NCBI GenBank assembly: GCA_945860705.1
Contig: CAMART010000001.1
Location: 119,486 to 183,485, forward strand
DNA length: 64,000 nucleotides
Reading direction: 5' to 3'
Source: Chitinophaga pinensis
GTDB taxonomy: Bacteria; Bacteroidota; Bacteroidia; Chitinophagales; CAMDFR01
Shown here: positions 1 to 64,000 of the stretch, piece after piece
Numbering within the stretch: position 1 is the stretch's first letter
How the letters are laid out: each line of letters starts with the position of its first letter
Made by a program: the position numbers and the translations under genes
Notes under the pieces: generated by a model
Database searches by the model: none
Told to the model about the DNA's origin: nothing
What the model saw: only the letters and a program-made list of their open reading frames with translations

Positions 1-28
1 AGCATAAAATATATGTGTATAAGTAGTA

Positions 29-766
29 ATGAACGTATATAAAAAGATACAAGAAAATATTGCTTTGGGTAAAAAGCAACTAGCTGTTTTATTAGATCCT
101 GATAAGTTAGAATTAAATGAGCTTTTTCTTAAACAAATTCATCTTTTTGAATCAAATAATATTGATTTTTTCTTTGTGGGTGGCAGTATAGTAGAAGAAT
201 CTCATTTTAAAAACACCATAGAATTTTTATCAAAGCACTCTAAAACGCCTATCATTCTCTTTCCTGGCGCTCATTATCAAATACATAAAGAGGCAGATGC
301 AGTATTGTTTTTGTCACTTATTAGCGGCCGAAATCCTGAATACTTAATAGGTCAACAAGTGAAAGCGAGCAAAAGTATAGAACAAATACAGCTTGAAACC
401 ATAGCTACAGGATACATATTAGTAGATGGAGGAAGAATGAGTACTACTGCATATGTCACTCAAACCCAAGCCATCCCTCGCAATGAAATAGACATCTGCG
501 TATCAACTGCTTTAGCCGCTAAATTGATGGGTATGCAAGCTATTTATTTGGAAGCTGGTAGTGGCGCGCATTTTTCAGTTCCGACTAATATGATACGAGC
601 TGTAAAAAAAGAAGTGAAGCTACCGCTGATAGTAGGTGGAGGAATACGAAGTAAAGAAGATGCACAAACTATATTCGATGCAGGTGCAGACATTATTGTA
701 ATTGGTAATGCACTAGAAAAAAATCCCGAGTTGATTGGAGAAATATGTGATGTTTGTAAAAACTAA
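29..766 (+). CDS. Geranylgeranylglyceryl / heptaprenylglyceryl phosphate synthase family protein (PcrB/GGGPS-like)
   Basis: 245-aa ORF with 'LAVLLDPDK', 'FFFVGGS' and C-terminal 'LIVGGGIRS...AGADIIVIGNALE' phosphate-binding pattern typical of the GGGPS/PcrB TIM-barrel family. Confidence 0.75.
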   Translation: MNVYKKIQENIALGKKQLAVLLDPDKLELNELFLKQIHLFESNNIDFFFVGGSIVEESHFKNTIEFLSKHSKTPIILFPGAHYQIHKEADAVLFLSLISGRNPEYLIGQQVKASKSIEQIQLETIATGYILVDGGRMSTTAYVTQTQAIPRNEIDICVSTALAAKLMGMQAIYLEAGSGAHFSVPTNMIRAVKKEVKLPLIVGGGIRSKEDAQTIFDAGADIIVIGNALEKNPELIGEICDVCKN

Positions 767-771
767 AAAAA

Positions 772-1809
772 CTATATTCCTTTCTCCTTTTGATACAACT
801 CCCATCTCCAAGCAGAATCCATCATATCATCCAAAGTATATTTACAAGTCCATCCCAGTTCTTTATTAGCCAATGAAGAATCTGAATAAATAGCTACTAC
901 ATCACCGTCTCGAGCGTCACCCAATTCATAATTAAGTTTTTGCCCACTTACCTTTTCAAAAGAATGAATGGCTTCAAGCACGCTCACTCCTTCACCACTG
1001 CCTATATTAAAAGCAAAAAGATTTTGTGTAGTAGTATTATTGATTAAATATTGAAGTGCTTTGATATGTGCCACTGCAATATCACTCACATGTATATAAT
1101 CACGTATACAAGTTCCATCGCGTGTAGGCAACTCTTTGCCAAATACTTTCATAGGTGGCATTTTGCCTATTGCTGTTCGAGTGACAATAGGTACAACATT
1201 AAAATAATTTTTAGTAGGCATCTCACCAATCATACCTGAAATATGTGAACCAGCAGGGTTGAAATATCGAAGATTAATGGCTTTCATTTCTTTATAAACT
1301 CGTACAAAATCTTCCACTATTTTTTCGCCAATTTGTTTGGTATATGCATAAGGCGATTCTGCTTTGCCTATTGCTGTTTGTTCATTTACTGGAAGCAGTT
1401 CTATATTGCCATAAATAGAACAAGAAGATGAAAAAATAAAATGATTTATATGATGTTTTTTACAAGCCTCTAAAATATTAATCAACGATTCTAAATTATT
1501 ATGATAATATTTATTGGGAAAAACTGTAGACTCTTGTACATATTTATAAGCAGCAAAATGTATGATACCTATGATGTTTTTTTCTATTTCAAATACTTTA
1601 TCTAAAGCTGTATTATCACAAAGATCAATTGCGTAATTTTTTATTTTTACACCTGTAATATTTTCAATTAAATCAATAGCTAAGGGTTTTGAATTAGAAA
1701 AGTTATCTATAGAAATTATTTCGAAATTACCTTCATGAATCAATTCAATAATAGTATGCGAGCCGATATATCCTGCTCCTCCAGTTACTATTATTTTGTT
1801 TTTAGACAT
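772..1809 (-). CDS. galE: UDP-glucose 4-epimerase
   Basis: 345 aa; N-terminal Rossmann 'IIVTGGAGYIGSHT', 'YAYTKQ' (YxxxK) catalytic motif, length typical of GalE. Confidence 0.9.
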   Translation of the reverse strand: MSKNKIIVTGGAGYIGSHTIIELIHEGNFEIISIDNFSNSKPLAIDLIENITGVKIKNYAIDLCDNTALDKVFEIEKNIIGIIHFAAYKYVQESTVFPNKYYHNNLESLINILEACKKHHINHFIFSSSCSIYGNIELLPVNEQTAIGKAESPYAYTKQIGEKIVEDFVRVYKEMKAINLRYFNPAGSHISGMIGEMPTKNYFNVVPIVTRTAIGKMPPMKVFGKELPTRDGTCIRDYIHVSDIAVAHIKALQYLINNTTTQNLFAFNIGSGEGVSVLEAIHSFEKVSGQKLNYELGDARDGDVVAIYSDSSLANKELGWTCKYTLDDMMDSAWRWELYQKEKGI

Positions 1810-1811
1810 GA

Positions 1812-3812
1812 TTAATAATTCAATAATTTTTCGATTGCTACTTTGAATCTTTCTTTTGGAAGGAAATTATTTTCAAGTGGAATTGCAAATGGTACAGGTG
1901 TATCTAAACTAGCTATACGTACTATAGGAGCATCTAGTTTATCAAATAAATGCTCACTAATATATGCACTGATTTCTCCACCAATGCCACTAGTTAAAGT
2001 ATCTTCATGTAGAATAATGACTTTACCTGTTTTAGCTACAGAAGCTTTTATAGTCTCCCAATCAAGTGGCAATAGCGTTCTTAAATCTATAATATCTGCA
2101 TCTATATTCAGTTCTTTCACCGTATCCATAGCCCAATGTACGCCAGCTCCATAAGTAATCACCGTAAGTTCTTCACCTGCTCTAGCTACTTTTGCTTTGC
2201 CTATTTCTATTGTGTAATATGCATCTGGAATTTCTTCTTGTATACTTCTATAAAGTGCTTTATGCTCAAAAAACATAACAGGATTTGGGTCATTTATTGC
2301 AGCTGCTAATAAGCCTTTTGCATCATATACAGATGAAGGATATACCACTTTCAAACCCGGTACTTTAGTAAACCAAGCTTCATTGCTTTGAGAGTGAAAT
2401 GGTCCTGCACCCACACCAGCACCAGTAGGCATACGAACTACCACATCTGCATTTTGTCCCCAACGATAGTAACTCTTTGCAAGATTATTTACTATAGCAT
2501 TGAATCCAGTACTTACAAAATCTGCAAACTGCATTTCTATAACTGATTTCATTCCTTTGATACTCATACCAAGTCCTGCACTGAGTATCCCACTTTCACA
2601 TAATGGAGTATTACGTACTCTATCTTTGCCAAACTGCTCTACAAATCCTTCAGTAATTTTAAAAACTCCACCATACTCAGCCACATCTTGACCCATAATC
2701 ACTAGGTTTGGATGGCGTTCCATACTTTGTCTGAGCCCATCACTAATTCCATCTACTAAACGTTTCTCTGTTTTTGGTGTATCAAGAGGCAATTCTATAT
2801 TTTCTGGTATGTATGGAGCATAGATATCTGCACATTCTTCCGCAGTATCTGCTGTGATTTCAGGAGCTGCAAAAGTGATATCTAGCGCTCTATCTATTTC
2901 TTCTTGTATATTAAATTTTACTTTGAAAATAAAGCCTTCATCTATCAAGCCGATTTCTTTTAAATAATTTTCATAGTTGCTTACTGGATCTTTTTTACCC
3001 CATATATCAAATAGTTCTTGAGGTACATATTTAGTGCCACTTGCTTCTTCATGTCCACGCATTCTAAAAGTCATACACTCTATCAAAACAGGGAATGGTT
3101 TTTCGCGCATTTGTTGAGCAAGTTCTGATATTGTATGATATACTTCTAAGATATTATTTCCATCAATAGTGAGCGATTTCATTCCGTATCCTGCACCACG
3201 AGAGGCTAACTGCTCACAACGATATTGTTCGTTTACTGGAGTAGAAAGACCATAGCCATTATTTTCTATAATAAAAATCGTAGGCAATTCCCACACAGCA
3301 GCAATGTTGAGTGCTTCATGAAAGTCCCCCTGACTAGTACCGCCATCACCCGTAAAAGTGACACTTACTTTTTTTTCTTTTTTAAGTTTATATGCTAGTG
3401 AAATTCCATTCGCTAAACATAATTGAGGACCTAGGTGCGAAATCATCCCTACTATATGATGTTCGTTTGAGCCAAAGTGAAAAGAGCGTTCTCTACCTTT
3501 AGAAAAACCTTCTTTTTTTCCTTGCCATTGCATAAATAATTTTGCAAGAGGCATTTTGCGTGTAGTAAATATTCCTAAATTTCTATGCAAAGGCATTATG
3601 TATTCATCACTTTCGAGTGCCATTCCTATACCTACAGATATAGCTTCTTGTCCAATACCACTAAACCATTTACTTACTTTGCCTTGACGTAAAAGCTTCA
3701 GCATTTTTTCTTCAATGATTCTAGGTTTTACTAATGCTCTATATAGATTTTTTAATTGGTCGTCGGTAAGATTTTTTCTATCAAAATTCATTTCAATTCT
3801 CTTTGCTATCAA
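1812..3812 (-). CDS. Fused alpha/beta E1 component of a 2-oxoacid (alpha-ketoacid) dehydrogenase
   Basis: 666 aa. The N-terminal half has a TPP-binding E1-alpha pattern ('GDGGTSQGDFHEALN'). The C-terminal half is transketolase-like E1-beta ('VRNTPLCESGI', 'FADFV'). Confidence 0.85.
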   Translation of the reverse strand: MIAKRIEMNFDRKNLTDDQLKNLYRALVKPRIIEEKMLKLLRQGKVSKWFSGIGQEAISVGIGMALESDEYIMPLHRNLGIFTTRKMPLAKLFMQWQGKKEGFSKGRERSFHFGSNEHHIVGMISHLGPQLCLANGISLAYKLKKEKKVSVTFTGDGGTSQGDFHEALNIAAVWELPTIFIIENNGYGLSTPVNEQYRCEQLASRGAGYGMKSLTIDGNNILEVYHTISELAQQMREKPFPVLIECMTFRMRGHEEASGTKYVPQELFDIWGKKDPVSNYENYLKEIGLIDEGFIFKVKFNIQEEIDRALDITFAAPEITADTAEECADIYAPYIPENIELPLDTPKTEKRLVDGISDGLRQSMERHPNLVIMGQDVAEYGGVFKITEGFVEQFGKDRVRNTPLCESGILSAGLGMSIKGMKSVIEMQFADFVSTGFNAIVNNLAKSYYRWGQNADVVVRMPTGAGVGAGPFHSQSNEAWFTKVPGLKVVYPSSVYDAKGLLAAAINDPNPVMFFEHKALYRSIQEEIPDAYYTIEIGKAKVARAGEELTVITYGAGVHWAMDTVKELNIDADIIDLRTLLPLDWETIKASVAKTGKVIILHEDTLTSGIGGEISAYISEHLFDKLDAPIVRIASLDTPVPFAIPLENNFLPKERFKVAIEKLLNY

Positions 3813-3916
3813 TAATAAAACACAAAGATAAACTTATCATTTGTAATGTATAAAAACAATTCGCTTTTTGATAATAAAACATTTATTAATATTGCTTATT
3901 ATTAAATATATAAATC

Positions 3917-4465
3917 ATGAGTGAAGAAAACGAATTAGCATTAGGTATAGGCTCTACAGTGATACATCCTAGTTTTGGAAAAGGTGTAGTAGTGGCTGAC
4001 AATGGAGCAAGCCTAAAAATCTATTTTTTGGATATAGATAAAGCAAAAGACTTAGACAAATCGTTTGACAAACTAGATATAGTGACAAGTACTACACCAC
4101 AAATGGCTCCTATATATTTGAAAGATATAGAAAAACTATTTGTAGAAGTTATCTTTAAATATTTGGAACCTCCGATACAAATACCCATGGGCAACAAATG
4201 GCTCAATGGCAAGCTAAATCTAATACCTGGCGACCCAAGTATGCAAAGTAAAGAAATACCGATAGAACAGTTTTTCAATAAAATAATCATGCTTAGAGAT
4301 AGGCTGCGTGTGCTGGAGCAAAATATAAACACTCATCCAAAGCTAGACCATGAAGATAGAATACATCTTCAACAATATATTACTCGAATTTATGGTTCGC
4401 TTACTACGTTCAATATTTTATTTAAAGAAAAGGAACATCAATTTAAAGGAGCCGGAGGCGAATAG
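3917..4465 (+). CDS. Hypothetical protein (N-terminal Tudor-like 'GxxVxHxxFGxGxVV' segment)
   Basis: 182-aa ORF with clean intergenic context; 'GSTVIHPSFGKGVVV' resembles the small beta domain at the C-terminus of UvrD/PcrA-type proteins; the rest is unrecognised. Confidence 0.45.
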   Translation: MSEENELALGIGSTVIHPSFGKGVVVADNGASLKIYFLDIDKAKDLDKSFDKLDIVTSTTPQMAPIYLKDIEKLFVEVIFKYLEPPIQIPMGNKWLNGKLNLIPGDPSMQSKEIPIEQFFNKIIMLRDRLRVLEQNINTHPKLDHEDRIHLQQYITRIYGSLTTFNILFKEKEHQFKGAGGE

Positions 4466-4467
4466 TA

Positions 4468-4833
4468 TTATAAATAACTTATAAAACTAAAAAAGGATTT
4501 TTCGTTTAAATAGTTACTGTTTTTTTCATTTGCGTAAGCTTCTTTTTCAAAAGAAATATTCATGTATGCGTCATAGTGATTCATGCCTTTTATTCTATAA
4601 AACATATATTCCAAAACATATATCATATAGAAAGAAACAATCAGTAACTCTATCTGCTGTCTCAAATGTATTTTTTCATGAAAAATGGTGTGTCTATCTT
4701 CTAGCAAACACTTATTACTTAGCAATATAAATGGATATAGCGCAATAGCACTTGCAAAATTGAAGGTAATTAGCCTCACTAACTTTTTACTAACGATAAT
4801 CATACTATGTAAAGCTATCAATAAACATTCCAT
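4468..4833 (-). CDS. Hypothetical small membrane protein with HExxH motif
   Basis: 121-aa ORF, hydrophobic segments, 'FHEKIHLRQQ' (HExxH); start codon uncertain. Confidence 0.4.
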   Translation of the reverse strand: MECLLIALHSMIIVSKKLVRLITFNFASAIALYPFILLSNKCLLEDRHTIFHEKIHLRQQIELLIVSFYMIYVLEYMFYRIKGMNHYDAYMNISFEKEAYANEKNSNYLNEKSFFSFISYL

Positions 4834-4896
4834 TATTTACAAACATAAGTGTTACTAATTTTTTTAGTTTTTGCTAAATATTTTAGTTAATATTGT

Positions 4897-6207
4897 GTGA
4901 TGTATAATGAAAACACAATAAAAGCAAACTTAAAAGCTACTGTGCTATTTGTAGATATGAATAGTTTTTTTGCTAGTTGCGAACAGCAAACTAATTATTG
5001 GCTACGTGGTAGACCTGTGGCTGTTTGTGTATATACGGGTAAGAACGGAGCTATAATTGCACCTAGTATAGAAGCAAAAAAAATGGGTGTGAAAATGGGA
5101 TTGCGACTGGAAGAAGCCATGCAAATATGTCCTGAATTAGTGCCACTAGAAACTCATCCTGCGCGCTATAGAGATTTTCATGTAAAACTCATCAATGTGC
5201 TCAAAAAATATAGCCAAGATGTGATACCTAGAAGTATAGATGAGGCTGTAGTAGACTTGACCAACTATCAGCTGATATATAAAGACATGACTCAAGTAGC
5301 TATGGATATAAAAAGAGATATAAAAAACGAAGTGGGCGATTGGCTCAAATGCTCTATAGGTATAGCACCTAATGCATTTCTAGCAAAGCTAGCTAGCGAT
5401 ATGCAAAAACCAGATGGACTCACCATCATCACTCCTGAAAACATAGATGAAAAACTAAAAAACATGCCGATTACTGACTTGCCTGGTATAGCATCTGGTA
5501 TGGCTGAGCGACTTCGTGTAGCAGGTATCACTACACCGCTCCAACTGCGATATGCTACTCCCGAATACCTAAAAAGCGCCTGCAAAAGCATCATAGGACT
5601 GCATTGGCACTATAGGCTCAACTTTGGAGAGATGGATATGCAAGCCCAAGGATACAAAAGTATGCAAGCTATGCGCCAGGTATCTCGTGACCAAAGAAAA
5701 AAAGTGAGTGTGCTGGAAGATATATTTTTATCACTTTGTATGACACTAGAAAAACGAATGGTAAAAAATAATGTGTTTGCAAAAAAACTAGGCGTGACTA
5801 TACGGTATGAAGATGGGTTTACCTATGAGGACAATATACGTACAGCTATGCCTCAACAAGATGGAATAAAAATGATTCAAATATTTAGAAATAGAATGCA
5901 GCACTATGTAGATAAAAACAGGTGCGAAGCAGTGATAAATAAAAGAGTCACCTCTATGGGTGTATTAGTTACAGACTTTTTGCCTACAGAATTGGTACAG
6001 TATGATTTATTTGAAAACAATGTGCGTATAGACACTATGCGCAAAGCATTGTATGAAGTAAAAGACAAACATGGTAAAGACAAAATCATGCGTGCTAGTG
6101 AACTACACGATGAACCAGTGCTCAAAGATGTAATAGGTTTTGGCTCTGTAAAAGACATCTATGAAGGAGATGACGACACCAAAAGTCCCTTTAGTATACA
6201 GTTTTAA
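4897..6207 (+). CDS. dinB: Y-family DNA polymerase (DNA polymerase IV-like)
   Basis: 436 aa; 'VLFVDMNSFFASCEQ' catalytic Asp motif, 'SIDEAVVDLT', 'CSIGIAPNAFLAKLASDMQKPDG'; longer C-terminus than typical DinB. Confidence 0.85.
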   Translation: MMYNENTIKANLKATVLFVDMNSFFASCEQQTNYWLRGRPVAVCVYTGKNGAIIAPSIEAKKMGVKMGLRLEEAMQICPELVPLETHPARYRDFHVKLINVLKKYSQDVIPRSIDEAVVDLTNYQLIYKDMTQVAMDIKRDIKNEVGDWLKCSIGIAPNAFLAKLASDMQKPDGLTIITPENIDEKLKNMPITDLPGIASGMAERLRVAGITTPLQLRYATPEYLKSACKSIIGLHWHYRLNFGEMDMQAQGYKSMQAMRQVSRDQRKKVSVLEDIFLSLCMTLEKRMVKNNVFAKKLGVTIRYEDGFTYEDNIRTAMPQQDGIKMIQIFRNRMQHYVDKNRCEAVINKRVTSMGVLVTDFLPTELVQYDLFENNVRIDTMRKALYEVKDKHGKDKIMRASELHDEPVLKDVIGFGSVKDIYEGDDDTKSPFSIQF

Positions 6208-6343
6208 TATGTTGTTTTGTGTGTTTCAACAAACATTTAGTATCTTGCAAACCAAATTATATTGGTTATTGGTTAGCTCAAGTTAAACAGTATTCAAATA
6301 TATATTGAATAGGATTACAAAAACTAAAAAAAGAAGTTAATCG

Positions 6344-7099
6344 ATGGACAAACAGATAGAAACTACCAAAAACTTTTTTGATAATATTTCATCTAATTAT
6401 AAAACAAAATATAAGACCAAAAACGCCTTTCACTATTATTTTTTTATACAAAGATTAATAAAAAGTACAGAAGGATTTGATTTTAAAAATAAAACAATTC
6501 TTGACATAGGTAGTGGAACAGGTGATTTATATGATTTTATATACAAAGACAATAAAGATATAAATTATTTTGCTACAGATATTTCATCGGGTATGCTTTC
6601 AGAAAGTAATGTTCCAAATGAAAATAAATATGTGGGGCATTGTTATGATATAAATTTCCCAGTTAAAAAATTTGATTATGTTTTTTTACTAGGAGTGACT
6701 ACATATATGGAGCCTGTTGAGTTAAATAAAAGCATAGACTTCATTAAATCTATACTCAAAGAAGATGGCACACTAATTATGACCTTTACAAATTCTTCAT
6801 CAATAGACAGTATAATCAGAAGTATAACTAAGCCCATCTATAAATTATTTGCAAATAAAAAAAATGTATTAGCTCAAGACTTTGTAATACAGATGTATAA
6901 TACCACTAATGCAAAAAATTTATTCAATGGTAAAATGAATGTTGAACGAGTGTCTTTTTTAAATCAAACTATTTTTCCATTTAATCTATTGATGAAAAAA
7001 ATGAGTGTTTGGTTTGCAGACAAACTTGAAAAAATATTAAAGAATTCTTCCTTATTAAATTATTTTAGTTCTGACTTTATTTTGTTTGTAAAAAAATAA
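6344..7099 (+). CDS. Class I SAM-dependent methyltransferase
   Basis: 251 aa; motif I 'ILDIGSGTGDL'. Confidence 0.7.
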   Translation: MDKQIETTKNFFDNISSNYKTKYKTKNAFHYYFFIQRLIKSTEGFDFKNKTILDIGSGTGDLYDFIYKDNKDINYFATDISSGMLSESNVPNENKYVGHCYDINFPVKKFDYVFLLGVTTYMEPVELNKSIDFIKSILKEDGTLIMTFTNSSSIDSIIRSITKPIYKLFANKKNVLAQDFVIQMYNTTNAKNLFNGKMNVERVSFLNQTIFPFNLLMKKMSVWFADKLEKILKNSSLLNYFSSDFILFVKK

Positions 7100-7106
7100 A
7101 TAATCT

Positions 7107-8294
7107 ATGCCTAAAATTCTGCGTATCATCAATAGATTGAATCTGGGTGGGCCTACACACAATGTAGCTTTTCTCACAACATATTTACCAAGCGAATACG
7201 AAACGCTTCTACTGTCTGGTCAGATAGATAGTACGGAAGCAAGTAGTGAGTTTTTAGTAAAAGAATTGGATCTCACGCCAAAATACATAGATAACATGCA
7301 AAGGGAGTTGAACCCTTTTAATGATAGACACGCTTACCTACAAATAAAAAAAATAATTAAAGAATTCAAACCCGATATAGTACATACACATGCTGCTAAA
7401 GCCGGAGCTGTAGGTAGACTTGCCGCTGCACATTGCAATGTACCGGTGATAGTACACACATTTCATGGCCATGTATTTCATTCGTATTTTGGTGCGTTGA
7501 AGACTCGAATATTTTTAGAGATAGAAAGATATTTAGCTAAGAAGTCTACAGCTATTATTGCAATAAGCGATATACAAAAAAACGAATTAGCAGATACTTT
7601 TAAAATAGCTCCTGCAGAAAAATTTCATGTAGTAAATCTTGGTTTTGATTTAGAAAAATTTAATACCAATAAGCAAGAAAAAAGAAATACTTTTAGAAAA
7701 AAATGGAAACTAGACTATGATGAGATAGCTATAGGCATAGTAGGTAGACTCGTTCCTATAAAAAACCATAGTATGTTTTTGGATGCTATGAAAACAGTAT
7801 TAGATAAGACTACTAAAAAAGTAAAAATACTTTTAATTGGTGATGGCGAAAGTAGAAATGAAATAGAAGAAAAAATAAAAGCACTAAATATTTCATACAC
7901 GGATGATAAAGTAATAGACGAAAATGCAAAAATAATTTTTTGCTCTTGGATTAAAGATGTAGATGTAGCTTATGAAGGTCTTGATATAGTAGCACTCAGT
8001 TCGCTCAATGAAGGTACGCCTGTAAGCTTAATAGAAGCTCAGGCATCAGGCACACCAATTATTACCACTAATGTTGGGGGCATCAAAGATGTGGTCTTAG
8101 AAAACCAAACTGCTTTTGTAGTGGAGAGTAATGATACTAATGGATTTGCAATGAAAACTCTTGAGCTTGTAGAAAATGATGAACTTCGAAAAGATTTTTC
8201 TAAACGAGGTTATAATCATGTGATAGAAAAGTTTTCATATCAGAGACTTTGTAGAGATGTAGACCAACTATATAAAAAACTCTTGAGTAAATAA
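7107..8294 (+). CDS. Glycosyltransferase, GT4/GT1 family
   Basis: 395 aa; N-terminal 'LGGPTHNV', C-terminal 'SLNEGTPVSLIEAQASGTPIITTNVGG' (EX7E-type GT-B signature). Confidence 0.8.
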   Translation: MPKILRIINRLNLGGPTHNVAFLTTYLPSEYETLLLSGQIDSTEASSEFLVKELDLTPKYIDNMQRELNPFNDRHAYLQIKKIIKEFKPDIVHTHAAKAGAVGRLAAAHCNVPVIVHTFHGHVFHSYFGALKTRIFLEIERYLAKKSTAIIAISDIQKNELADTFKIAPAEKFHVVNLGFDLEKFNTNKQEKRNTFRKKWKLDYDEIAIGIVGRLVPIKNHSMFLDAMKTVLDKTTKKVKILLIGDGESRNEIEEKIKALNISYTDDKVIDENAKIIFCSWIKDVDVAYEGLDIVALSSLNEGTPVSLIEAQASGTPIITTNVGGIKDVVLENQTAFVVESNDTNGFAMKTLELVENDELRKDFSKRGYNHVIEKFSYQRLCRDVDQLYKKLLSK

Positions 8295-8301
8295 ATATAT
8301 A

Positions 8302-8937
8302 TTGAATAACTTTTTTAAGGATTTATTTCAAGAAAAAATTCCTTATCCTTTTTATATTAAAAATAGGGAGGATGTTGTTTTTATACATATTACCAAAAAC
8401 GCTGGCACAAGCCTCACACGGTGTTTTGATTTTAATCCTGTAATAGAAACAAAAAATCTTCTAAAGCATTATACTGCATCAAATATCTTGGAACTAATTG
8501 GACAAAAAAAATGGGAGGAAGCATATAAATTTACTATTGTAAGAAACCCGTGGGATAGAATGTTATCTTATTATTTTTTTAGAAAATCAAAACAGAAAAA
8601 AGAATTTCTGACACATGATTTTACGTTTGAGCAATGGCTTATTTATCTAGATGATAACAAGCTACTTGGTGACCAGAAGCAACTAGGTAGATTGCAATTT
8701 GATTGGATGTCTATAGATGGAGTTAATATTGATTTAAATCAAATATTACGATTTGAAAATCTAAATGAAGACATAAAATTACTAGCAAAAAATATTGATG
8801 TAGTCGATTATACATTTGAAAAAATAAACGCAAGCGATAGAGATTCAGATTATAAGTTTTACTACAACAAAAATACAAAATCGATAATCGAAAAAAACTA
8901 TGAAAAAGATATCGATTATTTCAAGTATGTATTTTAA
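8302..8937 (+). CDS. Sulfotransferase family protein
   Basis: 211 aa; 'FIHITKNAGTSL' matches the 5'-PSB loop of sulfotransferase family 2, plus 'RNPWDRMLSYY'; non-ATG (TTG) start as given by the track. Confidence 0.65.
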   Translation: MNNFFKDLFQEKIPYPFYIKNREDVVFIHITKNAGTSLTRCFDFNPVIETKNLLKHYTASNILELIGQKKWEEAYKFTIVRNPWDRMLSYYFFRKSKQKKEFLTHDFTFEQWLIYLDDNKLLGDQKQLGRLQFDWMSIDGVNIDLNQILRFENLNEDIKLLAKNIDVVDYTFEKINASDRDSDYKFYYNKNTKSIIEKNYEKDIDYFKYVF

Positions 8938-8941
8938 CTCG

Positions 8942-9634
8942 TTATAGCATATGTTCATCAGCAAAGCTATAATAACCTTTGCTTGATATTATCAAATGGT
9001 CTAACAAATGTATATCTAAGGAACTCGCCGCTTCTTTTAATTTCTTTGTGAGTTTTTTATCTTCATCACTTGGTGTAAGATTTCCTGACGGATGATTGTG
9101 TATTAGCACTATAGATGTACTCAATAATTCCAATGCTCTCTTCATTAATAATCTTGTATCTACTACTGTGCCAGTGATTCCGCCACTACTCATTTGTTCG
9201 CGTGCAAGCACTTTATTAGCTCTATTTAAAAACAATACCCAAAACTCTTCATGTGGCAAATCAGCCATATATCCTGAAAAAAATTGATAAGTATCTCTAC
9301 TTGAATTGATTTTGATTTTATCTTTTACTTGACTTTGATTTCGTCTATGTGCAAGTTCAAGTGTAGCTACAATAGTTATCGCTTTTGCTTCGCCTACACC
9401 TTTATATTTCATCAGGTCAGTGATGGTAGCTTTTGATAACTCTGCTAAATTATTTTCATAATCTTTAAGTATTCTTTGGCATAATGCAACTGCTGTTTCG
9501 TTTTTATTTCCAGAACCTATCATGATAGCTAATAGTTCAGCATCAGACAAACTGCTTTTTCCTTTTAGCATTAACTTTTCTCGAGGTCTATCCTCTTCTG
9601 CCCAAGCTTTGATATTTAACTTATCTTCACTCAA
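8942..9634 (-). CDS. radC: RadC-family JAB-domain protein
   Basis: 230 aa; helix-hairpin-helix 'LMKYKGVGEAKA' and JAMM motif 'LIHNHPSGNLTPSDED'. Confidence 0.85.
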   Translation of the reverse strand: MSEDKLNIKAWAEEDRPREKLMLKGKSSLSDAELLAIMIGSGNKNETAVALCQRILKDYENNLAELSKATITDLMKYKGVGEAKAITIVATLELAHRRNQSQVKDKIKINSSRDTYQFFSGYMADLPHEEFWVLFLNRANKVLAREQMSSGGITGTVVDTRLLMKRALELLSTSIVLIHNHPSGNLTPSDEDKKLTKKLKEAASSLDIHLLDHLIISSKGYYSFADEHML

Positions 9635-9660
9635 TTTTTTATAAAAGTGTATTTTAAAAA

Positions 9661-10893
9661 TTAGGTTATTTTTTCTTGATTTTCTTTATTCAAATTTGCC
9701 ATAAGTATCATGCTGATAAATCCTATGACTAATACTAGAACCGTCTGTATCACCCAACTCAACCATCCATATGCATAGCCTATAGATTCGTTCGTACCAT
9801 AGAGCAATAAAATTTTGCTTACTACTATAGGATAGATACCCAAGCCACCTTGTACAGCTACAATAGCTAAGGAGCCAAAAAACAAACAAGTAATTGCTGC
9901 ACCCATTCCATTCATACTGGTTTCAGGTACTGCCTTAAAACAAAAGAAAATAGTAAGCGCATAACACAACCAAATACTCACTGTATAAAATAAAAATAGT
10001 GGTTTGTTTTGTATGTTTTTTACTGAAATAATTCCATCTACTAATCCTCTGATAATAGACCTGATTTTTACTATTAGAGTTGAGGTTCCAGATGAAATAT
10101 ATTTGAATAAGAAATAAGCTAATGCTATAAAAATCACCATAGCTAATATGCCTATTAATATTTTGGGAGTAGTAAAATAATTTGTAGCTGTAGGATTAGA
10201 AAGATATTCCGATTTAAAATAATTTAATATGATTGAATATTGAGTTGTAATCATAATGACGCCTAATACAAGCAAACATATCATATCCATCAATCTCTCA
10301 GTAAGCATAGTGCCTATCGTTTTTTCTACTGGTATCTTTTCGTATCTAGTGATAAATGTACAACGAAGTAATTCGCCTAATCTAGGAAAAGCCATATTAG
10401 CCATATACATAATCATCACTGCAAAAAAAGTGTTGTAAGCTTTTGGATTATATCCGAGTGGCTGCAACATCATGCGCCATCTTAGTGAACGCAATACATG
10501 ACTCATCAAAGAAGCAAATAAAGATATCACTAACCAAAACCAAATAGCATTGCCAAATACTTTTTTCATTATTTGCATAATATCTATTATATACTTTCCA
10601 AGTACTATCTCGTTTTTTTCATTGGTTGAGCTTTGAGAGTTTATTTGATATGTTGCTTCTGTCTCTGCTAATAATGGAATACCATTATTATAAAATAGTA
10701 TTGTATCTCCTACTTTAAAATAAGTGTTATTATTAATATTTAATTTTTGAATAGTACTAAAGTCTTTATAGATTTTTTTATTTACTATAAAATCTTTGGG
10801 TTTAGATATTTGATTGTAGAAATATAAAATTAAAAATACTCCTAATCCTAATGAAACAATAAGTTTTAAAACGGATTTTAATTTATCATTCAT
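9661..10893 (-). CDS. Flippase-like / lysylphosphatidylglycerol-synthase transmembrane-domain (UPF0104) family membrane protein
   Basis: 410 aa polytopic membrane protein; 'LRSLRWRMMLQPLGY' is the typical family motif. Confidence 0.55.
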   Translation of the reverse strand: MNDKLKSVLKLIVSLGLGVFLILYFYNQISKPKDFIVNKKIYKDFSTIQKLNINNNTYFKVGDTILFYNNGIPLLAETEATYQINSQSSTNEKNEIVLGKYIIDIMQIMKKVFGNAIWFWLVISLFASLMSHVLRSLRWRMMLQPLGYNPKAYNTFFAVMIMYMANMAFPRLGELLRCTFITRYEKIPVEKTIGTMLTERLMDMICLLVLGVIMITTQYSIILNYFKSEYLSNPTATNYFTTPKILIGILAMVIFIALAYFLFKYISSGTSTLIVKIRSIIRGLVDGIISVKNIQNKPLFLFYTVSIWLCYALTIFFCFKAVPETSMNGMGAAITCLFFGSLAIVAVQGGLGIYPIVVSKILLLYGTNESIGYAYGWLSWVIQTVLVLVIGFISMILMANLNKENQEKIT

Positions 10894-10905
10894 AGGATAT
10901 AAATA

Positions 10906-11256
10906 TTAATGACTGATTCTGTTATTTGCATCAACATGTATGGTCGTAGGCACGTGTTTTTTTGCTTCAGTATGAGTAAGCGTACAGTATGATATGACTA
11001 TAATGATATCGCCTAGTGCTACTTTTCTAGCTGCAGGACCATTGAGACATACTACGCCACTACCTCGTTCTCCTTTTATTACATAGGTTTCGAGACGCTC
11101 ACCATTATTCACGTTTACTATTTGTACTTTTTCGTTTTCTATAAGGTTGGCTGCATCTATTAAATCTTCGTCTATGGTGATGCTTCCTACGTAGTTTAGA
11201 TTAGCTTCTGTTACTGTAGCTCTATGTATTTTTGATTTAAATACTTCTATTTGCAT
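10906..11256 (-). CDS. panD: Aspartate 1-decarboxylase
   Basis: 116 aa; '[26 protein letters not shown]' includes the self-processing G-S site. Confidence 0.92.
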
Positions 11257-11299
11257 GATTATTAATTATTCTTATAAATAAATAGCCTGCAAACCTACT

Positions 11300-12853
11300 T
11301 TATTTTTTTATTATAATTTTTCTAAAAACAGTGCCTTCTTTAGTTTTTATATACAAATAATATTTCCCTTGGGGATAGTTACCCATTGATAACTGCATTT
11401 GATTTGCCCCTTTGAACTCTTCTAATGTAGATCCTTTCCCATCTATTAATATTATATTTAATATATCACTACCTTCAATATTGATAATTGATGAAGTAGG
11501 ATTTGGATAGATATTGATATCATCTATTTTTTCAGATGAAAGCAATTGTATCTCTGTAGTTCCTTCTCTTAGCGATTTTCTACTAAAATAAATATTTAAC
11601 ACCCCATTTCTAACATCACCCCAAACCGCATTGAGTGTGTCCTTAAGCATATCTATGCCCATAAAATCATTTCCACTTTGTGTTAGATACAATGCATTAT
11701 ATATAGCCATAGTATCCGAAATCTTAAAATTTGCTGATATACTACTACTATCTTTCCATTTGATAGCTCCCCATATTTCAGAATCTGTACTATAACCTGT
11801 ACCGCTAGCGTTTCTTCTGTCTCTCCATGCCAGAGCCAAATCGCCATCTTCATCAAAATCTGCCCATACTAAATCTTGCATTTTACCATTTGATAGTGCA
11901 TCATCATTTACTCGTTTAGGTGTAGACCAATTAGTGCCACCATTTATTGACTCCAGTATCATTACGTCTAAATCTCCATTCATTTTACTTAAGTAAACAA
12001 ATACAATATGATTAGAATTGCTTGGGTCTGCAATTAATTTATATCCAAGTTTTGCCAATGTATCTGACCCAGACGTATTTGAATAATAAACTCCTTGATA
12101 AGTAAAACTAGCACCGTCATTTGTAGATCTTGCTAAAATAAAACCTGGTAAAATATTTTGTGATGCTACATAAGAAGGATAAATAACAAGTATCTCACCT
12201 GTACTCGAAACCGTATTTGTAGCCATAGGTTGTGCTATTAGATTTCCTATCAAATATCCTGTAGTATCTATATATCTAACTGCTTGCCAACTAGTGCCAG
12301 CATCTGTAGATGCTACAAAATAAGCTCTGTTTGGAGCAGACACCCACGGCGCTGGTTTACTTGTTATATAAATGTGATTATTTATTGGATTAATACTCAT
12401 CCATGGTCTATCTATTGGTTTTTTGCTTCCATCTACATACATATCTATAGCTTTTGTTGCGCCACTCCAGTTCAGTCCGCCATCTATAGATTTTATCACA
12501 TATACCCCACCACTATCAGGGCTTTCTCTATAGTCTATATAGCATGCGTAAATATTTCCTAAATTATCAAATGCTAAAGAAGGATCTGCTGATTTATGTG
12601 TGCTTGCAAAATGAGGTAAAACTTTTACTGTGCTCCATGTAGCTCCACCATTGAAAGATACTTTGGTTTTGATACTCAAGCCAGGCCCACCTGTGAAGCC
12701 CATCCAAGCAACCACTATATGATTGGAGTTATTTGGATTTGATATTATGTATGGCTCACCTTCAAAAACAAGTCCATTGGATATATTTATATTTTGAGAA
12801 TATAATATGTATTGAAACATGAAAGTGAGTAATATAAGTTTGGTTCTTAGCAT
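11300..12853 (-). CDS. BNR/Asp-box repeat (sialidase-fold) protein with T9SS C-terminal sorting domain
   Basis: 517 aa with signal peptide. Repeated SxDxGxTW-like boxes ('SFNGGATWS','SIDGGLNWS','STDAGTSWQ','SINGGTNWS'). C-terminal 'IYPNPTSSIINIE...' is a T9SS CTD. Confidence 0.7.
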   Translation of the reverse strand: MLRTKLILLTFMFQYILYSQNINISNGLVFEGEPYIISNPNNSNHIVVAWMGFTGGPGLSIKTKVSFNGGATWSTVKVLPHFASTHKSADPSLAFDNLGNIYACYIDYRESPDSGGVYVIKSIDGGLNWSGATKAIDMYVDGSKKPIDRPWMSINPINNHIYITSKPAPWVSAPNRAYFVASTDAGTSWQAVRYIDTTGYLIGNLIAQPMATNTVSSTGEILVIYPSYVASQNILPGFILARSTNDGASFTYQGVYYSNTSGSDTLAKLGYKLIADPSNSNHIVFVYLSKMNGDLDVMILESINGGTNWSTPKRVNDDALSNGKMQDLVWADFDEDGDLALAWRDRRNASGTGYSTDSEIWGAIKWKDSSSISANFKISDTMAIYNALYLTQSGNDFMGIDMLKDTLNAVWGDVRNGVLNIYFSRKSLREGTTEIQLLSSEKIDDINIYPNPTSSIINIEGSDILNIILIDGKGSTLEEFKGANQMQLSMGNYPQGKYYLYIKTKEGTVFRKIIIKK

Positions 12854-12968
12854 AATAATAAAATTAGTGATAAATACGTTTGACTAATTTAGTTATAAAA
12901 AGTTTAATTTACATAGATAATCTTATTTTCTAAAAAGATTATTCTTATTTTTATATCCTAATTATACT

Positions 12969-15203
12969 ATGTTTCAAATAAAGAATACTGATTTTTGGAG
13001 TGTGTTTAAATTGTTTCAAAGAATCAATTTAGGCATTTTATTGTTTTTATTTATACTCTTCATATTGGTGAAAGTAGGTGCTTTTGGATATATGCCTGAT
13101 CTAGAAGAAATAAAAAATCCAACTAAAAATCTTGCCACTAATGTATACACTTCTGACTATGAACTTTTAGGTTCGTATTTTATACAAAACAGAACAGAGG
13201 TAAAATATGATGATCTTTCTCCTTGGTTAATAAAAGCCTTAGTAGCAACTGAAGATAAACGATTTTATGAGCATTGTGGTATCGATTTTAAAGGGATGTT
13301 TAGAGCGATTTTATTTTTAGGTACTCAAGGTGGTGGTAGCACGCTTACTCAACAAACTGCTAAAAATTTATTTTACGAAAATGAAGGACAAAATAAATTT
13401 CAACGCTTAATTCAAAAACTAAAAGAACAAGTTATAGCTATTCAACTTGAGAGAAATTTTAGTAAGGAAGAAATCATAGCGCTATACTTTAATACGGTTT
13501 CTTTTAACAATAATGCTTTTGGAATAAAGACTGCTGCAAAAACTTATTTTAACAAAAGTCAAAAAAAATTAACTGTAGAAGAAGCTTCTATGCTTGTGGG
13601 TATGCTCAAAGGCCCGTCGTTATACAATCCAAAAAGAAATCCAAAAACGACATTGAATAGAAGAAACACTGTAATAGAATTGATGCAAGAGCAAGAAATA
13701 TTGACTCTTGCTCAATCGGACTCCATAAAAAAAATAGCAATAAAGCTTGACTATAGAGGCAATAAAAGAGATGATGGATTGGGTACATTTTTTAGAGATC
13801 AATTATTTATCGATTTAAAAAAATGGACAGAAACACATAAAAAACCTGATGGCTCTAAGTATAGCATAAATACGGATGGTCTTCAAGTGTATACTACTAT
13901 CAACTATAAAATGCAACAATATGCCGAAGATGCAACAACCAGTCATTTGAAAAAAATGCAAACTCAGTTTTTTAGAGAATGGCGTGGTAAAGAACCTTGG
14001 AAAGCTACTGGCGACAGATCTAATCCAAAGTTGATAGATAAAATGATTAAAAAAACGGATGCATATAAAGAGTTACAAGCAAAAGGTTTAGACGAAAAAG
14101 AAATTCAAGAAGAACTCTCTAAAAAAAGAGCTATGACTATTTTTACTTGGGCTGGTGATAGAGATACGCAGTTTAGCATATATGATTCATTGAAATATTA
14201 TGCACAACAACTACAAACTGGATTTGTAGTGTTAGACCCAAGAGATGGAGCTATCAAAGCATGGGTAGGTGGTGCTGATTTTACCTACTCTCAAAACGAT
14301 CATGTACGTATAGGTACCAAAAGACAAGTAGGTAGTACCATGAAACCTTTTTTATATGCAGCAGCTATGGATAAGGGATTGACTCCTGAAAGCACCGTGC
14401 CTTATTCTTGTCCTCAAATACCTGGTGATGCTGAGTGGTGTCCAAAAGGTACTGGAAAATGGGCAGAAGGAGAAATGGTATCACTTCGTGAAGGATTGAA
14501 AGCATCTGATAACTTAATAGCAGCTCAAGTAATGAAAGAAGTTGGAGCAGCGGCTGTTGTGGCATTAGCAAAAAGATGTAATATTACTTCGCACCTAGAT
14601 GAAGTACCCGCATTAGCACTAGGTGTAAGCGATATCTCTGTGATAGAAATGGCCGGAGCATATACTGCATTTGCAAATAGAGGTATCTATTCAAAACCCT
14701 ACTATATAACCCGTATCACTGATAAAGATGGACATGTATTGGATGAGTTTTTCCCACAGCGCTCCAATGTACTGAGTGAAAAAACTGTATATCAAGTAGT
14801 GAGTATGATGCGTGGTGTAGTGACGGGTGGTACTGCCACATCACTAGGCAAAACTTATGGACTTAAAATGACTATTGCAGGTAAAACTGGTACCACACAA
14901 AGCAATACAGATGCGTGGTTTGTAGGATTCACTCCAGAGCTTCTCGGTATAGTGTGGGTAGGTTGTGATGAACCAAGTTCTAGATTTGCTACTACTGCTA
15001 GTGGACAAGGTGCTGTTGCAGCTATGCCTATTTGGGGTAAATTTTTCAGTAAAGCATATAGCGATAGAACTCTTAAACTCGATAGAAAAGCGAGCTTTAA
15101 AACACCTGAAGGATACACTTCTGATAGTACGGGAGTTCTGCGCTCTATATTTGCAGATACTGCCACAGTTTCCGAAAGTGCTGAAGACATAGTAGGTTTT
15201 TAG
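12969..15203 (+). CDS. mrcA: Penicillin-binding protein 1A (bifunctional transglycosylase/transpeptidase)
   Basis: 744 aa; GT51 motifs 'EDKRFYEHCGID','GGSTLTQQ'; transpeptidase 'STMKP', 'SDN', 'KTGTT'. Confidence 0.9.
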   Translation: MFQIKNTDFWSVFKLFQRINLGILLFLFILFILVKVGAFGYMPDLEEIKNPTKNLATNVYTSDYELLGSYFIQNRTEVKYDDLSPWLIKALVATEDKRFYEHCGIDFKGMFRAILFLGTQGGGSTLTQQTAKNLFYENEGQNKFQRLIQKLKEQVIAIQLERNFSKEEIIALYFNTVSFNNNAFGIKTAAKTYFNKSQKKLTVEEASMLVGMLKGPSLYNPKRNPKTTLNRRNTVIELMQEQEILTLAQSDSIKKIAIKLDYRGNKRDDGLGTFFRDQLFIDLKKWTETHKKPDGSKYSINTDGLQVYTTINYKMQQYAEDATTSHLKKMQTQFFREWRGKEPWKATGDRSNPKLIDKMIKKTDAYKELQAKGLDEKEIQEELSKKRAMTIFTWAGDRDTQFSIYDSLKYYAQQLQTGFVVLDPRDGAIKAWVGGADFTYSQNDHVRIGTKRQVGSTMKPFLYAAAMDKGLTPESTVPYSCPQIPGDAEWCPKGTGKWAEGEMVSLREGLKASDNLIAAQVMKEVGAAAVVALAKRCNITSHLDEVPALALGVSDISVIEMAGAYTAFANRGIYSKPYYITRITDKDGHVLDEFFPQRSNVLSEKTVYQVVSMMRGVVTGGTATSLGKTYGLKMTIAGKTGTTQSNTDAWFVGFTPELLGIVWVGCDEPSSRFATTASGQGAVAAMPIWGKFFSKAYSDRTLKLDRKASFKTPEGYTSDSTGVLRSIFADTATVSESAEDIVGF

Positions 15204-15225
15204 TTGGCTCTTTTTAAAAAATAAT

Positions 15226-16461
15226 ATGATACAATACGAACGATTTTTTTTAGAGAATGGATTAGAAGTAATCATTCATACAGATAAAAGTACTCCACTC
15301 ATCACCGTAAATACCCTTTATAAAATTGGCTCTAGAGATGAAAGTCCTGATAAAACTGGTTTTGCGCATTTGTTTGAACACTTGATGTTTGAAGGTTCTG
15401 AGAATGTAGACGATTTTGATGAAGAACTCGAAAAAGCTGGTGGTGAAAACAATGCCTTTACAAGCAATGATATTACCAACTATTATATCACACTTCCTGC
15501 TCCTAATATTGAGACTGCTCTTTGGATAGAGAGTGACCGTATGAAATCTTTGTCTATCAATCAAGAAGCACTAGATATTCAAAAAAATGTAGTGATAGAA
15601 GAATTTAAAGAACACTATATCAATCAACCATATGGAGATACTTGGCATTTGCTTTCTGCACTTGCCTATAAAACTCACCCATATAGGTGGCCGACTATAG
15701 GTATAGACTTATCGCATGTAGCAGATGCAAAATTAGATACTGTTCAAGATTTTTTTGATACGTATTATGTTCCAAATAATGCAATACTCGTATTAGCTGG
15801 TAATATAGAAAAAGAGGATGCAAAAAAATTAGTTGAAAAATGGTATGGAGATATACCTAAAGGAAAAGATATCCATCGTAATATACCGATAGAAGAAAAA
15901 CAAGTAGCAGCACGTAAACTGATTCATACTGCAGATGTGCCTGTCAACTATATATACAAAGCTTATAAAATGTGTAATAGAATGGATAAAAACTATCAGG
16001 CAATTGACTTAATCAGCGATATACTTGGTAGTGGAGATTCTTCTAGGCTTACGCAAAAACTGGTAAAAGAAAAAAATATATTTAGTACTATCAATGCTTA
16101 CGTCACTGGCACGCTTGATGAAGGTTTGTTTGTGATAGATGCAAAAGTAGCTGATGGTATTTCTGTAGAAAGTGCAGATGAGGCTATTGTAAATTTATTA
16201 GATGAATTTTGTGCTACTCCTATAAGCGAATATGAACTACAAAAAGTAAAAAACCAAATAGAATCTTACAACGAACTCAATGATATAGATATACTCAATA
16301 GAGCAACTAATCTAGCATATTATTCTTATATGGGTGATGTCGATTTTATCAATACAGAAATCAATCAATATCTTTCGCTTACTCCTGAAACTATTCAAGC
16401 ACAAGCAAAAGAGCTTTTTAATAAAGAATATTGCAATACGCTTTGGTATTTGAAAGGGTAG
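15226..16461 (+). CDS. M16 (pitrilysin/insulinase) family peptidase
   Basis: 411 aa; inverted zinc motif 'HLFEHLMFEGS' (HxxEH). Confidence 0.85.
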   Translation: MIQYERFFLENGLEVIIHTDKSTPLITVNTLYKIGSRDESPDKTGFAHLFEHLMFEGSENVDDFDEELEKAGGENNAFTSNDITNYYITLPAPNIETALWIESDRMKSLSINQEALDIQKNVVIEEFKEHYINQPYGDTWHLLSALAYKTHPYRWPTIGIDLSHVADAKLDTVQDFFDTYYVPNNAILVLAGNIEKEDAKKLVEKWYGDIPKGKDIHRNIPIEEKQVAARKLIHTADVPVNYIYKAYKMCNRMDKNYQAIDLISDILGSGDSSRLTQKLVKEKNIFSTINAYVTGTLDEGLFVIDAKVADGISVESADEAIVNLLDEFCATPISEYELQKVKNQIESYNELNDIDILNRATNLAYYSYMGDVDFINTEINQYLSLTPETIQAQAKELFNKEYCNTLWYLKG

Positions 16462-16495
16462 TTTTTTTTGTGATATAGAAAATGACATCATAGTA

Positions 16496-16561
16496 TTAGT
16501 AAAAGTAATCTTGAAGATTTGTAAGAATAATTTTATATATTTGTAAAGTAAATGCGAAACA
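16496..16561 (+). repeat. Three direct repeats phased exactly 22 bp apart (TTAGTAAAAGTAAT / TTTGTAAGAATAAT / TTTGTAAAGTAAAT)
   Basis: Copies start at 16496, 16518 and 16540, read directly from the sequence, in the non-coding DNA just downstream of the M16 peptidase gene. Confidence 0.7.
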
Positions 16562-16604
16562 AGATATTACTAAAACCTTCGCCAATCTACCCAAAAATGG
16601 TATG

Positions 16605-16629
16605 ATAGGCGAAACTCTGTTTCGCCTAT
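16605..16629. repeat. Perfect 11-bp-stem palindrome ATAGGCGAAAC-TCT-GTTTCGCCTAT
   Basis: Read directly; lies at the transition from AT-rich to G/C-richer DNA on the left side of the R-M cassette; no T-run, so not a classical terminator. Confidence 0.85.
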
Positions 16630-16715
16630 ATATAAGTTACAAGCAAGTGTAGGACGACCGACAACTCGACAATTAACCGACAGAAAAAAAAGAAAATGCC
16701 AACGCTTCGCAAATT

Positions 16716-16779
16716 AAAAGAGCTGCAAGCCGATACACGAGCCAACGCTTTTGCAGCACATTTAATTTTGCCCAACCGC
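16716..16779 (+). repeat. Left flanking repeat modules B (16716-16740) and A (16741-16779) of the R-M cassette
   Basis: AAAAGAGCTGCAAGCCGATACACGA followed by GCCAACGCTTTTGCAGCACATTTAATTTTGCCCAACCGC; both have imperfect direct copies at 21254-21340. Confidence 0.8.
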
Positions 16780-16900
16780 ACCCAAAGCCCACCCACCACC
16801 CGACAAGTGGACGGTTGACAATTTGGAGGCAACTTTTGGCAGAAACGGAGTTAAAAAACTTAACTTTACGAACTCATAAATTAACAACAGAAAATAAGAA

Positions 16901-18664
16901 ATGAAGTTATACGAAACACTTGAAAAGCAACTTAAAAGAGAACCTAACTACGTTACCGACAGCGGAGAACTTAAAAAATGGGTTGTAATAAATAAAGCAC
17001 AGAATTATGATGCTGAACTTATTGGATTGTTGCTTGATGACAAGGAACTAAAAGCAAAATTCTTTCTTGACATTAAAGGCGTTTTAGTTTTCAACCAGTC
17101 ATTTTTTATTCAATTCTTAGAGCAAAAGAATTATTTGAATGACAGCTACACCGCCTACAAAAATAAAGTTGGTTTAACCATTGACGGTAAATTTTTAAAA
17201 CAACGTAACGAAGTTGCTCTGGTTTGGCCATTTAAGGATTGTGTTTTAGAGGGCGGTCAAAGCCGTGAAGAAGATAAACGGGAAGAAATATTTTTTAATG
17301 AAACACTTGCGCAAGACGAAATTACTCAACTTTTAGAGCCAAAGGTTTTAACTAATGCCAAACGCTACACATCCAAAGGCGAAAAACCACTTGAGAAATT
17401 TAACAGGAACAAAAACGGTATTATTACAGACAACCTAATTATAAAAGGGAACAACCTTCTAGGACTACATTCATTAAAAGAAGAATTTTATGGTCAAGTA
17501 AAGTTAATTTATATTGACCCGCCTTACAATACAGGAAATGATGGGTTTAATTATAATGATAGATTTAATCAGAGCACCTGGTTAACTTTTATGAAAAACA
17601 GATTAGAAGTTGCAAGACAATTATTGAGTGAGGATGGCGCAATATATGTTAACCTAGATTTCAATCAAGTACATTTTGCAAAAGTATTAATGGATGAAAT
17701 ATTTGGAAACGAGAATTTTCAACGAGAAATAATATGGCGTATTGGTTGGTTGTCTGGTTATAAAACTATAGATAAGAACTTTATTAGGAATCACGATAGC
17801 ATATTGTTTTATTCTAAAAACAATAAAAACCTAAATTTTATTAAGAAATATATTAATAATGAATCATTTAAACCTTTAGTAAAATACGAGAAAATAAAAG
17901 ATAAATTAACAGAATTAGGGTTGAACAGGCAACAACAAATAGATTTATTAAATTTTATAAATCACACAAATAGACCTGAAAAGTATCCAATTGAAGATGT
18001 TTGGAATGGAAATGAATATGACGATTTGAATAGTATTGCTATAGTTTCATTTTCAGGTGAGACTGTTTCTAAAATGCTAGGCACACCTGAATTAAAAGGA
18101 CAAAAATCTGAAAAATTAATACAAAGAATAATTGAAGCACATACAAACGAGAATGACATTGTCCTCGATTATCATTTAGGTACGGGGACTACTGCAGCGG
18201 TAGCAAATAAAATGAAAAGACAATTTATTGGAGTAGAACAAATGGATTATATAGAAACAATAGCTGTAGAGCGATTAAAAAAGGTGATTGAGGGCGAACA
18301 AAGTGGTATATCAAAAGCGGTAAACTGGACAGGTGGAGGAGAGTTTGTTTATTTTGAACTTAAAAAATCTAACCAGAACTTTATTGAACAAGTTGAATCT
18401 GCTAAAGATACAAAAACAGTATTGAAAATTTGGGAAGAGATGAAAACAAAATCTTTCCTCAATTACAATGTTGATTTACAAAAGCAAGAAGCACATATTG
18501 AAGAATTTAAGGCGTTGACTTTAGAAGAACAAAAACAACATTTGGTTGAGTTGTTAGATAAAAATCAATTGTATGTAAATCTATCATCGTTAAATGATAA
18601 AGACTTTATTGTTTCATCTGATGAGAAGAAAGTAACTGAGGATTTTTACCAAATAAAAAAGTAA
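16901..18664 (+). CDS. mod: Type III restriction-modification system methyltransferase (Mod; beta-class N6-adenine/N4-cytosine MTase)
   Basis: 587 aa. Motif IV 'IYIDPPYNTGNDGFNYNDRF' precedes motif I 'VLDYHLGTGTTAAVA', the beta-class order. It lies immediately upstream of a Res-type helicase-nuclease. Confidence 0.9.
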   Translation: MKLYETLEKQLKREPNYVTDSGELKKWVVINKAQNYDAELIGLLLDDKELKAKFFLDIKGVLVFNQSFFIQFLEQKNYLNDSYTAYKNKVGLTIDGKFLKQRNEVALVWPFKDCVLEGGQSREEDKREEIFFNETLAQDEITQLLEPKVLTNAKRYTSKGEKPLEKFNRNKNGIITDNLIIKGNNLLGLHSLKEEFYGQVKLIYIDPPYNTGNDGFNYNDRFNQSTWLTFMKNRLEVARQLLSEDGAIYVNLDFNQVHFAKVLMDEIFGNENFQREIIWRIGWLSGYKTIDKNFIRNHDSILFYSKNNKNLNFIKKYINNESFKPLVKYEKIKDKLTELGLNRQQQIDLLNFINHTNRPEKYPIEDVWNGNEYDDLNSIAIVSFSGETVSKMLGTPELKGQKSEKLIQRIIEAHTNENDIVLDYHLGTGTTAAVANKMKRQFIGVEQMDYIETIAVERLKKVIEGEQSGISKAVNWTGGGEFVYFELKKSNQNFIEQVESAKDTKTVLKIWEEMKTKSFLNYNVDLQKQEAHIEEFKALTLEEQKQHLVELLDKNQLYVNLSSLNDKDFIVSSDEKKVTEDFYQIKK

Positions 18665-18668
18665 TTCA

Positions 18669-21254
18669 ATGAGTTTTTTATACGAAACAGTAAAGGGTTA
18701 CTTTGGTGAAAGAACAATAAAGCAAACACCAGTTCCCAATTTTATAACCGATAATTTTAAACCTGGATTTGGTCAAAGACCTTATCAAATAGAATCGTTT
18801 CAGCGGTACATTCTTTGCCATACAGAAGATTTTGAAGGCAGACCAAAAAAGCCTTTTCACTTGTTGTATAATATGGCAACAGGAAGCGGAAAGACTTTAG
18901 TAATGGCTGGTTTGATGCTTTACTTGTATGAAAAAGGTTATCGGAACTTTTTGTTTTTCGTAAACTCAAACAATATTATCAAGAAAACGAAGGACAACTT
19001 TTTGAATCCACAGGCTTCAAAATATTTGTTCAATGATAAAATAGTAATTGACGGAAAAGAAGTTTACATAAAGGAAACAGACACCTTTGAAAGTGCTGAT
19101 GATAAAAACATAAATATCAAATTCACAACTATTCAGCAACTTCACATTGACTTAAACAACACCAAAGAGAACAGTGTTACTTATGAAGATTTTAAAGATA
19201 AAAAAATGGTGCTTATTGCTGACGAAGCGCATCATTTAAGTTCTGCGACTCGAAGTAATGGAGATTTATTTGGAAGCTGGGAAGGAACAGTTTTAGAAAT
19301 CCTCAATCAAAATTACGACAATATTCTTTTAGAGTTTACCGCAACATTAGATTACGGAAACTCAGAAATAGTGTCAAAGTACAAAGAGAAAGTTCTGTAT
19401 AGATACGACCTTGCTCAATTCAGAAAAGATAAATATTCTAAAGAAATAAATTTAATCAGGTCAGAATACAACCAAGATAATAGAATTATTCAAGCATTGA
19501 TTTTAAACCTTTATAGACAAGAATTAGCAACTGCAAATGGTATTAATTTAAAGCCTGTAATTCTTTTCAAGGCAAAGCGAACAGTTGCAGAATCACAACA
19601 AAATAAATTGAATTTTCACAAACTCATTGATAAACTTTCAAATCCAACCATTGAAAACATAAGGAGGAATTCTACAATACCAATAATAACTAAGGCATTT
19701 ACATTTTTTGATTCAATTGGATTAAATACTGGCGAAATAACAAGGAGAATTAAGAATCATTTTAAAGAAACAAATTGTTTAAGTGCAAATGAAACAGAAA
19801 CGACCGATAAAAAAAAGAAGGCTGAAGGAGAAAGAAGTGATGAGTTGCTTAACACACTAGAAAATGAAAACAATCCAATTAGAGCAATTTTTGCTGTGCA
19901 AAAATTGAACGAAGGCTGGGACGTTTTGAATTTGTTTGATATAGTTCGTTTGTATGAAGGTCAAAATACAGGTGGAACAAACACAACCGTAGGTGCAACA
20001 ACGCTTTCAGAAGCACAATTAATCGGACGAGGAGCAAGATATTTTCCTTTTGCATTAGAAGAAGGGCAAGACAAATACACAAGAAAGTATGATGACGACC
20101 AAGCCAATGATTTAAAAATACTTGAAGAACTTTATTACCATACAAAAGAGGACAGTCGATATATTTCGGAATTGAAGAAAGCACTTGTAGAATCAGGAAT
20201 TTACGAGGACGAAGATAAATTGGTAACAAAACAACTTACACTGAAATTAGACTTTAAGGAAACTGAATTTTATAAAACGGGGCAAGTTGTATTCAATAAA
20301 AAAGTTGAAAAAAGTTATAACAATGTAAAATCATTTGCTGACTTCGGAGTATCAAAACGAAACCTTGCCTATACTCTATCATCTGGAATTGGAAGAATCA
20401 CAGGTGTTTTCAATACTGAAGAAGAAACAACAACCGTCAAAATTGAAAGTAAAGACATCAAACTTTCAGCTATTCCAAAACACATTGTTCGTTTTGCTTT
20501 AGCACAAAATCCATTCTTTTACTTCGACAGTTTAGAAAGATATTTTCCCAATGTTGGTTCACTATCAAATTTCATTGACAGCACCGATTATTTAGGAAGT
20601 TTAGAAATTACATTTAATGGTTCAAAGACTAGACTTGGTGACATAACAAATAATGACTATTTACTTTCTATTCAAGGACTTTTACAAAATATTGAATCAG
20701 AAATAAAATCAAACTTGACAGAGTTTGAAGGTTCAGGCTACATCAAAGAATATGTTCACAAGGTTTTCAAAGACAAGGAAATCAAAGTTTACAAAGACAG
20801 CGAAAGAGCAGACGGCCAAGAAACACTTGTAGCAAATGAGCCTTGGTATGTTTACAATGCAAACTATGGAACAATTGAGGAAAAGGAATTTGTAAAACTG
20901 TTTCAAAGACGCTTTGAAGGACTTAAAGAAAAGTTCACTAACATTTACTTAATCCGTAACGAAAGAGAAATTAAAATTATAGACAAATTAGGCAGAGCAT
21001 TTGAGCCTGACTTTGTTTTATTCTGTAAACAGAAAAAAGGAAAAGAATTGACTTATCAAGTTTTCATTGAGCCAAAAGGTGCACACCTTATAGCCAACGA
21101 CAAGTGGAAAGAAGAGTTTTTAAAACAAATTAGAGAGGAAGAAAAGACAATCAAAATACACACAGACAATTATGTAATTACTGGAGTGCCTTTCTACAAC
21201 TATGCAAACGAAAACGAATTTAAGAAAACATTGGAGGACACATTAAAAATATAG
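18669..21254 (+). CDS. res: Type III restriction enzyme Res subunit (SF2 helicase plus PD-(D/E)xK nuclease)
   Basis: 861 aa. Walker A 'MATGSGKT', 'LIADEAHHL' (DEAH), helicase C 'QKLNEGWDVLNLFDIV','GRGARYFP'. C-terminal 'EPDFVLF...VFIEPKG' is a nuclease motif. 4-bp gap to mod. Confidence 0.9.
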   Translation: MSFLYETVKGYFGERTIKQTPVPNFITDNFKPGFGQRPYQIESFQRYILCHTEDFEGRPKKPFHLLYNMATGSGKTLVMAGLMLYLYEKGYRNFLFFVNSNNIIKKTKDNFLNPQASKYLFNDKIVIDGKEVYIKETDTFESADDKNINIKFTTIQQLHIDLNNTKENSVTYEDFKDKKMVLIADEAHHLSSATRSNGDLFGSWEGTVLEILNQNYDNILLEFTATLDYGNSEIVSKYKEKVLYRYDLAQFRKDKYSKEINLIRSEYNQDNRIIQALILNLYRQELATANGINLKPVILFKAKRTVAESQQNKLNFHKLIDKLSNPTIENIRRNSTIPIITKAFTFFDSIGLNTGEITRRIKNHFKETNCLSANETETTDKKKKAEGERSDELLNTLENENNPIRAIFAVQKLNEGWDVLNLFDIVRLYEGQNTGGTNTTVGATTLSEAQLIGRGARYFPFALEEGQDKYTRKYDDDQANDLKILEELYYHTKEDSRYISELKKALVESGIYEDEDKLVTKQLTLKLDFKETEFYKTGQVVFNKKVEKSYNNVKSFADFGVSKRNLAYTLSSGIGRITGVFNTEEETTTVKIESKDIKLSAIPKHIVRFALAQNPFFYFDSLERYFPNVGSLSNFIDSTDYLGSLEITFNGSKTRLGDITNNDYLLSIQGLLQNIESEIKSNLTEFEGSGYIKEYVHKVFKDKEIKVYKDSERADGQETLVANEPWYVYNANYGTIEEKEFVKLFQRRFEGLKEKFTNIYLIRNEREIKIIDKLGRAFEPDFVLFCKQKKGKELTYQVFIEPKGAHLIANDKWKEEFLKQIREEEKTIKIHTDNYVITGVPFYNYANENEFKKTLEDTLKI

Positions 21255-21340
21255 CCAACGCTTTTGGTAGCACATTTGCATTTTTTGCCAACGCAAAAGC
21301 CAAACAAAAAAATGCAAAAGAGCTACCAAGCCAACGCACC
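21254..21340 (+). repeat. Right flanking repeat modules A (21254-21294) and B (21316-21340) of the R-M cassette
   Basis: GCCAACGCTTTTGGTAGCACATTTGCATTTTTTGCCAACGC ... AAAAGAGCTACCAAGCCAACGCACC; same orientation as the left copies but in swapped module order. Confidence 0.8.
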
Positions 21341-21524
21341 AAGACACTGCAAACAATGGACAAAAGAGCATCGACAGAAAGAACACCAGCTTGTAACAGC
21401 ACCTACCCAAAAGGCGGGGTTTCGTGTTCCAAAGACAGTTTTGTGGGTAATCAAACATTAGTTTTTCAAATCAAGTTTTGTGGTAAAAGTCCCGCCCTTC
21501 GGGTAGCTGCAAACCGTCCATTCG

Positions 21525-21886
21525 GCGTAGTCTCTGACTACGCTGTGATGATAGTAAGTCTTTGACTTACATTTTAAAGCAAATATAAATCTAAAGATTT
21601 ATTATCGCAGTATCGTAGTCATGAGACTACGACAAATGAAGGCATTGGTATATATTGCTAGTCAGTGAAGACACTGACTAGGGCGAGTATATAAAGCATT
21701 TTGTTTTTGTTTATTATTTGCTAAGAGCAAAAATAATAAAAGTCACTCGGCTGGAGCCGAGCGACAGATTGAGGAGCAATGATGCTTCATGCCTCAGCAT
21801 TTCAATGTATTTGTAAAAAAATATATACAATTTTTATATAGCCCTGATAGAAGCAAGTATCCTGCTCGACGAAGGAGAGCAGATAC
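21525..21886. repeat. Array of about nine short G/C-containing stem-loops (REP-like palindromes)
   Basis: Stem-loops at 21525-21543, 21554-21570, 21587-21600, 21614-21631, 21658-21681, 21711-21739 (bulged), 21742-21765, 21771-21795 and 21857-21886. All were read directly from the sequence. Confidence 0.8.
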
Positions 21887-21942
21887 TGCGCATAGCAGGT
21901 AATAGCTCCAAATTTTATTATTTTACATATATAGTTATAAAA

Positions 21943-21978
21943 AAAACGAGTACTGAATTTTATATCAATACTCGTTTT
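21943..21978 (-). terminator. Rho-independent terminator of glmS (bidirectional-looking)
   Basis: AAAACGAGTA / TACTCGTTTT 10-bp stem, 26 nt downstream of the glmS stop, flanked by an A-run and a T-run. Confidence 0.7.
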
Positions 21979-22003
21979 TATATTTATTATTAATAATTAT
22001 TTT

Positions 22004-23848
22004 TTACTCTACAGTTACACTCTTTGCAAGGTTTCTTGGTTGGTCTACATTTTTGCCCAATCCTACTGCTATATAATACGATAATAGTTGTAATGGAATC
22101 ACTGAAAGTAAAGGACTGAATGACTCTTCTGTATCAGGTATTTCTATAACGTGTTCCGCTAGTGATTTTATAATATCATCTGCTTTAGTTACTATAGCTA
22201 TTACTCTACCTTTTCTTGCTACTACTTCTTGCACATTGCTAATGATTTTTTCATAAGCACTATGGTTGGTAGCTACAACCACTACTGGCATATTTTCATC
22301 TATCAAGGCTATTGGGCCGTGTTTCATTTCAGCTGCAGGATAGCCTTCAGCATGTATATAAGAAATCTCTTTCAATTTCAATGCGCCTTCTAGTGCTACT
22401 GGGAAATTATATCCTCTACCTAGGTATAAGAAATTGTGGGCATTTTTATATATCTCTGCTATCTTTTTTACTTGTTCGTTTGTAGAATCAATGATATGTT
22501 TTACTTTATCAGGAATTGTATCAAGTTCTATGATTAGTTGACGATACTTACTTTCTGTGATTTTTCCTCGCTTATAGGCAACATAAATAGCCATCATAGT
22601 AAGCACTACCACTTGAGCTGTAAATGCTTTTGTAGAAGCAACTCCTATTTCAGGGCCTGCATGTGTATATGATCCAGCATGAGTTTCACGTGGAATAGAA
22701 GAACCTACCACATTGCATATACCTATAATCGTTGCGCCTTTCTCTTTAGCTAATTTTATTGCTGCTAATGAATCTGCAGTTTCACCACTTTGCGAAATAG
22801 CTATCACCACATCATTTTCATTGATCACAGGGTTTCTATATCTAAACTCAGAAGCATACTCTACTTCTACTGGTATACGAGCTAAATCTTCAAAAAGATA
22901 TTCTGCTACCAATCCTGCATGCCAACTAGTACCACATGCAACAATTAGTATTCTATTTGCATTGATGATTTTATGTTCATATTCTTTTAGACCACCTAGT
23001 TTTAAAGTATTGTCTACAGCATTGAGTCTACCTCTCATACTATCTTTGATAGAACGTGGTTGTTCATGTATTTCTTTCAACATAAAATGCTCATAACCTC
23101 CTTTCTCTAGCATTTCAAGTTTAAGTTCTAACTCTTGGATATAAGGAGTTTTTTCTACATTCTGAATAGTTTTTAGCGTAAAGCCTCCATCTCTTTTTAT
23201 CACTACTACTTCTTCTTCACCTATATAAACTACGTTTTTAGTATATTCTACTATGGGAGTAGCATCACTTGCCAAAAAATATTCGTCTGTACCGATTCCC
23301 AATACTAATGGACTTCCTTTTCTAGCTCCATATAATGTATTTGGGTCGTTTCTTTCCATCACTACTATAGCATATGCACCTGTTACTTTATTGAGTGCTT
23401 CAAGTAATGCTTTTTCTAGTGAGCATTTTTCATTGTTTTGTATTTCTTCTATCAAATGCACCAACACTTCTGTATCCGTATCGCTATGAAAAACATGTCC
23501 TCTTTTAGTGAGTTCTTCTTTGATGACTGCGTAGTTTTCTATAATACCATTGTGTATGATAGCAATATTTTTATTGCCAGAATAATGGGGGTGTGCATTT
23601 ACGTCATTAGGTACTCCATGAGTAGCCCATCTTGTATGCCCCATACCTAAAGTGGAGTCTGTAGGTTTACCTTCTATAAAACTTTGTAAATCACTTACTT
23701 TCCCTTTAGTTTTGTATACGGTGATATCTCCCTCTTGCATGAGTGCAATACCAGCACTATCATATCCTCTATATTCTAGTCTTTGTAGTCCTTTTATTAC
23801 TATAGGACAAGCTTGGTTTTTACCTATATATGCTACTATACCGCACAT
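22004..23848 (-). CDS. glmS: Glutamine--fructose-6-phosphate aminotransferase (isomerizing)
   Basis: 614 aa; 'MCGIVAYIG' Ntn-Cys start, two SIS domains, C-terminal 'NLAKSVTVE'. Confidence 0.95.
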   Translation of the reverse strand: MCGIVAYIGKNQACPIVIKGLQRLEYRGYDSAGIALMQEGDITVYKTKGKVSDLQSFIEGKPTDSTLGMGHTRWATHGVPNDVNAHPHYSGNKNIAIIHNGIIENYAVIKEELTKRGHVFHSDTDTEVLVHLIEEIQNNEKCSLEKALLEALNKVTGAYAIVVMERNDPNTLYGARKGSPLVLGIGTDEYFLASDATPIVEYTKNVVYIGEEEVVVIKRDGGFTLKTIQNVEKTPYIQELELKLEMLEKGGYEHFMLKEIHEQPRSIKDSMRGRLNAVDNTLKLGGLKEYEHKIINANRILIVACGTSWHAGLVAEYLFEDLARIPVEVEYASEFRYRNPVINENDVVIAISQSGETADSLAAIKLAKEKGATIIGICNVVGSSIPRETHAGSYTHAGPEIGVASTKAFTAQVVVLTMMAIYVAYKRGKITESKYRQLIIELDTIPDKVKHIIDSTNEQVKKIAEIYKNAHNFLYLGRGYNFPVALEGALKLKEISYIHAEGYPAAEMKHGPIALIDENMPVVVVATNHSAYEKIISNVQEVVARKGRVIAIVTKADDIIKSLAEHVIEIPDTEESFSPLLSVIPLQLLSYYIAVGLGKNVDQPRNLAKSVTVE

Positions 23849-23852
23849 AATT

Positions 23853-25127
23853 TTAATCTATTTTTGTAGTGATTAATCTGAGTTTCATTGGATGCGTTGG
23901 ATGATTTCCTCCTCCTAGCACCATTCTTTCGGATGTAATATTAGCAGGAAAAACGTACAATCGCAAACCATTATTATTAAATTCTTGACTTATTATGCTT
24001 TGTACGTATCTGGTTAGGTTTAATTTGTATACTGGCACTACTACTCCATTAAGTGTGGTAGTATCTCTGATACCACCAAGATTGGTAGTAGGAACAAAAT
24101 CTTGAAGTACTATATCTTTACCGTCATCTCCAATTCTACTGATATATAATCTTTTTGGCAAGTTATAAGTTGAATCTGCACCAATAGGGAATACTAATAG
24201 TTCTGCTTTATTTACGGCTGTAAGTGGAATATTTTCAATATCTTTTATTTTTACAGTAGTTCTATATGCACTCAATCCGTCAATATATGCTTTTTGTGCA
24301 CCTGGCTCAGCAAGTATCGTTTGGCTTGCAATATGTGCTGCACTTCCTGCTTTGTTTCTTACATAATGATTTACTCGTGCACACTGATCATTGATTGGAA
24401 TTTCAAATCTTTTAGTAGTATCACCTACTGCACTGCCTTTATAATAAAATATCAATTTTGAATTACCACCAATCAAACTCAAATTGAGTATGCCGTCACC
24501 TGTAAGAGAATTGTTTACAGTAACATACATACCCTGTAACCAATTTTGAAAATTAGTATTATTAGCAAGGTTTGAAGAACCACTTTGGTTGACTACATCC
24601 TGTCCAAAACTATTATATAAAGGAATTTTTAATATGCTTTTTCCTTTTTCATAATATAGCGTATATCTTCCTATTTCTGGTAGTTGCACACTAAAACTTC
24701 TATCTGTCAAAAAATCTGATGTACCATTGATGCTCTCATTCAATCTATAAAAAATTAAATCTAATGGTTGAGAGAAATTTCCATAATAACTTTTTACATC
24801 CAACTGTATAAAACAAGAGTCAATTAGAATAGGTGCTGTACCAAGATTTACATTGTTTGATAGCAATCTAAAATTGGTATAAAATGAAGCATAGGTACTG
24901 CCAAATCTACTTTCTCTGATATTGCCTAACAAAGATTCTTCTCTGTTTTTTCCAGAATAGATAGTGTCTTTTTCAGTATTACATGTTATTACAAAACTAT
25001 CTCTATAATTTACTCCTATGGAGTCTGATCCGGTAAGAAGTGTATCGTCAAATGCTGGTTCTTTACAGCTACTTAAAACAACAAAGGCACAAAGTGCCCC
25101 TATTATATATTGAGATATTAGTTTCAA
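23853..25127 (-). CDS. Lipoprotein-like hypothetical protein (DUF4270-like by position and size)
   Basis: 424 aa, signal peptide with Cys ('VLSSC'). It sits between glmS and the short glycogen-synthase gene, as I recall for DUF4270 proteins in Bacteroidota. Confidence 0.55.
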   Translation of the reverse strand: MKLISQYIIGALCAFVVLSSCKEPAFDDTLLTGSDSIGVNYRDSFVITCNTEKDTIYSGKNREESLLGNIRESRFGSTYASFYTNFRLLSNNVNLGTAPILIDSCFIQLDVKSYYGNFSQPLDLIFYRLNESINGTSDFLTDRSFSVQLPEIGRYTLYYEKGKSILKIPLYNSFGQDVVNQSGSSNLANNTNFQNWLQGMYVTVNNSLTGDGILNLSLIGGNSKLIFYYKGSAVGDTTKRFEIPINDQCARVNHYVRNKAGSAAHIASQTILAEPGAQKAYIDGLSAYRTTVKIKDIENIPLTAVNKAELLVFPIGADSTYNLPKRLYISRIGDDGKDIVLQDFVPTTNLGGIRDTTTLNGVVVPVYKLNLTRYVQSIISQEFNNNGLRLYVFPANITSERMVLGGGNHPTHPMKLRLITTKID

Positions 25128-25157
25128 TTTTTTGATCTTGATTTCTATTATTAATAA

Positions 25158-25973
25158 TTAATGAGCTAAAAGGCTATCGTAAAATGACTTATATTCATCA
25201 AGAAAATTTTCAGACTCGGTATGTTCTAAAATTGGCTTTTTCAATTTTTTACCTAAATGCTCATGTACTTTTTTATCTATAGACTTACTACCTTTCACTA
25301 GCGCATCTGCATAATCTGCTCCTGAAATATACAAACTACTAATATCAGAATCTTTAAAAGGTTTAAGTTCTTTAGATTCTAAATGTCCGTGTATTGCTGC
25401 TAGCTCAGGCAACTTTGTAGATAGTGGCGTATCAAAAGTATTTTCATATACTGAAAATATCACTTTAGATTTGCTGAAAATTGGCTCATCTTTATAGGCT
25501 GTTTTCAAATAAAATGGAATAAGCGAAGTCATCCATCCATGACAGTGAATGATATCTGGTTGCCATCCAAATTTTTTGACAGTATCTAATACTCCTTTAC
25601 AAAAGAATACCATACGCTCGCCATTATCATCATAAAATTTTTCATTTTCATCAACCAATGCAGTTTTTCTTTTAAAAAACTCATCATTATCTAGAAAATA
25701 AACTTGAAGTCTAGCATTTGGCAATGAAGCTACTTTTATTATCAACGGATAATCTTCATCATCCATAATAATATTTATACCGCTCAATCTTACTACTTCG
25801 TGTAATCTATGTCTTCTTTCATTAATATTTCCAAATTTCGGCATAAGTACTCTTATCTCCATACCATTGTCGTGTAGGTGCTTTGGAAGGGTAGAAGTAA
25901 TACGAGAAATATCTGAAAGATTCAAATAAGGATCCATTTCTTGGGTAACAATCAACACTCGGGTCTTTTCCAT
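25158..25973 (-). CDS. Glycogen/starch synthase-like protein (short, GT5 N-terminal catalytic domain only)
   Basis: 271 aa; 'RVLIVTQEMDPY', 'HCHGWMTSLIP' typical of the starch-synthase catalytic domain. Confidence 0.75.
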   Translation of the reverse strand: MEKTRVLIVTQEMDPYLNLSDISRITSTLPKHLHDNGMEIRVLMPKFGNINERRHRLHEVVRLSGINIIMDDEDYPLIIKVASLPNARLQVYFLDNDEFFKRKTALVDENEKFYDDNGERMVFFCKGVLDTVKKFGWQPDIIHCHGWMTSLIPFYLKTAYKDEPIFSKSKVIFSVYENTFDTPLSTKLPELAAIHGHLESKELKPFKDSDISSLYISGADYADALVKGSKSIDKKVHEHLGKKLKKPILEHTESENFLDEYKSFYDSLLAH

Positions 25974-26088
25974 ATATCAATTTAAGTTTGTAGAAATCTC
26001 TAAAAACGCTTAGAATTGCAAAGATATACAAAAAATATATCATTTTTTATAATAAACTCTTAAATAAATTTAATAAAGGCATTAAAAA

Positions 26089-26931
26089 ATGTTAATCATA
26101 AAAAAAGCAAAAGATTTAAAGTCAAATATAACTTCTCTACGAAAACAAAACAAGAAAATAGGTTTTGTTCCTACTATGGGAGCACTACATCAAGGGCATA
26201 TTTCCTTGATAGATAAAGCTAGTGAAGAAAATGATATAGTAGTATGTAGTATTTTTGTAAATCCTTCTCAATTTAATCAAAAAGAAGATTTTGATAAGTA
26301 TCCTATCACAACTAGTAGCGACATAGATAAACTAATAAAATCTCCTTGTGATATTTTATACTTGCCTAGTTTAGATGAAATTTATCCAGACGGATGGAAT
26401 AGCGAGGCTAAATTAGACTTAGGCAAACTGGCAACTATTTGGGAAGGTGAATTTAGGCCAGGGCATTTTGATGGAGTAGTGCAAGTAGTAGGTATTTTAC
26501 TTGAAATGGTTTTGCCAAATAATTTATATCTAGGACAAAAAGATTTTCAGCAATGCGCAATCATAAAAAAACTTATTAGTATTAATAAATATCCTATTAA
26601 TACAATAATATGCGAAACTAAAAGAGAGGCGAGTGGACTTGCTATGAGCAGTAGAAATGCTAGACTGAAAGATACTGATATTGCTGATGCTTTGATTTTG
26701 TCAAAATCATTATTTTTTATTAAAAATAATTTTGAAAAACTAAATAATGAAGAGCTGATATCTCAAGCAAAATCAATGTATGCAAACAATGACAATATTA
26801 AACTTGAATATCTAGCTATAGTTGATAGAGACAGCTTAGAATCTTTAACTACTGAAAAAAATAATGCGGTAGTATTAGTGGTGGCATGGGTAGGTGGAGT
26901 AAGGCTAATAGATAATGTTTTACTATCCTAA
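26089..26931 (+). CDS. panC: Pantoate--beta-alanine ligase
   Basis: 280 aa; 'GFVPTMGALHQGHISL' (HIGH-type motif), 'RPGHFDGV', 'GLAMSSRN'. Confidence 0.92.
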   Translation: MLIIKKAKDLKSNITSLRKQNKKIGFVPTMGALHQGHISLIDKASEENDIVVCSIFVNPSQFNQKEDFDKYPITTSSDIDKLIKSPCDILYLPSLDEIYPDGWNSEAKLDLGKLATIWEGEFRPGHFDGVVQVVGILLEMVLPNNLYLGQKDFQQCAIIKKLISINKYPINTIICETKREASGLAMSSRNARLKDTDIADALILSKSLFFIKNNFEKLNNEELISQAKSMYANNDNIKLEYLAIVDRDSLESLTTEKNNAVVLVVAWVGGVRLIDNVLLS

Positions 26932-27117
26932 ATTCAGTATTAGAAATACTGAATCGTCAAAGTGTTTGTATTTCAATAAATTAAGATTTATTGAAACAAA
27001 CACTAATACGGGATAAACCCAACTAACTCGCTAGAATTCTCGTTCCGAAGTTTCAGGACTCAAATCCTATCGAGTAATTTGGGTTTATAAAACACTAAAG
27101 TCCCAAAAAGGGACTTT
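26932..27117. repeat. Cluster of four palindromic structures between convergent genes
   Basis: 26932-26954 has a 9-bp stem. 26960-27003 has a roughly 18-bp bulged stem. 27013-27088 is a nested 76-nt structure with a 10-bp outer stem. 27097-27117 has an 8-bp stem. Confidence 0.75.
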
Positions 27118-27152
27118 ATGCTAAACAAATTTATATGAAAAACTAATTACTA

Positions 27153-28016
27153 CTACTCTGCTGATGCGCTTATTGAATTTCCGTTTGTGTAAGTATTAGG
27201 TGTTACTAATTTTTGTATGTCTGTAGAATATTTTTTTACAACTGCATATTCTAAGTTTTCTCCTACGTTTATGTTTTTAGATCCTCCATCTACTATATAT
27301 ACATTTCTATCCCAGTTGAATTGAAAATAATATTTTACTACTGCATTATTTGTTTTTCTAAGATCTCTTTCCATTTGCATTTTGAGATCATCAAAATATT
27401 TGTATTGAGCTAAATCAAATTCTGTATTCTTTTTATTTAGCGGTACTTCTACATAGTCGTTTGCATTTCCATTGCTAACAAAAAGTGATACTGCAACATC
27501 ACTAAAAGTACCTACCACTTCCCATTTGTTACTGTTTTTAAATTTAGTTCTCATTAGTTTACAAGCTAATTTTACGTCTCCCACACTTATATGATTCTCG
27601 ATTGGCAAATTGATTTCATTGTCAATGATTATAGACTTTTGTGATGCGTAGTCTATTCTATCTAAAGTTACCGTTTCTCCTTTAATTTCTGCTGTAAATC
27701 TAAATGTAAGTTTTTCTCCCGATCCTAAATTTTTATCTTCTATTGTAAATACTTTTTTATTGTTTACTGTTCTTAGAACCGTTCCATCTTCTCCTATCAT
27801 TTCTATTTTATAGCTATCAGGATTGATATTGTTGTTTTTAGAAATAACGTTTTGAATATTAAAGGTAATATTAAATTCATCCCAGGTTTTTCTTCCTAAT
27901 GAAAAGTCTTTTACTTTATATTCTATTGATACAGAAGCAAAAAGCGTTGAAAACGATGTTGTTAGTGTTAGTAGTAATAAGGCAATTAGGAATTTTGGTA
28001 GAGAATTTGCCTTCAT
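27153..28016 (-). CDS. Hypothetical secreted protein
   Basis: 287-aa ORF with N-terminal signal peptide 'LLLLTLTTSFSTLFA'; no recognisable motif. Confidence 0.5.
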   Translation of the reverse strand: MKANSLPKFLIALLLLTLTTSFSTLFASVSIEYKVKDFSLGRKTWDEFNITFNIQNVISKNNNINPDSYKIEMIGEDGTVLRTVNNKKVFTIEDKNLGSGEKLTFRFTAEIKGETVTLDRIDYASQKSIIIDNEINLPIENHISVGDVKLACKLMRTKFKNSNKWEVVGTFSDVAVSLFVSNGNANDYVEVPLNKKNTEFDLAQYKYFDDLKMQMERDLRKTNNAVVKYYFQFNWDRNVYIVDGGSKNINVGENLEYAVVKKYSTDIQKLVTPNTYTNGNSISASAE

Positions 28017-28082
28017 TAATATTTGTTTTATAAGACTATTTACGCTTACAATTCAAAAAGGTTACAAGAAATATTAGATATT

Positions 28083-28406
28083 TTAATAATCTTTCATCTT
28101 TTTATCAATCTGACCTGTAAGTATATGATAAAACATTAAAAAATCTGAAGCCAGGCTCCACAATGGATATGTAAATGTGGCTGGTTTGTTTTTTTCAAAC
28201 TTAAAATGACCAAACCAAGCAAATCCATATCCTAATATAGGTATGAAAAAAAGTAAATTAAATTTTTTTAGAAACAAAGCAATTATAAGTGTAGCTATAA
28301 CCAGACCTGTTCCTATAAAATGTAGGGTTCTATTGGTTTTATCTGAATGTTCTTTGAGATAATATGGATAAAATTCTTTAAACGATTTATAAATTCTTTC
28401 AGCCAT
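28083..28406 (-). CDS. DUF962 (Mpo1-like) family membrane protein
   Basis: 107 aa; 'YYLKEHSDKTNRTLHFIGT' and a second His-containing segment 'WFGHFKFEKNKPATF' match my recollection of DUF962. Confidence 0.6.
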   Translation of the reverse strand: MAERIYKSFKEFYPYYLKEHSDKTNRTLHFIGTGLVIATLIIALFLKKFNLLFFIPILGYGFAWFGHFKFEKNKPATFTYPLWSLASDFLMFYHILTGQIDKKMKDY

Positions 28407-28456
28407 TGTATAATATTTTTGTGGCTAATATAAAGAAACTACTTGTAAAAAATTAT

Positions 28457-29038
28457 TTAATCTAAGATTCTTTTTACGAAGAGAAATTTTCTAGACCAGT
28501 AGCTATTCCAAGTATTGCTATCTGTTTTATCTATACGAACTCCGTTGCTTGATGAGGCGTGTATCATCTCTACTACACCATCTTTATTGTCATATACCAT
28601 ACCTACATGCGATACGGAGAATGAGCCGTCTTTATTTTTATATCCAAAAAACATTAAATCGCCTTTCAATGCATTGGTAAGTTCTACCAACTTGCCCATT
28701 TGTGCTTGAAGTCTAGAGCTATGAGGCAAAATAATATTGTAAAACTTGTATATATAACTGATAAAACCCGAACAATCAAATGTAGAAGGCCCAACAGAAG
28801 CATATTTATATGGAGTACCTAAAAATGCTAAGGATACATCTACTACTTTACTTCTTAGTGAAGAAATAGAATCTGCATATCCAATAATTTTATTAAAAAA
28901 TGACTGTTCTTCTTTTACTACCTCCTTTGCTTGCAATCTTTCTATTTGAGAATACTTAATAGTATCCATCCTTTGGGCTACCAAATGATAACTACTAAAT
29001 GATAACAAAGCGATAAGTATATATATATGTGACTTCAA
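28457..29038 (-). CDS. C40 (NlpC/P60) family peptidase
   Basis: 193 aa, signal peptide, catalytic 'FDCSGFISYIY' and downstream 'HVGMV' His. Confidence 0.8.
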   Translation of the reverse strand: MKSHIYILIALLSFSSYHLVAQRMDTIKYSQIERLQAKEVVKEEQSFFNKIIGYADSISSLRSKVVDVSLAFLGTPYKYASVGPSTFDCSGFISYIYKFYNIILPHSSRLQAQMGKLVELTNALKGDLMFFGYKNKDGSFSVSHVGMVYDNKDGVVEMIHASSSNGVRIDKTDSNTWNSYWSRKFLFVKRILD

Positions 29039-29168
29039 TTCCGATTCTTTAATTAACTACGCAAAAGTACTGATTAAATTGATAATGACCAAGTTATATA
29101 CCTGTTTTTTAAGAAATTTTAAATTTTGTCTTTTTTATAGTTTTTTTATAAAAACGCTAATTATCGCT

Positions 29169-30083
29169 TTAAATATTTGATTTATAATTGTTTATATATT
29201 TATAAATATTAAATTCGTTATTATAAATCGAACCAATATCTTTTTTGATATTTTCAAGTAAAATATGTTTCATTTTGTCTTTTTGAATCATTTTATAGAC
29301 TTTTAAAGCCAGCAACATTTGTTTTTTCTCTTTGTTTTTATGTTCGTTTTTTGATAAAGACGATTCGATTAGATTAAATAACTCATCAATGCCTATATTA
29401 TTAAGCGCTTCTGTTTTTACAATTGGTATTTCTATATCCGAATCTCTATAATGAAGCATGGTTTGCAATGCATTTATCATGGTGTCTGCACCCTCTCTAT
29501 CAGCTTTATTTACAATAAATATATCTGCTATCTCCATCAATCCAGACTTCATGCTTTGTATATGATCACCAGCCTCAGGTACAAGTACAACAGAGCATAC
29601 GTCAGATATACCCGCTATTTCTACTTCACTCTGCCCTACACCTACAGTCTCTATAATTATATAATCAAACGATGACGCTTTTAGTACTTCAATGATTTCA
29701 ATGATTTTGTCTGACAAGCCACCCAAAGAACCTCTTGTAGCCACTGAACGTATATATAGATGATCGTTTTTGTAATGTTCGAGCATACGAATTCTATCTC
29801 CCAATATAGCACCATAATTAAATGGTGAGGTTGGGTCTACTGCTACTACTGCTACTTTTTTGTTTTGAGAAAGGAGAAGTTTGATTAATTGGTTTACAAG
29901 GGTACTTTTCCCTGCGCCTGGAGGCCCAGTAAAACCCAAAACTGGAGTGTTTTTTATCTGTATTTTTTCTAAAAAAGATTCATAACCCACTAGTTCATTT
30001 TCAACAATAGTGATAGCTCTAGCTATATGTCTATGACTATTTTGTGGTAGTTTTTGTAAGATTTCGTCAATTTGCATTAGCAC
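29169..30083 (-). CDS. meaB: MeaB/ArgK-type G3E GTPase (methylmalonyl-CoA mutase-associated)
   Basis: 304 aa; 'GFTGPPGAGKSTL' P-loop, 'IIIETVGVGQSE', 'VNKADR'. Confidence 0.8.
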   Translation of the reverse strand: MLMQIDEILQKLPQNSHRHIARAITIVENELVGYESFLEKIQIKNTPVLGFTGPPGAGKSTLVNQLIKLLLSQNKKVAVVAVDPTSPFNYGAILGDRIRMLEHYKNDHLYIRSVATRGSLGGLSDKIIEIIEVLKASSFDYIIIETVGVGQSEVEIAGISDVCSVVLVPEAGDHIQSMKSGLMEIADIFIVNKADREGADTMINALQTMLHYRDSDIEIPIVKTEALNNIGIDELFNLIESSLSKNEHKNKEKKQMLLALKVYKMIQKDKMKHILLENIKKDIGSIYNNEFNIYKYINNYKSNI

Positions 30084-30102
30084 AAAGCTAAATATAAATT
30101 TA

Positions 30103-30357
30103 CTAAGTAAGGTGTTGTTTGATTTTTTGTTTTATACTGATAGCTAATGTATCAAAACAACAAGATTTGCTTACTTTTTGAGATAAAAATTCCTTAAAAC
30201 TTTTTTCTATCTCATACTTTCCGAGACAGCAACTACATTGATTGAGTTCTTCTAAAAACTTTTTTTCTTCTTCTCTACTCAACTCGCCATCTAAAGACAA
30301 AAATACTTTAGACATCATGTCTTCACATTGGTGTGGTGCTTGTGGATTTTTTTCCAT
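30103..30357 (-). CDS. Soluble Cys-rich anti-sigma factor (ZAS / RsrA-like)
   Basis: 84 aa, no TM segment. 'C11 ... QCSCCLGKYEIEKSFKEFL...KSCC' parallels the RsrA pattern 'ECSPCLEKYGLE...RCC'. It lies immediately downstream of an ECF sigma gene. Confidence 0.6.
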   Translation of the reverse strand: MEKNPQAPHQCEDMMSKVFLSLDGELSREEEKKFLEELNQCSCCLGKYEIEKSFKEFLSQKVSKSCCFDTLAISIKQKIKQHLT

Positions 30358-30363
30358 TTTGTC

Positions 30364-30942
30364 TTATCTTTTTTCTTTATAACCTAAATTTAATGCATAG
30401 CTTCTAAGTAATTCTTTGAGCATATTCCTGGCTCTAAATAGCCTAGAGCGCACAGTACCAATGGGAATATCCAAAATTTTTGACAACTCTTCATAGGTAA
30501 AACCTTCTACGTCACATAATATAATGATCGTTTTAAACTCATCTGGCAATCGATTCATAGCTGTCGTTATCTCATCGCCCATCATATTTTGAAATATTTC
30601 GTGCCTTAAGTCCAAACTTCCTACATATTGAGGATCATCAGATTCATGGTAACTAAGCAAACTATCAAAATCTAGCGAATGTGGTTGTTTTGCCTTTTTT
30701 CTATAACCATTAATAAATTCATTTTTTAATATTTTAAACAACCAAGCTTTTGAGTTGGTACCTTTTTGGTATGAATCTATGAATCTATAGGCTTTTAGGT
30801 AGGTTTCTTGCACCAAATCATTGGCATTTTCTTCATCAAATGTGAGATGAAAAGCAAAATTATATAGCGCTTTCATATGAGGAAGGAATTCTTCTTCAAA
30901 CAAGTTATCTTTTCTTTCTTTAATTTCGTCCGTCACAATCAT
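30364..30942 (-). CDS. RNA polymerase ECF-type sigma-70 factor
   Basis: 192 aa; region 2 'DLVQETYLKAYR', region 4 'YEELSKILDIPIGTVRSRLFRAR'. Confidence 0.85.
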   Translation of the reverse strand: MIVTDEIKERKDNLFEEEFLPHMKALYNFAFHLTFDEENANDLVQETYLKAYRFIDSYQKGTNSKAWLFKILKNEFINGYRKKAKQPHSLDFDSLLSYHESDDPQYVGSLDLRHEIFQNMMGDEITTAMNRLPDEFKTIIILCDVEGFTYEELSKILDIPIGTVRSRLFRARNMLKELLRSYALNLGYKEKR

Positions 30943-30983
30943 GTATAAAAATAAAGTGTTTTATTTTACGTTACTAATGTTTT

Positions 30984-32282
30984 ATGAGAGAAATTAGTTC
31001 AAAATTCACAAGATTTAATATCGCTATATTTTTTATAAGCGTATCTATAATAGGTTTGTTTAGTAGTAGAATACTGATGAGCAATGGAATGATATGGTTT
31101 TTTGGGCTCTTATTCGTACCTGGTTTTTTACTAAAAGGTAGCTCAGATACTGAACTTAAAAACGATTCTTTTCTAAAAAGAATTGAAGGCTTTATAAAAT
31201 ATAAACCATTTTTGGCTCAACTTAGCCTAGTTTTTATTGCCTCAATCGGACTTTTTTATACACAGGATTTTAATTATGCACTAAAAATACTCTTCACCTA
31301 TTCTCCTTTTCTTTTTATGCCTATAGCTTTTGGAGCGATTAATGCATTTGACAAAAAACAATTTATACTGATATTATATATTTATTGTGGTGTAGTATTT
31401 ATTTCTGCTATTATTATTTTGATAAATTATTTTATTCATTTTGATGCTATGAATGAAGGGCTTCTGAGAGGACATGCTATTCAAACTCCATACAAAGAAC
31501 ATATAAGGTATAGTCTTATGCTTTGTTTTGCTACCTGTGCTCTTATATATATGCGTATACACAATTATTTTATATGGTCTCAAAAAGTAGAAAAACAATT
31601 ACAACTACTTCTTAGCTTTTTATTGATAGTATTCATACATGTGTTGTCTGTGCGTAGCGGTATTTTGTCTTTATATATGTGTTTATTTGTTATTGGCTTG
31701 TATTTATTGTTTTACTTCAAAAAATATTTTGTAGGATTATCTGTTTTCCTAGCATTAATAATATTGCCTATTCTTTCATATTATACTATTCCGTCTATAC
31801 ACAACAAAATAAGTTATATGATTTGGGACTTGAATCAACTCCGCAGTAACAATTCTAAAAACTATTCTGACTCAGAAAGAATAGTTTCTATTTTGGCAGG
31901 AGTTAAAATAGCAAAAGAAAATATATTATTTGGGGTAGGAACAGGTGACATAAAAAATGCTATGAACAAAATATATGATAAAGATTATGCTTGGATAGAC
32001 CCCAATAACCGAAAAATGCCACATAATCAATGGGTCTGGCTTTGGGCTAGCAACGGAGTATTGGGTGTAGTAGCATTCGCTTTCAGTATTATCGTATCTT
32101 TGGTCTACAAAAAGAATTATAAAAATTTATTACTCATTTGTTTTTTTATCATCAGTATTTCATCATTTTTGTATGAGCATACACTACAGGTTCAAGTAGG
32201 TGTAGGTTTTTATATATTGTGTTTATTGATTATTCTCAATTATTTGAGAGGTAAAGAAATTTATGATGAAAATAGGATTTGA
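30984..32282 (+). CDS. O-antigen ligase/polymerase (Wzy_C-like) family membrane protein
   Basis: 432 aa, about 10-12 TM helices, with a periplasmic loop 'GVGTGD...PHNQWVW' typical of the family. Confidence 0.6.
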   Translation: MREISSKFTRFNIAIFFISVSIIGLFSSRILMSNGMIWFFGLLFVPGFLLKGSSDTELKNDSFLKRIEGFIKYKPFLAQLSLVFIASIGLFYTQDFNYALKILFTYSPFLFMPIAFGAINAFDKKQFILILYIYCGVVFISAIIILINYFIHFDAMNEGLLRGHAIQTPYKEHIRYSLMLCFATCALIYMRIHNYFIWSQKVEKQLQLLLSFLLIVFIHVLSVRSGILSLYMCLFVIGLYLLFYFKKYFVGLSVFLALIILPILSYYTIPSIHNKISYMIWDLNQLRSNNSKNYSDSERIVSILAGVKIAKENILFGVGTGDIKNAMNKIYDKDYAWIDPNNRKMPHNQWVWLWASNGVLGVVAFAFSIIVSLVYKKNYKNLLLICFFIISISSFLYEHTLQVQVGVGFYILCLLIILNYLRGKEIYDENRI

Positions 32283-33429
32283 CGCTAAGCGTGCATTACT
32301 CAATCACTCAGGACTTGGAAATTATAGTCGTACTTTAATAAAAGCATTTTATACTTGCTATCCAGAAAACCAATATTATCTCTTCACACCAAAGACAGGA
32401 GAAAATTATCTAGAAGAATTGAGTGTATCGCAAAGTGAGATTATCTCTCCTTCTAGTTTTTTAGATAAAAATTTTCATTCATACTGGAGGAGCTATAAGC
32501 TAGCATCAACAAGTAAAAACTTAGAACTAGACATCTACCATGGACTCAGTCATGAACTACCTATAGGAATAGAAAGAACAGGTATCAAAACTGTAGTAAC
32601 TATTCATGATTTGATATTTGAAAGATTTCCAGATCACTATCCTTATATAGACAGAATTACGTATAAAAAGAAAATACAGTATGCCTGTAATATTGCAGAT
32701 AGCATAGTAGCTATAAGTGAGCAAACCAAACAAGATTTAGTAGATTTTTACAAAATAGACGAGGCAAAAATTAAAGTAATATATCAAGGTTGTGAAAATA
32801 TTTTTAAAGAGGCTATCGATGAAAAACATGATTACTATGTAAAAAATAGATATAATTTACCAGAAAAATATTTACTACACGTAGGTTCTTATAACAAAAG
32901 AAAAAACCATATTAATCTACTAGAAGCATATAAATTAATTAAAGATCAATCAGATATAAAGTTAGTTTTAGTAGGCAGTGGAGGCTCACAAGAGCAAGCT
33001 ATAAGACAGTATATTCATAAAAATAATTTAATCAATAATGTTGTCTTGATTCAAAAAGTGAATAATAAAGATTTGAGTTATATCTATAAAAATGCTGAAG
33101 CTTTAGTATATAATTCTTTGTTTGAAGGATTTGGAATACCAATATTAGAAGCTTTTTCTAGTGGTATCCCCGTGATAACTTCTACTGGTTCTTGTTTTGA
33201 AGAAGTAGGTGGTGATGCCTGTATCTATGTAGATGCGCTAGACTATAAAGCTCTTGCACAAAACATTCTTGAATTAATGCAAGACGATACAAAGAAACAA
33301 GAATTAATAAATAAAGGATTTTCTAGAAGCAAAATATATAGTAATGAGCATATTGCTAATGAGTATATGAGTATATTTTTATCTTTATTAAACACACATA
33401 ATGAGAGTGATAATACAAAGAGTGTCTAA
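32263..33429 (+). CDS. Glycosyltransferase family 1/4
   Basis: 388 aa; 'YNSLFEGFGIPILEAFSSGIPVITS' GT-B signature; overlaps the upstream gene by 20 nt. Confidence 0.8.
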   Translation: MMKIGFDAKRALLNHSGLGNYSRTLIKAFYTCYPENQYYLFTPKTGENYLEELSVSQSEIISPSSFLDKNFHSYWRSYKLASTSKNLELDIYHGLSHELPIGIERTGIKTVVTIHDLIFERFPDHYPYIDRITYKKKIQYACNIADSIVAISEQTKQDLVDFYKIDEAKIKVIYQGCENIFKEAIDEKHDYYVKNRYNLPEKYLLHVGSYNKRKNHINLLEAYKLIKDQSDIKLVLVGSGGSQEQAIRQYIHKNNLINNVVLIQKVNNKDLSYIYKNAEALVYNSLFEGFGIPILEAFSSGIPVITSTGSCFEEVGGDACIYVDALDYKALAQNILELMQDDTKKQELINKGFSRSKIYSNEHIANEYMSIFLSLLNTHNESDNTKSV

Positions 33430-33853
33430 TGCTCAGGTAAGTATAAAAAACACTGTAAAATCTAGGATTGACAAAGGATATCTTATATTGCTAGGGATAG
33501 AAGATGATGATACTGACGAGGATATTCTATGGCTGTGCAATAAAATAGTATCACTTAGAATATTCAACGACGATGCTGGATTGATGAATCTTAACATCAA
33601 AGATATTGATGGAGAAATATTACTCGTAAGTCAGTTTACACTTCATGCTCAAGTAAAAAAAGGAAATAGACCTTCATTTATCAAAGCATCCAAACCCGTT
33701 TTTGCAATTCCTATTTATGAAAAATTTATTCATCATTTAGAAATCTTATTTGGCAAAGCAATAAAGACCGGAGAGTTTGGTGCAGATATGCAAGTAAGTT
33801 TGACTAATGATGGACCAGTAAGCATTTTTATTGACTCTAAAAACAAAGAATAA
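33401..33853 (+). CDS. dtd: D-aminoacyl-tRNA deacylase
   Basis: 150 aa; 'MRVIIQRV', 'SQFTL', 'GNRPSF', 'NDGPV' conserved Dtd motifs. Confidence 0.9.
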   Translation: MRVIIQRVSNAQVSIKNTVKSRIDKGYLILLGIEDDDTDEDILWLCNKIVSLRIFNDDAGLMNLNIKDIDGEILLVSQFTLHAQVKKGNRPSFIKASKPVFAIPIYEKFIHHLEILFGKAIKTGEFGADMQVSLTNDGPVSIFIDSKNKE

Positions 33854-33854
33854 A

Positions 33855-34184
33855 ATGACTATAGAACAAGCACAAAAAACCATTGATACTTGGATAAAAA
33901 CCAATGGTGTAAGGTATTTTAATGAACTTACGAATATGGCTATACTCACAGAAGAAGTAGGTGAAGTAGCCAGAATCATCTCAAGAAAATATGGCGAACA
34001 ATCTTTTAAAGAATCAGATAAAGATAAGAGTTTGGATGATGAATTGGCAGATGTTTTATTTGTTTTGATGTGCATCGCCAACCAAACAGGTGTAAACTTA
34101 ACTACTGCTCTAGAAAAAAACTTAGAGAAAAAAACAAATAGAGATAAAGATAGACATCATCAAAATGACAAATTGAAAGGTTGA
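33855..34184 (+). CDS. MazG-like nucleotide pyrophosphohydrolase
   Basis: 'LTEEVGEVAR' and 'ELADVLFVLMCIAN' EExxE/D motifs. I prefer the ATG at 33855, just after the dtd stop, over the track start at 33831. Confidence 0.75.
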   Translation: MTIEQAQKTIDTWIKTNGVRYFNELTNMAILTEEVGEVARIISRKYGEQSFKESDKDKSLDDELADVLFVLMCIANQTGVNLTTALEKNLEKKTNRDKDRHHQNDKLKG

Positions 34185-34242
34185 TATTCAATTAGTTTTT
34201 TTACTTTTACAATTATAAATAATTTTTATACACAGCATATAT

Positions 34243-35547
34243 ATGAAAAAGAAAATACTTTTTATTGCTTTAGTTTTTTGTTTTACTGTTCAGACTTTAG
34301 TGGCACAAAATAGATTTCATCCTTGGGGAATTGGGGTTAGTTATAATGCTACAACGATGGAAGGATTGCTTCAAAGAAATAAATTTCAATTTCGAAACTA
34401 CACTGGAGGAATAAAACTACATGTAGCCAGATATATATCTCCTTCTTTCAATGCTAGACTAGAAGGCGCTTATAGCAATTTATTTTATCCATCTGTTACC
34501 AATTATCCTCAATACGAAAAAGGTATTTTTAAGCAACAAAACTTTTTTGAATCTTCATTTTTATTTGAATACAAATTAAACAACAATTATGTACTTAAAG
34601 AAGATAGCTATATACAACCTTATTTGTTTTTAGGATTTGGAACGAACAATATGAACAAAGATTGGAATACTTTTTTTCCATTTGGTGTAGGGCTCAAACT
34701 AAAATGTACAAAATGGCTAGCTATCAATTTAGAAACTTCTATGAAAGTAAATATAGATAACTCATTTACTTACTTACAACACAATGCAGGATTTGTATTC
34801 AATCTAGGTAAACAAGTTTATAAGAAAAATGGAGCTCAATCTAAAGTGAAAAACGACTTGAAAGATTTGAATACTTCTTCTATCATAGATACTGATAAAG
34901 ACGGCATTGCTGATGCTCAGGATGAATGTCCATTTGTAGCTGGGATTAGCTCATTGGCTGGTTGTCCAGATACTGACGGAGATGGTGTGGCTGATAGCAA
35001 AGATTTATGTCCTAATGAAAAAGGCACAATAGAAAATAATGGATGTTTGCCTAAATCACTAGACTCTGATAAAGATGGTATAGCAGACAATGATGATAAG
35101 TGTCCTTATGAAGCAGGTGTAGCTCAAAATAATGGTTGTCCAATACCGGTTATAGACCAAATAGCAACTGAAATAGTAACAACAACAAAGGAAACAACTA
35201 CTTTTATAAATAATACTACTAATGGTTTAGAATTGTTTTATATAGTAGCTGACGCAAAACTAACTGATGAACATAAAAAACAATTAGATGCATTTGCGTT
35301 ATCTATTTTGAATACAAACTATAAAAAAATAAAAATAAATGGCTATACAAGTAATACAGGTACTGATGCTATAAATATAAAATTATCAATGGATAGAGCT
35401 ATCAATGTTATGAATTTTCTTACATCTAAAGGAATAAATATTGGTAAAATAGGCACGTATGGCTATGGTCCTTATAGTGCTAAATATAACAATAGCGTTC
35501 CAAGCGAATCTATAAAAAATCAACGAGTAGAATTAATAGTGGAATAA
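34243..35547 (+). CDS. OmpA-family outer membrane protein with thrombospondin type-3 (calcium-binding) repeats
   Basis: 434 aa with signal peptide. Repeated 'DTDKDGIADAQDECP', 'DTDGDGVADSKDLCP', 'DSDKDGIADNDDKCP'. C-terminal OmpA-like domain ('NQRVELIV'). Confidence 0.8.
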   Translation: MKKKILFIALVFCFTVQTLVAQNRFHPWGIGVSYNATTMEGLLQRNKFQFRNYTGGIKLHVARYISPSFNARLEGAYSNLFYPSVTNYPQYEKGIFKQQNFFESSFLFEYKLNNNYVLKEDSYIQPYLFLGFGTNNMNKDWNTFFPFGVGLKLKCTKWLAINLETSMKVNIDNSFTYLQHNAGFVFNLGKQVYKKNGAQSKVKNDLKDLNTSSIIDTDKDGIADAQDECPFVAGISSLAGCPDTDGDGVADSKDLCPNEKGTIENNGCLPKSLDSDKDGIADNDDKCPYEAGVAQNNGCPIPVIDQIATEIVTTTKETTTFINNTTNGLELFYIVADAKLTDEHKKQLDAFALSILNTNYKKIKINGYTSNTGTDAINIKLSMDRAINVMNFLTSKGINIGKIGTYGYGPYSAKYNNSVPSESIKNQRVELIVE

Positions 35548-35743
35548 AAAAAATTCGTACTATTATATATGCTTTTAGAAAAACGCTACAATACTTCAGT
35601 TAAAAGACATAATGCATAAACTATTGCATGGAGAATTATAGGCTATATATAAAATCCATAACATGGATTATTTATTAAAAGTGAGCTTATAAAAGGATTT
35701 AAAATTTGAGAATTTATAAAAATAGTATATAGCGAAAAGTATC

Positions 35744-36037
35744 TTGAAAAAAGGTGGACAAATATATATAATAACTAATAGCACTAATACTGTTCTATAT
35801 GTAGGAGTTACATCAGATCTTAAAAATAGAATATATCAGCATAAAACTAAACATTATCCAAATTCTTTTTCAGCTAAGTACAATTGTACTAAACTTGTAT
35901 ATTATCAAAATTTTTCTTCTATAGTAGAAGCAATCGCATTCGAAAAAAAAATCAAAGCTGGTAGTAGAGCAAAAAAGATAGAACTTATTAATAGCATGAA
36001 TACTGCGTGGAATGATTTGTACGAGGAGATATTATAA
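35744..36037 (+). CDS. GIY-YIG nuclease family protein (small, stand-alone)
   Basis: 97 aa; 'IYIITNSTNTVLYVGVTSDLKNRIYQHK' (GIY...YVG) and 'AIAFEKKIK' Glu motif; TTG start per track. Confidence 0.8.
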   Translation: MKKGGQIYIITNSTNTVLYVGVTSDLKNRIYQHKTKHYPNSFSAKYNCTKLVYYQNFSSIVEAIAFEKKIKAGSRAKKIELINSMNTAWNDLYEEIL

Positions 36038-36126
36038 GCGTCATATGAATGCTTCTTTATAAAGCATCACTAAAAAGAATTCATCACAACCAGCTCATCA
36101 CATCACACACATCACAATCGGCTCGT

Positions 36127-36180
36127 CATTGCGAGATTTGTTGCTGGCTTGGGGCAACAAAACGAAGCAATCTCACAATG
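36127..36180. repeat. Long nested palindrome CATTGCGAGATT-[TTGTTGC..GCAACAA]-AATCTCACAATG
   Basis: Read directly; G/C-rich island about 90 bp downstream of the GIY-YIG gene. Confidence 0.8.
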
Positions 36181-36204
36181 CATTCGTCTTATCTAGTTGT
36201 GCTT

Positions 36205-36545
36205 AGGCTTTGTGAGATTGCCACGTGAGCCGAAAGCAAAGGCTCACTCACAATGACAAGCCGGTGGGAATGACGAGTTCGGCGATGAGGCTTCGTGGGA
36301 TTGCTTCGTGCCTCGCAATGACGAGCTGTGATGAGGCTTTGTGGGATTACCACGTGAGCCGAAAGCCAAGGCTCACTCACAATGACAAGCCGGTGGGAAT
36401 TACGAGTTCGGCGATGAGGCTTCGTGGGATTGCTTCGTGCCTCGCAATGACGAGCTGTGATGAGGCTTTGTGGGATTACCACGTGAGCCGAAAGCCAAGG
36501 CTCACTCACAATGACGAGGCGGTGAGGAATGACGAGTCAAGATAG
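36205..36545. repeat. 129-bp tandem repeat, about 2.6 copies, each unit containing internal hairpins
   Basis: Unit starts at 36205, 36334 and 36463 (anchor AGGCTTTGTG). Copies 2 and 3 are near-identical. Each unit has an internal stem GTGAGCC-N9-GGCTCAC and an ATTGC..GCAAT segment. Confidence 0.9.
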
Positions 36546-36907
36546 GCTTCGTGGGATTTATGCCTTTGGCAGACAGGTGCCAAGTGAAGCAAAAAGTAAA
36601 GCTCTCTAGTGTTAATGAGATGAAAGGAATAATGAACTGTTGATTAAGTTAGACAATTCTTTTTTTTATATTATTTTATTATTTATTAATAATCAATTAT
36701 ATATGTAATTAACTGAAAATAAATGAAATTTGTGTATACTAAACACATCATGTTGTATAAAATTTGTTTTAAAAAATCTATATGTTGTAACATTATTACG
36801 TGTACTTTCGTATCAGATTTACAACTTAACCTATAATGCTAGAAGATATAGAAAAACTACCGTTTCATACTAATTAAACTCTCGATCAAATTCAGGAGCT
36901 GGAAGCT

Positions 36908-38641
36908 ATGAAGCTTTCTGTAGAAGAGCTAGTAAATAAAGACCCACAAGCCGCTCTTGAAAAAAGTGAGGAGTATATTTTGCTTTCTAAAAAATATTTA
37001 GCTCAAGAACATTTAGCTAATTTTTTATACTTATATGCCGCTCTACATTATCTAACAGGTAAAAATAGTGACGCACTTGAATATAGTAAAATGGCTATAA
37101 AATTTACTAAAAACATTGAGCTGAATCACAAAATACATATCTTACTAGGTGCAATTTACACTTATTTTGGGGAGTTTGATAAAGCACTTGAGGTATATGA
37201 TTTTGCCATAAAGACTAATAATAACTCTTCTACTTCTACTGTTTATAATAATATAGCGGCTATATATTTTAAACAAAAAAACTATAATGAAGCTATTCAA
37301 TATTTAAATAAAGCATTGGAACTTTCAGATGGAAATATTTCATTAATTTTATTAATACTAAACAATATTGGAAGAGCTTATATAGAGCTTAAAGATCTTG
37401 AAAATGCTGAACCTATTTTACTAAAAGTTATAGAAATACTTAATGAGACTGAAAACCCTACTCAAGAAATGATAAACAGTCTAAATATCGGCTTACTCTA
37501 TTATGAACAAGAGCGATATCCAGAAGCCTATTCAAAATTATTTGATGCTTATGTAAAATGTAAAGAGCTTGATTTAAAAAATAATTTGTACTCAGCTACT
37601 TTATTTCTTGCACATGCATGTACTAAAAATAATAAACAAGACCAAGCAAATGCCTATTATCTAGAAACACTAGATTTGATGCGCAATTTAGATAATAGAT
37701 TGTATATAGATGCTCTTAAGTCTTATCTTGATTTTTTAGTTCAACAACAAGATTTTGAACGATGTACTACCTTTTTTATTGAATATACAGAGCTCAAAGA
37801 ACTAATAATAAGAGAAGATAAGGAAAAAGAAATTAGTGCTTTGACTGTAAAATTTCAAAATACGGAGCAAAAACTAGAAATAGACAAACTCAATAAAGAA
37901 AAAGAATTTCAAAAACAACTCCTTGCTCAGGCGGAAGAGGTAAAACGAACTAATGAAAAACTTTTAGAAATCAATCAAAATCTATCTGATTTTTCTTATG
38001 CACTTAGCCATGATATCCGCACTCCTATTCGTCAGCTAGCTGGTTTTGGTTCTATGATCAAAAACAAAAATTATGCTGGTAAAGAGGAACTACTCAAACA
38101 AGACTTAAACTATATATATGATGCTGCTAAGAAGGCTGATACTATGATACAAGAATTGCACAAATTTGCTCTAGTGGGTATACAAGAAGATAAATTTATT
38201 GATATTGATACCAATGACGCTCTTAAAGATGCTATAGGCAATCTTTCATCGCTTATTGCAGACAGTCAAGCCCAAATAGATATATTGCATCCACTTCCTA
38301 TATTAAAAGGCGAAAAAACGCTTATCACTCAGCTCTTTCAAAACCTATTAGGCAATGCCATAAAATACATACAAAAAGAAATTACACCTAGAATAGAAAT
38401 AGATTATCAACTTATAAATGATAAAAAACAAATCACCATTAAAGATAATGGGATAGGAATTCCAGTCAATGAACAGAAAGATGTTTTTAAATTATTCTCT
38501 AGAGCAACAAATAGTGGTGGGATAGAAGGGACTGGTATTGGGCTGAGCTTTTGCCACAAAATAATAAGCAAGATGCATGCGCACATACATCTTGCTTCTG
38601 AAGGTACCAACTTAGGTACTACTGTAATTTTAGAATTTTAA
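36908..38641 (+). CDS. TPR-repeat sensor histidine kinase (cytoplasmic, orphan)
   Basis: 577 aa. N-terminal TPR-like repeats, a coiled coil, H-box 'SHDIRTPIRQL', N-box 'LLGNAIKY' and G-box 'GTGIGLSF'. There is no adjacent response regulator. Confidence 0.8.
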   Translation: MKLSVEELVNKDPQAALEKSEEYILLSKKYLAQEHLANFLYLYAALHYLTGKNSDALEYSKMAIKFTKNIELNHKIHILLGAIYTYFGEFDKALEVYDFAIKTNNNSSTSTVYNNIAAIYFKQKNYNEAIQYLNKALELSDGNISLILLILNNIGRAYIELKDLENAEPILLKVIEILNETENPTQEMINSLNIGLLYYEQERYPEAYSKLFDAYVKCKELDLKNNLYSATLFLAHACTKNNKQDQANAYYLETLDLMRNLDNRLYIDALKSYLDFLVQQQDFERCTTFFIEYTELKELIIREDKEKEISALTVKFQNTEQKLEIDKLNKEKEFQKQLLAQAEEVKRTNEKLLEINQNLSDFSYALSHDIRTPIRQLAGFGSMIKNKNYAGKEELLKQDLNYIYDAAKKADTMIQELHKFALVGIQEDKFIDIDTNDALKDAIGNLSSLIADSQAQIDILHPLPILKGEKTLITQLFQNLLGNAIKYIQKEITPRIEIDYQLINDKKQITIKDNGIGIPVNEQKDVFKLFSRATNSGGIEGTGIGLSFCHKIISKMHAHIHLASEGTNLGTTVILEF

Positions 38642-38643
38642 TC

Positions 38644-38772
38644 CTATTTTTCAGTATTTGAAGAAAGTGATACAGAAGTAAAACTAACTCCTACTGTTAT
38701 ATCTTTACCACCTTTAATTGCGTTAGAATTAGATACTGTCTTAAGATTTTTTAATAAGTTTAATGTTGTCAT
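38644..38772 (-). CDS. Candidate small peptide with double-glycine-type leader (42 aa; not in the supplied ORF track)
   Basis: My own translation gives MTTLNLLKNLKTVSNSNAIKGG|KDITVGVSFTSVSLSSNTEK*. It has an ATG start and lies 38 nt downstream of the Omp28-like gene on the same strand. The leader matches the GG consensus only partly (Ile at -4, GG). Confidence 0.3.
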   Translation of the reverse strand: MTTLNLLKNLKTVSNSNAIKGGKDITVGVSFTSVSLSSNTEK

Positions 38773-38810
38773 TTGTTAGATAGTTTTAAGTTTGGTTTAT
38801 AGATATACAA

Positions 38811-39680
38811 TTACTTAAGACTTATCTCGCTTGCTTGAAGTATTTCGTAAGATGTACCTGTCCTATGAATAAATGCTACGACATGCATATCATCTGCATG
38901 CCACTCATGGTCTATTTTTAGTCTATATTGTTTAATAAATACTCTACCTGGAGTAATACTAGCCGTTCCTAATGAAGTACCTTCTATATCTGTAGTGATA
39001 TCTCTCATCACATCTTCATGTACATAATTGGTATCTACACTATTTGTAGGTAAAAGTTGAGCAGTTACTAGATCATTCTCTACTAGCATAATCGTAAATT
39101 TAAGTGGGTCGCTAAATGCTTGAGTAAAGTGAGCAGTAAAAGTAACTAAAGTAGTTGTATCACTTGCTCTAAAATCACTGGTAAGATTAATGTTTACAGG
39201 GCTAGTCAAAGCAAGTTGTTCATTTACTTTAGTCGTCCATTTTGTTTTGTCTAGTATTTTTGAAGCTTCTCCACTAAAAAGTTTTCTATCTATAGAGGCC
39301 GTAGGTTTTGATCCTACTGGTCCTATAAAATTTGAGATAGCTTGAGCATCATCGCTTGTGAGTTCGTGAAAACTAAAAGGGTAAGGCTCATCTAGAAATC
39401 TACTGTGCATAGCAAGCGTCACTACTCTGCCTGGATTGGCGTTTTTTATTGTTTTTGCTTCTACATGTCCTGGGGCACAGTTGATGCATCTCACACCTGT
39501 AAACTCTTCTATCACCACTACTTTGGGTGTTGTCGCTTCTATACTTGAAGCAATATATGTAGTATCAAGCAATGCTACTTCTGCTGTAGATTTAGTAAGC
39601 ACATCTACTTCACAACAAGAGTTGGTAATAAAAATTACTAAACTTGATAAGGCTATTAGACTAAAAATTTTTGTTTTCAT
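38811..39680 (-). CDS. Omp28-related outer membrane lipoprotein (thioredoxin-fold-like, CxxC)
   Basis: 289 aa; lipoprotein signal 'ITNSC'; 'VIEEFTGVRCINCAPGH' is the signature I associate with Omp28-related proteins. Confidence 0.6.
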   Translation of the reverse strand: MKTKIFSLIALSSLVIFITNSCCEVDVLTKSTAEVALLDTTYIASSIEATTPKVVVIEEFTGVRCINCAPGHVEAKTIKNANPGRVVTLAMHSRFLDEPYPFSFHELTSDDAQAISNFIGPVGSKPTASIDRKLFSGEASKILDKTKWTTKVNEQLALTSPVNINLTSDFRASDTTTLVTFTAHFTQAFSDPLKFTIMLVENDLVTAQLLPTNSVDTNYVHEDVMRDITTDIEGTSLGTASITPGRVFIKQYRLKIDHEWHADDMHVVAFIHRTGTSYEILQASEISLK

Positions 39681-39703
39681 GATATTAAAATTTATGTTTT
39701 GTA

Positions 39704-41341
39704 TTAAAAACTTGTATTCAATGTAAGACGCACCCCACTAAAAGCGGGCTCAAATCTACAAACACCACCTGTACAAACGATACCTGATACTTGTCTAACA
39801 TATGCTGCAGTGATACGATGCTGTTTAAAATTATAAGACGAGAAAAATGAATAATAGTGGCGTGGATTTGATTTTTGTGGATCTTTATTTACTGGATTTG
39901 CTTTAAAATTCCACATATCGCTTATACTAATAGTAAAATTAGGAGCAAGAGTATATTCTAACAAACCAAAAATCCACTGACCAAAATCGTTTTTACAATT
40001 TTGATATTGGAGTTCAGCTCTAAGCGAGCTTTTTTTGGTGATTTTGTAGCTTCCTTCAGCAAATACAGTATAAATATTTACAAACGGTTTATAGTTGCCA
40101 TTGATATCTCTACTTTCACGGAGATAAAGCTCTTGATTGAATCTTACAAACTGAGCTCCTATAGCACCATTAAATTTTTTACCTTTTTTATATTCATACT
40201 CAGCAAACACTTCATAGAAGAAATTTCTTTTTAGTTTATTGTCATAGATTGCAGATAGACTCATTACCAAATTGTGTCCTTTTTTGGGAGTAGTAGAAAA
40301 GTCTAATGCAAAAGCAGATTCTTGTTGCTCTTGTGTAGCAGCATTATATCTTGCTGGAAGTCTAAGTGAATTTTGACGTGCAGTAGGAGGTATAAAACTC
40401 ACCATACCTCTTAATAATGTTTCGTTAGGAGAGGTTCTCAACTGAAAATTTTCAGTACGTTTGAATGCTGCTGTGATTCCTAAACCTTTTTTGGCATAAG
40501 TAAGCGTAGTGTAAACACAAGTACCCGATTTGTTTTCGAGATAGTCGCTTACTTTTATTCCTTCTCTTGATTTGATAGCTCCTTCTACATACCAGCTAAA
40601 CTTGCCTACATTCAAAGTATTATATACTGTAAAAGCATAAACATTATACTTTGGAGAGAAAAACAAATTGCTATCTGTAGCAGATTGAGATAATATAGCA
40701 TCTGCAGTGATATTGATAGATTCTTTATCGAGAGTTCTATTCATAGCTGCTACACCGGGTATCAAATTTACTTTGTCTTTGATAGAGAAATTGCCTTCAA
40801 TACTTGCTCCTTTTATTAGTGGTTTGAATAATTCAAACCTGTTTTTTTGTACGCCAGAAAAAGCTTTGATCTGTACTTTGTCTTTGATATTATATTTGAG
40901 TCTTGCACCAAGTATAGAATTATCTATACCTAAAGCTCTATCTTCATAAGCTCTGAAAATAATACCTGTACCTAGTTGGTCATAAAAATAACCTCCAGTG
41001 ATTTCTAGGTCACGTATTTCTTTTTTGATATAAAACATACCAAGTCCATAACCAGAAAAAGCGGTGCCCGGATTATGAAGGTTGGAGTTTTGAAATAAAT
41101 CTATACGAACTCCTGTGCTAAGTTTCCAGTCGTTATTGGTATAGTTCAGACCTATCCAGGCATCAGCTCCAGACTTGAGGTAATCATAATGAGGAGTATT
41201 TGCTGCACCTATCAGCGTATCTCTTACATAAAAATCTGCATTGAGTTGTAAGTCTCCACTAAAGTATCCCTGTGCTGAAAGATTTGTACTTATACTAAAA
41301 AATAAAAAAACGCAAAAAAGTAGTGGTTTATTATTGAACAT
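39704..41341 (-). CDS. Putative outer-membrane beta-barrel protein (DUF6029-like)
   Basis: 545 aa; signal peptide; alternating beta-strand pattern rich in Y/F/G/N; terminal aromatic '...LTLNTSF'. Confidence 0.5.
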   Translation of the reverse strand: MFNNKPLLFCVFLFFSISTNLSAQGYFSGDLQLNADFYVRDTLIGAANTPHYDYLKSGADAWIGLNYTNNDWKLSTGVRIDLFQNSNLHNPGTAFSGYGLGMFYIKKEIRDLEITGGYFYDQLGTGIIFRAYEDRALGIDNSILGARLKYNIKDKVQIKAFSGVQKNRFELFKPLIKGASIEGNFSIKDKVNLIPGVAAMNRTLDKESINITADAILSQSATDSNLFFSPKYNVYAFTVYNTLNVGKFSWYVEGAIKSREGIKVSDYLENKSGTCVYTTLTYAKKGLGITAAFKRTENFQLRTSPNETLLRGMVSFIPPTARQNSLRLPARYNAATQEQQESAFALDFSTTPKKGHNLVMSLSAIYDNKLKRNFFYEVFAEYEYKKGKKFNGAIGAQFVRFNQELYLRESRDINGNYKPFVNIYTVFAEGSYKITKKSSLRAELQYQNCKNDFGQWIFGLLEYTLAPNFTISISDMWNFKANPVNKDPQKSNPRHYYSFFSSYNFKQHRITAAYVRQVSGIVCTGGVCRFEPAFSGVRLTLNTSF

Positions 41342-41383
41342 AAAAGGAATCGGTTTAGTTTAGTGATAAGTACAGTACAAAAA

Positions 41384-41417
41384 TAAAAAAAACTCCTTAT
41401 TTATAAGGAGTTTTTTT
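41384..41417 (-). terminator. Rho-independent terminator (bidirectional-looking)
   Basis: AAAAAAAACTCCTTA / TAAGGAGTTTTTTT; lies between the T9SS-CTD gene and the beta-barrel gene. Confidence 0.75.
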
Positions 41418-41441
41418 ATATAGTATAACAAAAGGAAAGAA

Positions 41442-42128
41442 TTAATTTTTAGAAAATTCTTTTACATATGTTTTATTGTTGCCCAAATCATTAATCACCG
41501 CATAGTAGTTTCCTGTTGATAATTTTGATACATTATATGAAAATCCTTTTAGATTTTCAATATTAAGTTCTTCAATTTTTTTACCTGAATTATCAAATAT
41601 AGTTAATGATGAGTTTTGTATAGCAGCATCAAACATAATTATATCTGTAGTAGGATTTGGATATAGTTGAATAAGTCTATCAGATTCTATAGGGTCAGCT
41701 ATAGAAGTGCAATATGCTTTTCCAATAAAATATAAAGGCGTTTTATTTCTAATATCGTCTGAAGGCGATACGTTTACTTTTACAAAACCATCTCCACAAG
41801 TATTTGAAGTAGAAAAATCGACTCTAAATAATACTTGAGAATCCACACCAATTTCAAACGAATCGGTGAATCCTACGAAAATATTATTGCAAAGTCCTGG
41901 AAAAGTACACAAAGCATTTGACCAAGCGCTAGGAGTGTTAATGGTTTCTACAGACCATACGAATTTTTTAACAATGCCAGTTGTATTTGTACCATAAACA
42001 TGTAATTCCATAATATGGGCAGAGGAAGTAACGCCATCTGACTTAGTAGTATCTCTTTCGAATGTTATTTGAGCAAAAGATATATAACTGCAAAGTATGC
42101 AAGATAAAAAGAGTACAAGTTTTTTCAT
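41442..42128 (-). CDS. Hypothetical secreted protein with T9SS C-terminal sorting domain
   Basis: 228 aa; signal peptide; C-terminal 'LYPNPTTDIIMFD...YYAVINDLGNNKTYVKEFSK'. Confidence 0.6.
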   Translation of the reverse strand: MKKLVLFLSCILCSYISFAQITFERDTTKSDGVTSSAHIMELHVYGTNTTGIVKKFVWSVETINTPSAWSNALCTFPGLCNNIFVGFTDSFEIGVDSQVLFRVDFSTSNTCGDGFVKVNVSPSDDIRNKTPLYFIGKAYCTSIADPIESDRLIQLYPNPTTDIIMFDAAIQNSSLTIFDNSGKKIEELNIENLKGFSYNVSKLSTGNYYAVINDLGNNKTYVKEFSKN

Positions 42129-42211
42129 TTGTATATATTTTAATTTATAAGTAAAGATAACTATTTTTTACATAACAAAAATGTAGTAAATGTTAAAAAA
42201 TCAATATTTTC

Positions 42212-43276
42212 TTATCTTGGATTTGAATAAGCTGGGTTAGTAATAAAGCTATAATCATCTAAAGTTTTTATAAAGGCTAATAAGTCTTCTATATCTTGAT
42301 TTGACAAAGATCCTTTATTAGAAAATAATGGCCTTAGATGTGGGTCAATATTTGAATGATTATTATTGATGTCATTATTATAAAAATTGATTACTTCTCT
42401 CATAGTTTTAAATTTACCGTTGTGCATATACGGTGGGGTAAATGAGGAGTTTCGTATGCTAGGAGTTTTAAATTTGCCAATATCTTCATTCAAATGTGTA
42501 ATATTGTATAGTCCACTGTCACTTATCCCTTTTTCAAGTCCTATATTGGCAAAATGATTGATTCTTCCTAAAGGAAGTGTGTGACAAGAATTACATGTAC
42601 CTTTTCTTAAGTATATCTCTAGACCTCTCAATTCGGATATAGTCAATACACTAGAATCCTTATTTAAATTATACTTATCAAATTTAGAATTAAATGAGAC
42701 CATGCTTCTTTCAAACTGAGCGATAGCTTTGAGAATCATATTACTATCAATTATGCCACTTCCAAATGCTTGATAAAACATATATGGATATCGGTTATCG
42801 TTTTGCAATTGTTCAATAATGGAATTCCAGTTTCCATTCATTTCACCTGGGCTAGTTATCGGGTCATGTGCTTGAGATTCTAAAGATTTTCTTCTTCCAT
42901 CCCAGAAAAAATCTTTATCCCATGCTGCATTAAATACTTGAGGGCTATTTCTTGAGGTAAGTGTAGTATTAAATCCAGTACTGAATTGTTTATTGTCACC
43001 AAATGCGAATTGTTGTTGATGACAGTTGGCGCACGATATAGAATTGTTGCCTGATAATCTTGTATCATAAAATAATTTTCTACCAAGTTCTATTCCTTCA
43101 TAGGTGATTGGGTTTCCAAAAGGAGATGTTAAAGGTCCTATACTTTTAGCTGTATCAATATATATAGGTAATATAGCGGAAAATGGCTTAGGAATATATT
43201 TATAACTATCTTCTTTGCAAGAAAATAGAAATATGCAAAAAACTATGATAATTAATATGTAATATTTTTTATACAC
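42212..43276 (-). CDS. Di-haem cytochrome c peroxidase (CCP/MauG family)
   Basis: 354 aa; two CxxCH haem motifs 'CANCHQ' and 'CNSCHT'; 'PSIRNSSFTPPYMHNG' family signature. Confidence 0.85.
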   Translation of the reverse strand: MYKKYYILIIIVFCIFLFSCKEDSYKYIPKPFSAILPIYIDTAKSIGPLTSPFGNPITYEGIELGRKLFYDTRLSGNNSISCANCHQQQFAFGDNKQFSTGFNTTLTSRNSPQVFNAAWDKDFFWDGRRKSLESQAHDPITSPGEMNGNWNSIIEQLQNDNRYPYMFYQAFGSGIIDSNMILKAIAQFERSMVSFNSKFDKYNLNKDSSVLTISELRGLEIYLRKGTCNSCHTLPLGRINHFANIGLEKGISDSGLYNITHLNEDIGKFKTPSIRNSSFTPPYMHNGKFKTMREVINFYNNDINNNHSNIDPHLRPLFSNKGSLSNQDIEDLLAFIKTLDDYSFITNPAYSNPR

Positions 43277-43311
43277 CTTCTATAGAAATATTGTATGTAA
43301 AGTTAATAAAA

Positions 43312-43341
43312 AAAGCCATCTTAGAAAACTAAGATGGCTTT
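43312..43341 (-). terminator. Rho-independent terminator
   Basis: 13-bp perfect stem AAAGCCATCTTAG-AAAA-CTAAGATGGCTTT followed by a T-run on the minus strand. Confidence 0.8.
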
Positions 43342-43363
43342 GTATAATTATTAATATTAATTT

Positions 43364-45289
43364 TTAGTGATTAACAACTAAAGATTTAGAAATGTTTACA
43401 TTGTTACCAGAAACAATAACGTTATATGCACCATTAGCAAATGCTGCAGTATTGATTGTCATGTTGTGGTTTCCACTAGTATAAATACCAGTTTCTTGTT
43501 CTACAACCTGACCTTTAGCATCTACTATTTTCACAGTAAGTTCTTGCTCGCCAGATACTACAAATGAAAGATTTGCAGATGTAGAAGCTGGATTTGGATA
43601 GATAGATACTTCCATATCTTTTACTGTAGGATTTTCAACACCCACACCAAATACTTTAGCTAAATTAGCTGCTTGAAGTACAACTTTGTCACCTCCGTTG
43701 AATTGTAACCAAGCTACAACATAACAATCATCAATGTTTTCAACTGAATTTTCAGTAGCATGATTGATACGATTTGCTGCTTGACCATTTGTAGGTAATC
43801 TAAAGCTTCCGTTGAATGTATATGTAGTATTGAATGTAAGTGCTGTGCCTGCTGTAGTAGCCGCTACTGGTGTACCTGCATCTGAAGGTAGCATTTTTTT
43901 CATTACTTGTTCAAATTCTGTTTCGCCATTTGATTTTACATTTTGTGTTGTAATACCTTCTACTATTGCTACATATAAAGTAGCATCAGAAGCAGTAAGA
44001 TTTACTTGTGGAGTATAGTTGATATTTATATCAAAAGATTTAGTAGCATCATTTCTAGCATAAGTACCATTCATAGTAGCAAATGCAGAAACATTTCTTG
44101 CTGCATCATAAAGTGCATTTGTAAATGAAGCTGCGTTATTATCCCATCCTCCATCTATTTCCATGCGTGGTATAGAATTGATAGAATAAAATCCTCTTCT
44201 ATCTACAGACTCATTAGTAGCATACGGATCGCCAGTACCTGGAAAATCTTGTTGATATTTAATAGCAACAAATTCTGTTTGATCTTTAGGATCTACTATT
44301 GAATGGAAGTTTGTATTACCTGGTGCACAAGGACCACATGTAGAAGAAGTAAAGATTTCAAATAATGGTGTACGAGCTATTATAGGACTTGGAAAAGTAA
44401 AAGTGTTTTGAGATATAGTATTATTTGTTAATACCGCATCTGCAGCACCATTTACATTACCAATAGTCATACTTACTGCATAAGCAGTACCGTTTGCTGG
44501 AGTCCATGCTGTAGGATGACTAACTACTGCTGAAGTGAAAGGTAAAATATTTAATCCTGAAACTAATGCACTTACTGGAGTACCTCCATTAATAGTATAA
44601 GACATGTTTAAAGTATTGATAGCAGCACTACCATTGTTATAAACATTTGTTCCTATATTTAATGCTGTACCTCCTGTCATTGTAGTAGTTACATTTGAAA
44701 AACTTTGAGCAACTGCATCTCTATCATCAGGAACTATTATTTTAATATCATCTATAATAAGATAGTATCCATCATCGGTATTGTTTACCCATGCAAGATA
44801 AATATTCATACCTCTGTATGCATTTAAGTTAATAGAGTGTACTACTCCTGCATCGCTTTCTGCTACTACTGAGAATACATTAGTAGTATAAGAAGCTCTA
44901 TTTGTATCTGTAGTTGATACTTTAACTTGATATCCGTCTGCATCAGCTCCGTCAAGTCCTGATACTCCTAACCATTGTAAATAAATTTCACCTGTAGCTG
45001 GAATTGTAATTTGAGGTGAATACATCCATCTGTCAGCTATTCCTACTGGATTGAACCATGATTCACTTATAGCGAATTTATTTGTTGTGCCGTATGATTG
45101 CCATGCATCTGCACCCATTGCTACTGGCACACCTGCGTTTAGTGTTCTACCATCCCAATTTTTTTGCCACCATCCTGATGGCATTCCTGGTACAGTTGCT
45201 GTACTAAAATCTTGAGAGGTAATTGTTGTTAAAGCCATTGCATTGAAGCCGATTAACAACGCAAATAAAGAGTAAAATAGTTTTTTCAT
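43364..45289 (-). CDS. Large surface protein: N-terminal choice-of-anchor-J-like region, Omp28-like CxxC module, T9SS C-terminal sorting domain
   Basis: 641 aa; signal peptide; 'LFEIFTSSTCGPCAPGN' repeats the Omp28-type motif; C-terminal 'IYPNPASTSANLSF...' is a T9SS CTD. Confidence 0.6.
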   Translation of the reverse strand: MKKLFYSLFALLIGFNAMALTTITSQDFSTATVPGMPSGWWQKNWDGRTLNAGVPVAMGADAWQSYGTTNKFAISESWFNPVGIADRWMYSPQITIPATGEIYLQWLGVSGLDGADADGYQVKVSTTDTNRASYTTNVFSVVAESDAGVVHSINLNAYRGMNIYLAWVNNTDDGYYLIIDDIKIIVPDDRDAVAQSFSNVTTTMTGGTALNIGTNVYNNGSAAINTLNMSYTINGGTPVSALVSGLNILPFTSAVVSHPTAWTPANGTAYAVSMTIGNVNGAADAVLTNNTISQNTFTFPSPIIARTPLFEIFTSSTCGPCAPGNTNFHSIVDPKDQTEFVAIKYQQDFPGTGDPYATNESVDRRGFYSINSIPRMEIDGGWDNNAASFTNALYDAARNVSAFATMNGTYARNDATKSFDININYTPQVNLTASDATLYVAIVEGITTQNVKSNGETEFEQVMKKMLPSDAGTPVAATTAGTALTFNTTYTFNGSFRLPTNGQAANRINHATENSVENIDDCYVVAWLQFNGGDKVVLQAANLAKVFGVGVENPTVKDMEVSIYPNPASTSANLSFVVSGEQELTVKIVDAKGQVVEQETGIYTSGNHNMTINTAAFANGAYNVIVSGNNVNISKSLVVNH

Positions 45290-45468
45290 CTTGATTTTTT
45301 GTTTAATAATTAAAATTTGGTTTGATAATATTTTTATAATTGTAATATAAAGTTATAACTATTTGAAGTATTTCAAAATATTTTATTTAAAATTTAACAA
45401 ATAACTAACCTAATGATTTATAATAAAGGATATATTAAACTAATTAACAGTTTGATAACTAATTGATA

Positions 45469-46143
45469 TTAAACACTAATTCCTGCAATACAAATTACCA
45501 TTTCGCCTTTTGCGGGGGTTTTTGTAAAATGCATTATTAATTCTGCAAGTGTTCCTCTTTTATGTTCTTCAAACATTTTAGAGATTTCTCTACTCACACA
45601 AGCTTTTCTATCAGCTCCTAATACTTGAGCAAATTGCTCTAGCGCTTTGACTAATCTATGAGGTGACTCATATAATACTATTGTTCTAGACTCTTCTTTT
45701 AGAGCTAGGATTCGGGTTTGTCTTCCTTTTTTTTGAGGCAAAAATCCTTCAAACACAAAGCGATCACATGGTAAGCCGGATGAAACTAAAGCGGGTACAA
45801 AAGCTGTAGCGCCAGGCAAGGTTTCTATTTCTATGTTTTTTTCTAAACAGGCTCTTGCTAAAAAAAAGCCAGGGTCGGAAATTCCTGGAGTGCCAGCATC
45901 AGAAACCAGTCCTACCTTTGTGCCACCTAATATTTGTTGCACTATTTTTTCAGTTGTCTGATGTTCATTATGCATATGATGAGATACAATGGGTTTGTTT
46001 ATCTCATAATGTTGAAGTAGCTTTTTTGTTTGACGAGTATCTTCTGCTAGAATCAAATCTACCTCTTTGAGCATGCGTAAGGCTCTAAAAGTAAGGTCTT
46101 CTAGATTGCCTATAGGTGTGGGTATGATGTATAGTTTACTCAA
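45469..46143 (-). CDS. rsmI: 16S rRNA (cytidine1402-2'-O)-methyltransferase
   Basis: 224 aa; 'LYIIPTPIGNLEDLTFRAL...ILAEDTR', 'SDAGTPGISDPG'. Confidence 0.9.
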   Translation of the reverse strand: MSKLYIIPTPIGNLEDLTFRALRMLKEVDLILAEDTRQTKKLLQHYEINKPIVSHHMHNEHQTTEKIVQQILGGTKVGLVSDAGTPGISDPGFFLARACLEKNIEIETLPGATAFVPALVSSGLPCDRFVFEGFLPQKKGRQTRILALKEESRTIVLYESPHRLVKALEQFAQVLGADRKACVSREISKMFEEHKRGTLAELIMHFTKTPAKGEMVICIAGISV

Positions 46144-46180
46144 AGTAATGTTAGATGATAAATTTTAAATGCTAAATGTT

Positions 46181-46198
46181 GTCACGCAAAGGCGTGAT
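46181..46198. repeat. Small G/C-rich palindrome TCACGC-AAAG-GCGTGA
   Basis: Read directly in the rsmI-purS intergenic region. Confidence 0.7.
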
Positions 46199-46264
46199 TG
46201 AATATTGAATAGCAAAACTCAAAAACACATATAAATCAATTTTACTTAATTTAAATAATAAAAA

Positions 46265-46516
46265 TTATGCTTGTTTAATATGGATGGTGTAGCCTTCCAT
46301 AATTGCATTTGCAAGCAGTTTTTTACAAGCTGTTTCTACTAGTTCTTTTGCTTGTGCTTCATCATTAGCTTCTAGTTTTAGAGTGATGTGTTTGCCTACT
46401 CGCACATCTTTCATCATAGAAAGTTCCATTTTTTGAAGTCCGTTAAGTACTGCTTTGCCTTGTGGGTCTAACAATTCCTTGTGTGGCATGATGTCTATTT
46501 CTGCTATATATTCCAT
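46265..46516 (-). CDS. purS: Phosphoribosylformylglycinamidine synthase subunit PurS
   Basis: 83 aa; 'DPQGKAV' motif and size typical of PurS. Confidence 0.85.
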   Translation of the reverse strand: MEYIAEIDIMPHKELLDPQGKAVLNGLQKMELSMMKDVRVGKHITLKLEANDEAQAKELVETACKKLLANAIMEGYTIHIKQA

Positions 46517-46519
46517 ATA

Positions 46520-47263
46520 TTATTGATTTAAATTAGGTGTTTTATTTTTTGTAAAAAACTGAAAAATAGAAATAATTATATACAGCAAAATTATAAAAGC
46601 AAAAGCTAGTATATGAAATAAAATTAATAACACTATAGATATAAGTATAAACATATACCTGATTTCATTGCCTTTGAGAGCAAAACTTTTAAACTTGAAA
46701 CTAAACATTGGAATCTCAGCTATCATCAAATAAGACAACATAATAATAGTGAAAATAATGCTCCATATATTTTGAAATATAGAAGATAAAAAGGTAGTAG
46801 AATCATTGCAAATAGCTAAATAACCAATCACAAACAAGGTCATAGCAGGTGTAGCCAATCCAATAAATTCTTCACCTTGCCTAGTATCGATATTGAATTT
46901 TGCCAAACGCAATACAGCAAATAAAGTAAGGATGAATGCGCCTGCGGGAAGCAGTATGGATACTAATTGATTTTCATCTATACCCATCGTATAGTTTCTA
47001 AGCAATGAATAAAAAATAGTGGCTGGCACTATACCAAAACTAATGACATCTGCAAGTGAATCTAACTGCTTACCTAAATCTGAGCCTCCTCCACCAAACT
47101 TACGTGCTGCAAAACCATCGAAAAAATCTGCTACTAAAGAAACAATCGTAAAATAAAATGCTTCACTAGCATAACCTTGAACTATCAATACAACAGCACA
47201 ACAACCACAAAATGCATTGATGAGGGTGAGAATATTGGCTAGTGTAAAGAGTCTAATGTTCAT
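46520..47263 (-). CDS. pssA: CDP-diacylglycerol--serine O-phosphatidyltransferase (CDP-alcohol phosphatidyltransferase family)
   Basis: 247 aa; 'DFFDGFAARKFGGGGSDLGKQLDSLADV' equals the D(x)2DG(x)2AR...G(x)3D(x)3D motif. Confidence 0.8.
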   Translation of the reverse strand: MNIRLFTLANILTLINAFCGCCAVVLIVQGYASEAFYFTIVSLVADFFDGFAARKFGGGGSDLGKQLDSLADVISFGIVPATIFYSLLRNYTMGIDENQLVSILLPAGAFILTLFAVLRLAKFNIDTRQGEEFIGLATPAMTLFVIGYLAICNDSTTFLSSIFQNIWSIIFTIIMLSYLMIAEIPMFSFKFKSFALKGNEIRYMFILISIVLLILFHILAFAFIILLYIIISIFQFFTKNKTPNLNQ

Positions 47264-47276
47264 TTATTTAATTTAA

Positions 47277-48578
47277 TTAAGCATTCATCAAACTCTCAAT
47301 CTCTTCTACTTCTATAGGAATATTTTTCATCAAATCTATATTGCCTTTATCGCTTACCCATATATCATTTTCTATACGAATCCCTATTTTTTCTGCTGGT
47401 ATATAGATACCTGGCTCATTGGTCAATACTACTCCTACAGGAAGTTTTTCATATCTATTGCCTATATCATGCACATCTAAACCTAAAAAGTGAGAATTGC
47501 CATGCATGAAATATTTTTTGTATAGTGGATTATTAGCATCTTGTTTTGCTACATCATCTTTACTAAATAATCCTAAACCTATCAACTCGCTTTCTACTAC
47601 TTTAGCCACTTCTTCATTAAGTTCTGCGAGTGTAATACCTGGCTTCATGATATTGCATGCTTCTCTATGTACACGAAGACAAGCATTATAAACTTGTTTT
47701 TGTCTATCAGTAAATCGTCCATTGACAGGAATTGTTCTCGTAAGATCTGCACAGTAGTTGGCATACTCTGCACCAAAATCCATCAACAATACTTCGCCAT
47801 CTTGGCAAGCTTTATTATTATCATTGTAGTGAAGCACACAGCTATCTACACCACTTGCTATGATGGGATTGTAAGCATGTCCTGTGGCTCTGTTTTTTAT
47901 AAATTCATGAATGATTTCTGCTTCTATTTCATATTCTGTTACTCCTGGCTTTACAAAAGACAATACTCTTCTGAATGCTTTCTCTGTAATATCGCAAGCT
48001 TTTTGAAGTTGTTCTATTTCTAGGGAGTGTTTTACACTGCGAAGTTTACTCATGATAGGACCACTTCTTTCGTAGTGATGTAGCGGATACTTTGCTTTAC
48101 ATTCATGAGCAAAACGCACATCTTTATATGGTACATCACTTATAGCTCTATCATTTTCATTGATATTGATATAGAGTGTTTGAGCATAGTTCATGAGCAT
48201 AGAAAAAATACTTTCAAACTGATCTGATAACAATACTGTCTGAATACCGCTTTGTTTTCTTGCTTCTTCTGGAGTATATTTTCTACCTTCCCATACTGCT
48301 ATATGTTCACTTGTTTTTCTTATAAATAATATTTCTCTATATTTTTCTATTGGTGCATTTGGAAAAATCAACAAGGTGGTTTCTTCTTGATCTATACCTG
48401 ATAGATAAAGCAAGTCAGAGTTTTGACGAAAGGTATGTGTGCCATCACCTACACGTGGCATCAAGTCACAACTATGAAAAATAGCCATGCTATTTTCTTT
48501 CAAAAATTTTGAATAGTTGCTTCTGTTTTTTACAAACAATTCTGATGATATATCATCATACTTTTTCATCTTTATCAT
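47277..48578 (-). CDS. pepP: Xaa-Pro aminopeptidase (M24B family)
   Basis: 433 aa; 'LMDFGAEYANYCADLTRT', 'HGNSHFLGLDVHD', 'LTNEPGIY', 'IRIEND' metal-ligand pattern. Confidence 0.8.
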   Translation of the reverse strand: MIKMKKYDDISSELFVKNRSNYSKFLKENSMAIFHSCDLMPRVGDGTHTFRQNSDLLYLSGIDQEETTLLIFPNAPIEKYREILFIRKTSEHIAVWEGRKYTPEEARKQSGIQTVLLSDQFESIFSMLMNYAQTLYININENDRAISDVPYKDVRFAHECKAKYPLHHYERSGPIMSKLRSVKHSLEIEQLQKACDITEKAFRRVLSFVKPGVTEYEIEAEIIHEFIKNRATGHAYNPIIASGVDSCVLHYNDNNKACQDGEVLLMDFGAEYANYCADLTRTIPVNGRFTDRQKQVYNACLRVHREACNIMKPGITLAELNEEVAKVVESELIGLGLFSKDDVAKQDANNPLYKKYFMHGNSHFLGLDVHDIGNRYEKLPVGVVLTNEPGIYIPAEKIGIRIENDIWVSDKGNIDLMKNIPIEVEEIESLMNA

Positions 48579-48695
48579 ATGAAATTCTTATTTTATATTA
48601 ACAAAAGTAAGACAAGTATTATTATTATTCTAAAACGAAGAAAAATAATAAGTGAAAGTATTGATACAGCTTATTGAATTTTATTTTATTAGCGA

Positions 48696-48743
48696 TTGCC
48701 AGAGGCAACTAAATATCTATCACTCGGCAGAGCCAAGCGATAG
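48696..48743. repeat. Two small palindromes; the second is a diverged copy of the element at 21742-21765
   Basis: TTGCC-AGA-GGCAA at 48696-48708. CTATCACTCGGC-AGA-GCCAAGCGATAG at 48717-48743, compared with GTCACTCGGCTGGAGCCGAGCGAC at 21742. Confidence 0.7.
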
Positions 48744-48944
48744 GTGAAAAATTATAAAATTTTGAAACGAAGCAAAATCTATTTATCTTTACTATCTCAA
48801 AACTATAATAATAGTTGCTGTTTGTTTAGTCCTTAAATAAATTCTAGTGATTGTTTCTTTATAGTTTCTTATCCAAATTTTTCTTGCAATTAAAACTGCA
48901 ATGAATAAATTTTTTTCAAATAAATAAAAATTAATAAATATAAT

Positions 48945-49646
48945 ATGGAGTATAACTCAGCACGAAATGTACTAGTAATGAAAGAGTACGGAAGAAACGT
49001 ACAAAACCTTATAAACCTTGCTATAGCAGAGCCAGACAGAGAAAAAAGAAATCGTATGGTGAAAAGCATCATCGATGTGATGGGTCAACTAAATCCACAC
49101 CTCAGAAATACCGAAGACTACAAACACAAACTTTGGGATCACTTATTTTTAATGTCAGATTTTAAACTAGATGCTGATAGTCCATATCCACTTCCAGAAA
49201 AAGAAGTATTGATGCGTAAGCCAGATCCGCTTACTTATCCTCAGACTCGATTTAAACATAGGTCTTATGGTAAATTATTGATGAAGATGGTACAGAAAGC
49301 AGTAGCAGAAGAAAACACAGAGAAAAAAGCACTCATCACTAAAGTAATTGGCGACTATATAAAAGTAGTTCATACCAACTGGATAAAAGAAAACGTAAGT
49401 GATGAAAGTGTGAAAGTAGAAATAAAAACTATCTCTGATGGTCAGCTAGAGCTCAGTGAAGATATGCAATTAAGCAAAATATTTGTACAAAGAACCAACA
49501 ATAACAACAACAATAATAACCGAAATAACAATAACCGAAACAACAACAATAACCGAAACAACAACAATAACCGAAACAACAATAACAATAATCGCAGACC
49601 AAACAATAATAACAATAACCGAAACAATAATAACAATGTCAAATAA
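48945..49646 (+). CDS. DUF4290-like protein with Asn/Arg low-complexity C-terminal tail
   Basis: 233 aa; 'EYGRNVQNLI' N-terminus; lies immediately upstream of murA. The last ~55 residues are N/R repeats (NNNNNNNRNNNNRNNNNNR...). Confidence 0.65.
   Translation: MEYNSARNVLVMKEYGRNVQNLINLAIAEPDREKRNRMVKSIIDVMGQLNPHLRNTEDYKHKLWDHLFLMSDFKLDADSPYPLPEKEVLMRKPDPLTYPQTRFKHRSYGKLLMKMVQKAVAEENTEKKALITKVIGDYIKVVHTNWIKENVSDESVKVEIKTISDGQLELSEDMQLSKIFVQRTNNNNNNNNRNNNNRNNNNNRNNNNNRNNNNNNRRPNNNNNNRNNNNNVK
49494..49636 (+). repeat. Imperfect short tandem repeat (AAC/AAT)n-CGA, including two perfect 18-nt units
   Basis: Read directly; open in all three plus-strand frames and in two minus-strand frames, per the ORF track. 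Confidence 0.85.
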
Positions 49647-50952
49647 TATCGATGCTTTTGAAGTAAGAGGTGGCAATAAACTAAAAGGTGAAATAACGCC
49701 ACAAGGTGCTAAGAATGAAGCTTTGCAGATTCTTTGTGCTGTATTGCTCACCGATGAAAAAGTAACTATCAGTAATATTCCTAATATACATGACGTGAAT
49801 ATGCTGATAAAAATACTCGGCGATATAGGTGTGAAAGTAAATCAACTAAATGAAGACACCTATACTTTTGAAAGCGATGCAGTAGATGTAGATTATATGA
49901 TGAGCAATGACTTCAAAAAAAATGGTGCTGCTCTTCGAGGTAGTATTATGCTTGTTGGTCCACTTTTAGCTCGTTTTAAAAAAGCTTATATGCCAAAACC
50001 AGGCGGTGACAAGATAGGTAGAAGAAGGCTGGATACGCACTTTTTAGGATTTGAATCATTAGGCGCAAAATTTCATTTTGATGCTGATGAAAATTTTTAT
50101 AGTGTAGAAGCCAACGAACTAAAAGGGTGCTATATGCATCTAGAAGAGCCTTCTGTGACTGGTACAGCCAATATCATCATGTGTGCGGTGATGGCAGAAG
50201 GTACTACTACGATATTTAATGCAGCATGCGAACCCTATATACAACAACTGTGTGGCATGCTCAATAGTATGGGTGCAGATATCAAAGGTGTGGGCTCAAA
50301 TCTACTCACTATAAATGGTGTAAAAAAACTAGGAGGATGCACTCATAGAATGCTTCCAGATATGATAGAGATTGGATCTTTTATAGGACTAGCGGCTATG
50401 ACTCAAAGTGAAATAACTATCAAAAACTGTAGACTAGATATGCTTGGAAATATTCCAGCTACTTTTAAAAAGCTCGGTATTCAAATGGAGTTCAGAGGAG
50501 ATGATATTTATATTCCAGCTCAAGAACACTACGAAATAGCTTCCTTTATAGATGGCTCAATTCTTACCATATATGATGGACCTTGGCCTATGTTCACACC
50601 AGATTTATTGAGTATAGTATTAGTGACTGCTACACAAGCTAGAGGCTCTGTGCTCATACATCAAAAAATGTTTGAAAGCAGATTGTTCTTTGTAGATAAA
50701 CTGATTGATATGGGAGCTCAAATCATCTTATGCGACCCACATAGAGCTAATGTGATAGGTATTGATAGAAAATACAACTTGAGAGGCATCTCTATGAGTA
50801 GCCCAGATATCAGAGCTGGTGTATCATTACTTATCGCTGCACTATCGGCTACTGGCAAAAGCACTATAAACAATATTCATCAAATAGATAGAGGATATCA
50901 AAATATTGATAAACGATTGATAGCATTGGGAGCGGATATAAAAAGACTATAA
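49636..50952 (+). CDS. murA: UDP-N-acetylglucosamine 1-carboxyvinyltransferase
   Basis: 'FEVRGGNKLKGEI...QGAKNEAL', active-site 'PGGDKIGRRRLDTH'. I prefer the ATG at 49636 (MSNNIDAFEV). The track start at 49483 only adds repeat-derived T/I/E residues. Confidence 0.92.
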   Translation: MSNNIDAFEVRGGNKLKGEITPQGAKNEALQILCAVLLTDEKVTISNIPNIHDVNMLIKILGDIGVKVNQLNEDTYTFESDAVDVDYMMSNDFKKNGAALRGSIMLVGPLLARFKKAYMPKPGGDKIGRRRLDTHFLGFESLGAKFHFDADENFYSVEANELKGCYMHLEEPSVTGTANIIMCAVMAEGTTTIFNAACEPYIQQLCGMLNSMGADIKGVGSNLLTINGVKKLGGCTHRMLPDMIEIGSFIGLAAMTQSEITIKNCRLDMLGNIPATFKKLGIQMEFRGDDIYIPAQEHYEIASFIDGSILTIYDGPWPMFTPDLLSIVLVTATQARGSVLIHQKMFESRLFFVDKLIDMGAQIILCDPHRANVIGIDRKYNLRGISMSSPDIRAGVSLLIAALSATGKSTINNIHQIDRGYQNIDKRLIALGADIKRL

Positions 50953-50953
50953 A

Positions 50954-50996
50954 AGTTATAAGTTCAAAGTTAAGAGTTCAAAGTTATTAGTTATAA
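50954..50996. repeat. Short AT-rich tandem/mirror repeat (AGTTCAAAGTTA x2 flanked by AGTTATAA)
   Basis: Read directly between murA and the convergent ABC-F gene. Confidence 0.6.
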
Positions 50997-51035
50997 ATTT
51001 TAATGTAGTCTTTATTAACTCGAATTTAAATTTTC

Positions 51036-52970
51036 CTAGCCTTCTATCTGACCTATCACTTCTTCCCACTCTTGCATGAGTTTGCTTTGGGTGGCTTTGG
51101 CGTCTTCGTATTGCTTATAAAAATTGGCATCAGCACTCACTTTTTGAAACTGCTCTGGATCTTTGAGTTTGTCTTCAAATGAGGCTATTTGTATATCGAT
51201 TTCTGCTATAGAATTTTCGAGTTTTGTAGCTTTATTTTTTAATGCTTTTAAATCTTTATCATTAGCTACAGGAGCTGTATTTGTAGGTTTTGGTGCCGGT
51301 GTATTATTGTTGGCTTTATCTAGTTTGTTCTGTGCTTTTTCAGATTCGTATTCTCTAAAATTTTCTGCTTTCTTTTCTTCTAAGAAATCATTGATATCAC
51401 CTATATGTTCTTTGATGCCATTTTCACCAAACTCAAAAATACGATTGGTCAATCCTTGTAAAAAATCTCTATCGTGACTTATCAATATCAGCGTGCCTTG
51501 ATATTCTTTGAGTGCTAGTTTCAAAGTTTCTTTTGATACCATATCTAAGTGATTGGTAGGCTCATCCAGTATCAATAAGTTCATAGGTTCCAGAAGCAAT
51601 TTACACATAGCTAATCTACCTTTTTCACCTCCGCTCAGTACTTTTACTTTTTTCTCTACATCTTCGCCACTAAACAAAAAACAACCTAATAGCGTACGCA
51701 CTTTAGTTCGCATATCGCCCACAGCAGCTTCGTCTATTGTTTCGAAGACGGTTTTATTTCCATCGAGTACTTCTGCTTGATGCTGTGCATAGTATCCTAG
51801 ATGCACGTTGTAGCCCATTCTTATTTCGCCATCATAGTCTAGGTCACCTGCTATCATTCTACTCATAGTGGTTTTACCCATACCGTTTTTGCCCAAAAAT
51901 GCTATTCTGTCTCCTTTGTCTACATAAAAACTTTCGTTTTGGATCACTTTTTTTGGACCATACGATTTAGATACATTTTTTACTTCGAGCACTACTTTAC
52001 CAGAAGGTACGGCATCTGGAAAACGAATATTCATTTTGCTAATATCTTCAACATCTACTTCTATGATATCTATCTTATCCAGTTTTTTCATAAGAGATTG
52101 CGCAAAAGATGCTTTAGAAGCTTTGGCTTTGAAGCGTTCAATGTTTCGTTCCATCTGACGAATCTCTCTTTCTTGATTTTTCTTAGCGTTTATTTGTTGT
52201 TCTTTACGCTCTACTCGTAGTTCTATATATTTGCTGTAGTTGGCTTTGTAGTCATCTATATCTCCATTAAATATTTCTATAGTTCTATTCGTCACATTAT
52301 TTAAGAATGCTTTATCGTGACTAATAAGTAAAATAGCTCCATCGTAGTCTTTCAAAAAGTTTTCGAGCCAAGTGATAGAGTGAATATCTAAGTGGTTAGT
52401 AGGCTCATCAAAAAGTATCAAATCTGGTTTTTGAAGCAATATTTTTGCTAGCTCTATACGCATCTGCCATCCACCACTAAATGTAGCTACTGGCTTATCA
52501 AATTCTTCTGGTTTAAAACCAAGTCCTTTCAATATTTTACCGATTTCTTCATCTATATTGTGCGAACCCATTAAGTGAAGCTGCGAATCTTTTTCATTGA
52601 AAAGATTGATCAAATCCATAAATGAATCTGTATCATAGTCTGTACGAGTCTCCATTTCTAGCGCAAGTTTTGCTACTTCTTCTTCTAATGCAAGAAATTT
52701 TGCAAATGCAGATTTGGTCTCTTCGTATACGGACTTGTCTGTATTGATATTGATATCTTGAGGCAAATAACCTATTTCAAAATCCTTTGGAAATGAGATG
52801 TCACCTCCATCAGGCTTGTAAAAACCTGTAAGTACTTTTAATAAAGTGGATTTCCCTGCTCCATTGCGACCTACCAATCCGATACGGTCTGTACGCACTA
52901 TCTGAAAGGTGATACCGTCGAAAATCGTTCTACCACCAAAGTGCAATTCTAAATTTGATACTGTTAACAC
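51036..52970 (-). CDS. ABC-F family ATPase (two ABC domains, no TM domain)
   Basis: Two Walker A motifs ('GRNGAGKST','GKNGMGKTT'), two 'LSGG' signatures and a C-terminal coiled coil. The GTG at 52970 gives the canonical 'LTVSNLELHFGG' N-terminus; the track start at 53021 is also possible. Confidence 0.85.
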   Translation of the reverse strand: MLTVSNLELHFGGRTIFDGITFQIVRTDRIGLVGRNGAGKSTLLKVLTGFYKPDGGDISFPKDFEIGYLPQDININTDKSVYEETKSAFAKFLALEEEVAKLALEMETRTDYDTDSFMDLINLFNEKDSQLHLMGSHNIDEEIGKILKGLGFKPEEFDKPVATFSGGWQMRIELAKILLQKPDLILFDEPTNHLDIHSITWLENFLKDYDGAILLISHDKAFLNNVTNRTIEIFNGDIDDYKANYSKYIELRVERKEQQINAKKNQEREIRQMERNIERFKAKASKASFAQSLMKKLDKIDIIEVDVEDISKMNIRFPDAVPSGKVVLEVKNVSKSYGPKKVIQNESFYVDKGDRIAFLGKNGMGKTTMSRMIAGDLDYDGEIRMGYNVHLGYYAQHQAEVLDGNKTVFETIDEAAVGDMRTKVRTLLGCFLFSGEDVEKKVKVLSGGEKGRLAMCKLLLEPMNLLILDEPTNHLDMVSKETLKLALKEYQGTLILISHDRDFLQGLTNRIFEFGENGIKEHIGDINDFLEEKKAENFREYESEKAQNKLDKANNNTPAPKPTNTAPVANDKDLKALKNKATKLENSIAEIDIQIASFEDKLKDPEQFQKVSADANFYKQYEDAKATQSKLMQEWEEVIGQIEG

Positions 52971-53063
52971 GCTGCAAAGTTGCGATTTTTTACGAGAAAA
53001 ATGAAGATATAGTTGTATCAATGCAGATTATTTCTCATTTTTGCATTATAAAATTTAGATATT

Positions 53064-53297
53064 ATGTCAAAAATAATGGGTATCATCATGTCAATAGCGG
53101 GATTTTTAATCACGATATTTACTTATTTTTTATACAGAAACTCTAGCTCGTATCTTGCATATTTGCCAGAAGAAAAACTAAAACCAATGTCTGCGGTAGG
53201 TCTTACATTACCTATGATTATAGGTGTAATGATATTTATAGCAGGCGTATCATTTTTATTGCTTGCAAAAGAAGACAATAGCGAAATGAAAAATTAA
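53064..53297 (+). CDS. Hypothetical small membrane protein (2 TM)
   Basis: 77-aa ORF with two hydrophobic helices. Confidence 0.4.
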   Translation: MSKIMGIIMSIAGFLITIFTYFLYRNSSSYLAYLPEEKLKPMSAVGLTLPMIIGVMIFIAGVSFLLLAKEDNSEMKN

Positions 53298-53367
53298 TTT
53301 TCTTTTTTAAATAATATAATTTAAATCTCATTGCTCTGTAGAGTTATGAGATTTTTTATTTTAAAGA

Positions 53368-53736
53368 ATGAATATAAAAGAAAGATTTCAAAACTTAGAT
53401 AAAGACAGCAAAACTATTATTTATTGCATTTTGGTGATAGTGATAATTATAGGATTGTTCTTTGTAGTGGACTATTTTCAAACAAAAAATTTATTGAAAA
53501 ACGGAGTGCATACAAAAGCAATAATATCGGCTAAGTATTATGAAATAAATACAGACAATGATGATACAGTCAGTTATTCTATAAGAGCATATGCACTGAT
53601 AGATGAACCTGAAAAAACACTCAATAGCTACGTAAAACAAACTTCATATAATAAATATAATGTAGGAGATACCGTAGAGATGGTATATGATAATGAAGAT
53701 AAAGACCATGCAAAACTTGTAGAAGATATAGAATAA
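53368..53736 (+). CDS. Hypothetical membrane-anchored protein (DUF3592-like), paralog 1
   Basis: 122 aa; one N-terminal TM. The C-terminal 'SYNKYNVGDTVEMVYDNEDKDHAKLVEDIE' is shared with the next ORF. Confidence 0.5.
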   Translation: MNIKERFQNLDKDSKTIIYCILVIVIIIGLFFVVDYFQTKNLLKNGVHTKAIISAKYYEINTDNDDTVSYSIRAYALIDEPEKTLNSYVKQTSYNKYNVGDTVEMVYDNEDKDHAKLVEDIE

Positions 53737-53758
53737 CAAATAAAAATCAGTTTATAAA

Positions 53759-54217
53759 ATGGAAAAAATGAAATTGTATAATGGTACAAAAGCAGAAAAA
53801 ATAATTTTTGTTGTGTTCGGATTCTTAGTCCTATTCATAGGATTTATTTCTTATATGGCTTTTCAAGAAGATAATAAATTTGCTAAAGAAGGCATACGAG
53901 TAGAAGCTACAGTAAACAGTGTTTCATCTTATGGTACTAGTAAAAGCAAAAGTTACAAAATGTCTATTTCTATGTTTACTCAAGGTGAAAAAACTGAAGT
54001 ACATACAGATACAACAGGCAAATCTGAAGGAGACAAAATACTTGACAAAATATTTGATGATATAAAATCGAATACTAGAAGCATGGGTGATTTTAAAATG
54101 GTAGATATTTCTATAGGTAGCACTAGCTATAATAAATATAAACCTGGCGATAAAGTGATGGTGGTATACTTAAAAGAAAACCCTGATAAAGTAAAACTTT
54201 TGAGTGAGGTGGAATAG
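53759..54217 (+). CDS. Hypothetical membrane-anchored protein (DUF3592-like), paralog 2
   Basis: 152 aa; one N-terminal TM; C-terminal 'SYNKYKPGDKVMVVYLKENPDKVKLLSEVE'. Confidence 0.5.
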   Translation: MEKMKLYNGTKAEKIIFVVFGFLVLFIGFISYMAFQEDNKFAKEGIRVEATVNSVSSYGTSKSKSYKMSISMFTQGEKTEVHTDTTGKSEGDKILDKIFDDIKSNTRSMGDFKMVDISIGSTSYNKYKPGDKVMVVYLKENPDKVKLLSEVE

Positions 54218-54278
54218 TTGCGTAATTTTTATATACTATTTTTTCAACTTATATTTGAATTAGCCAAACACTGTAAGG

Positions 54279-55730
54279 ATGTTATTTAACTCCATTTCAT
54301 TTTTAATTTTTTTTCCAATAGTATTATTTACATATTATTTATTGGCTCAAAAATATAGGTGGCTCTGGCTATTGTTGGCGAGTTGTTTTTTCTATATGTT
54401 TTTCAAACCAGAATATATTCTTATTCTGTTTTTCACTATTGTTATAGATTTTTTTGTAGGGATAAAAATTGAATCTTGTACCGATCAAAAATCTCGAAAG
54501 GCTTGGCTCATAGCCAGCATTATAGCTAATATTGGAGTATTGGCTATTTTTAAATATTATAATTTCATCAATGAAAATATAACTGGTTTAGCACAGCTAT
54601 TTCACTTAAAAAATCCAATTCCTGCTCTTACTATTTTATTACCTATTGGTTTGTCGTTTCATACATTTCAAGCCATGAGTTATACTATAGAAGTGTATAG
54701 AGGAAATCAAAAAGCAGAAAGACATTTTGGTATCTATTCTTTATATGTCATGTTTTTTCCTCAACTAGTAGCTGGCCCTATAGAGCGTCCACAAAACATC
54801 ATACACCAATTAAAAGCAGAGCATAAAGCCACTTATGAAAATCTGAGAGATGGAAGCAAATGGATACTTTGGGGACTATTCAAAAAAATATGTATAGCAG
54901 ATAGATTGGCGTTTTTTGTAAATGAAGTATATAATAATCCTGGTGAACATAATGGATTTCAGTCATTGATAGCTGTTATCTTTTTTTCATTTCAAATTTA
55001 TTGCGATTTTTCGGCCTATTCAGATATCGCTATTGGTACTGCAAAAATGCTCGGTATAGACTTGATGAAAAATTTTAATAGACCTTATGCATCTAACTCT
55101 ATTGCTATATTTTGGACTAGATGGCATATCTCCTTATCTTCTTGGTTCAAAGATTATCTGTATATACCACTCGGAGGCAATAGAAATAAATGGTATATTA
55201 CCTATAGAAATATTTTAATAGTTTTTTTGCTCAGTGGACTATGGCATGGAGCAAGCTGGACTTTTTTGATATGGGGCTTACTACATGGATTGGCTGTGAT
55301 AGTAGAATCTATTTGGATGAAAATAAAAACAAAAATATGGACAGAGAAAAACAACAATCAGGTGTCTTTTATTTCAAATCAAATTAGCATCGTATGCATT
55401 TTTATTTTTGTCACTTTTGCATGGATATTTTTTAGAGCAAAAAACTTTGCTGATGTAAAACAAGTACTCGTAAACATTCGGCATTTACATATTGTAGATT
55501 TCTCGTTTACAGCTTTTGGCAAATATACTTCTTTTGATTTTAAACTAGCAATTTTATTATTGATATTTCTAGAGTTGATTCAATATCTGACTCGAGACAA
55601 AGATGTGGTAACTATGACGAGTAGCCTTAAATCACCTATTAGATGGGCTATTTATATAATACTAACTTTTTTCATTTTGTTCTTTGGTGCTTTTCATCAG
55701 TCAAAAGAATTTATTTATTTTCAATTCTAA
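54279..55730 (+). CDS. MBOAT family O-acyltransferase (AlgI/DltB-like)
   Basis: 483 aa polytopic; 'FWTRWHISLSSWFKDYLYIPLGGNR' and 'SGLWHGASW' contain the conserved MBOAT His. Confidence 0.85.
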   Translation: MLFNSISFLIFFPIVLFTYYLLAQKYRWLWLLLASCFFYMFFKPEYILILFFTIVIDFFVGIKIESCTDQKSRKAWLIASIIANIGVLAIFKYYNFINENITGLAQLFHLKNPIPALTILLPIGLSFHTFQAMSYTIEVYRGNQKAERHFGIYSLYVMFFPQLVAGPIERPQNIIHQLKAEHKATYENLRDGSKWILWGLFKKICIADRLAFFVNEVYNNPGEHNGFQSLIAVIFFSFQIYCDFSAYSDIAIGTAKMLGIDLMKNFNRPYASNSIAIFWTRWHISLSSWFKDYLYIPLGGNRNKWYITYRNILIVFLLSGLWHGASWTFLIWGLLHGLAVIVESIWMKIKTKIWTEKNNNQVSFISNQISIVCIFIFVTFAWIFFRAKNFADVKQVLVNIRHLHIVDFSFTAFGKYTSFDFKLAILLLIFLELIQYLTRDKDVVTMTSSLKSPIRWAIYIILTFFILFFGAFHQSKEFIYFQF

Positions 55731-55732
55731 GA

Positions 55733-56788
55733 ATGAAAAAATACATCAAACATATAGCTCTATTTGCTTGCGCGCTGCTGCTTATTTTTATTGCATTAGA
55801 AAAAGCATGTCAATATTATATACCAAAACGAATCATAGAAAAAGCCTATTGGCTTAAAGAAAAACAACATACGAACTACGATTATTTAGTACTTGGCTCA
55901 TCAAGAGCAGAATCTTCTTTTGATTGTAACTATTTTGATAGCATCACTAAAATGAAAGGTGTCAATATTGCTATCAATGGCTCAGGACTTTTAGAAAACG
56001 AACTGACCTTAATCGATTTTTTGAAAACAAATAAAACAAAAACTCTTTATCTAGAAATAGATGAATTTAATCTAAGTCCATCTAATCATTTTTCATATCC
56101 ATTTCATTATTATTTGTATTTTCCATATATGTATGACGATGTGCTTGTTGATTCTCTTATAAAATCAAAAGTGCCTAAAGAAAAATACTATATATGGAAA
56201 TATATTCCTTTTGTAAAATACGCAGCATTTAATGCGAAGTTTAAATTAGAAAAAATCATCAATAAAGAAAACGTAGATAGCGTTTTTGATAAAAAAGGAT
56301 ATCAACCTTTTTATGGTCAAGAAACTAGTTATACATTTATAGATTGGAAAGGCGATTTTATAGATAAAAGATATTGGTACTTGGGCGACTATTCTAAGCC
56401 TTCTCCAGAATATGAAAAAACAGATAGCTTATCTATTCAATCTATTAAAAATATAATTTCTATATGCAATAAACACGATATCAAATTAGTGTTTTTCATA
56501 GCACCAAGTTTTGTAGGACATTTCGAAAAGCAACTCTACAATAGCTTAGACAAATTTGTGCTAATAAAAAAAATCGCACAGGATAATAAAATACCACTCA
56601 TCAATTTTGCATATTGGAAATACAATAGAGACTATAAAATCTATCATGATTATACACATATAAATACAGAAGGTGCAAAAAAAATGACCGCTATCATGTC
56701 TATGTATCAATCAAATAATTTTGTATTTAATCCTGCTATTAATTCATTTTTTCAAGATAGCATTTGTAGTGAGTTTGAGAAACACTAA
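55733..56788 (+). CDS. Putative DltD/SGNH-like partner of the MBOAT protein
   Basis: I prefer the ATG at 55733 (MKKYIKHIALFAC..., N-terminal anchor), 3 nt after the MBOAT stop. 'LVLGSSRAE' is a candidate nucleophile Ser. 'DYTHINTEG' is a DxxH-type motif. Confidence 0.5.
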   Translation: MKKYIKHIALFACALLLIFIALEKACQYYIPKRIIEKAYWLKEKQHTNYDYLVLGSSRAESSFDCNYFDSITKMKGVNIAINGSGLLENELTLIDFLKTNKTKTLYLEIDEFNLSPSNHFSYPFHYYLYFPYMYDDVLVDSLIKSKVPKEKYYIWKYIPFVKYAAFNAKFKLEKIINKENVDSVFDKKGYQPFYGQETSYTFIDWKGDFIDKRYWYLGDYSKPSPEYEKTDSLSIQSIKNIISICNKHDIKLVFFIAPSFVGHFEKQLYNSLDKFVLIKKIAQDNKIPLINFAYWKYNRDYKIYHDYTHINTEGAKKMTAIMSMYQSNNFVFNPAINSFFQDSICSEFEKH

Positions 56789-56790
56789 TA

Positions 56791-57519
56791 CTACTGATTG
56801 TATAATTCTTTTACGTCATCTTCATTCAAGGCTCTATTATACATTTTTATATCATCTATAGCACCTGTGAAATAGTGCTCTTTGCCATAGGCTCCACCAT
56901 TGCCTATAATGAGTGATGCGGCAGTTTGAGAGAATGATGTAGCACTAGTTTTAATATCTGTTTGGCTTTGAATGACTCCATCGTTATAACATTTTAATTC
57001 TACACCATCAGCCACGTATACTATATGATGCCAACTATTTAATAAAACAGGAGCGGATGCTTTAAGAGGGTCAATGCCATATATAGTGCCACCACCATTA
57101 GCCACCCAATTATCTAAAGTAAATCCTTGATGATTAAAATGATTGTCTAGGCTGTATTCAAAAGGGCTGAATGCATTTCTTTTGCTCAACACGGCTATAG
57201 TTTTACTTGTATCTGTGACATATACCCAACATGAAATCGTAAATTCATTATTGGGAAATGAGGCATTGCTTATTGCTCCAAAATCAATTTTATTAGAATC
57301 CGCTCCATTGAATAGCATAGCTTTATTTGCTTCATTTTTTCTATTATAGGTTGGCGTAGCTCCATCTATAATTCCTGTTATATTCGTTACTTTTTCTAGT
57401 GGTATATTATTGTCTAGCGGTATATCTATGACCAATCCTGATGTGATATCTGGAAGCGTTGCTTTTTTTGTACAAGATGCTGCTATTAAAATTAAGCTTA
57501 GAAAAAATAGTTGTTTCAT
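56791..57519 (-). CDS. LamG (concanavalin A-like lectin/glucanase) domain lipoprotein
   Basis: 242 aa; 'IAASC' lipobox; 'FTISCWVY', 'LIIGN...FTGAIDDIKMYNRAL' typical Laminin_G_3 pattern. Confidence 0.7.
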   Translation of the reverse strand: MKQLFFLSLILIAASCTKKATLPDITSGLVIDIPLDNNIPLEKVTNITGIIDGATPTYNRKNEANKAMLFNGADSNKIDFGAISNASFPNNEFTISCWVYVTDTSKTIAVLSKRNAFSPFEYSLDNHFNHQGFTLDNWVANGGGTIYGIDPLKASAPVLLNSWHHIVYVADGVELKCYNDGVIQSQTDIKTSATSFSQTAASLIIGNGGAYGKEHYFTGAIDDIKMYNRALNEDDVKELYNQ

Positions 57520-57613
57520 ATTGAGATTTTTTTATTTAAAACGCTTTTAATGATACTAGATTGTGAAAGATAAATAAATTATTATTACTAATATTACGTC
57601 AAACACAAAATCT

Positions 57614-57865
57614 ATGCTTAGCAATAACGATATACTAAAAAAACTACGAGTAGCACTTTCATTAAAAGATGATGATATAGTAAAAATATTGGCATTAGTA
57701 GATTTTAAAATAACCAAAGGAGCACTTGGTGATTTGTTTAGAAACGAAGACCATCCTAGCTATGTAGAAGCAGGCGACCAAATACTTCGAAATTTTTTGA
57801 ATGGATTAATTATTCATAAACGTGGTGTATTAGAAAAACCTAAAAAGATTAAAGGGGAAGATTAA
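57614..57865 (+). CDS. DUF1456 (YehS-like) family protein
   Basis: 83 aa; 'NNDILKKLRVALSLKDDDIVKI' repeat typical of DUF1456. Confidence 0.6.
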   Translation: MLSNNDILKKLRVALSLKDDDIVKILALVDFKITKGALGDLFRNEDHPSYVEAGDQILRNFLNGLIIHKRGVLEKPKKIKGED

Positions 57866-57867
57866 TT

Positions 57868-59106
57868 TTATCCATACTTTAAACTCAACTCTCTTTTACT
57901 TGCTTTATATGCTGGATATATGCTAGCTATAAAACTAATCAAAAGGACAATTAAAAAAGTCAATACAAAATCTAGTGCATGTATTTCTACAGGATAAGAT
58001 TGTATCACAAAACTACCACTGCCTTGTAGTTTTATCAATCCAAATTCTTTTTGTATATAACAGATTATAAACCCGAGCAGAAGACCTATACTAGCTCCAA
58101 TCATAGCGCTCAGTATACCTTCAAGCATAAATATATTTCTGATGGTTTGTTCAGATGCACCCATAGCGCGCAGTATCGCTATGTCTTTGTCTTTATCCAT
58201 CACCAACATACTGAGCGACCCAATAATATTAAACGATACGATAAACAAGACAAAAGATAAAATCACATATACTGCCAATCGCTCTGTATTGATCACTTTA
58301 AAAAGCGATGCGTTTTGTTGAAGCCTGTTTTTTATTTGTAAATTTTTATCTAATATTTTTTTTAGTTCTTTCACTGTATTATTTACCTTGCTATAGTCTT
58401 TCAATTTTAGTTCTATACTGGTGGCCTTATCATAAGATTCGGTAAGTTCTTCAACAAACGAATAAGGTACTAATACAAATTTTTCATCAAACTCTTGTTG
58501 AATAGCAAATACTCCTGTAGGCAAAACAAATCCTTTGTGAAAAGCATCTTCTGGATTTAGATACACTTTGCGTTCGTTTTTTGGTACCATCACTTGCATT
58601 TTTACGATGGGTTCTTGCATATCTGCGTTGATGACTTCATCTACTGCCGCACCCAGTATTGCTCCGTCATTTCCTCTGAAATTCATTTCGTATTTACCAA
58701 ACAATATAAACGAATCAATGCCTGTTATTTTTTGAAAACTATTTTCTACTCCTTTAATAGTAGCAATATTTTCTCTATCCTCATATTTTAAATAAGCATT
58801 TTCTTCAAGGCTACGAGTTGTATATAGCACATTATCTAGTGCTGTTATTTTATTTATTAAAACAGTATCTGCATCAAAAGATTTGCCTACTATTGCTGTT
58901 ATTTTAATATCTGGATAAAATGCAGAATACATTCTATTGACCAATCCTTCAAACCCATTGAACACTGATAATATTATCACCAAAAACATAGCACCAGCTC
59001 CCATACCCACCATAGAAATATAGGAAATAATGTTTATAGCATTGGTACTTTTCTTTGAGAAAATATACCTACGAGCTATTTGAAGCGATAGTGGTATCTG
59101 AATCAT
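57868..59106 (-). CDS. FtsX-like ABC transporter permease (LolC/E-type)
   Basis: 412 aa; N-terminal TM, a large periplasmic domain, and a C-terminal FtsX 3-TM bundle ('DIAILRAMGA'). Confidence 0.8.
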   Translation of the reverse strand: MIQIPLSLQIARRYIFSKKSTNAINIISYISMVGMGAGAMFLVIILSVFNGFEGLVNRMYSAFYPDIKITAIVGKSFDADTVLINKITALDNVLYTTRSLEENAYLKYEDRENIATIKGVENSFQKITGIDSFILFGKYEMNFRGNDGAILGAAVDEVINADMQEPIVKMQVMVPKNERKVYLNPEDAFHKGFVLPTGVFAIQQEFDEKFVLVPYSFVEELTESYDKATSIELKLKDYSKVNNTVKELKKILDKNLQIKNRLQQNASLFKVINTERLAVYVILSFVLFIVSFNIIGSLSMLVMDKDKDIAILRAMGASEQTIRNIFMLEGILSAMIGASIGLLLGFIICYIQKEFGLIKLQGSGSFVIQSYPVEIHALDFVLTFLIVLLISFIASIYPAYKASKRELSLKYG

Positions 59107-59135
59107 ATTACAATATCAAATGTACAAAAAAGAAA

Positions 59136-59169
59136 AAAGCTTGATGAAACAATATGTTCATCAAGCTTT
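59136..59169 (-). terminator. Rho-independent terminator of the protease gene
   Basis: AAAGCTTGATGAA / TTCATCAAGCTTT 13-bp stem, with a T-rich run on the minus strand. Confidence 0.8.
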
Positions 59170-59199
59170 CTATATTCTAAAAAAACTATCTTATATCTA

Positions 59200-62100
59200 T
59201 TATTTGTCTACTACAAATTTTCCAATAGAGATTTTATTGTTTTTGTCTCTAGTTTTGATATAGTAAACTCCTGAACTTAAGTGTTCAATATTTAATGAAT
59301 ATAAATTATTCGAAATAGATTGAGTGATTTTTTTAGATAAAACATTTTCACCTAGAGTGTTTGTGATCTCTATGTCTATTGGTGTTTTGATGTTTTCGTT
59401 TAATTGTATATATATTAAATCTTTTGCAGGATTTGGGTATATACTCAACTTATCATTTTCCAATATTGGATTTATACTATTTGGATTTAGCGATATCGTT
59501 TTACTAAAACTATTAGAACAAATATCATTACCTACAGTGAGTGTAACGGTATATGTGCCTAAACTTGTATAAGTATGAGATGGATTAGGAGTATTGTCAA
59601 ATGCTGATCCATCACCAAAATCCCATCTCCATCTTGTAGGTGAGCCAGTACTTAAATCTGTAAATGTACTTGTAAGCCCAATAATAGTTTGACTAAAATT
59701 AGCAATTGGAGATGGTAGTTCTGTGATAACAACTGAACTTGACGTAGTACCACATGAAGGAACACTCACTGTATATGTGCCACCAGTCGTTACTGTTATG
59801 CTCGGTGTAGTAGCTGATGTATTCCATAATAATGGATAAGCGATACCTGTAGGTGTTGCATTTAATACCGTACTTTGTCCTGTACATATAGTATCATTAC
59901 CTGTAATGGTTATTACTGGAGTTACAGATGGAGTAGTATTTAATAATACTGTATCATAAGATACACAACCTTTTGCGTCTGTCACTCTTACGGCATAGGT
60001 TCTAGAACCAGTTATAACACCTGATAATGTAGGATTTGCAGTGCCTGTACTACTTAATCCAGTAGAAGGAGACCAAAGATAACTGTATGGCCCCGTACCG
60101 CCACTACCTGTAGGGCTTCCACCTATAGAACCAGAAGCTGTTCCGCCATCACAAAAAGTTTTGTCTGTTCCTGCAGCACTATTTGGCAACGGATTTATTG
60201 TAATCAAAACAGTATCACGTCCTACACAATTGTATAAATCTGTTACTGATAAAGCATATGTTTTATTTGTAGTGGTGGTAGTAGTAGGGTTAGCTACTGA
60301 TGAACTAGACAAGCTTGTAGCAGGTGACCAAGTATATATATATGGCGTAGAACCACCACTAGCTGTAGGGCTTCCGCCTAATACTACTGGTACAGCAGTA
60401 CCTCCCGCACACCATCCTGAATCTCTTCCTGCATTTACTGTAGGATTTGGTCTTTGTGTTACACGCATAGTATCATAAGCAAAACATCCTATTGCATCTA
60501 TTACTTTTACATTGTATGTAGTAGTAGCACTGGGTGAAGCATTAGGATTGGCTACTGTACTACTTGATAGCCCTGTAGTTGGTGCCCATACATATGTATA
60601 AGGTGCTACTGTTCCTGTACCTGTAGGACTTCCTCCTATAGCTACAGCTGTGGCTCCATTACATCTATTTTTATCTAAACCTGCATTAGCTGTTGGATTT
60701 GATCCAATACCTATTCTCACAGTATCTCTGCCTATACAACCTCTATTATCTGTCACTTGAAGCGCATAGTTGGTAGTTGCTGTTGGATTGGCATTTGGAT
60801 TGGCAATAGAAGTACTACTCAATCCAGTAGCTGGAGACCATGCATAAGTATAAGGGGTGCTACCTCCACTTGCGGTAGGACTTCCACCTACTCTGATTAC
60901 ACCTGTCACTCCTCCGCATTTTGTAGAATCTCTACCTGCATTTACTGTTGGTAGAGGGTTAACAGTAGCGGTTACCGCTACTCTTCTAGATAAACAATCA
61001 TATCCTTGTACTATCCAGTTATAAAAATAATAATAATAGCCCGATGCACCTGATGTACCTGTAGGAAGATTGGTACTAATAATAGATACGTTGCCTCCTG
61101 CATCATTGTATGGATATGAAGCACCTGAATTATTTCTATACAAATTCATAGAATCTTGTACGCCAAGTATCCAAGTACCTGGTGTCAAATCAAAATTTAA
61201 ATTGATTCTGCTTCCTCCGTTTGGAATAAATATATTTCTACTTGCTATTACAGAACCTGAAGTGTCTCTATATTGTATTGTTCTAAATCCAGAACCTTGT
61301 GCATACACATATACAGAATTAAGCATACATGGTTTTAGTACATTAAATTTCAATCCCCAATTTCTATCACCATTAAAGTTTCCTCCTGTACCAAACGCAT
61401 TAGTTGCGGGACCTACATTATAGGCAGTTTGAGGTATTGCTTGTTCTACATAGTAAGTAGTTGTGGTAGCAATGCTAGGTGTAGTATATGGATTTGCTAT
61501 AGATATTTTTGTGGTATCTGTTGCTGTAGCATACCAGTTTACATTATTGGTAGTAGTAGCTGATAATGATACAGTTCCCGTGCCACATCTAGAGCCATTT
61601 ACTACGGTTGGACCTACAGGTCTATTTACAACGATGTATGAAGTACGAGTAGAAGTATTGCTACCAAATGCATTAGTAGCTGTGAGTGTTACTGTATAAG
61701 TTCCATTTGTAGTATAGACATGTGTTGGGTTTTGTAATGTGGAAGTACCACCATCACCAAAAGTCCAAGCCCACGATGTAACAGCTCCCGTAGTTCTATC
61801 AGAAAATTTTACTTTACCATTACAAGTATTAGTGATATCAGCAATAAAACTAGCAACTGGAGGTGTGCTTGCACTAGTACAAGACCAATTGATAGCAAAT
61901 CCAGTATCTACTACACTTGGATCTGATTCCTGTCTAACGGTTATAGATCCTCCAGTTGAGTTAATGACTGCTGGTAATGTAAAACCTGTATAACTTCCAA
62001 TAATTGGACTTGCTATGGAAGCTCCATCATATACTCTCAGAAAATCATATGTGTTTTCCATCCTAAATCTTGTAAAAGTAAGTGTCACTCTTGATGCTCC

Positions 62101-64000
62101 AGGCGGACTAATCGTGATACTACCATCTGTATTATCTGTATAAGCTCCGAATTGTCCTCCATTGTCATATACTGTTCCTGTACAAGTAGTTTGCACTGGA
62201 CCAGCTCCAGAAGCTGGGATATTTACAGCGCAAGGATTAGATGGATTTATGTTTACCAAGTTGGTATATGTGATACTATCTGTTCCACAAGAACCACCAC
62301 TTGCTACTAATTTTACTGTATAAACTCCTAAAGTAGTATAGACATGTGTTGGGTTAGCTAATGTAGATGTTGCGCCATCTCCAAAATACCAAGTATAAGT
62401 ACCTGCATTTACACTATTATTTGTAAAATTAACTGTAAATGGGACTGCACAACCAACAGGATTTGAATTCGTAAATTGTGCATCTACTCCAGCTACAAAA
62501 GCATTACCTACATTCACAGCATACCATGCATTGGTGCAAGCTATTACTTGTGGAGTGCAAGCACCATACAAATCATTAGCAGATTGAATTGCATAAAATC
62601 TAGCATCATCAAAATCTGCAGTATTGGTAAGATATATGACATTATTTCTCCAAGCTATTGCAGAGGCTATCGTTCTTCCTTGACCTGTCACACTATATAC
62701 ATCTCCTACATCGTTGGTACCACTTCCTCCATTTATCAATAAATAATACCAATAGTTTTGAACACCACTATTTGTGTGAACACCTCCATTATCTGCTGTA
62801 CCAGTATACCAAGCTGTACCTAGATAGGTATCTGGTTGACCATAAGCATTTGGATTTGACATAGAACGAAAAGCCCCGCCAATATCTTCACCTATAGTCC
62901 AGTCTGCTCCTGGTATATCTGCATAGTATTCTACAGCTACACCAAATATATCACTAAAAGATTCGTTTAGAGCACCTGATTGATAAGAATAATCTAAGTC
63001 TGATGTATTTGTAGTAAGACCATGAGTCACTTCATGACCAGTGATATCTAGAGAAACTAAAGGATCATAAGTAGCATCTCCATCTCCAAAAGTCATACGT
63101 GTTCCATCCCAAAATGCATTAACATAATTCACATCATAATGTACATATAAATTTAATAAATAACCAGCGCCATCTATACTACTTCTGCCATGAGTCATGT
63201 AGTAGTCATATGTTTTTTCTGCTGCCCAATGTGCATCTGGTGCGTATTGATCAAGTTGAGGATTCACATTATTCCAATTATTATCTGCATCTGTAAAATC
63301 TACAGCACTACCATATGTAGTGCCTCTGAGCATATTGAATGTTCTTATTCCATTTCCTCTTCCTGCTTCTCTAAGTCTGTATGTTGTTCCTGTATTGTCA
63401 GTTGTAATAGCTCTTACTCCTCTATATACTGTAGTAGCAGTTCCTGCTGCATCTACATGACATATTTTATCTGTTTCTTTTATCACTTCTCCTGTCTGTG
63501 CATCTACATATACATCGTGTCTGCTCATAGGCGAATGTGCATATATATCAAACTTCCAACACAATCTAAATTCATTAGATTTATTATCATTTCCTTTTTG
63601 AATAATAATCAATTCACCCTTTGGAAAAAAAGTAGCTTCTGGATTATTTTGTTCTCTTTTAATAAAATCCTCTTCTATCGGCATTTGCCATTTATATATA
63701 CTTGCTCCTATATGATTGGTAGCATGGGTAAGTGCGCTCGTTTCGTTGATTGAAGGAGTAGTAGTAGTATTTACTTGATTGAATAAATATCCATTATACG
63801 ATTCTACTTTACCGTCTTTGATATGCAATAAAAATATTCCGCTAAAAACGGGCACATTATTGACCATCAACTGATATCTTTTATGTTCGTAGCCTAATTT
63901 GTCTTTTTCAGTTTTTAAATATTTAAAACTATAGTTGGTTGGCAAATGAAATATTTTTGAAATATGCATAAAAAATACTTCCTCTGCAAAACCTCTTTCT
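59200..64000 (-). CDS. Giant secreted M4 (thermolysin-like) metalloprotease with PKD, CUB-like, SprB/Ig-like repeat and T9SS C-terminal domains (5' end outside window)
   Basis: 'ITGHEVTHG' plus 'GALNESFSD' form the M4 zinc site. There are three PKD-type 'W.FGDG....NP.H.Y' modules and a CUB-like 'YDFLRVYDG'. Four ~85-aa Cys-containing repeats follow, then C-terminal 'IYPNPAKDLIYIQ'. The frame stays open upstream of the ATG at 63969 to the window edge, and no signal peptide follows that ATG. Confidence 0.8.
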   Translation of the reverse strand, partial: ERGFAEEVFFMHISKIFHLPTNYSFKYLKTEKDKLGYEHKRYQLMVNNVPVFSGIFLLHIKDGKVESYNGYLFNQVNTTTTPSINETSALTHATNHIGASIYKWQMPIEEDFIKREQNNPEATFFPKGELIIIQKGNDNKSNEFRLCWKFDIYAHSPMSRHDVYVDAQTGEVIKETDKICHVDAAGTATTVYRGVRAITTDNTGTTYRLREAGRGNGIRTFNMLRGTTYGSAVDFTDADNNWNNVNPQLDQYAPDAHWAAEKTYDYYMTHGRSSIDGAGYLLNLYVHYDVNYVNAFWDGTRMTFGDGDATYDPLVSLDITGHEVTHGLTTNTSDLDYSYQSGALNESFSDIFGVAVEYYADIPGADWTIGEDIGGAFRSMSNPNAYGQPDTYLGTAWYTGTADNGGVHTNSGVQNYWYYLLINGGSGTNDVGDVYSVTGQGRTIASAIAWRNNVIYLTNTADFDDARFYAIQSANDLYGACTPQVIACTNAWYAVNVGNAFVAGVDAQFTNSNPVGCAVPFTVNFTNNSVNAGTYTWYFGDGATSTLANPTHVYTTLGVYTVKLVASGGSCGTDSITYTNLVNINPSNPCAVNIPASGAGPVQTTCTGTVYDNGGQFGAYTDNTDGSITISPPGASRVTLTFTRFRMENTYDFLRVYDGASIASPIIGSYTGFTLPAVINSTGGSITVRQESDPSVVDTGFAINWSCTSASTPPVASFIADITNTCNGKVKFSDRTTGAVTSWAWTFGDGGTSTLQNPTHVYTTNGTYTVTLTATNAFGSNTSTRTSYIVVNRPVGPTVVNGSRCGTGTVSLSATTTNNVNWYATATDTTKISIANPYTTPSIATTTTYYVEQAIPQTAYNVGPATNAFGTGGNFNGDRNWGLKFNVLKPCMLNSVYVYAQGSGFRTIQYRDTSGSVIASRNIFIPNGGSRINLNFDLTPGTWILGVQDSMNLYRNNSGASYPYNDAGGNVSIISTNLPTGTSGASGYYYYFYNWIVQGYDCLSRRVAVTATVNPLPTVNAGRDSTKCGGVTGVIRVGGSPTASGGSTPYTYAWSPATGLSSTSIANPNANPTATTNYALQVTDNRGCIGRDTVRIGIGSNPTANAGLDKNRCNGATAVAIGGSPTGTGTVAPYTYVWAPTTGLSSSTVANPNASPSATTTYNVKVIDAIGCFAYDTMRVTQRPNPTVNAGRDSGWCAGGTAVPVVLGGSPTASGGSTPYIYTWSPATSLSSSSVANPTTTTTTNKTYALSVTDLYNCVGRDTVLITINPLPNSAAGTDKTFCDGGTASGSIGGSPTGSGGTGPYSYLWSPSTGLSSTGTANPTLSGVITGSRTYAVRVTDAKGCVSYDTVLLNTTPSVTPVITITGNDTICTGQSTVLNATPTGIAYPLLWNTSATTPSITVTTGGTYTVSVPSCGTTSSSVVITELPSPIANFSQTIIGLTSTFTDLSTGSPTRWRWDFGDGSAFDNTPNPSHTYTSLGTYTVTLTVGNDICSNSFSKTISLNPNSINPILENDKLSIYPNPAKDLIYIQLNENIKTPIDIEITNTLGENVLSKKITQSISNNLYSLNIEHLSSGVYYIKTRDKNNKISIGKFVVDK
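59935..60963 (-). repeat. Four intragenic tandem repeats (~250 nt / ~85 aa each) inside the protease gene
   Basis: Protein-level repeats 'NAGRDS..C.GG....GGSPT.SGG..PY.Y.W.P..GLSS....NP...........Y...V.D..GC...DTV'. Coordinates were derived by counting residues back from the stop codon. Confidence 0.75.

What the first reader, a model, noticed from the sequence alone, without database searches (positions are those of the whole stretch)
16462..22003. Type III R-M cassette plus ~1.2 kb of odd non-coding DNA in the glmS-downstream intergenic region
Seen in the sequence: two convergent housekeeping genes, M16 peptidase (ends 16461) and glmS (3' end 22004), are separated by 5.5 kb. That interval contains only mod and res, plus 439 bp and 749 bp of non-coding DNA.

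The non-coding flanks have G/C-rich runs (for example cccaaagcccacccaccacccgac) that look foreign in this AT-rich window. There is no integrase, transposase or tRNA.

Established knowledge: the DNA just downstream of glmS is the classic attTn7 insertion site for Tn7-like elements. R-M systems commonly travel as mobile or cassette-like units.

Inference: this is a horizontally acquired defence islet. It could be a decayed or non-autonomous element, or a recombination-exchanged cassette, in a glmS-linked hot spot.
Basis: partly seen in the sequence, partly recalled or inferred. Interest (0 to 1): 0.6.

Follow-up and report, generated by a model that had tools for sequence, protein, structure and literature searches.

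The report
Integron-like cassette carrying a restriction system
The restriction-modification genes sit in a 4.9-kb swappable gene cassette that ends in a folded 137-base recombination site, part of an integron-like system found in Bacteroidota and their phages whose neighbouring recombinase lacks the hallmark domain of integron integrases.

Summary
M16 peptidase and glmS are convergent and 5.5 kb apart. Between them lie an intact Type III mod-res pair and 439 + 749 bp of non-coding DNA.

The mobile unit is narrower than the interval: window 16637-21516 (4,880 bp). Independent metagenome assemblies of the same species carry, at exactly this point, an empty site or one of at least six other cargoes. 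All junctions fall at G|TT.

The cassette ends in a 137-nt imperfect hairpin (21387-21516). Its 5' box CTTGTAAC is the reverse complement of the cassette's own first bases (G)TTACAAG. That is the circular-cassette logic of integron attC sites.

A covariance model finds hundreds of copies in co-oriented arrays, in metagenomes and in real phage genomes, including cultured Flavobacterium phages. In 53 of 70 bacterial cassettes the same box rule holds, against 2.7% in shuffled controls.

The odd G/C-rich DNA and the GCCAACGC hairpins are conserved 5' and 3' cassette modules. They recur in other cassettes, mostly restriction-modification and Zorya-like defence systems.

Tyrosine recombinases next to such arrays are Xer/IntI-like but lack the IntI-specific domain. 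None lies in this window.

The Tn7/attTn7 idea is not supported. The outer 176 + 487 bp are resident DNA of this species.

The parts
16462..16636 (+). Resident left pad, present in every allele of this species. It ends in a hairpin (ATAGGCGAAAC 16605-16615 / GTTTCGCCTAT 16619-16629) followed by ATATAAG, with the crossover right after G16636. This is a candidate attI-like landing site.
   Evidence: It is 98-100% identical in the empty and all filled alleles. The junction resembles the sites just downstream of recombinase genes in complete platforms: L145 GGCGCCCATAAGTAAG|TT, L133 GGGTCCTATAAGTAAG|TT, window TTCGCCTATATATAAG|TT. It is absent from L001.
16637..21516 (+). The mobile gene cassette, 4,880 bp: TTACAAG...AAACCG.
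   Evidence: Empty alleles L090, L094 and L099 join 16636/7 directly to 21516/7, with 100% identity on both sides. Other cargoes start at the same G|TT.
16637..16800 (+). Generic cassette 5' module. It holds the remainder of the R' box (TTACAAGCAAG), a TAGGACGACCGAC...CGACAGAAAA tract, GCCAACGC boxes at 16698 and 16741, a hairpin (16711-16728 / 16751-16768) and the C-rich run CCCAAAGCCCACCCACCACCC.
   Evidence: Homologous modules sit at the 5' ends of unrelated cassettes in L152, L145 (two), L203, L133, L161, L194, L121 and L230. The hairpin keeps 7 compensatory pairs.
16799..16900 (+). Promoter/leader region of the mod-res operon, containing TTGACAAT.
   Evidence: A 40-nt stretch (16799-16838) is 85% identical to DNA upstream of the HTH-mod-res operon of a related Type III system in a non-cassette context, L082. 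The TTGACAAT-TTGAG part is also shared by other cassette 5' modules. Promoter function is inferred.
16901..18664 (+). Type III modification methyltransferase (Mod), 587 aa, intact.
   Evidence: PF01555 and PF12564. PADLOC MTase_III, 624 bits. DPPY at residue 206 and no internal stop. The central region 17604-18154 diverges from close relatives, as a target-recognition domain would.
18669..21254 (+). Type III restriction subunit (Res), 861 aa, intact.
   Evidence: PF04851. PADLOC REase_III, 458 bits over profile positions 24-859 of 873. GSGKT at 72, DEAH at 185 and a C-terminal PD...ExK motif. Hundreds of homologues share 82-98% identity.
21254..21386 (+). Generic cassette 3' module. It has GCCAACGC boxes at 21254, 21287 and 21330 and a hairpin (21264-21286 / 21307-21329) starting at the res stop codon.
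   Evidence: It recurs just upstream of the attC-like site in cassettes of L194, L152, L145 (two), L216, L203, L164 and L125, and after res in L097. Six compensatory pairs are kept. It co-occurs with the 5' module in the same cassettes.
21387..21516 (+). attC-like recombination site. The model hit runs to 21523. R'' box CTTGTAAC is at 21390-21397, the stems are GCACCTACCC/GGGTAGCTGC and GGCGGGG/CCCGCC, the loop holds two TTTTGTGG repeats, and the crossover follows G21516.
   Evidence: CM R1 scores it 133.7 bits. On 117 copies, 95.5% of cells are paired against 73.5% when shuffled, and 19 of 20 stem pairs covary. The bottom strand folds better than the top: -28.7 against -19.0 kcal/mol. R'' is the reverse complement of the cassette start.
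21517..22003 (+). Resident right pad, present in all alleles. It contains a long hairpin (21510-21647), several short hairpins, a Flavo-1-like element (21836-21906), a terminator-like stem on the minus strand (21765-21742) and a hairpin at 21931-21990 just after the glmS stop.
   Evidence: It is 96-100% identical in the empty and filled alleles. The Flavo-1 hit scores 36.6 bits, below the gathering score of 42. Terminator scan. It is absent from L001 and has no copies in other loci.
22004..23848 (-). glmS, a flanking housekeeping gene.
   Evidence: Pfam SIS and GATase domains. 87% identical to L001.
15226..16461 (+). M16 peptidase, a flanking housekeeping gene.
   Evidence: Pfam PF00675 and PF05193. 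The identical protein occurs in 16 contigs from several samples.

Best explanation
**What it is.** Window 16637-21516 is one discrete gene cassette of an integron-like site-specific recombination system of Bacteroidota.

**How it moves (proposed).**
- In its free circular form the cassette carries one complete recombination site of about 137 nt: R'' CTTGTAAC, stems, loop, stems, R' G|TTACAAG.
- A tyrosine recombinase supplied in trans recombines this site with a chromosomal landing site between M16 and glmS, ...GTTTCGCCTATATATAAG|TT..., cutting between G and TT. The site most likely acts as a folded single (bottom) strand, as integron attC sites do.
- The integrated cassette therefore starts with TTACAAG and ends with ...AAACCG.
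- The reverse reaction restores the empty site, which is seen in the population. Other cassettes, single or in arrays, use the same point.

**What it carries.**
- An intact, compact Type III R-M operon: Mod methylates, and Res (an SF2 ATPase with a PD-ExK nuclease) cuts unmodified DNA.
- Its own upstream region, so it does not need an external cassette promoter.
- Conserved hairpin modules at both ends that it shares with other, mostly defence, cassettes. I read these as insulator/terminator or accessory recombination elements.

**The rest of the non-coding DNA.** The outer 176 + 487 bp are the resident landing pad of this species.

**Shown:** the boundaries, the alleles, the structure and its covariation, the box-complementarity rule, the arrays, and the recombinase genes beside some arrays.

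**Inferred:** which recombinase acts here, the single-stranded substrate, the function of the hairpin modules, and R-M activity.
For: **Boundaries and alleles**
- Empty and alternative alleles occur in independent assemblies of the same species, all at G|TT.
- One allele (L102) has at least two elements, that is, an array.

**The recombination site**
- In four conspecific cassettes R'' is the reverse complement of the cassette's own start: CTTGTAAC/GTTACAAG, CACATAAC/GTTATGTG, GGCATAAC/GTTATGCC, GTGTATAAC/GTTATTCAC.
- Of 70 bacterial cassettes bounded by two elements, 53 match at 6 or more of 7 positions, against 2.7% for shuffled partners. The element's own R'' against the following cassette start is at random level.
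- In phage contigs, 66 of 111 cassettes match, against 4.5%.
- Structure: 20 pairs with 11 compensatory among 4 sequences. On 117 copies, 95.5% paired against 73.5% shuffled and 25-42% when slid, and AAC/GTT are nearly invariant.
- The bottom strand is more stable than the top in all four cassettes.

**Arrays and recombinases**
- All 53 loci with two or more copies are co-oriented. Median spacing is about 1 kb.
- Xer/IntI-like recombinase genes lie next to arrays.
- The first cassette starts 30-100 nt after the recombinase stop codon and obeys the box rule in L174, L145, L230 and L133.

**Cargo and modules**
- The 5' and 3' modules are shared with BanI R-M, Zorya-like, Type IIG-like and Type I R-M cassettes.
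- Mod and Res are intact.
Against: - No recombinase is present in the 64-kb window. I could not scan the rest of the genome, so the enzyme acting here is unidentified.
- The recombinases near related arrays lack the IntI-specific domain that contacts attC extrahelical bases in canonical integrons, so the analogy in mechanism is untested.
- Only 10 recombinase ORFs were found, 6 in about 147 loci screened (two of them identical) in 120 viral loci, plus the L230 platform. Two homologues at about 50% identity (L228, L229) have no such arrays nearby.
- The alignment used for the pair counts was fitted to the model.
- The landing pad is not an attC-like element (no profile hit). Its similarity to attI-like sites rests on about 15 nt.
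- Within the species, alleles could spread by ordinary homologous recombination through the identical flanks, without any site-specific step.
Confidence: 0.8

Rival explanations
1. It is an ordinary integron cassette. On this view the arrays are CALIN/SALIN remnants of canonical integrons, a true IntI with the additional domain is encoded elsewhere in these genomes, and the nearby Xer-like recombinases are bystanders.
For: - The site architecture, the G|TT crossover and the box rule are exactly those of attC cassettes.
- SALINs inserted at genomic GWT/GTT sites are documented for IntI (bioRxiv 10.1101/2022.09.11.507474).
- A predicted attC site of a Polaribacter phage was reported to recombine with attI1 (PMC9892861).
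- I could not scan whole genomes for IntI.
Against: - All 10 recombinase ORFs found within the array loci, and the L230 platform recombinase, are of the same Xer/IntI-intermediate family. All five aligned lack the roughly 31-aa IntI insert.
- In four platforms the first cassette begins right after that gene and obeys the rule.
- The integron-integrase model TIGR02249 is matched in two stretches and below its cut-off.
- Canonical integrons are reported as nearly absent from Bacteroidetes (PMC9024848).
Confidence: 0.12
2. It is a flexible genomic islet exchanged only by homologous recombination between strains. On this view the 137-nt elements are REP-like or terminator repeats with no recombination role.
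For: - Flanks are 96-100% identical between alleles, so allele swapping by homologous recombination is easy.
- Part of res in L092 is mosaic: 65 differences within 545 bp.
Against: - This does not explain why every cargo begins at the same G|TT, nor why each cargo's first 7-10 nt complement the far end of its own terminal repeat and not the neighbour's.
- It does not explain the same elements in unrelated genomic contexts and in phages.
Confidence: 0.05
3. It is a decayed Tn7-like or other transposon inserted at attTn7 downstream of glmS.
For: - It lies near glmS.
- The cargo is a defence system, as is common in Tn7-like elements (PMC8649781, listed).
Against: - The insertion point is 487 bp from the glmS stop, not about 25 bp.
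- There are no tnsA-E, transposase or integrase genes within about 10 kb.
- There are no terminal inverted repeats (11 of 20) and no 5-bp duplication.
- Of 80 other glmS loci, none carries this cargo or the repeat.
Confidence: 0.01

Closest known systems
Integron gene cassettes and attC sites, including sedentary chromosomal integrons with VCR-type repeats of about 120-130 nt
   Same: - The cassette is a discrete unit ending in an imperfect palindromic site with conserved AAC...GTT.
- The crossover is at G|TT.
- The first bases of the cassette complement the R'' box of its own site.
- The elements form co-oriented arrays with roughly 1-kb spacing.
- The bottom strand folds better than the top.
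- Site sequences are highly similar within a lineage, as with VCRs (the VCR comparison is from my own knowledge).
- The cargo includes defence systems, as described for sedentary chromosomal integrons (bioRxiv 10.1101/2024.07.02.601686).
   Different: - The recombinases beside the arrays lack the IntI-specific additional domain. Some have an extra N-terminal domain of about 70-100 aa and lie co-oriented upstream of the array.
- Between the R and L stems there is a one-sided 4-5-nt bulge, not a two-sided unpaired spacer.
- The loop carries conserved TTTGTG repeats.
- Many cassettes are large and multi-gene (4.9-kb Type III R-M, 7.3-kb Zorya-like, about 9.5-kb Type I R-M), with their own conserved 5' and 3' hairpin modules.
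- The hosts are Bacteroidota, where integrons are reported as almost absent.
SALIN/CALIN: attC sites lacking an integron integrase, with cassette insertion at genomic attG sites
   Same: This window holds one cassette with one attC-like site, no recombinase nearby, inserted at a G|TT outside any array.
   Different: The same nucleotide is used by at least seven different cassettes or arrays in one species. The pad also resembles the attI-like sites of complete platforms. It therefore behaves as a dedicated platform without its integrase, not as a random attG hit.
Type III restriction-modification systems (EcoP15I/EcoP1I type; the Res Pfam hits include HI_1054-type families)
   Same: Mod has PF12564, PF01555 and a DPPY motif. 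Res has SF2 helicase motifs and a C-terminal PD-ExK motif. The gene order is mod then res with a 4-nt gap. A variable central region of Mod matches the expected target-recognition domain.
   Different: Close relatives (82-87% identical Res) in other Bacteroidota carry an upstream HTH gene, and RhuM and 23S-rRNA-IVP genes between mod and res, in non-cassette contexts. This copy is compact and packaged as a cassette. It has no simple-sequence repeat for phase variation.
CALINs reported in phage genomes (Front Microbiol 2023, PMC9892861)
   Same: Arrays of attC-like sites occur in virulent and temperate phages, including a Flavobacteriia (Polaribacter) phage. DNA methyltransferase cassettes are among the cargo.
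   Different: - Here the same repeat family links host chromosomes and phages.
- In phage arrays most ORFs lie on the strand opposite the element (91 against 8), and cassettes are smaller.
- The cultured Flavobacterium Lillamyvirus phages were not mentioned in the passages of that paper that I searched.

Membership tests
Integron (canonical, IntI-dependent) | An adjacent integron integrase: a tyrosine recombinase with the IntI-specific additional domain near patch III (the intI_Cterm profile) | tested here: not met
   No tyrosine recombinase is in the window. The five array-linked recombinases aligned with IntI1 lack the roughly 31-aa insert, as XerD does. TIGR02249 is matched in two stretches and below its cut-off. 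The definition is from PMC4889954.
Integron (canonical, IntI-dependent) | attC site: imperfect inverted repeats R''-L''...L'-R' with conserved AAC/GTT triplets and a conserved fold | tested here: met
   AAC/GTT pairs are present in 102-112 of about 113 copies, and 19 of 20 stem pairs covary.
Integron (canonical, IntI-dependent) | Crossover between G and TT of the R' box, so that a cassette begins with the remainder of its own R' box | tested here: met
   Empty against filled alleles. The box rule holds in 53 of 70 and 66 of 111 cassettes, against 2.7% and 4.5% in controls.
Integron (canonical, IntI-dependent) | Extrahelical bases and a two-sided unpaired central spacer that direct strand choice | tested here: inconclusive
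   The predicted folds show a one-sided 4-5-nt bulge (GGTTT on the bottom strand) and one conserved mismatch. The bottom strand is more stable. No structural or functional test was possible.
Integron (canonical, IntI-dependent) | Recognition by the IntegronFinder / HattCI attC models | not testable with these tools
   Those models are not available here. Rfam has no match at the element.
Integron (canonical, IntI-dependent) | An attI site next to the integrase, and co-oriented cassette arrays | tested here: inconclusive
   Arrays are co-oriented in all 53 loci with two or more copies. attI-like junctions follow the recombinase genes in L174, L145, L230 and L133. In the window the pad resembles them, but no integrase is adjacent.
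SALIN/CALIN | attC site(s) with no integron integrase nearby | tested here: met
   The window has one element and no recombinase in 64 kb. The conspecific allele L102 has at least two elements.
Tn7-like element at attTn7 | tnsABC plus a target selector; insertion about 25 bp downstream of glmS; terminal inverted repeats with TnsB sites; a 5-bp target duplication | tested here: not met
   No such genes are present. The junction is 487 bp from the glmS stop. The best terminal inverted match is 11 of 20. There is no duplication beyond G/T.
Type III restriction-modification system | Mod with the Type III N-terminal domain and an N6/N4 methyltransferase domain carrying DPPY; Res with SF2 helicase motifs and an endonuclease motif; mod-res as one operon | tested here: met
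   Enzymatic activity and the recognition site cannot be tested here.
Flavo-1 RNA (RF01705) | A score at or above the Rfam gathering threshold | tested here: inconclusive
   36.6 bits against a threshold of 42, E = 3e-6 on the 511-nt stretch. The conserved outer sequence matches. The element lies in the resident pad, not in the cassette.

The most novel reading that the evidence does not exclude
Bacteroidota and their phages share an integron-analogous cassette system that is not run by a canonical integron integrase.

- Its recombinase is a Xer/IntI-intermediate tyrosine recombinase without the IntI additional domain. A long form has an extra N-terminal domain and lies co-oriented upstream of the array. 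A short form is divergent from the array.
- Its sites are 137-nt attC-like hairpins.
- Host arrays bank full-size defence systems: Type I, II and III R-M and a Zorya-like system.
- Phage arrays bank orphan methyltransferases and small genes in inverted orientation.

The window would then show one such cassette parked at an integrase-less platform that turns over within a natural population.
Probability: 0.45. Interest if true: 0.85.

Novelty: new variant of a known kind. Interest (0 to 1): 0.72.

Why it matters
- Integrons are considered nearly absent from Bacteroidota, and they are defined by an integrase domain that the recombinases found here lack. If those recombinases run these arrays, folded-hairpin cassette capture is either older or more often reinvented than thought. 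Searches built on IntI profiles would then miss a whole branch.
- The arrays move complete defence systems between strains at a single nucleotide. The same site family sits in cultured Flavobacterium phages around variable methyltransferase genes, and the presence of one such gene was linked to plating efficiency (PMC7077304). That makes exchange of defence and counter-defence genes between host and phage directly testable in a culturable system.
- For this window, it explains all of the "odd" non-coding DNA.

Tried and rejected
- **Tn7 ends.** No terminal inverted repeats and no repeated end motifs other than GCCAACGC.
- **Known RNA families.** Rfam has nothing at the elements. The only hit in the interval is a sub-threshold Flavo-1 match in the resident pad.
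- **A decayed attC in the left pad.** By eye, ACCTTCGCCAATCTACCCAAAAATGG at 16573-16601 looked like one. nhmmer on the pads alone gave no hit even at E = 100, so I dropped it.
- **A recombinase pseudogene in either pad.** tblastn found nothing better than E = 0.19.
- **Other copies of the flank DNA in the window.** None.
- **mod/res homologues carrying the same flanks.** DNA homology stops at the mod start and the res stop in L081-L088. Only L097 keeps the first 41 nt of the 3' module, up to its contig end, and L081 keeps 13 nt of the left end.
- **Recombinase homologues at about 50% identity as array markers.** L228 and L229 have no such arrays. L230 has one element 9.5 kb downstream.
- **Phase variation of mod.** There is no simple-sequence repeat. 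The frameshift in L091 is not in a repeat tract.
- **A recombinase gene in the cultured array-bearing phages.** None found.
- **The N-terminal domain of the long recombinase.** I did not run a fold search on it, because the model cannot be cut and the catalytic domain would dominate the matches.

Full report
**1.

The window is AT-rich (0.324 G+C) Bacteroidota DNA. The ORFs are as described:
- PBP1a 12969-15203 (+)
- M16 peptidase 15226-16461 (+)
- mod 16901-18664 (+)
- res 18669-21254 (+)
- glmS 22004-23848 (-)
- a DUF4270/BamH-like gene after glmS

PADLOC calls the pair a Type III system: MTase_III at 624 bits and REase_III at 458 bits, full length. Mod has DPPY. Res has GSGKT, DEAH and a C-terminal PD...ExK motif. 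Neither gene has an internal stop or a simple-sequence repeat.

The window has no tRNA. The octamer GCCAACGC occurs five times in 64 kb, all in the two flanks, where 0.23 are expected. Each flank holds a related imperfect hairpin.

**2. The interval is an insertion, and the locus is polymorphic within the species**

The only close genome among 185,579 species representatives is MAG ELA637 (locus L001), whose GlmS is 87% identical. There, M16 and glmS are convergent with 12 bp between them, and window 16425-21989 is missing. None of the other 79 glmS loci has M16, mod or res nearby.

Looking up the exact M16 and GlmS proteins returned contigs of the same species from about 15 independent ENA and JGI samples. 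With flanks 96-100% identical, the M16-glmS interval holds one of the following:
- (a) mod-res, as in the window
- (b) nothing: 662 bp, seen in three contigs from two samples
- (c) two DUF488 genes plus another gene
- (d) an unknown gene
- (e) a cation-efflux gene plus a DUF1295 gene
- (f) an Exo_endo_phos gene plus a DUF4357 gene
- (g) RCC1 and CotH proteins with secretion-sorting tails

The empty allele joins window 16636/7 to 21516/7 precisely: TATATATAAG|TCCATTCGGCG. The mobile unit is therefore 16637-21516, 4,880 bp. The outer 176 bp and 487 bp are resident in every allele.

**3. The junctions follow integron logic**

Every cargo starts right after the same G:
- G|TTACAAGC
- G|TTGGGCGT
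- G|TTATATGC
- G|TTATGTGC
- G|TTATGCCT

Every cargo whose right end is assembled ends in a related element of about 137 nt...AAA(C/T)CG|. The 5' box of that element is the reverse complement of the cargo's own first bases:
- CTTGTAAC / GTTACAAG (window)
- CACATAAC / GTTATGTG
- GGCATAAC / GTTATGCC
- GTGTATAAC / GTTATTCAC

This is what is expected if the unit exists as a circle with one complete site that is cut between G and TT. That property defines integron cassettes (established knowledge).

The element folds as a long imperfect hairpin, and the bottom strand is more stable than the top in all four cases. Four sequences already give 20 pairs, 11 of them with compensatory changes.

**4. The element is a large family in arrays**

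I built a covariance model from the four copies. A pattern scan of metagenome contigs gave 149 model hits in 80 loci. A profile search over all fetched loci gave 218 copies in 131 loci. Of these, 53 loci have two or more copies, and all 53 are co-oriented. Median spacing is about 1 kb.

Of 70 cassettes bounded by two copies, 53 match at 6 or more of 7 positions between the cassette start and the R'' box of their own 3' element. Shuffled partners reach this in 2.7% of cases. An element's own R'' against the following cassette start is at random level.

On 117 copies, 95.5% of cells are paired, against 73.5% when shuffled and 25-42% when slid. Nineteen of 20 stem pairs change on both sides, and the AAC/GTT triplets are almost invariant. 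One caveat: that alignment was fitted to the model.

**5. The odd non-coding DNA inside the cassette**

The first roughly 165 nt of the cassette (16637-16800) hold:
- the GCCAACGC boxes
- the hairpin 16711-16768
- the run CCCAAAGCCCACCCACCACCC

The 133 nt after the res stop (21254-21386) hold the hairpin 21264-21329.

Both stretches recur at the same positions in unrelated cassettes of other arrays. Those cassettes encode:
- a BanI-type Type II R-M
- a Zorya-like four-gene set: MotA-like, EH_Signature and SNF2-Mrr proteins, plus a fourth ORF that was not scanned
- a Type IIG-like methyltransferase-specificity fusion
- an HTH protein plus an N6 methyltransferase
- a Type I R-M
- one secreted protein

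Both hairpins keep compensatory changes, and both keep a conserved AGAG/CACA mismatch. I read them as a portable expression or insulation module (a hairpin, then a TTGACAAT-type promoter region at the 5' end, and a terminator-like hairpin at the 3' end), or as accessory recombination sites. This is inference.

Positions 16799-16838 also match DNA upstream of an HTH-mod-res operon in a non-cassette relative. This suggests that the window's copy is a compact derivative that lost the HTH gene.

The Res protein has hundreds of relatives at 82-98% identity, although GlmS of the same organism finds nothing above 72% apart from L001. In those relatives, DNA homology stops at the gene borders and the contexts differ.

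**6. The recombinase**

Six tyrosine recombinase ORFs lie in the metagenome array loci, and four more lie in the phage loci; two of those four are identical.
- Their best NCBIfam match is NF040815, "XerA / integron integrase". TIGR02249 (integron integrase) is matched in two stretches and below its cut-off.
- They have PF13495 and PF00589.
- The closest solved structures are XerA (177 bits), then VchIntIA (141 bits in two stretches).
- Aligned with IntI1, they lack the roughly 31-aa IntI-specific insert, as XerD does.
- Long forms have an extra N-terminal alpha/beta domain that AlphaFold2 predicts with confidence.

In L174, L145, L230 and L133 the first cassette begins 30-100 nt after the recombinase stop codon, at ...ATAA..AG|TT, and obeys the box rule. 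The window's pad (hairpin, then TATATAAG|TT) resembles these sites. Short forms lie divergent from their arrays.

By the criterion of Cury et al., recombinases near attC sites that lack the IntI-specific region are not IntI (PMC4889954). Integrons are reported as nearly absent from Bacteroidetes (PMC9024848). NCBI names homologues in Flavobacterium, Salinimicrobium and Gramella "site-specific tyrosine recombinase/integron integrase".

**7. Phages**

The same pattern scan of IMG/VR gave 189 model hits in 80 loci. PHROG matches show these contigs are real phages: major head protein, primase, DnaB-like helicase and Dda-like helicase.

The box rule holds there too: 66 of 111 cassettes, against 4.5% in controls. 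But the ORFs lie mostly on the strand opposite the element (91 against 8), and the cassettes are smaller (median 562 bp). In bacterial arrays 61 ORFs lie on the same strand as the element and 10 on the opposite strand.

The cultured Flavobacterium phages vB_FspS_hemulen, sniff and snork match the element. In hemulen6-1, the one examined in detail, about 13 elements are interleaved with four orphan DNA methyltransferase genes, an HTH gene and small ORFs. None of these phages has a recombinase homologue. Their description reports that presence of a specific methyltransferase tracked plating efficiency, but its text holds none of the words integron, hairpin, palindrome or variable region (PMC7077304). 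CALINs in phages, including a Polaribacter phage, have been reported (PMC9892861).

**8. What was ruled out**
- Tn7/attTn7. The distance from glmS is wrong, there are no tns genes, no terminal inverted repeats and no target duplication.
- A known RNA family. None matches at the cassette elements. A sub-threshold Flavo-1 match lies in the resident pad.
- Composition. G+C equals that of the host, while tetranucleotide distance is at the 98th percentile.

**9. Verdict**

The finding is a real, sharply bounded, site-specifically exchanged defence cassette. It works like an integron cassette. It fails the membership test for canonical integrons on the integrase. I could not identify the enzyme acting in this genome. 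I found no description of this Bacteroidota and phage system in the searchable library, but that library is incomplete.

Noticed in passing
window 21836-21906 (+): A sub-threshold match to Flavo-1 RNA (RF01705): 36.6 bits against a gathering score of 42. The conserved outer sequence is well matched. It lies in the resident pad about 100-170 nt beyond the glmS stop, on the strand opposite glmS.
   Followed up: partly
window 21517-21830: The resident right pad is packed with hairpins: a long one at 21510-21647, then 21660-21685, 21700-21740 and 21742-21765. It has no homologue in any other fetched locus, and the next related genome (L001) lacks it entirely. Its origin and function are unexplained.
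   Followed up: partly
L091 (window-equivalent 17804-17806): One conspecific assembly has a 1-nt deletion plus a substitution that splits mod into 310 + 247 aa. It is not in a repeat tract. It may be an inactivated allele or an assembly error.
   Followed up: partly
L092 (window-equivalent 20282-20826): All 65 differences between this conspecific contig and the window over 4.5 kb cluster in a 545-bp stretch of res near the contig end. This suggests a recombinant res 3' part or a chimeric assembly.
   Followed up: no
L081 85-97: In a contig whose Res is 97% identical, the 13 nt GTTACAAGCAAGT equal the window's cassette left end. They lie just after what looks by eye like the 3' part of a tRNA gene cut by the contig end, which ARAGORN does not call. 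That contig has no attC-like site after res.
   Followed up: partly
window 21436-21452 and 21473-21492; the same columns in all copies: The loop of the attC-like element carries two or three conserved direct repeats, (A/T)TTTGTG(G/C)T. Loops of canonical attC sites are not conserved, so these may be binding sites for a protein.
   Followed up: no
Proteins P0001-P0120: Many close Res homologues sit on contigs of only 4-7 kb, about the size of the cassette. This fits assembly breaks at repeated cassette ends.
   Followed up: no
L082, L083: Related Type III systems in other Bacteroidota have an HTH gene upstream of mod. RhuM and, in one case, 23S-rRNA-IVP genes are inserted between mod and res.
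   Followed up: no
L145 3760-10697 (-): A 7.3-kb cassette encodes a Zorya-like set: MotA/ExbB-like, EH_Signature and SNF2-Mrr proteins plus an unscanned 240-aa ORF. It is bounded by two attC-like elements and carries the same 5' and 3' hairpin modules as the window's cassette.
   Followed up: partly
L351 (Flavobacterium phage vB_FspS_hemulen6-1, record 2.7-9.9 kb): About 13 attC-like elements on one strand are interleaved with genes on the other strand. The genes include four orphan DNA methyltransferases.
   Followed up: partly
L157, L167, L203: The box GTTGAACTAA / TTAGTTCAAC recurs about 60 nt upstream of short recombinase genes. The adjoining attC-like element faces either way (L157 against L167), which hints at inversion or a dedicated integrase-proximal site.
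   Followed up: no

Follow-up and report, generated by a model that had tools for sequence, protein, structure and literature searches.

A probable Ssn/SRM system, a single-domain GIY-YIG nuclease gene followed by a cluster of oriented hairpin repeats, in an AT-rich genome of uncultured Bacteroidota

We analyzed a 64-kb stretch of DNA (the window) from an AT-rich, uncultured member of the Bacteroidota, in which an ssn-like gene with a TTG start (35744..36037, + strand, taken from the open reading frame listing) is followed by a G+C-rich cluster of hairpin repeats. The 97-residue, single-domain protein encoded by this gene had been described in the original prediction as a GIY-YIG nuclease, and this assignment is borne out by the Pfam family GIY-YIG (PF01541), which matches residues 6-78 with E=1.6e-16. 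No second domain is detected by Pfam in the protein, the other match, T5orf172, overlapping the PF01541 stretch. Alignment to the 94-residue SsnA orthologue of N. gonorrhoeae gives 42% identity over 91 residues in BLASTP (E=9e-27) and a probability of 99.7% in hhalign, and a tblastn search of N. gonorrhoeae NZ_CP119140.1 with the window protein returns E=5e-17, which lies below the criterion of the Ssn paper (E < 1e-10). The gonococcal reading frame, reached via two N. gonorrhoeae chromosomes that PLSDB wrongly lists as plasmids, has 94 residues, carries Y6, Y17, and E64, which were the residues chosen for mutation in the Ssn paper (PMC11893778), and has canonical NTS repeats on its flanks; these NTS flanks, the length, and the numbering of the residues lead us to infer that it is the orthologue of N. 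meningitidis SsnA. Residues Y8, Y19, and E67 of the window protein align with SsnA Y6, Y17, and E64, and these catalytic positions do not vary in an alignment of 26 homologues; R29 and H33 are also invariant in the family alignment. Judged by these alignments, the window protein is a clear homologue of Neisseria SsnA. A large protein search with a 52% identical homologue that has NTS-like flanks (locus L070) returned only Bacteroidota and no named Neisseria protein. The Ssn nuclease family has been assigned to CDD cd10448 (GIY-YIG_unchar_3) (PMC11893778), to which no specific NCBIfam model corresponds. A sequence-profile search of the PDB yielded no SsnA structure, the sole solved relative being the UPF0213 protein 1zg2 (BH0048; E=8.4e-6). 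Proteins of this UPF0213/YhbQ group are of similar size and likewise consist of a single GIY-YIG domain, but they are far more distant than SsnA and have no known cognate repeat.

Downstream of the gene, the G+C fraction rises from 0.23-0.31 to 0.50-0.545 over 36100-36600, in agreement with the switch from AT-rich to G/C-rich sequence claimed beforehand. The G+C-rich block itself occupies 36124-36560 (about 54% versus about 30%), and positions 36301-36600 form the 300-bp interval of highest G+C in the 64 kb (0.527, the runner-up being 0.447). Three imperfect 14-nt 'CATCACA...' direct repeats (36082..36128, + strand), delimited by repeat-family comparison, make up the 5' flank of the first hairpin unit, and a CATCACA-GCTC flank also stands ahead of the short units on the - strand. 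On the basis of PMC11893778, 36082..36128 would be the expected zone of an Ssn-type nick. The first SRM-type unit (36125..36172, sense on the + strand) has the form GTC-ATTGC-GAG-(apical hairpin)-CGAA-GCAAT-C and corresponds to the nested palindrome that had been placed at 36127-36180. Its inner stem of 8 bp is formed by TTTGTTGC pairing with GCAACAAA, and DNA folding predicts this apical stem with -9.9 kcal/mol and z=-2.0.

The tandem array that follows (36198..36558, no strand assigned) is reported by TRF with a period of 129, 2.8 copies rather than the 2.6 first counted, 93% matches, and a score of 622; the first two copies share 95% identity, and copy 3 has degenerated to 60%. A long unit, a half-site, and a short unit are present once in each 129-bp period. 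The 42-nt long units are found on the - strand at 36216..36257, 36345..36386, and 36474..36515, the first having the form GTC-ATTGT-GAG-(GTGAGCC-N9-GGCTCAC region)-CGTG-GCAAT-C with a DNA fold z=-2.5, and the second having a 3' arm GTAAT that leaves two G.T pairs in its outer stem. G.T pairs in the outer stem are a feature of the long units, which may be decaying. The 24-nt short units (GTCATTGCGAG-GCA-CGAAGCAATC; 36299..36322 and 36428..36451, both on the - strand) equal the 24-nt NTS core in length, and the outer bases are GTCATT...AATC in both. Between long and short unit lies an orphan 5' half-site, CGTCATTCCCACC (36263..36275, - strand), which lacks a 3' partner and has exactly the sequence of the NTS 5' half in Neisseria; it recurs with a single mismatch at 36392-36404. 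A 3' extension, AATCCCACRAAGCCTCATC, is carried by both full units of the period (n=5 versus 0.02 expected). Of the contents attributed to every repeat by the original prediction, the GTGAGCC-N9-GGCTCAC hairpin occurs three times (0.00 expected in shuffles), but the segment GGGATTGCTTCGTGCCTCGCAATGAC is present only twice, at 36297 and 36426, and so not in every unit. Altogether, the window contains six units of the form GTCATTRYG...RYAATC, or (C)GTC-ATTGY...RYAAT-C, all with flanking GTC and 3' C, one with the + strand as sense and the other five with the - strand. All of them lie within 480 bp downstream of the gene and none upstream, and no further members of the repeat family are found in the 64-kb window outside this locus; a 10-mer match at 477 was discarded as a repeat copy, being at chance level and inside a coding gene.

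The array also contains two mirror 106-residue open reading frames in the ORF listing (36189..36509, - strand; 36225..36545, + strand), and these open frames on both strands, together with the regular spacing, might suggest a protein-coding repeat or a CRISPR-like array. Both ideas are almost certainly wrong. Because the period equals 43 codons, both strands stay open across the array, as had been argued when these frames were first called phantoms, and no Pfam family is found above cut-off in either of them; moreover, the 64-bp difference between strain alleles is not divisible by 3, so that the frames are not genes. The whole 129-bp period is repeated, hence there are no unique spacers as in a CRISPR array, and elsewhere these units are found singly. 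Along with intrinsic terminators and a homing endonuclease, CRISPR array and coding repeat were considered and rejected. The allele differences were seen on comparing strains for copy-number polymorphism, the check named in the original prediction: four array lengths (823, 870, 934, and 952 bp) occur among 10 near-identical metagenome contigs in which the OmpA and GIY-YIG proteins are identical. Arrays of near-identical strains thus gain and lose units in natural populations. We suggest that the 129-bp array arose by local amplification of a subunit of roughly 64 bp, made up of a hairpin and the 3' extension, and that subunits may still be gained and lost through slippage or unequal recombination, events that nicking could favour.

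The repeats of the window belong to a class that can be written ATTGC + (GAG)n-C-GNA-G-(CGA)n + GCAAT. When units were located in 48 other genomes by stem and interior only, the three bases before the stem were G in 157/163, T in 160/163, and C in 158/163 units, and the base after it was C in 156/163, that is, a conservation of 96-98% for GTC and 96% for the 3' C. Mutagenesis of SsnA has shown that the flanking GTC and C are critical for cleavage and binding (PMC11893778), and as the conserved bases are these very positions, we count their conservation as support for the identity of the repeats as SRMs (Ssn-related motifs). Pairing of the stem is shown by covariation across sequences: for 170 of 326 CGTCA anchors near the genes, the reverse complement of the next 5-mer, followed by C, is found within 70 nt, compared to 10.9 +/- 2.6 pairings when arms are swapped between anchors, and 17 stem types are represented in this test. 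Nearest-neighbour DNA folding, however, lends no support to the outer hairpin of the window class (z about 0 to -0.3, as against z=-3.1 for NTS), and the proposed structure, with its 5-bp stem, bulged A, tandem sheared G.A pairs, and GNA triloop, is therefore based on the covariation and on assuming these G.A pairs and triloops. The apical loops of the units are GNA triloops and GCGNAGC motifs, which are extraordinarily stable in DNA (PMC13037366, PMC3201870). If modular G.A-rich interiors capped by GNA triloops form as modelled, they would explain how a 97-residue protein could read a hairpin that energy models do not see.

The published SRM string, HGTCWYN(0-2)YYVSBRHN(0-5)WNVSBRGN(0-2)RNCYNB, has 0 matches in the window and near-gene matches at only 2/80 loci of homologues, and it does match the NTS consensus and the repeats of loci L065 and L070. 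This string is a search tool derived from 29 genomes (PMC11893778) and, being a search tool, does not define the family. The GAG/CGA-module, GNA-triloop class is missed by it, which is modestly new and, like the structural model and the array turnover above, goes beyond what has been published, and present SRM censuses are therefore likely to be undercounts. A comparison of protein identity with stem class gave 56.3% versus 54.8%, a weak and phylogeny-confounded difference that was reached in 39/2000 permutations.

Evidence that gene and repeats belong together comes from 80 genomes carrying homologues, which were sampled as gene-centred loci. Within 500 bp of the gene there are 173 units (2.23 per kb) and beyond that distance 59 units (0.052 per kb), an enrichment of about 43-fold with which the 8-mer density profile agrees, and a separate count gives 58 units at more than 500 bp from any homologue; a unit lies within 500 bp at 53/80 loci and on both sides of the gene at 35/80. 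The pairing of a nuclease with a cognate repeat, put forward in the original prediction, is supported by that difference (2.2 versus 0.05 per kb within and beyond 500 bp). Two of the homologous loci link the class to known motifs, the gene of L070 being flanked by near-canonical NTS and that of L065 by an SRM with a CCCGG stem that agrees with the published motif. Of the resolvable clusters in a metagenome sample centred on the repeats, 60/62 are solo, as is also the case for NTS and REP elements, and long open frames are poor in units (48% versus 88% background). In the family as a whole, most hairpins are scattered as solo or paired copies, and the gene, of which a genome has one or a few, is typically bracketed by inverted units. 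The statement in the original prediction that 'cattgcgag...cgaagcaatc'-type palindromes form a dispersed family beside small GIY-YIG genes was thereby verified in the 80 genomes and the metagenome sample. Moreover, the same repeat class accompanies the gene in isolates of different phyla (Chryseobacterium, Anabaena, Kangiella). In the window's own host, we observe one cluster within 64 kb, the dispersal of many copies being seen at the level of the family.

These data also bear on whether the gene might be a free-standing GIY-YIG homing endonuclease or its remnant, the repeats being unrelated junk or degraded target sites. Some weak profile matches point in this direction (TIGR01453 with E=2e-5, which is far below cut-off, PADLOC 'HEase' with E=8e-4, and PHROG homing-endonuclease families), but all matches in the NCBIfam, PADLOC, and PHROGs searches are sub-threshold and span the common catalytic core alone. 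The protein has 97 residues and one domain with no DNA-binding extension, the gene lies neither in an intron nor in a phage, the repeats accompany it in 53/80 genomes, and SsnA is a far closer relative, so that we regard this explanation as very improbable. I-TevI-type homing endonucleases and UvrC/Slx1 do share the catalytic GIY-YIG core, but their substrates are dsDNA or branched DNA and they possess additional domains or partners for DNA binding, whereas the domain encoded in the window is bare.

Considering the sequence evidence as a whole, the locus is very probably an Ssn/SRM system, that is, an Ssn-family GIY-YIG gene with its cognate, oriented hairpin repeats clustered downstream. The Ssn/SRM system was described by Chenal et al. 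in 2025 (PMC11893778), with characterised SsnA proteins from Neisseria, N. elongata, N. wadsworthii, and Wolbachia. SsnA is a site-specific ssDNA endonuclease that binds its hairpin only as ssDNA, does not bind RNA, and nicks a few nucleotides upstream of the hairpin; the NTS is a subset of dRS3, and the N. meningitidis system shortens incoming ssDNA and makes transformation less efficient for DNA that carries the repeats (PMC11893778). The idea of a nuclease paired with its repeat was thus right, but the pairing is not of undescribed mechanism as the original prediction had supposed, since the Ssn/SRM system was published in 2025; the locus is a new example of a known pairing and not a new kind. 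By analogy with the published biochemistry (PMC11893778), each unit would fold when the DNA becomes single-stranded, for instance while it is replicated or repaired or when transforming or conjugating DNA is taken up, and the 97-residue protein would read both sequence and structure in the stem, the C right after it, and the GTC right before it. The predicted nick would fall a few nucleotides to the 5' side of GTC on the hairpin-bearing strand, and neither the complementary strand nor dsDNA or RNA would serve as substrate.

An action of the hairpins as RNA would be a different matter, with the units terminating transcription, stabilising mRNA, or forming a small RNA and standing beside the gene only to regulate it. 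The units do lie 3' of the gene with no terminator in between, and a consensus scan finds three terminator-like sites in the array versus 0.8 expected. Enterobacterial REP elements, moreover, affect mRNA stability. The 'terminator' sites, however, have weak T tails and are mere parts of units, the units flank the gene in either orientation and are also found singly, well away from any homologue, and Rfam gives no match in the whole window at gathering thresholds, nor in 35500-36950 even at E<=10. The apical loops are the GNA triloops and GCGNAGC motifs that are stable in DNA (PMC13037366, PMC3201870), and the failure of SsnA to bind RNA (PMC11893778) also argues against this proposal, which we consider improbable.

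A further question is whether the gene and its bracketing hairpins make up an autonomous IS-like element, in which Ssn would act as transposase or nicking enzyme on ssDNA hairpin ends (cf. IS200/IS605) and solo units would be non-autonomous, MITE- or REP-like derivatives. This proposal is compatible with the Ssn/SRM identity and differs from it in claiming present-day self-mobility. The commonest layout, a + unit, the gene, and a - unit (25/81 loci), resembles a cassette of ~420 bp with terminal inverted repeats of ~32 nt, and paired + and - units on both sides of the gene are seen at a further 12/81 loci. The occurrence of repeat class and gene together across phyla, as above, is in keeping with movement, and a tandem cassette duplication with 92% identity over 565 bp is present in an isolate genome (L042). 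In addition, an identical 99-residue protein (P0098) with identical immediate flanks stands beside at least 5 different neighbours, and the window cassette, which is missing from the three nearest relatives, is located at a synteny breakpoint. The authors of the Ssn paper have raised the same mobility hypothesis (PMC11893778). All the P0098 contexts, however, are short k141 metagenome contigs ending in repeat arrays and could be chimeras or products of inter-array recombination, a second protein (P0017) occupies one locus across 10 contigs, and in the three relatives the downstream genes differ as well. The window gene has no upstream unit and is kept in 10/10 aligned strain contigs and in each same-species contig inspected. 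Neither a clean empty site nor a target-site duplication was seen in same-species contigs, the three nearest relatives, or the unit flanks, which are not conserved beyond one C per side, and no transposition chemistry was found. GIY-YIG enzymes hydrolyse DNA and are not known to catalyse strand transfer. Among the 2.9 million viral contigs of IMG/VR, homologues are also very rare (10 loci), and the INPHARED phage collection has no match. On balance, self-mobility is possible but doubtful. More speculative still, and in our opinion unlikely, is the broader conjecture that Ssn-SRM cassettes are a still-active, unrecognised ssDNA mobile element with a bare GIY-YIG nuclease, the solo hairpins being its non-autonomous progeny and the ATTGC-(GAG)n-C-GNA-G-(CGA)n-GCAAT class its major uncharted lineage.

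Assigned to the Ssn/SRM family, the locus extends this partnership into AT-rich uncultured Bacteroidota. It opens no new field by itself, and it illustrates the questions of the role of Ssn outside Neisseria and of cassette mobility. With SsnA of N. meningitidis (NMV_0044/NMB0047) and its NTS/SRM, it shares a single GIY-YIG domain of ~95 residues with the same catalytic residues (PMC11893778), oriented hairpins by the gene with GTC ahead of the stem and C behind it and, at the level of the family, many solo copies, mostly outside long open reading frames, and, in relatives, an IS-like repeat-gene-repeat layout. The stems differ, NTS being a perfect ATTCCCGC/GCGGGAAT palindrome whereas the window class has the modular build given above, and the window locus departs from the Neisseria pattern in that the SRM string is unmatched, a standard DNA energy model fails on the hairpin, the units are downstream only, part of them in a composite 129-bp tandem array, and the host is an AT-rich uncultured member of the Bacteroidota. 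The dRS3 elements of Neisseria are also abundant intergenic hairpin repeats that cluster around particular genes, but they differ from the window repeats in sequence and host.

The analogy with REP elements and their RAYT transposase, drawn in the original prediction and also by the authors of the Ssn paper (PMC11893778), is apt. REP/BIME sequences are short, G+C-rich, imperfect palindromes with many intergenic copies, head-to-head pairs, and tandem composites, and they are likewise served by one or few genes for a hairpin-specific ssDNA nuclease (TnpA-REP) with inverted units on either side. RAYT, however, is a Y1 HUH transposase, whereas for the GIY-YIG hydrolase neither a covalent intermediate nor strand transfer would be expected, and REPs are species-specific whereas the repeat core seen here is conserved across phyla. 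IS200/IS605 elements resemble the locus in their subterminal ssDNA hairpins, very small nuclease, and strand-specific action, but their nuclease is of another catalytic family, and no conserved target tetranucleotide is seen here at the unit flanks. A related cassette, with a different stem, is present in Jiella.

The original prediction of a stand-alone GIY-YIG nuclease gene followed by a G/C-rich switch and a 129-bp tandem repeat is borne out. An ORF search gives a 97-aa reading frame with a TTG start on the + strand (35744..36037), whose product carries one GIY-YIG domain only (Pfam PF01541, E=1.6e-16, residues 6-78). From ~90 bp 3' of this ORF, G+C content rises from ~25-30% to 50-54.5% across 36100-36600, the highest in the entire 64-kb window, and TRF reports a 129-bp array of 2.8 copies at 36198-36558 (93% matches, score 622). 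Two motifs had been assigned to every 129-bp repeat; GTGAGCC-N9-GGCTCAC does occur in three copies, but GGGATTGCTTCGTGCCTCGCAATGAC is present in only two of the three periods (0.00 expected from shuffles for either motif). The two mirror 106-aa ORFs over the array are rejected as genes, and are by-products of the 43-codon period as predicted, because neither matches a protein family above cut-off and strain alleles differ by 64 bp.

All of these elements are variants of a single oriented unit, which when adjusted for strand reads (C)GTC-ATTGY-GAG-(variable apical part)-CGWR-RYAAT-C. Unit 1 (36125-36172, + strand) is 48 nt long with an apical hairpin of 8 bp, and on the - strand there are three long units of 42 nt containing the GTGAGCC hairpin (36216-36257, 36345-36386, and 36474-36515) and two short units of 24 nt with a GCA triloop (36299-36322 and 36428-36451). 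There are also orphan 5' half-sites, CGTCATTCCCACC, at 36263 and 36392, and every full - strand unit bears the extension AATCCCACRAAGCCTCATC. This shared extension and the unit anatomy suggest that the 129-bp period is itself an old duplication of a ~64-bp subunit. No similar repeats were found elsewhere in the 64-kb window; a single 10-mer match at position 477 lies inside a gene and was set aside. In the gap separating the GIY-YIG gene from the OmpA-family gene, two AT-rich palindromes (35610-35675; atgcataaactattgcat and aaatccataacatggattt) are unrelated to the G+C-rich units and may be the OmpA terminator.

The core of the original prediction, a nuclease with cognate repeats resembling REP/RAYT, proves correct, although the mechanism it took to be undescribed belongs to the Ssn/SRM system, described since 2025, of which this locus is a new example. 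SsnA of N. meningitidis, 94 aa long and consisting of a single GIY-YIG domain (cd10448), binds the hairpin repeat NTS, CGTCATTCCCGCGMAVGCGGGAATCYRG, as ssDNA only and cuts a few nucleotides upstream, being inactive on dsDNA, RNA, and the opposite strand (Chenal et al. 2025, PMC11893778). Cutting is lost in the Y6A, Y17A, and E64A variants; cleavage is set by the three bases before the NTS palindrome and binding by the C after it (PMC11893778). The same authors report "Ssn-related motifs" (SRM) on the flanks of SsnA homologues across phyla and find that the Ssn system lowers transformation of Neisseria by NTS-bearing DNA, and they remark that the NTS-ssnA-NTS arrangement resembles an IS and that the pairing parallels REP/RAYT (PMC11893778).

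The link to Neisseria came through two 2.17-Mb N. gonorrhoeae chromosomes wrongly listed as plasmids in PLSDB. A tblastn search with the window protein (E=5e-17) identifies a 94-aa ORF that has Y6, Y17, and E64 and canonical NTS on both flanks (NZ_CP119140.1 1880787-1884056, also NZ_CP119142.1; layout + - gene + + - ...). This SsnA orthologue lacks annotation in the PLSDB table for both chromosomes. The window protein is 42% identical to the gonococcal ORF over 91 aa (BLASTP, E=9e-27; hhalign probability 99.7%), and Y8, Y19, and E67 align with the SsnA catalytic residues. Moreover, the short unit and the NTS core are both 24 nt long and have the outer bases GTCATT...AATC in common. Homology, repeat anatomy, association with the gene, stem covariation, dispersal, and strain polymorphism are demonstrated by these analyses; we infer ssDNA-specific nicking 5' of GTC for the window protein, as we would any cellular role of the locus. 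What is added to the published system is modest: an uncharted repeat class whose ssDNA fold is probably non-canonical, a strain-variable composite tandem array, and circumstantial hints of cassette duplication or movement.

In protein searches, homologues of 96-101 aa number in the hundreds to thousands, mainly from Bacteroidota; the 80 loci taken from species-representative genomes include Anabaena, Kangiella, and Jiella isolates. Counted together with its complement, the 8-mer GTCATTGC has a density of ~5 per kb in the 200 bp flanking the gene on each side, which drops to ~0.1 per kb beyond 1 kb. Similarly, GTCATTRYG-N4-60-RYAATC has 173 matches within 500 bp of the gene (2.23 per kb) versus 59 farther off (0.052 per kb), with at least one match near the gene in 53 of the 80 loci and matches on both sides in 35. 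The simplest layout is a ~32-nt inverted repeat pair, GTCATTGCGAGGAGCGAAGCGACGAAGCAATC ... gene ... its reverse complement (L045, L056, L064, L026, and L076). Nearest units are arranged as + gene - in 25/81 loci and as +- gene +- in 12/81; the layout in the window, empty upstream and + - - ... downstream, is also seen in Anabaena (L063 and L071). In locus L035 one gene (9843-10430) is bracketed by unit pairs of two stems, ATGCT on + and ATTCT on -, and a second, divergent paralogue 4.2 kb away (14542-14829) has no detectable units. A large share of homologues in the protein match tables lie on contigs of just 0.5-1.5 kb, which is consistent with assemblies breaking at flanking repeat arrays and suggests that the Ssn-like family is under-represented in binned genomes.

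The repeat itself is a hairpin with a covarying stem. Alternative stems occupy the same frame: ATCGC/GCGAT (L002, L005), ATGCT/AGCAT (L035), ATTCT/AGAAT (L025), ATTTC/GAAAT (L050), ACCCTGAA/TTCAGGGT (L021), and ATCCCGG/CCGGGAT (L065), while that of L070, ATTCCCGC/GCGGGAAT, is near-canonical for Neisseria. To avoid circularity, each CGTCA up to 500 bp from a gene was used as an anchor and scored as paired if the next 5-mer had its reverse complement, followed by C, 3-70 nt downstream. Pairing is seen for 170 of 326 anchors, with 17 stem types, versus 10.9 +/- 2.6 (maximum 18) when arms are swapped between anchors. Of the units located by stem and interior only, 96-98% have G, T, and C at the three positions just 5', and 96% have a C just 3'.

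The dominant repeat class of the window's clade falls outside the published search motif, since the degenerate SRM string has no matches in the window and is found near the gene in just 2/80 loci; it does match NTS, L065, and L070. The interior of these units is not Watson-Crick, and most often they read ATTGC-GAG-GCA-CGA-A-GCAAT (24 nt), ATTGC-GAG-C-GNA-G-CGA-A-GCAAT (26 nt), or ATTGC-GAG-GAG-C-GAA-G-CGA-CGA-A-GCAAT (32 nt), the apical inserts being chiefly CGAAG, CGCAG, CGTAG, GCA, or GAA. Their possible fold combines a 5-bp stem, a bulged A, and a GNA triloop with one or two G-C-closed modules of tandem sheared G.A pairs. Unusual stability in DNA has been described for GCGNAGC mini-hairpins and d(GNA) triloops (PMC13037366, PMC3201870). 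Consistent with this fold, a hairpin is predicted by a standard DNA energy model for the NTS (z=-3.1) and not for the window-type class (z about 0); the ssDNA fold of this class is probably non-canonical. In L070 (9780-10550) the homologue is from Chitinophagaceae, shares 52% identity with the window protein, and lies between units nearly identical to Neisseria NTS (cgtcattcccgaaggcgggaatctg), which are embedded in a ~110 bp composite repeat with a second palindrome (gatgcccaatcaagttgggcatgacg).

At the level of the family the repeats are not confined to one locus, the host organism having been examined over 64 kb. In the gene-centred loci, 58 units are separated from every homologue by more than 500 bp, versus a chance expectation of ~2 as an order-of-magnitude estimate. 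Scanning a metagenome collection for GTCATTGCGAG-N3-30-CGAAGCAATC returned 120 loci with 128 clusters. An Ssn homologue lies within 500 bp of only two of these clusters; another 60 are clearly solo, and the remaining 66 lie too near a contig end for a solo call. Units are depleted in long open frames (48% versus 88% background). Head-to-head unit pairs are common, and in L198 (3908-4975) - and + units alternate in a tandem array of 8.8 copies of 121 bp (97% matches), the 10.5-kb locus being free of Ssn homologues; tandem composites like that in the window are therefore a normal state of the family. Some IS110/IS1111 elements insert at REP sequences. In L234 an IS110-family transposase gene (726-2062; PF01548/PF02371) stops 2 bp short of a hairpin unit with a changed 5' arm, GTCATTAGTAGG in place of GTCATTGCGAGG, which gives the appearance of an IS110-type insertion at or within an SRM unit; L232 and L239 have the identical junction.

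The window's OmpA and GIY-YIG proteins recur unchanged on many metagenome contigs. Among 10 distinct contigs, the distance from the gene to the histidine kinase gene is 870 bp (window), 934, 952, or 823 bp; array alleles differ by whole units (5 to 7 in total), and the GIY-YIG gene is retained in all 10. Nicking may promote this instability. Comparison of 34243-36908 with the three nearest relatives (L094-L096; OmpA 63%, 58%, and 53% identical) places the cassette, that is the gene and its units, exactly at a synteny breakpoint, because the upstream order MeaB...Dtd-MazG-OmpA is kept and, in the relatives, unrelated convergent genes follow OmpA within 20-60 bp. Neither the GIY-YIG gene nor units are present in these three relatives, and none offers a clean empty site. 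The phage collection yields no homologues, and viral contigs very few. Mobility is no more than plausible, and hints of duplication or movement are circumstantial. In the isolate locus L042 the whole cassette is tandemly duplicated (92% identity over 565 bp), and L001 has a decayed second copy. One homologue, P0098, occurs as an identical protein with identical immediate flanks beside at least five different neighbours, perhaps through chimeric assembly or recombination between arrays, since every one of these contexts is a short k141 contig with a repeat array at its end; another, P0017, is seen at one locus only. Elsewhere in the window, AAC/AAT-rich tandem repeats of period 15-36 (49496-49637) encode the Asn/Arg-rich C-terminal tail (NNNNNNRNNNNR...) of a 233-aa ORF (48945..49646) and extend over the start of the long ORF that follows.
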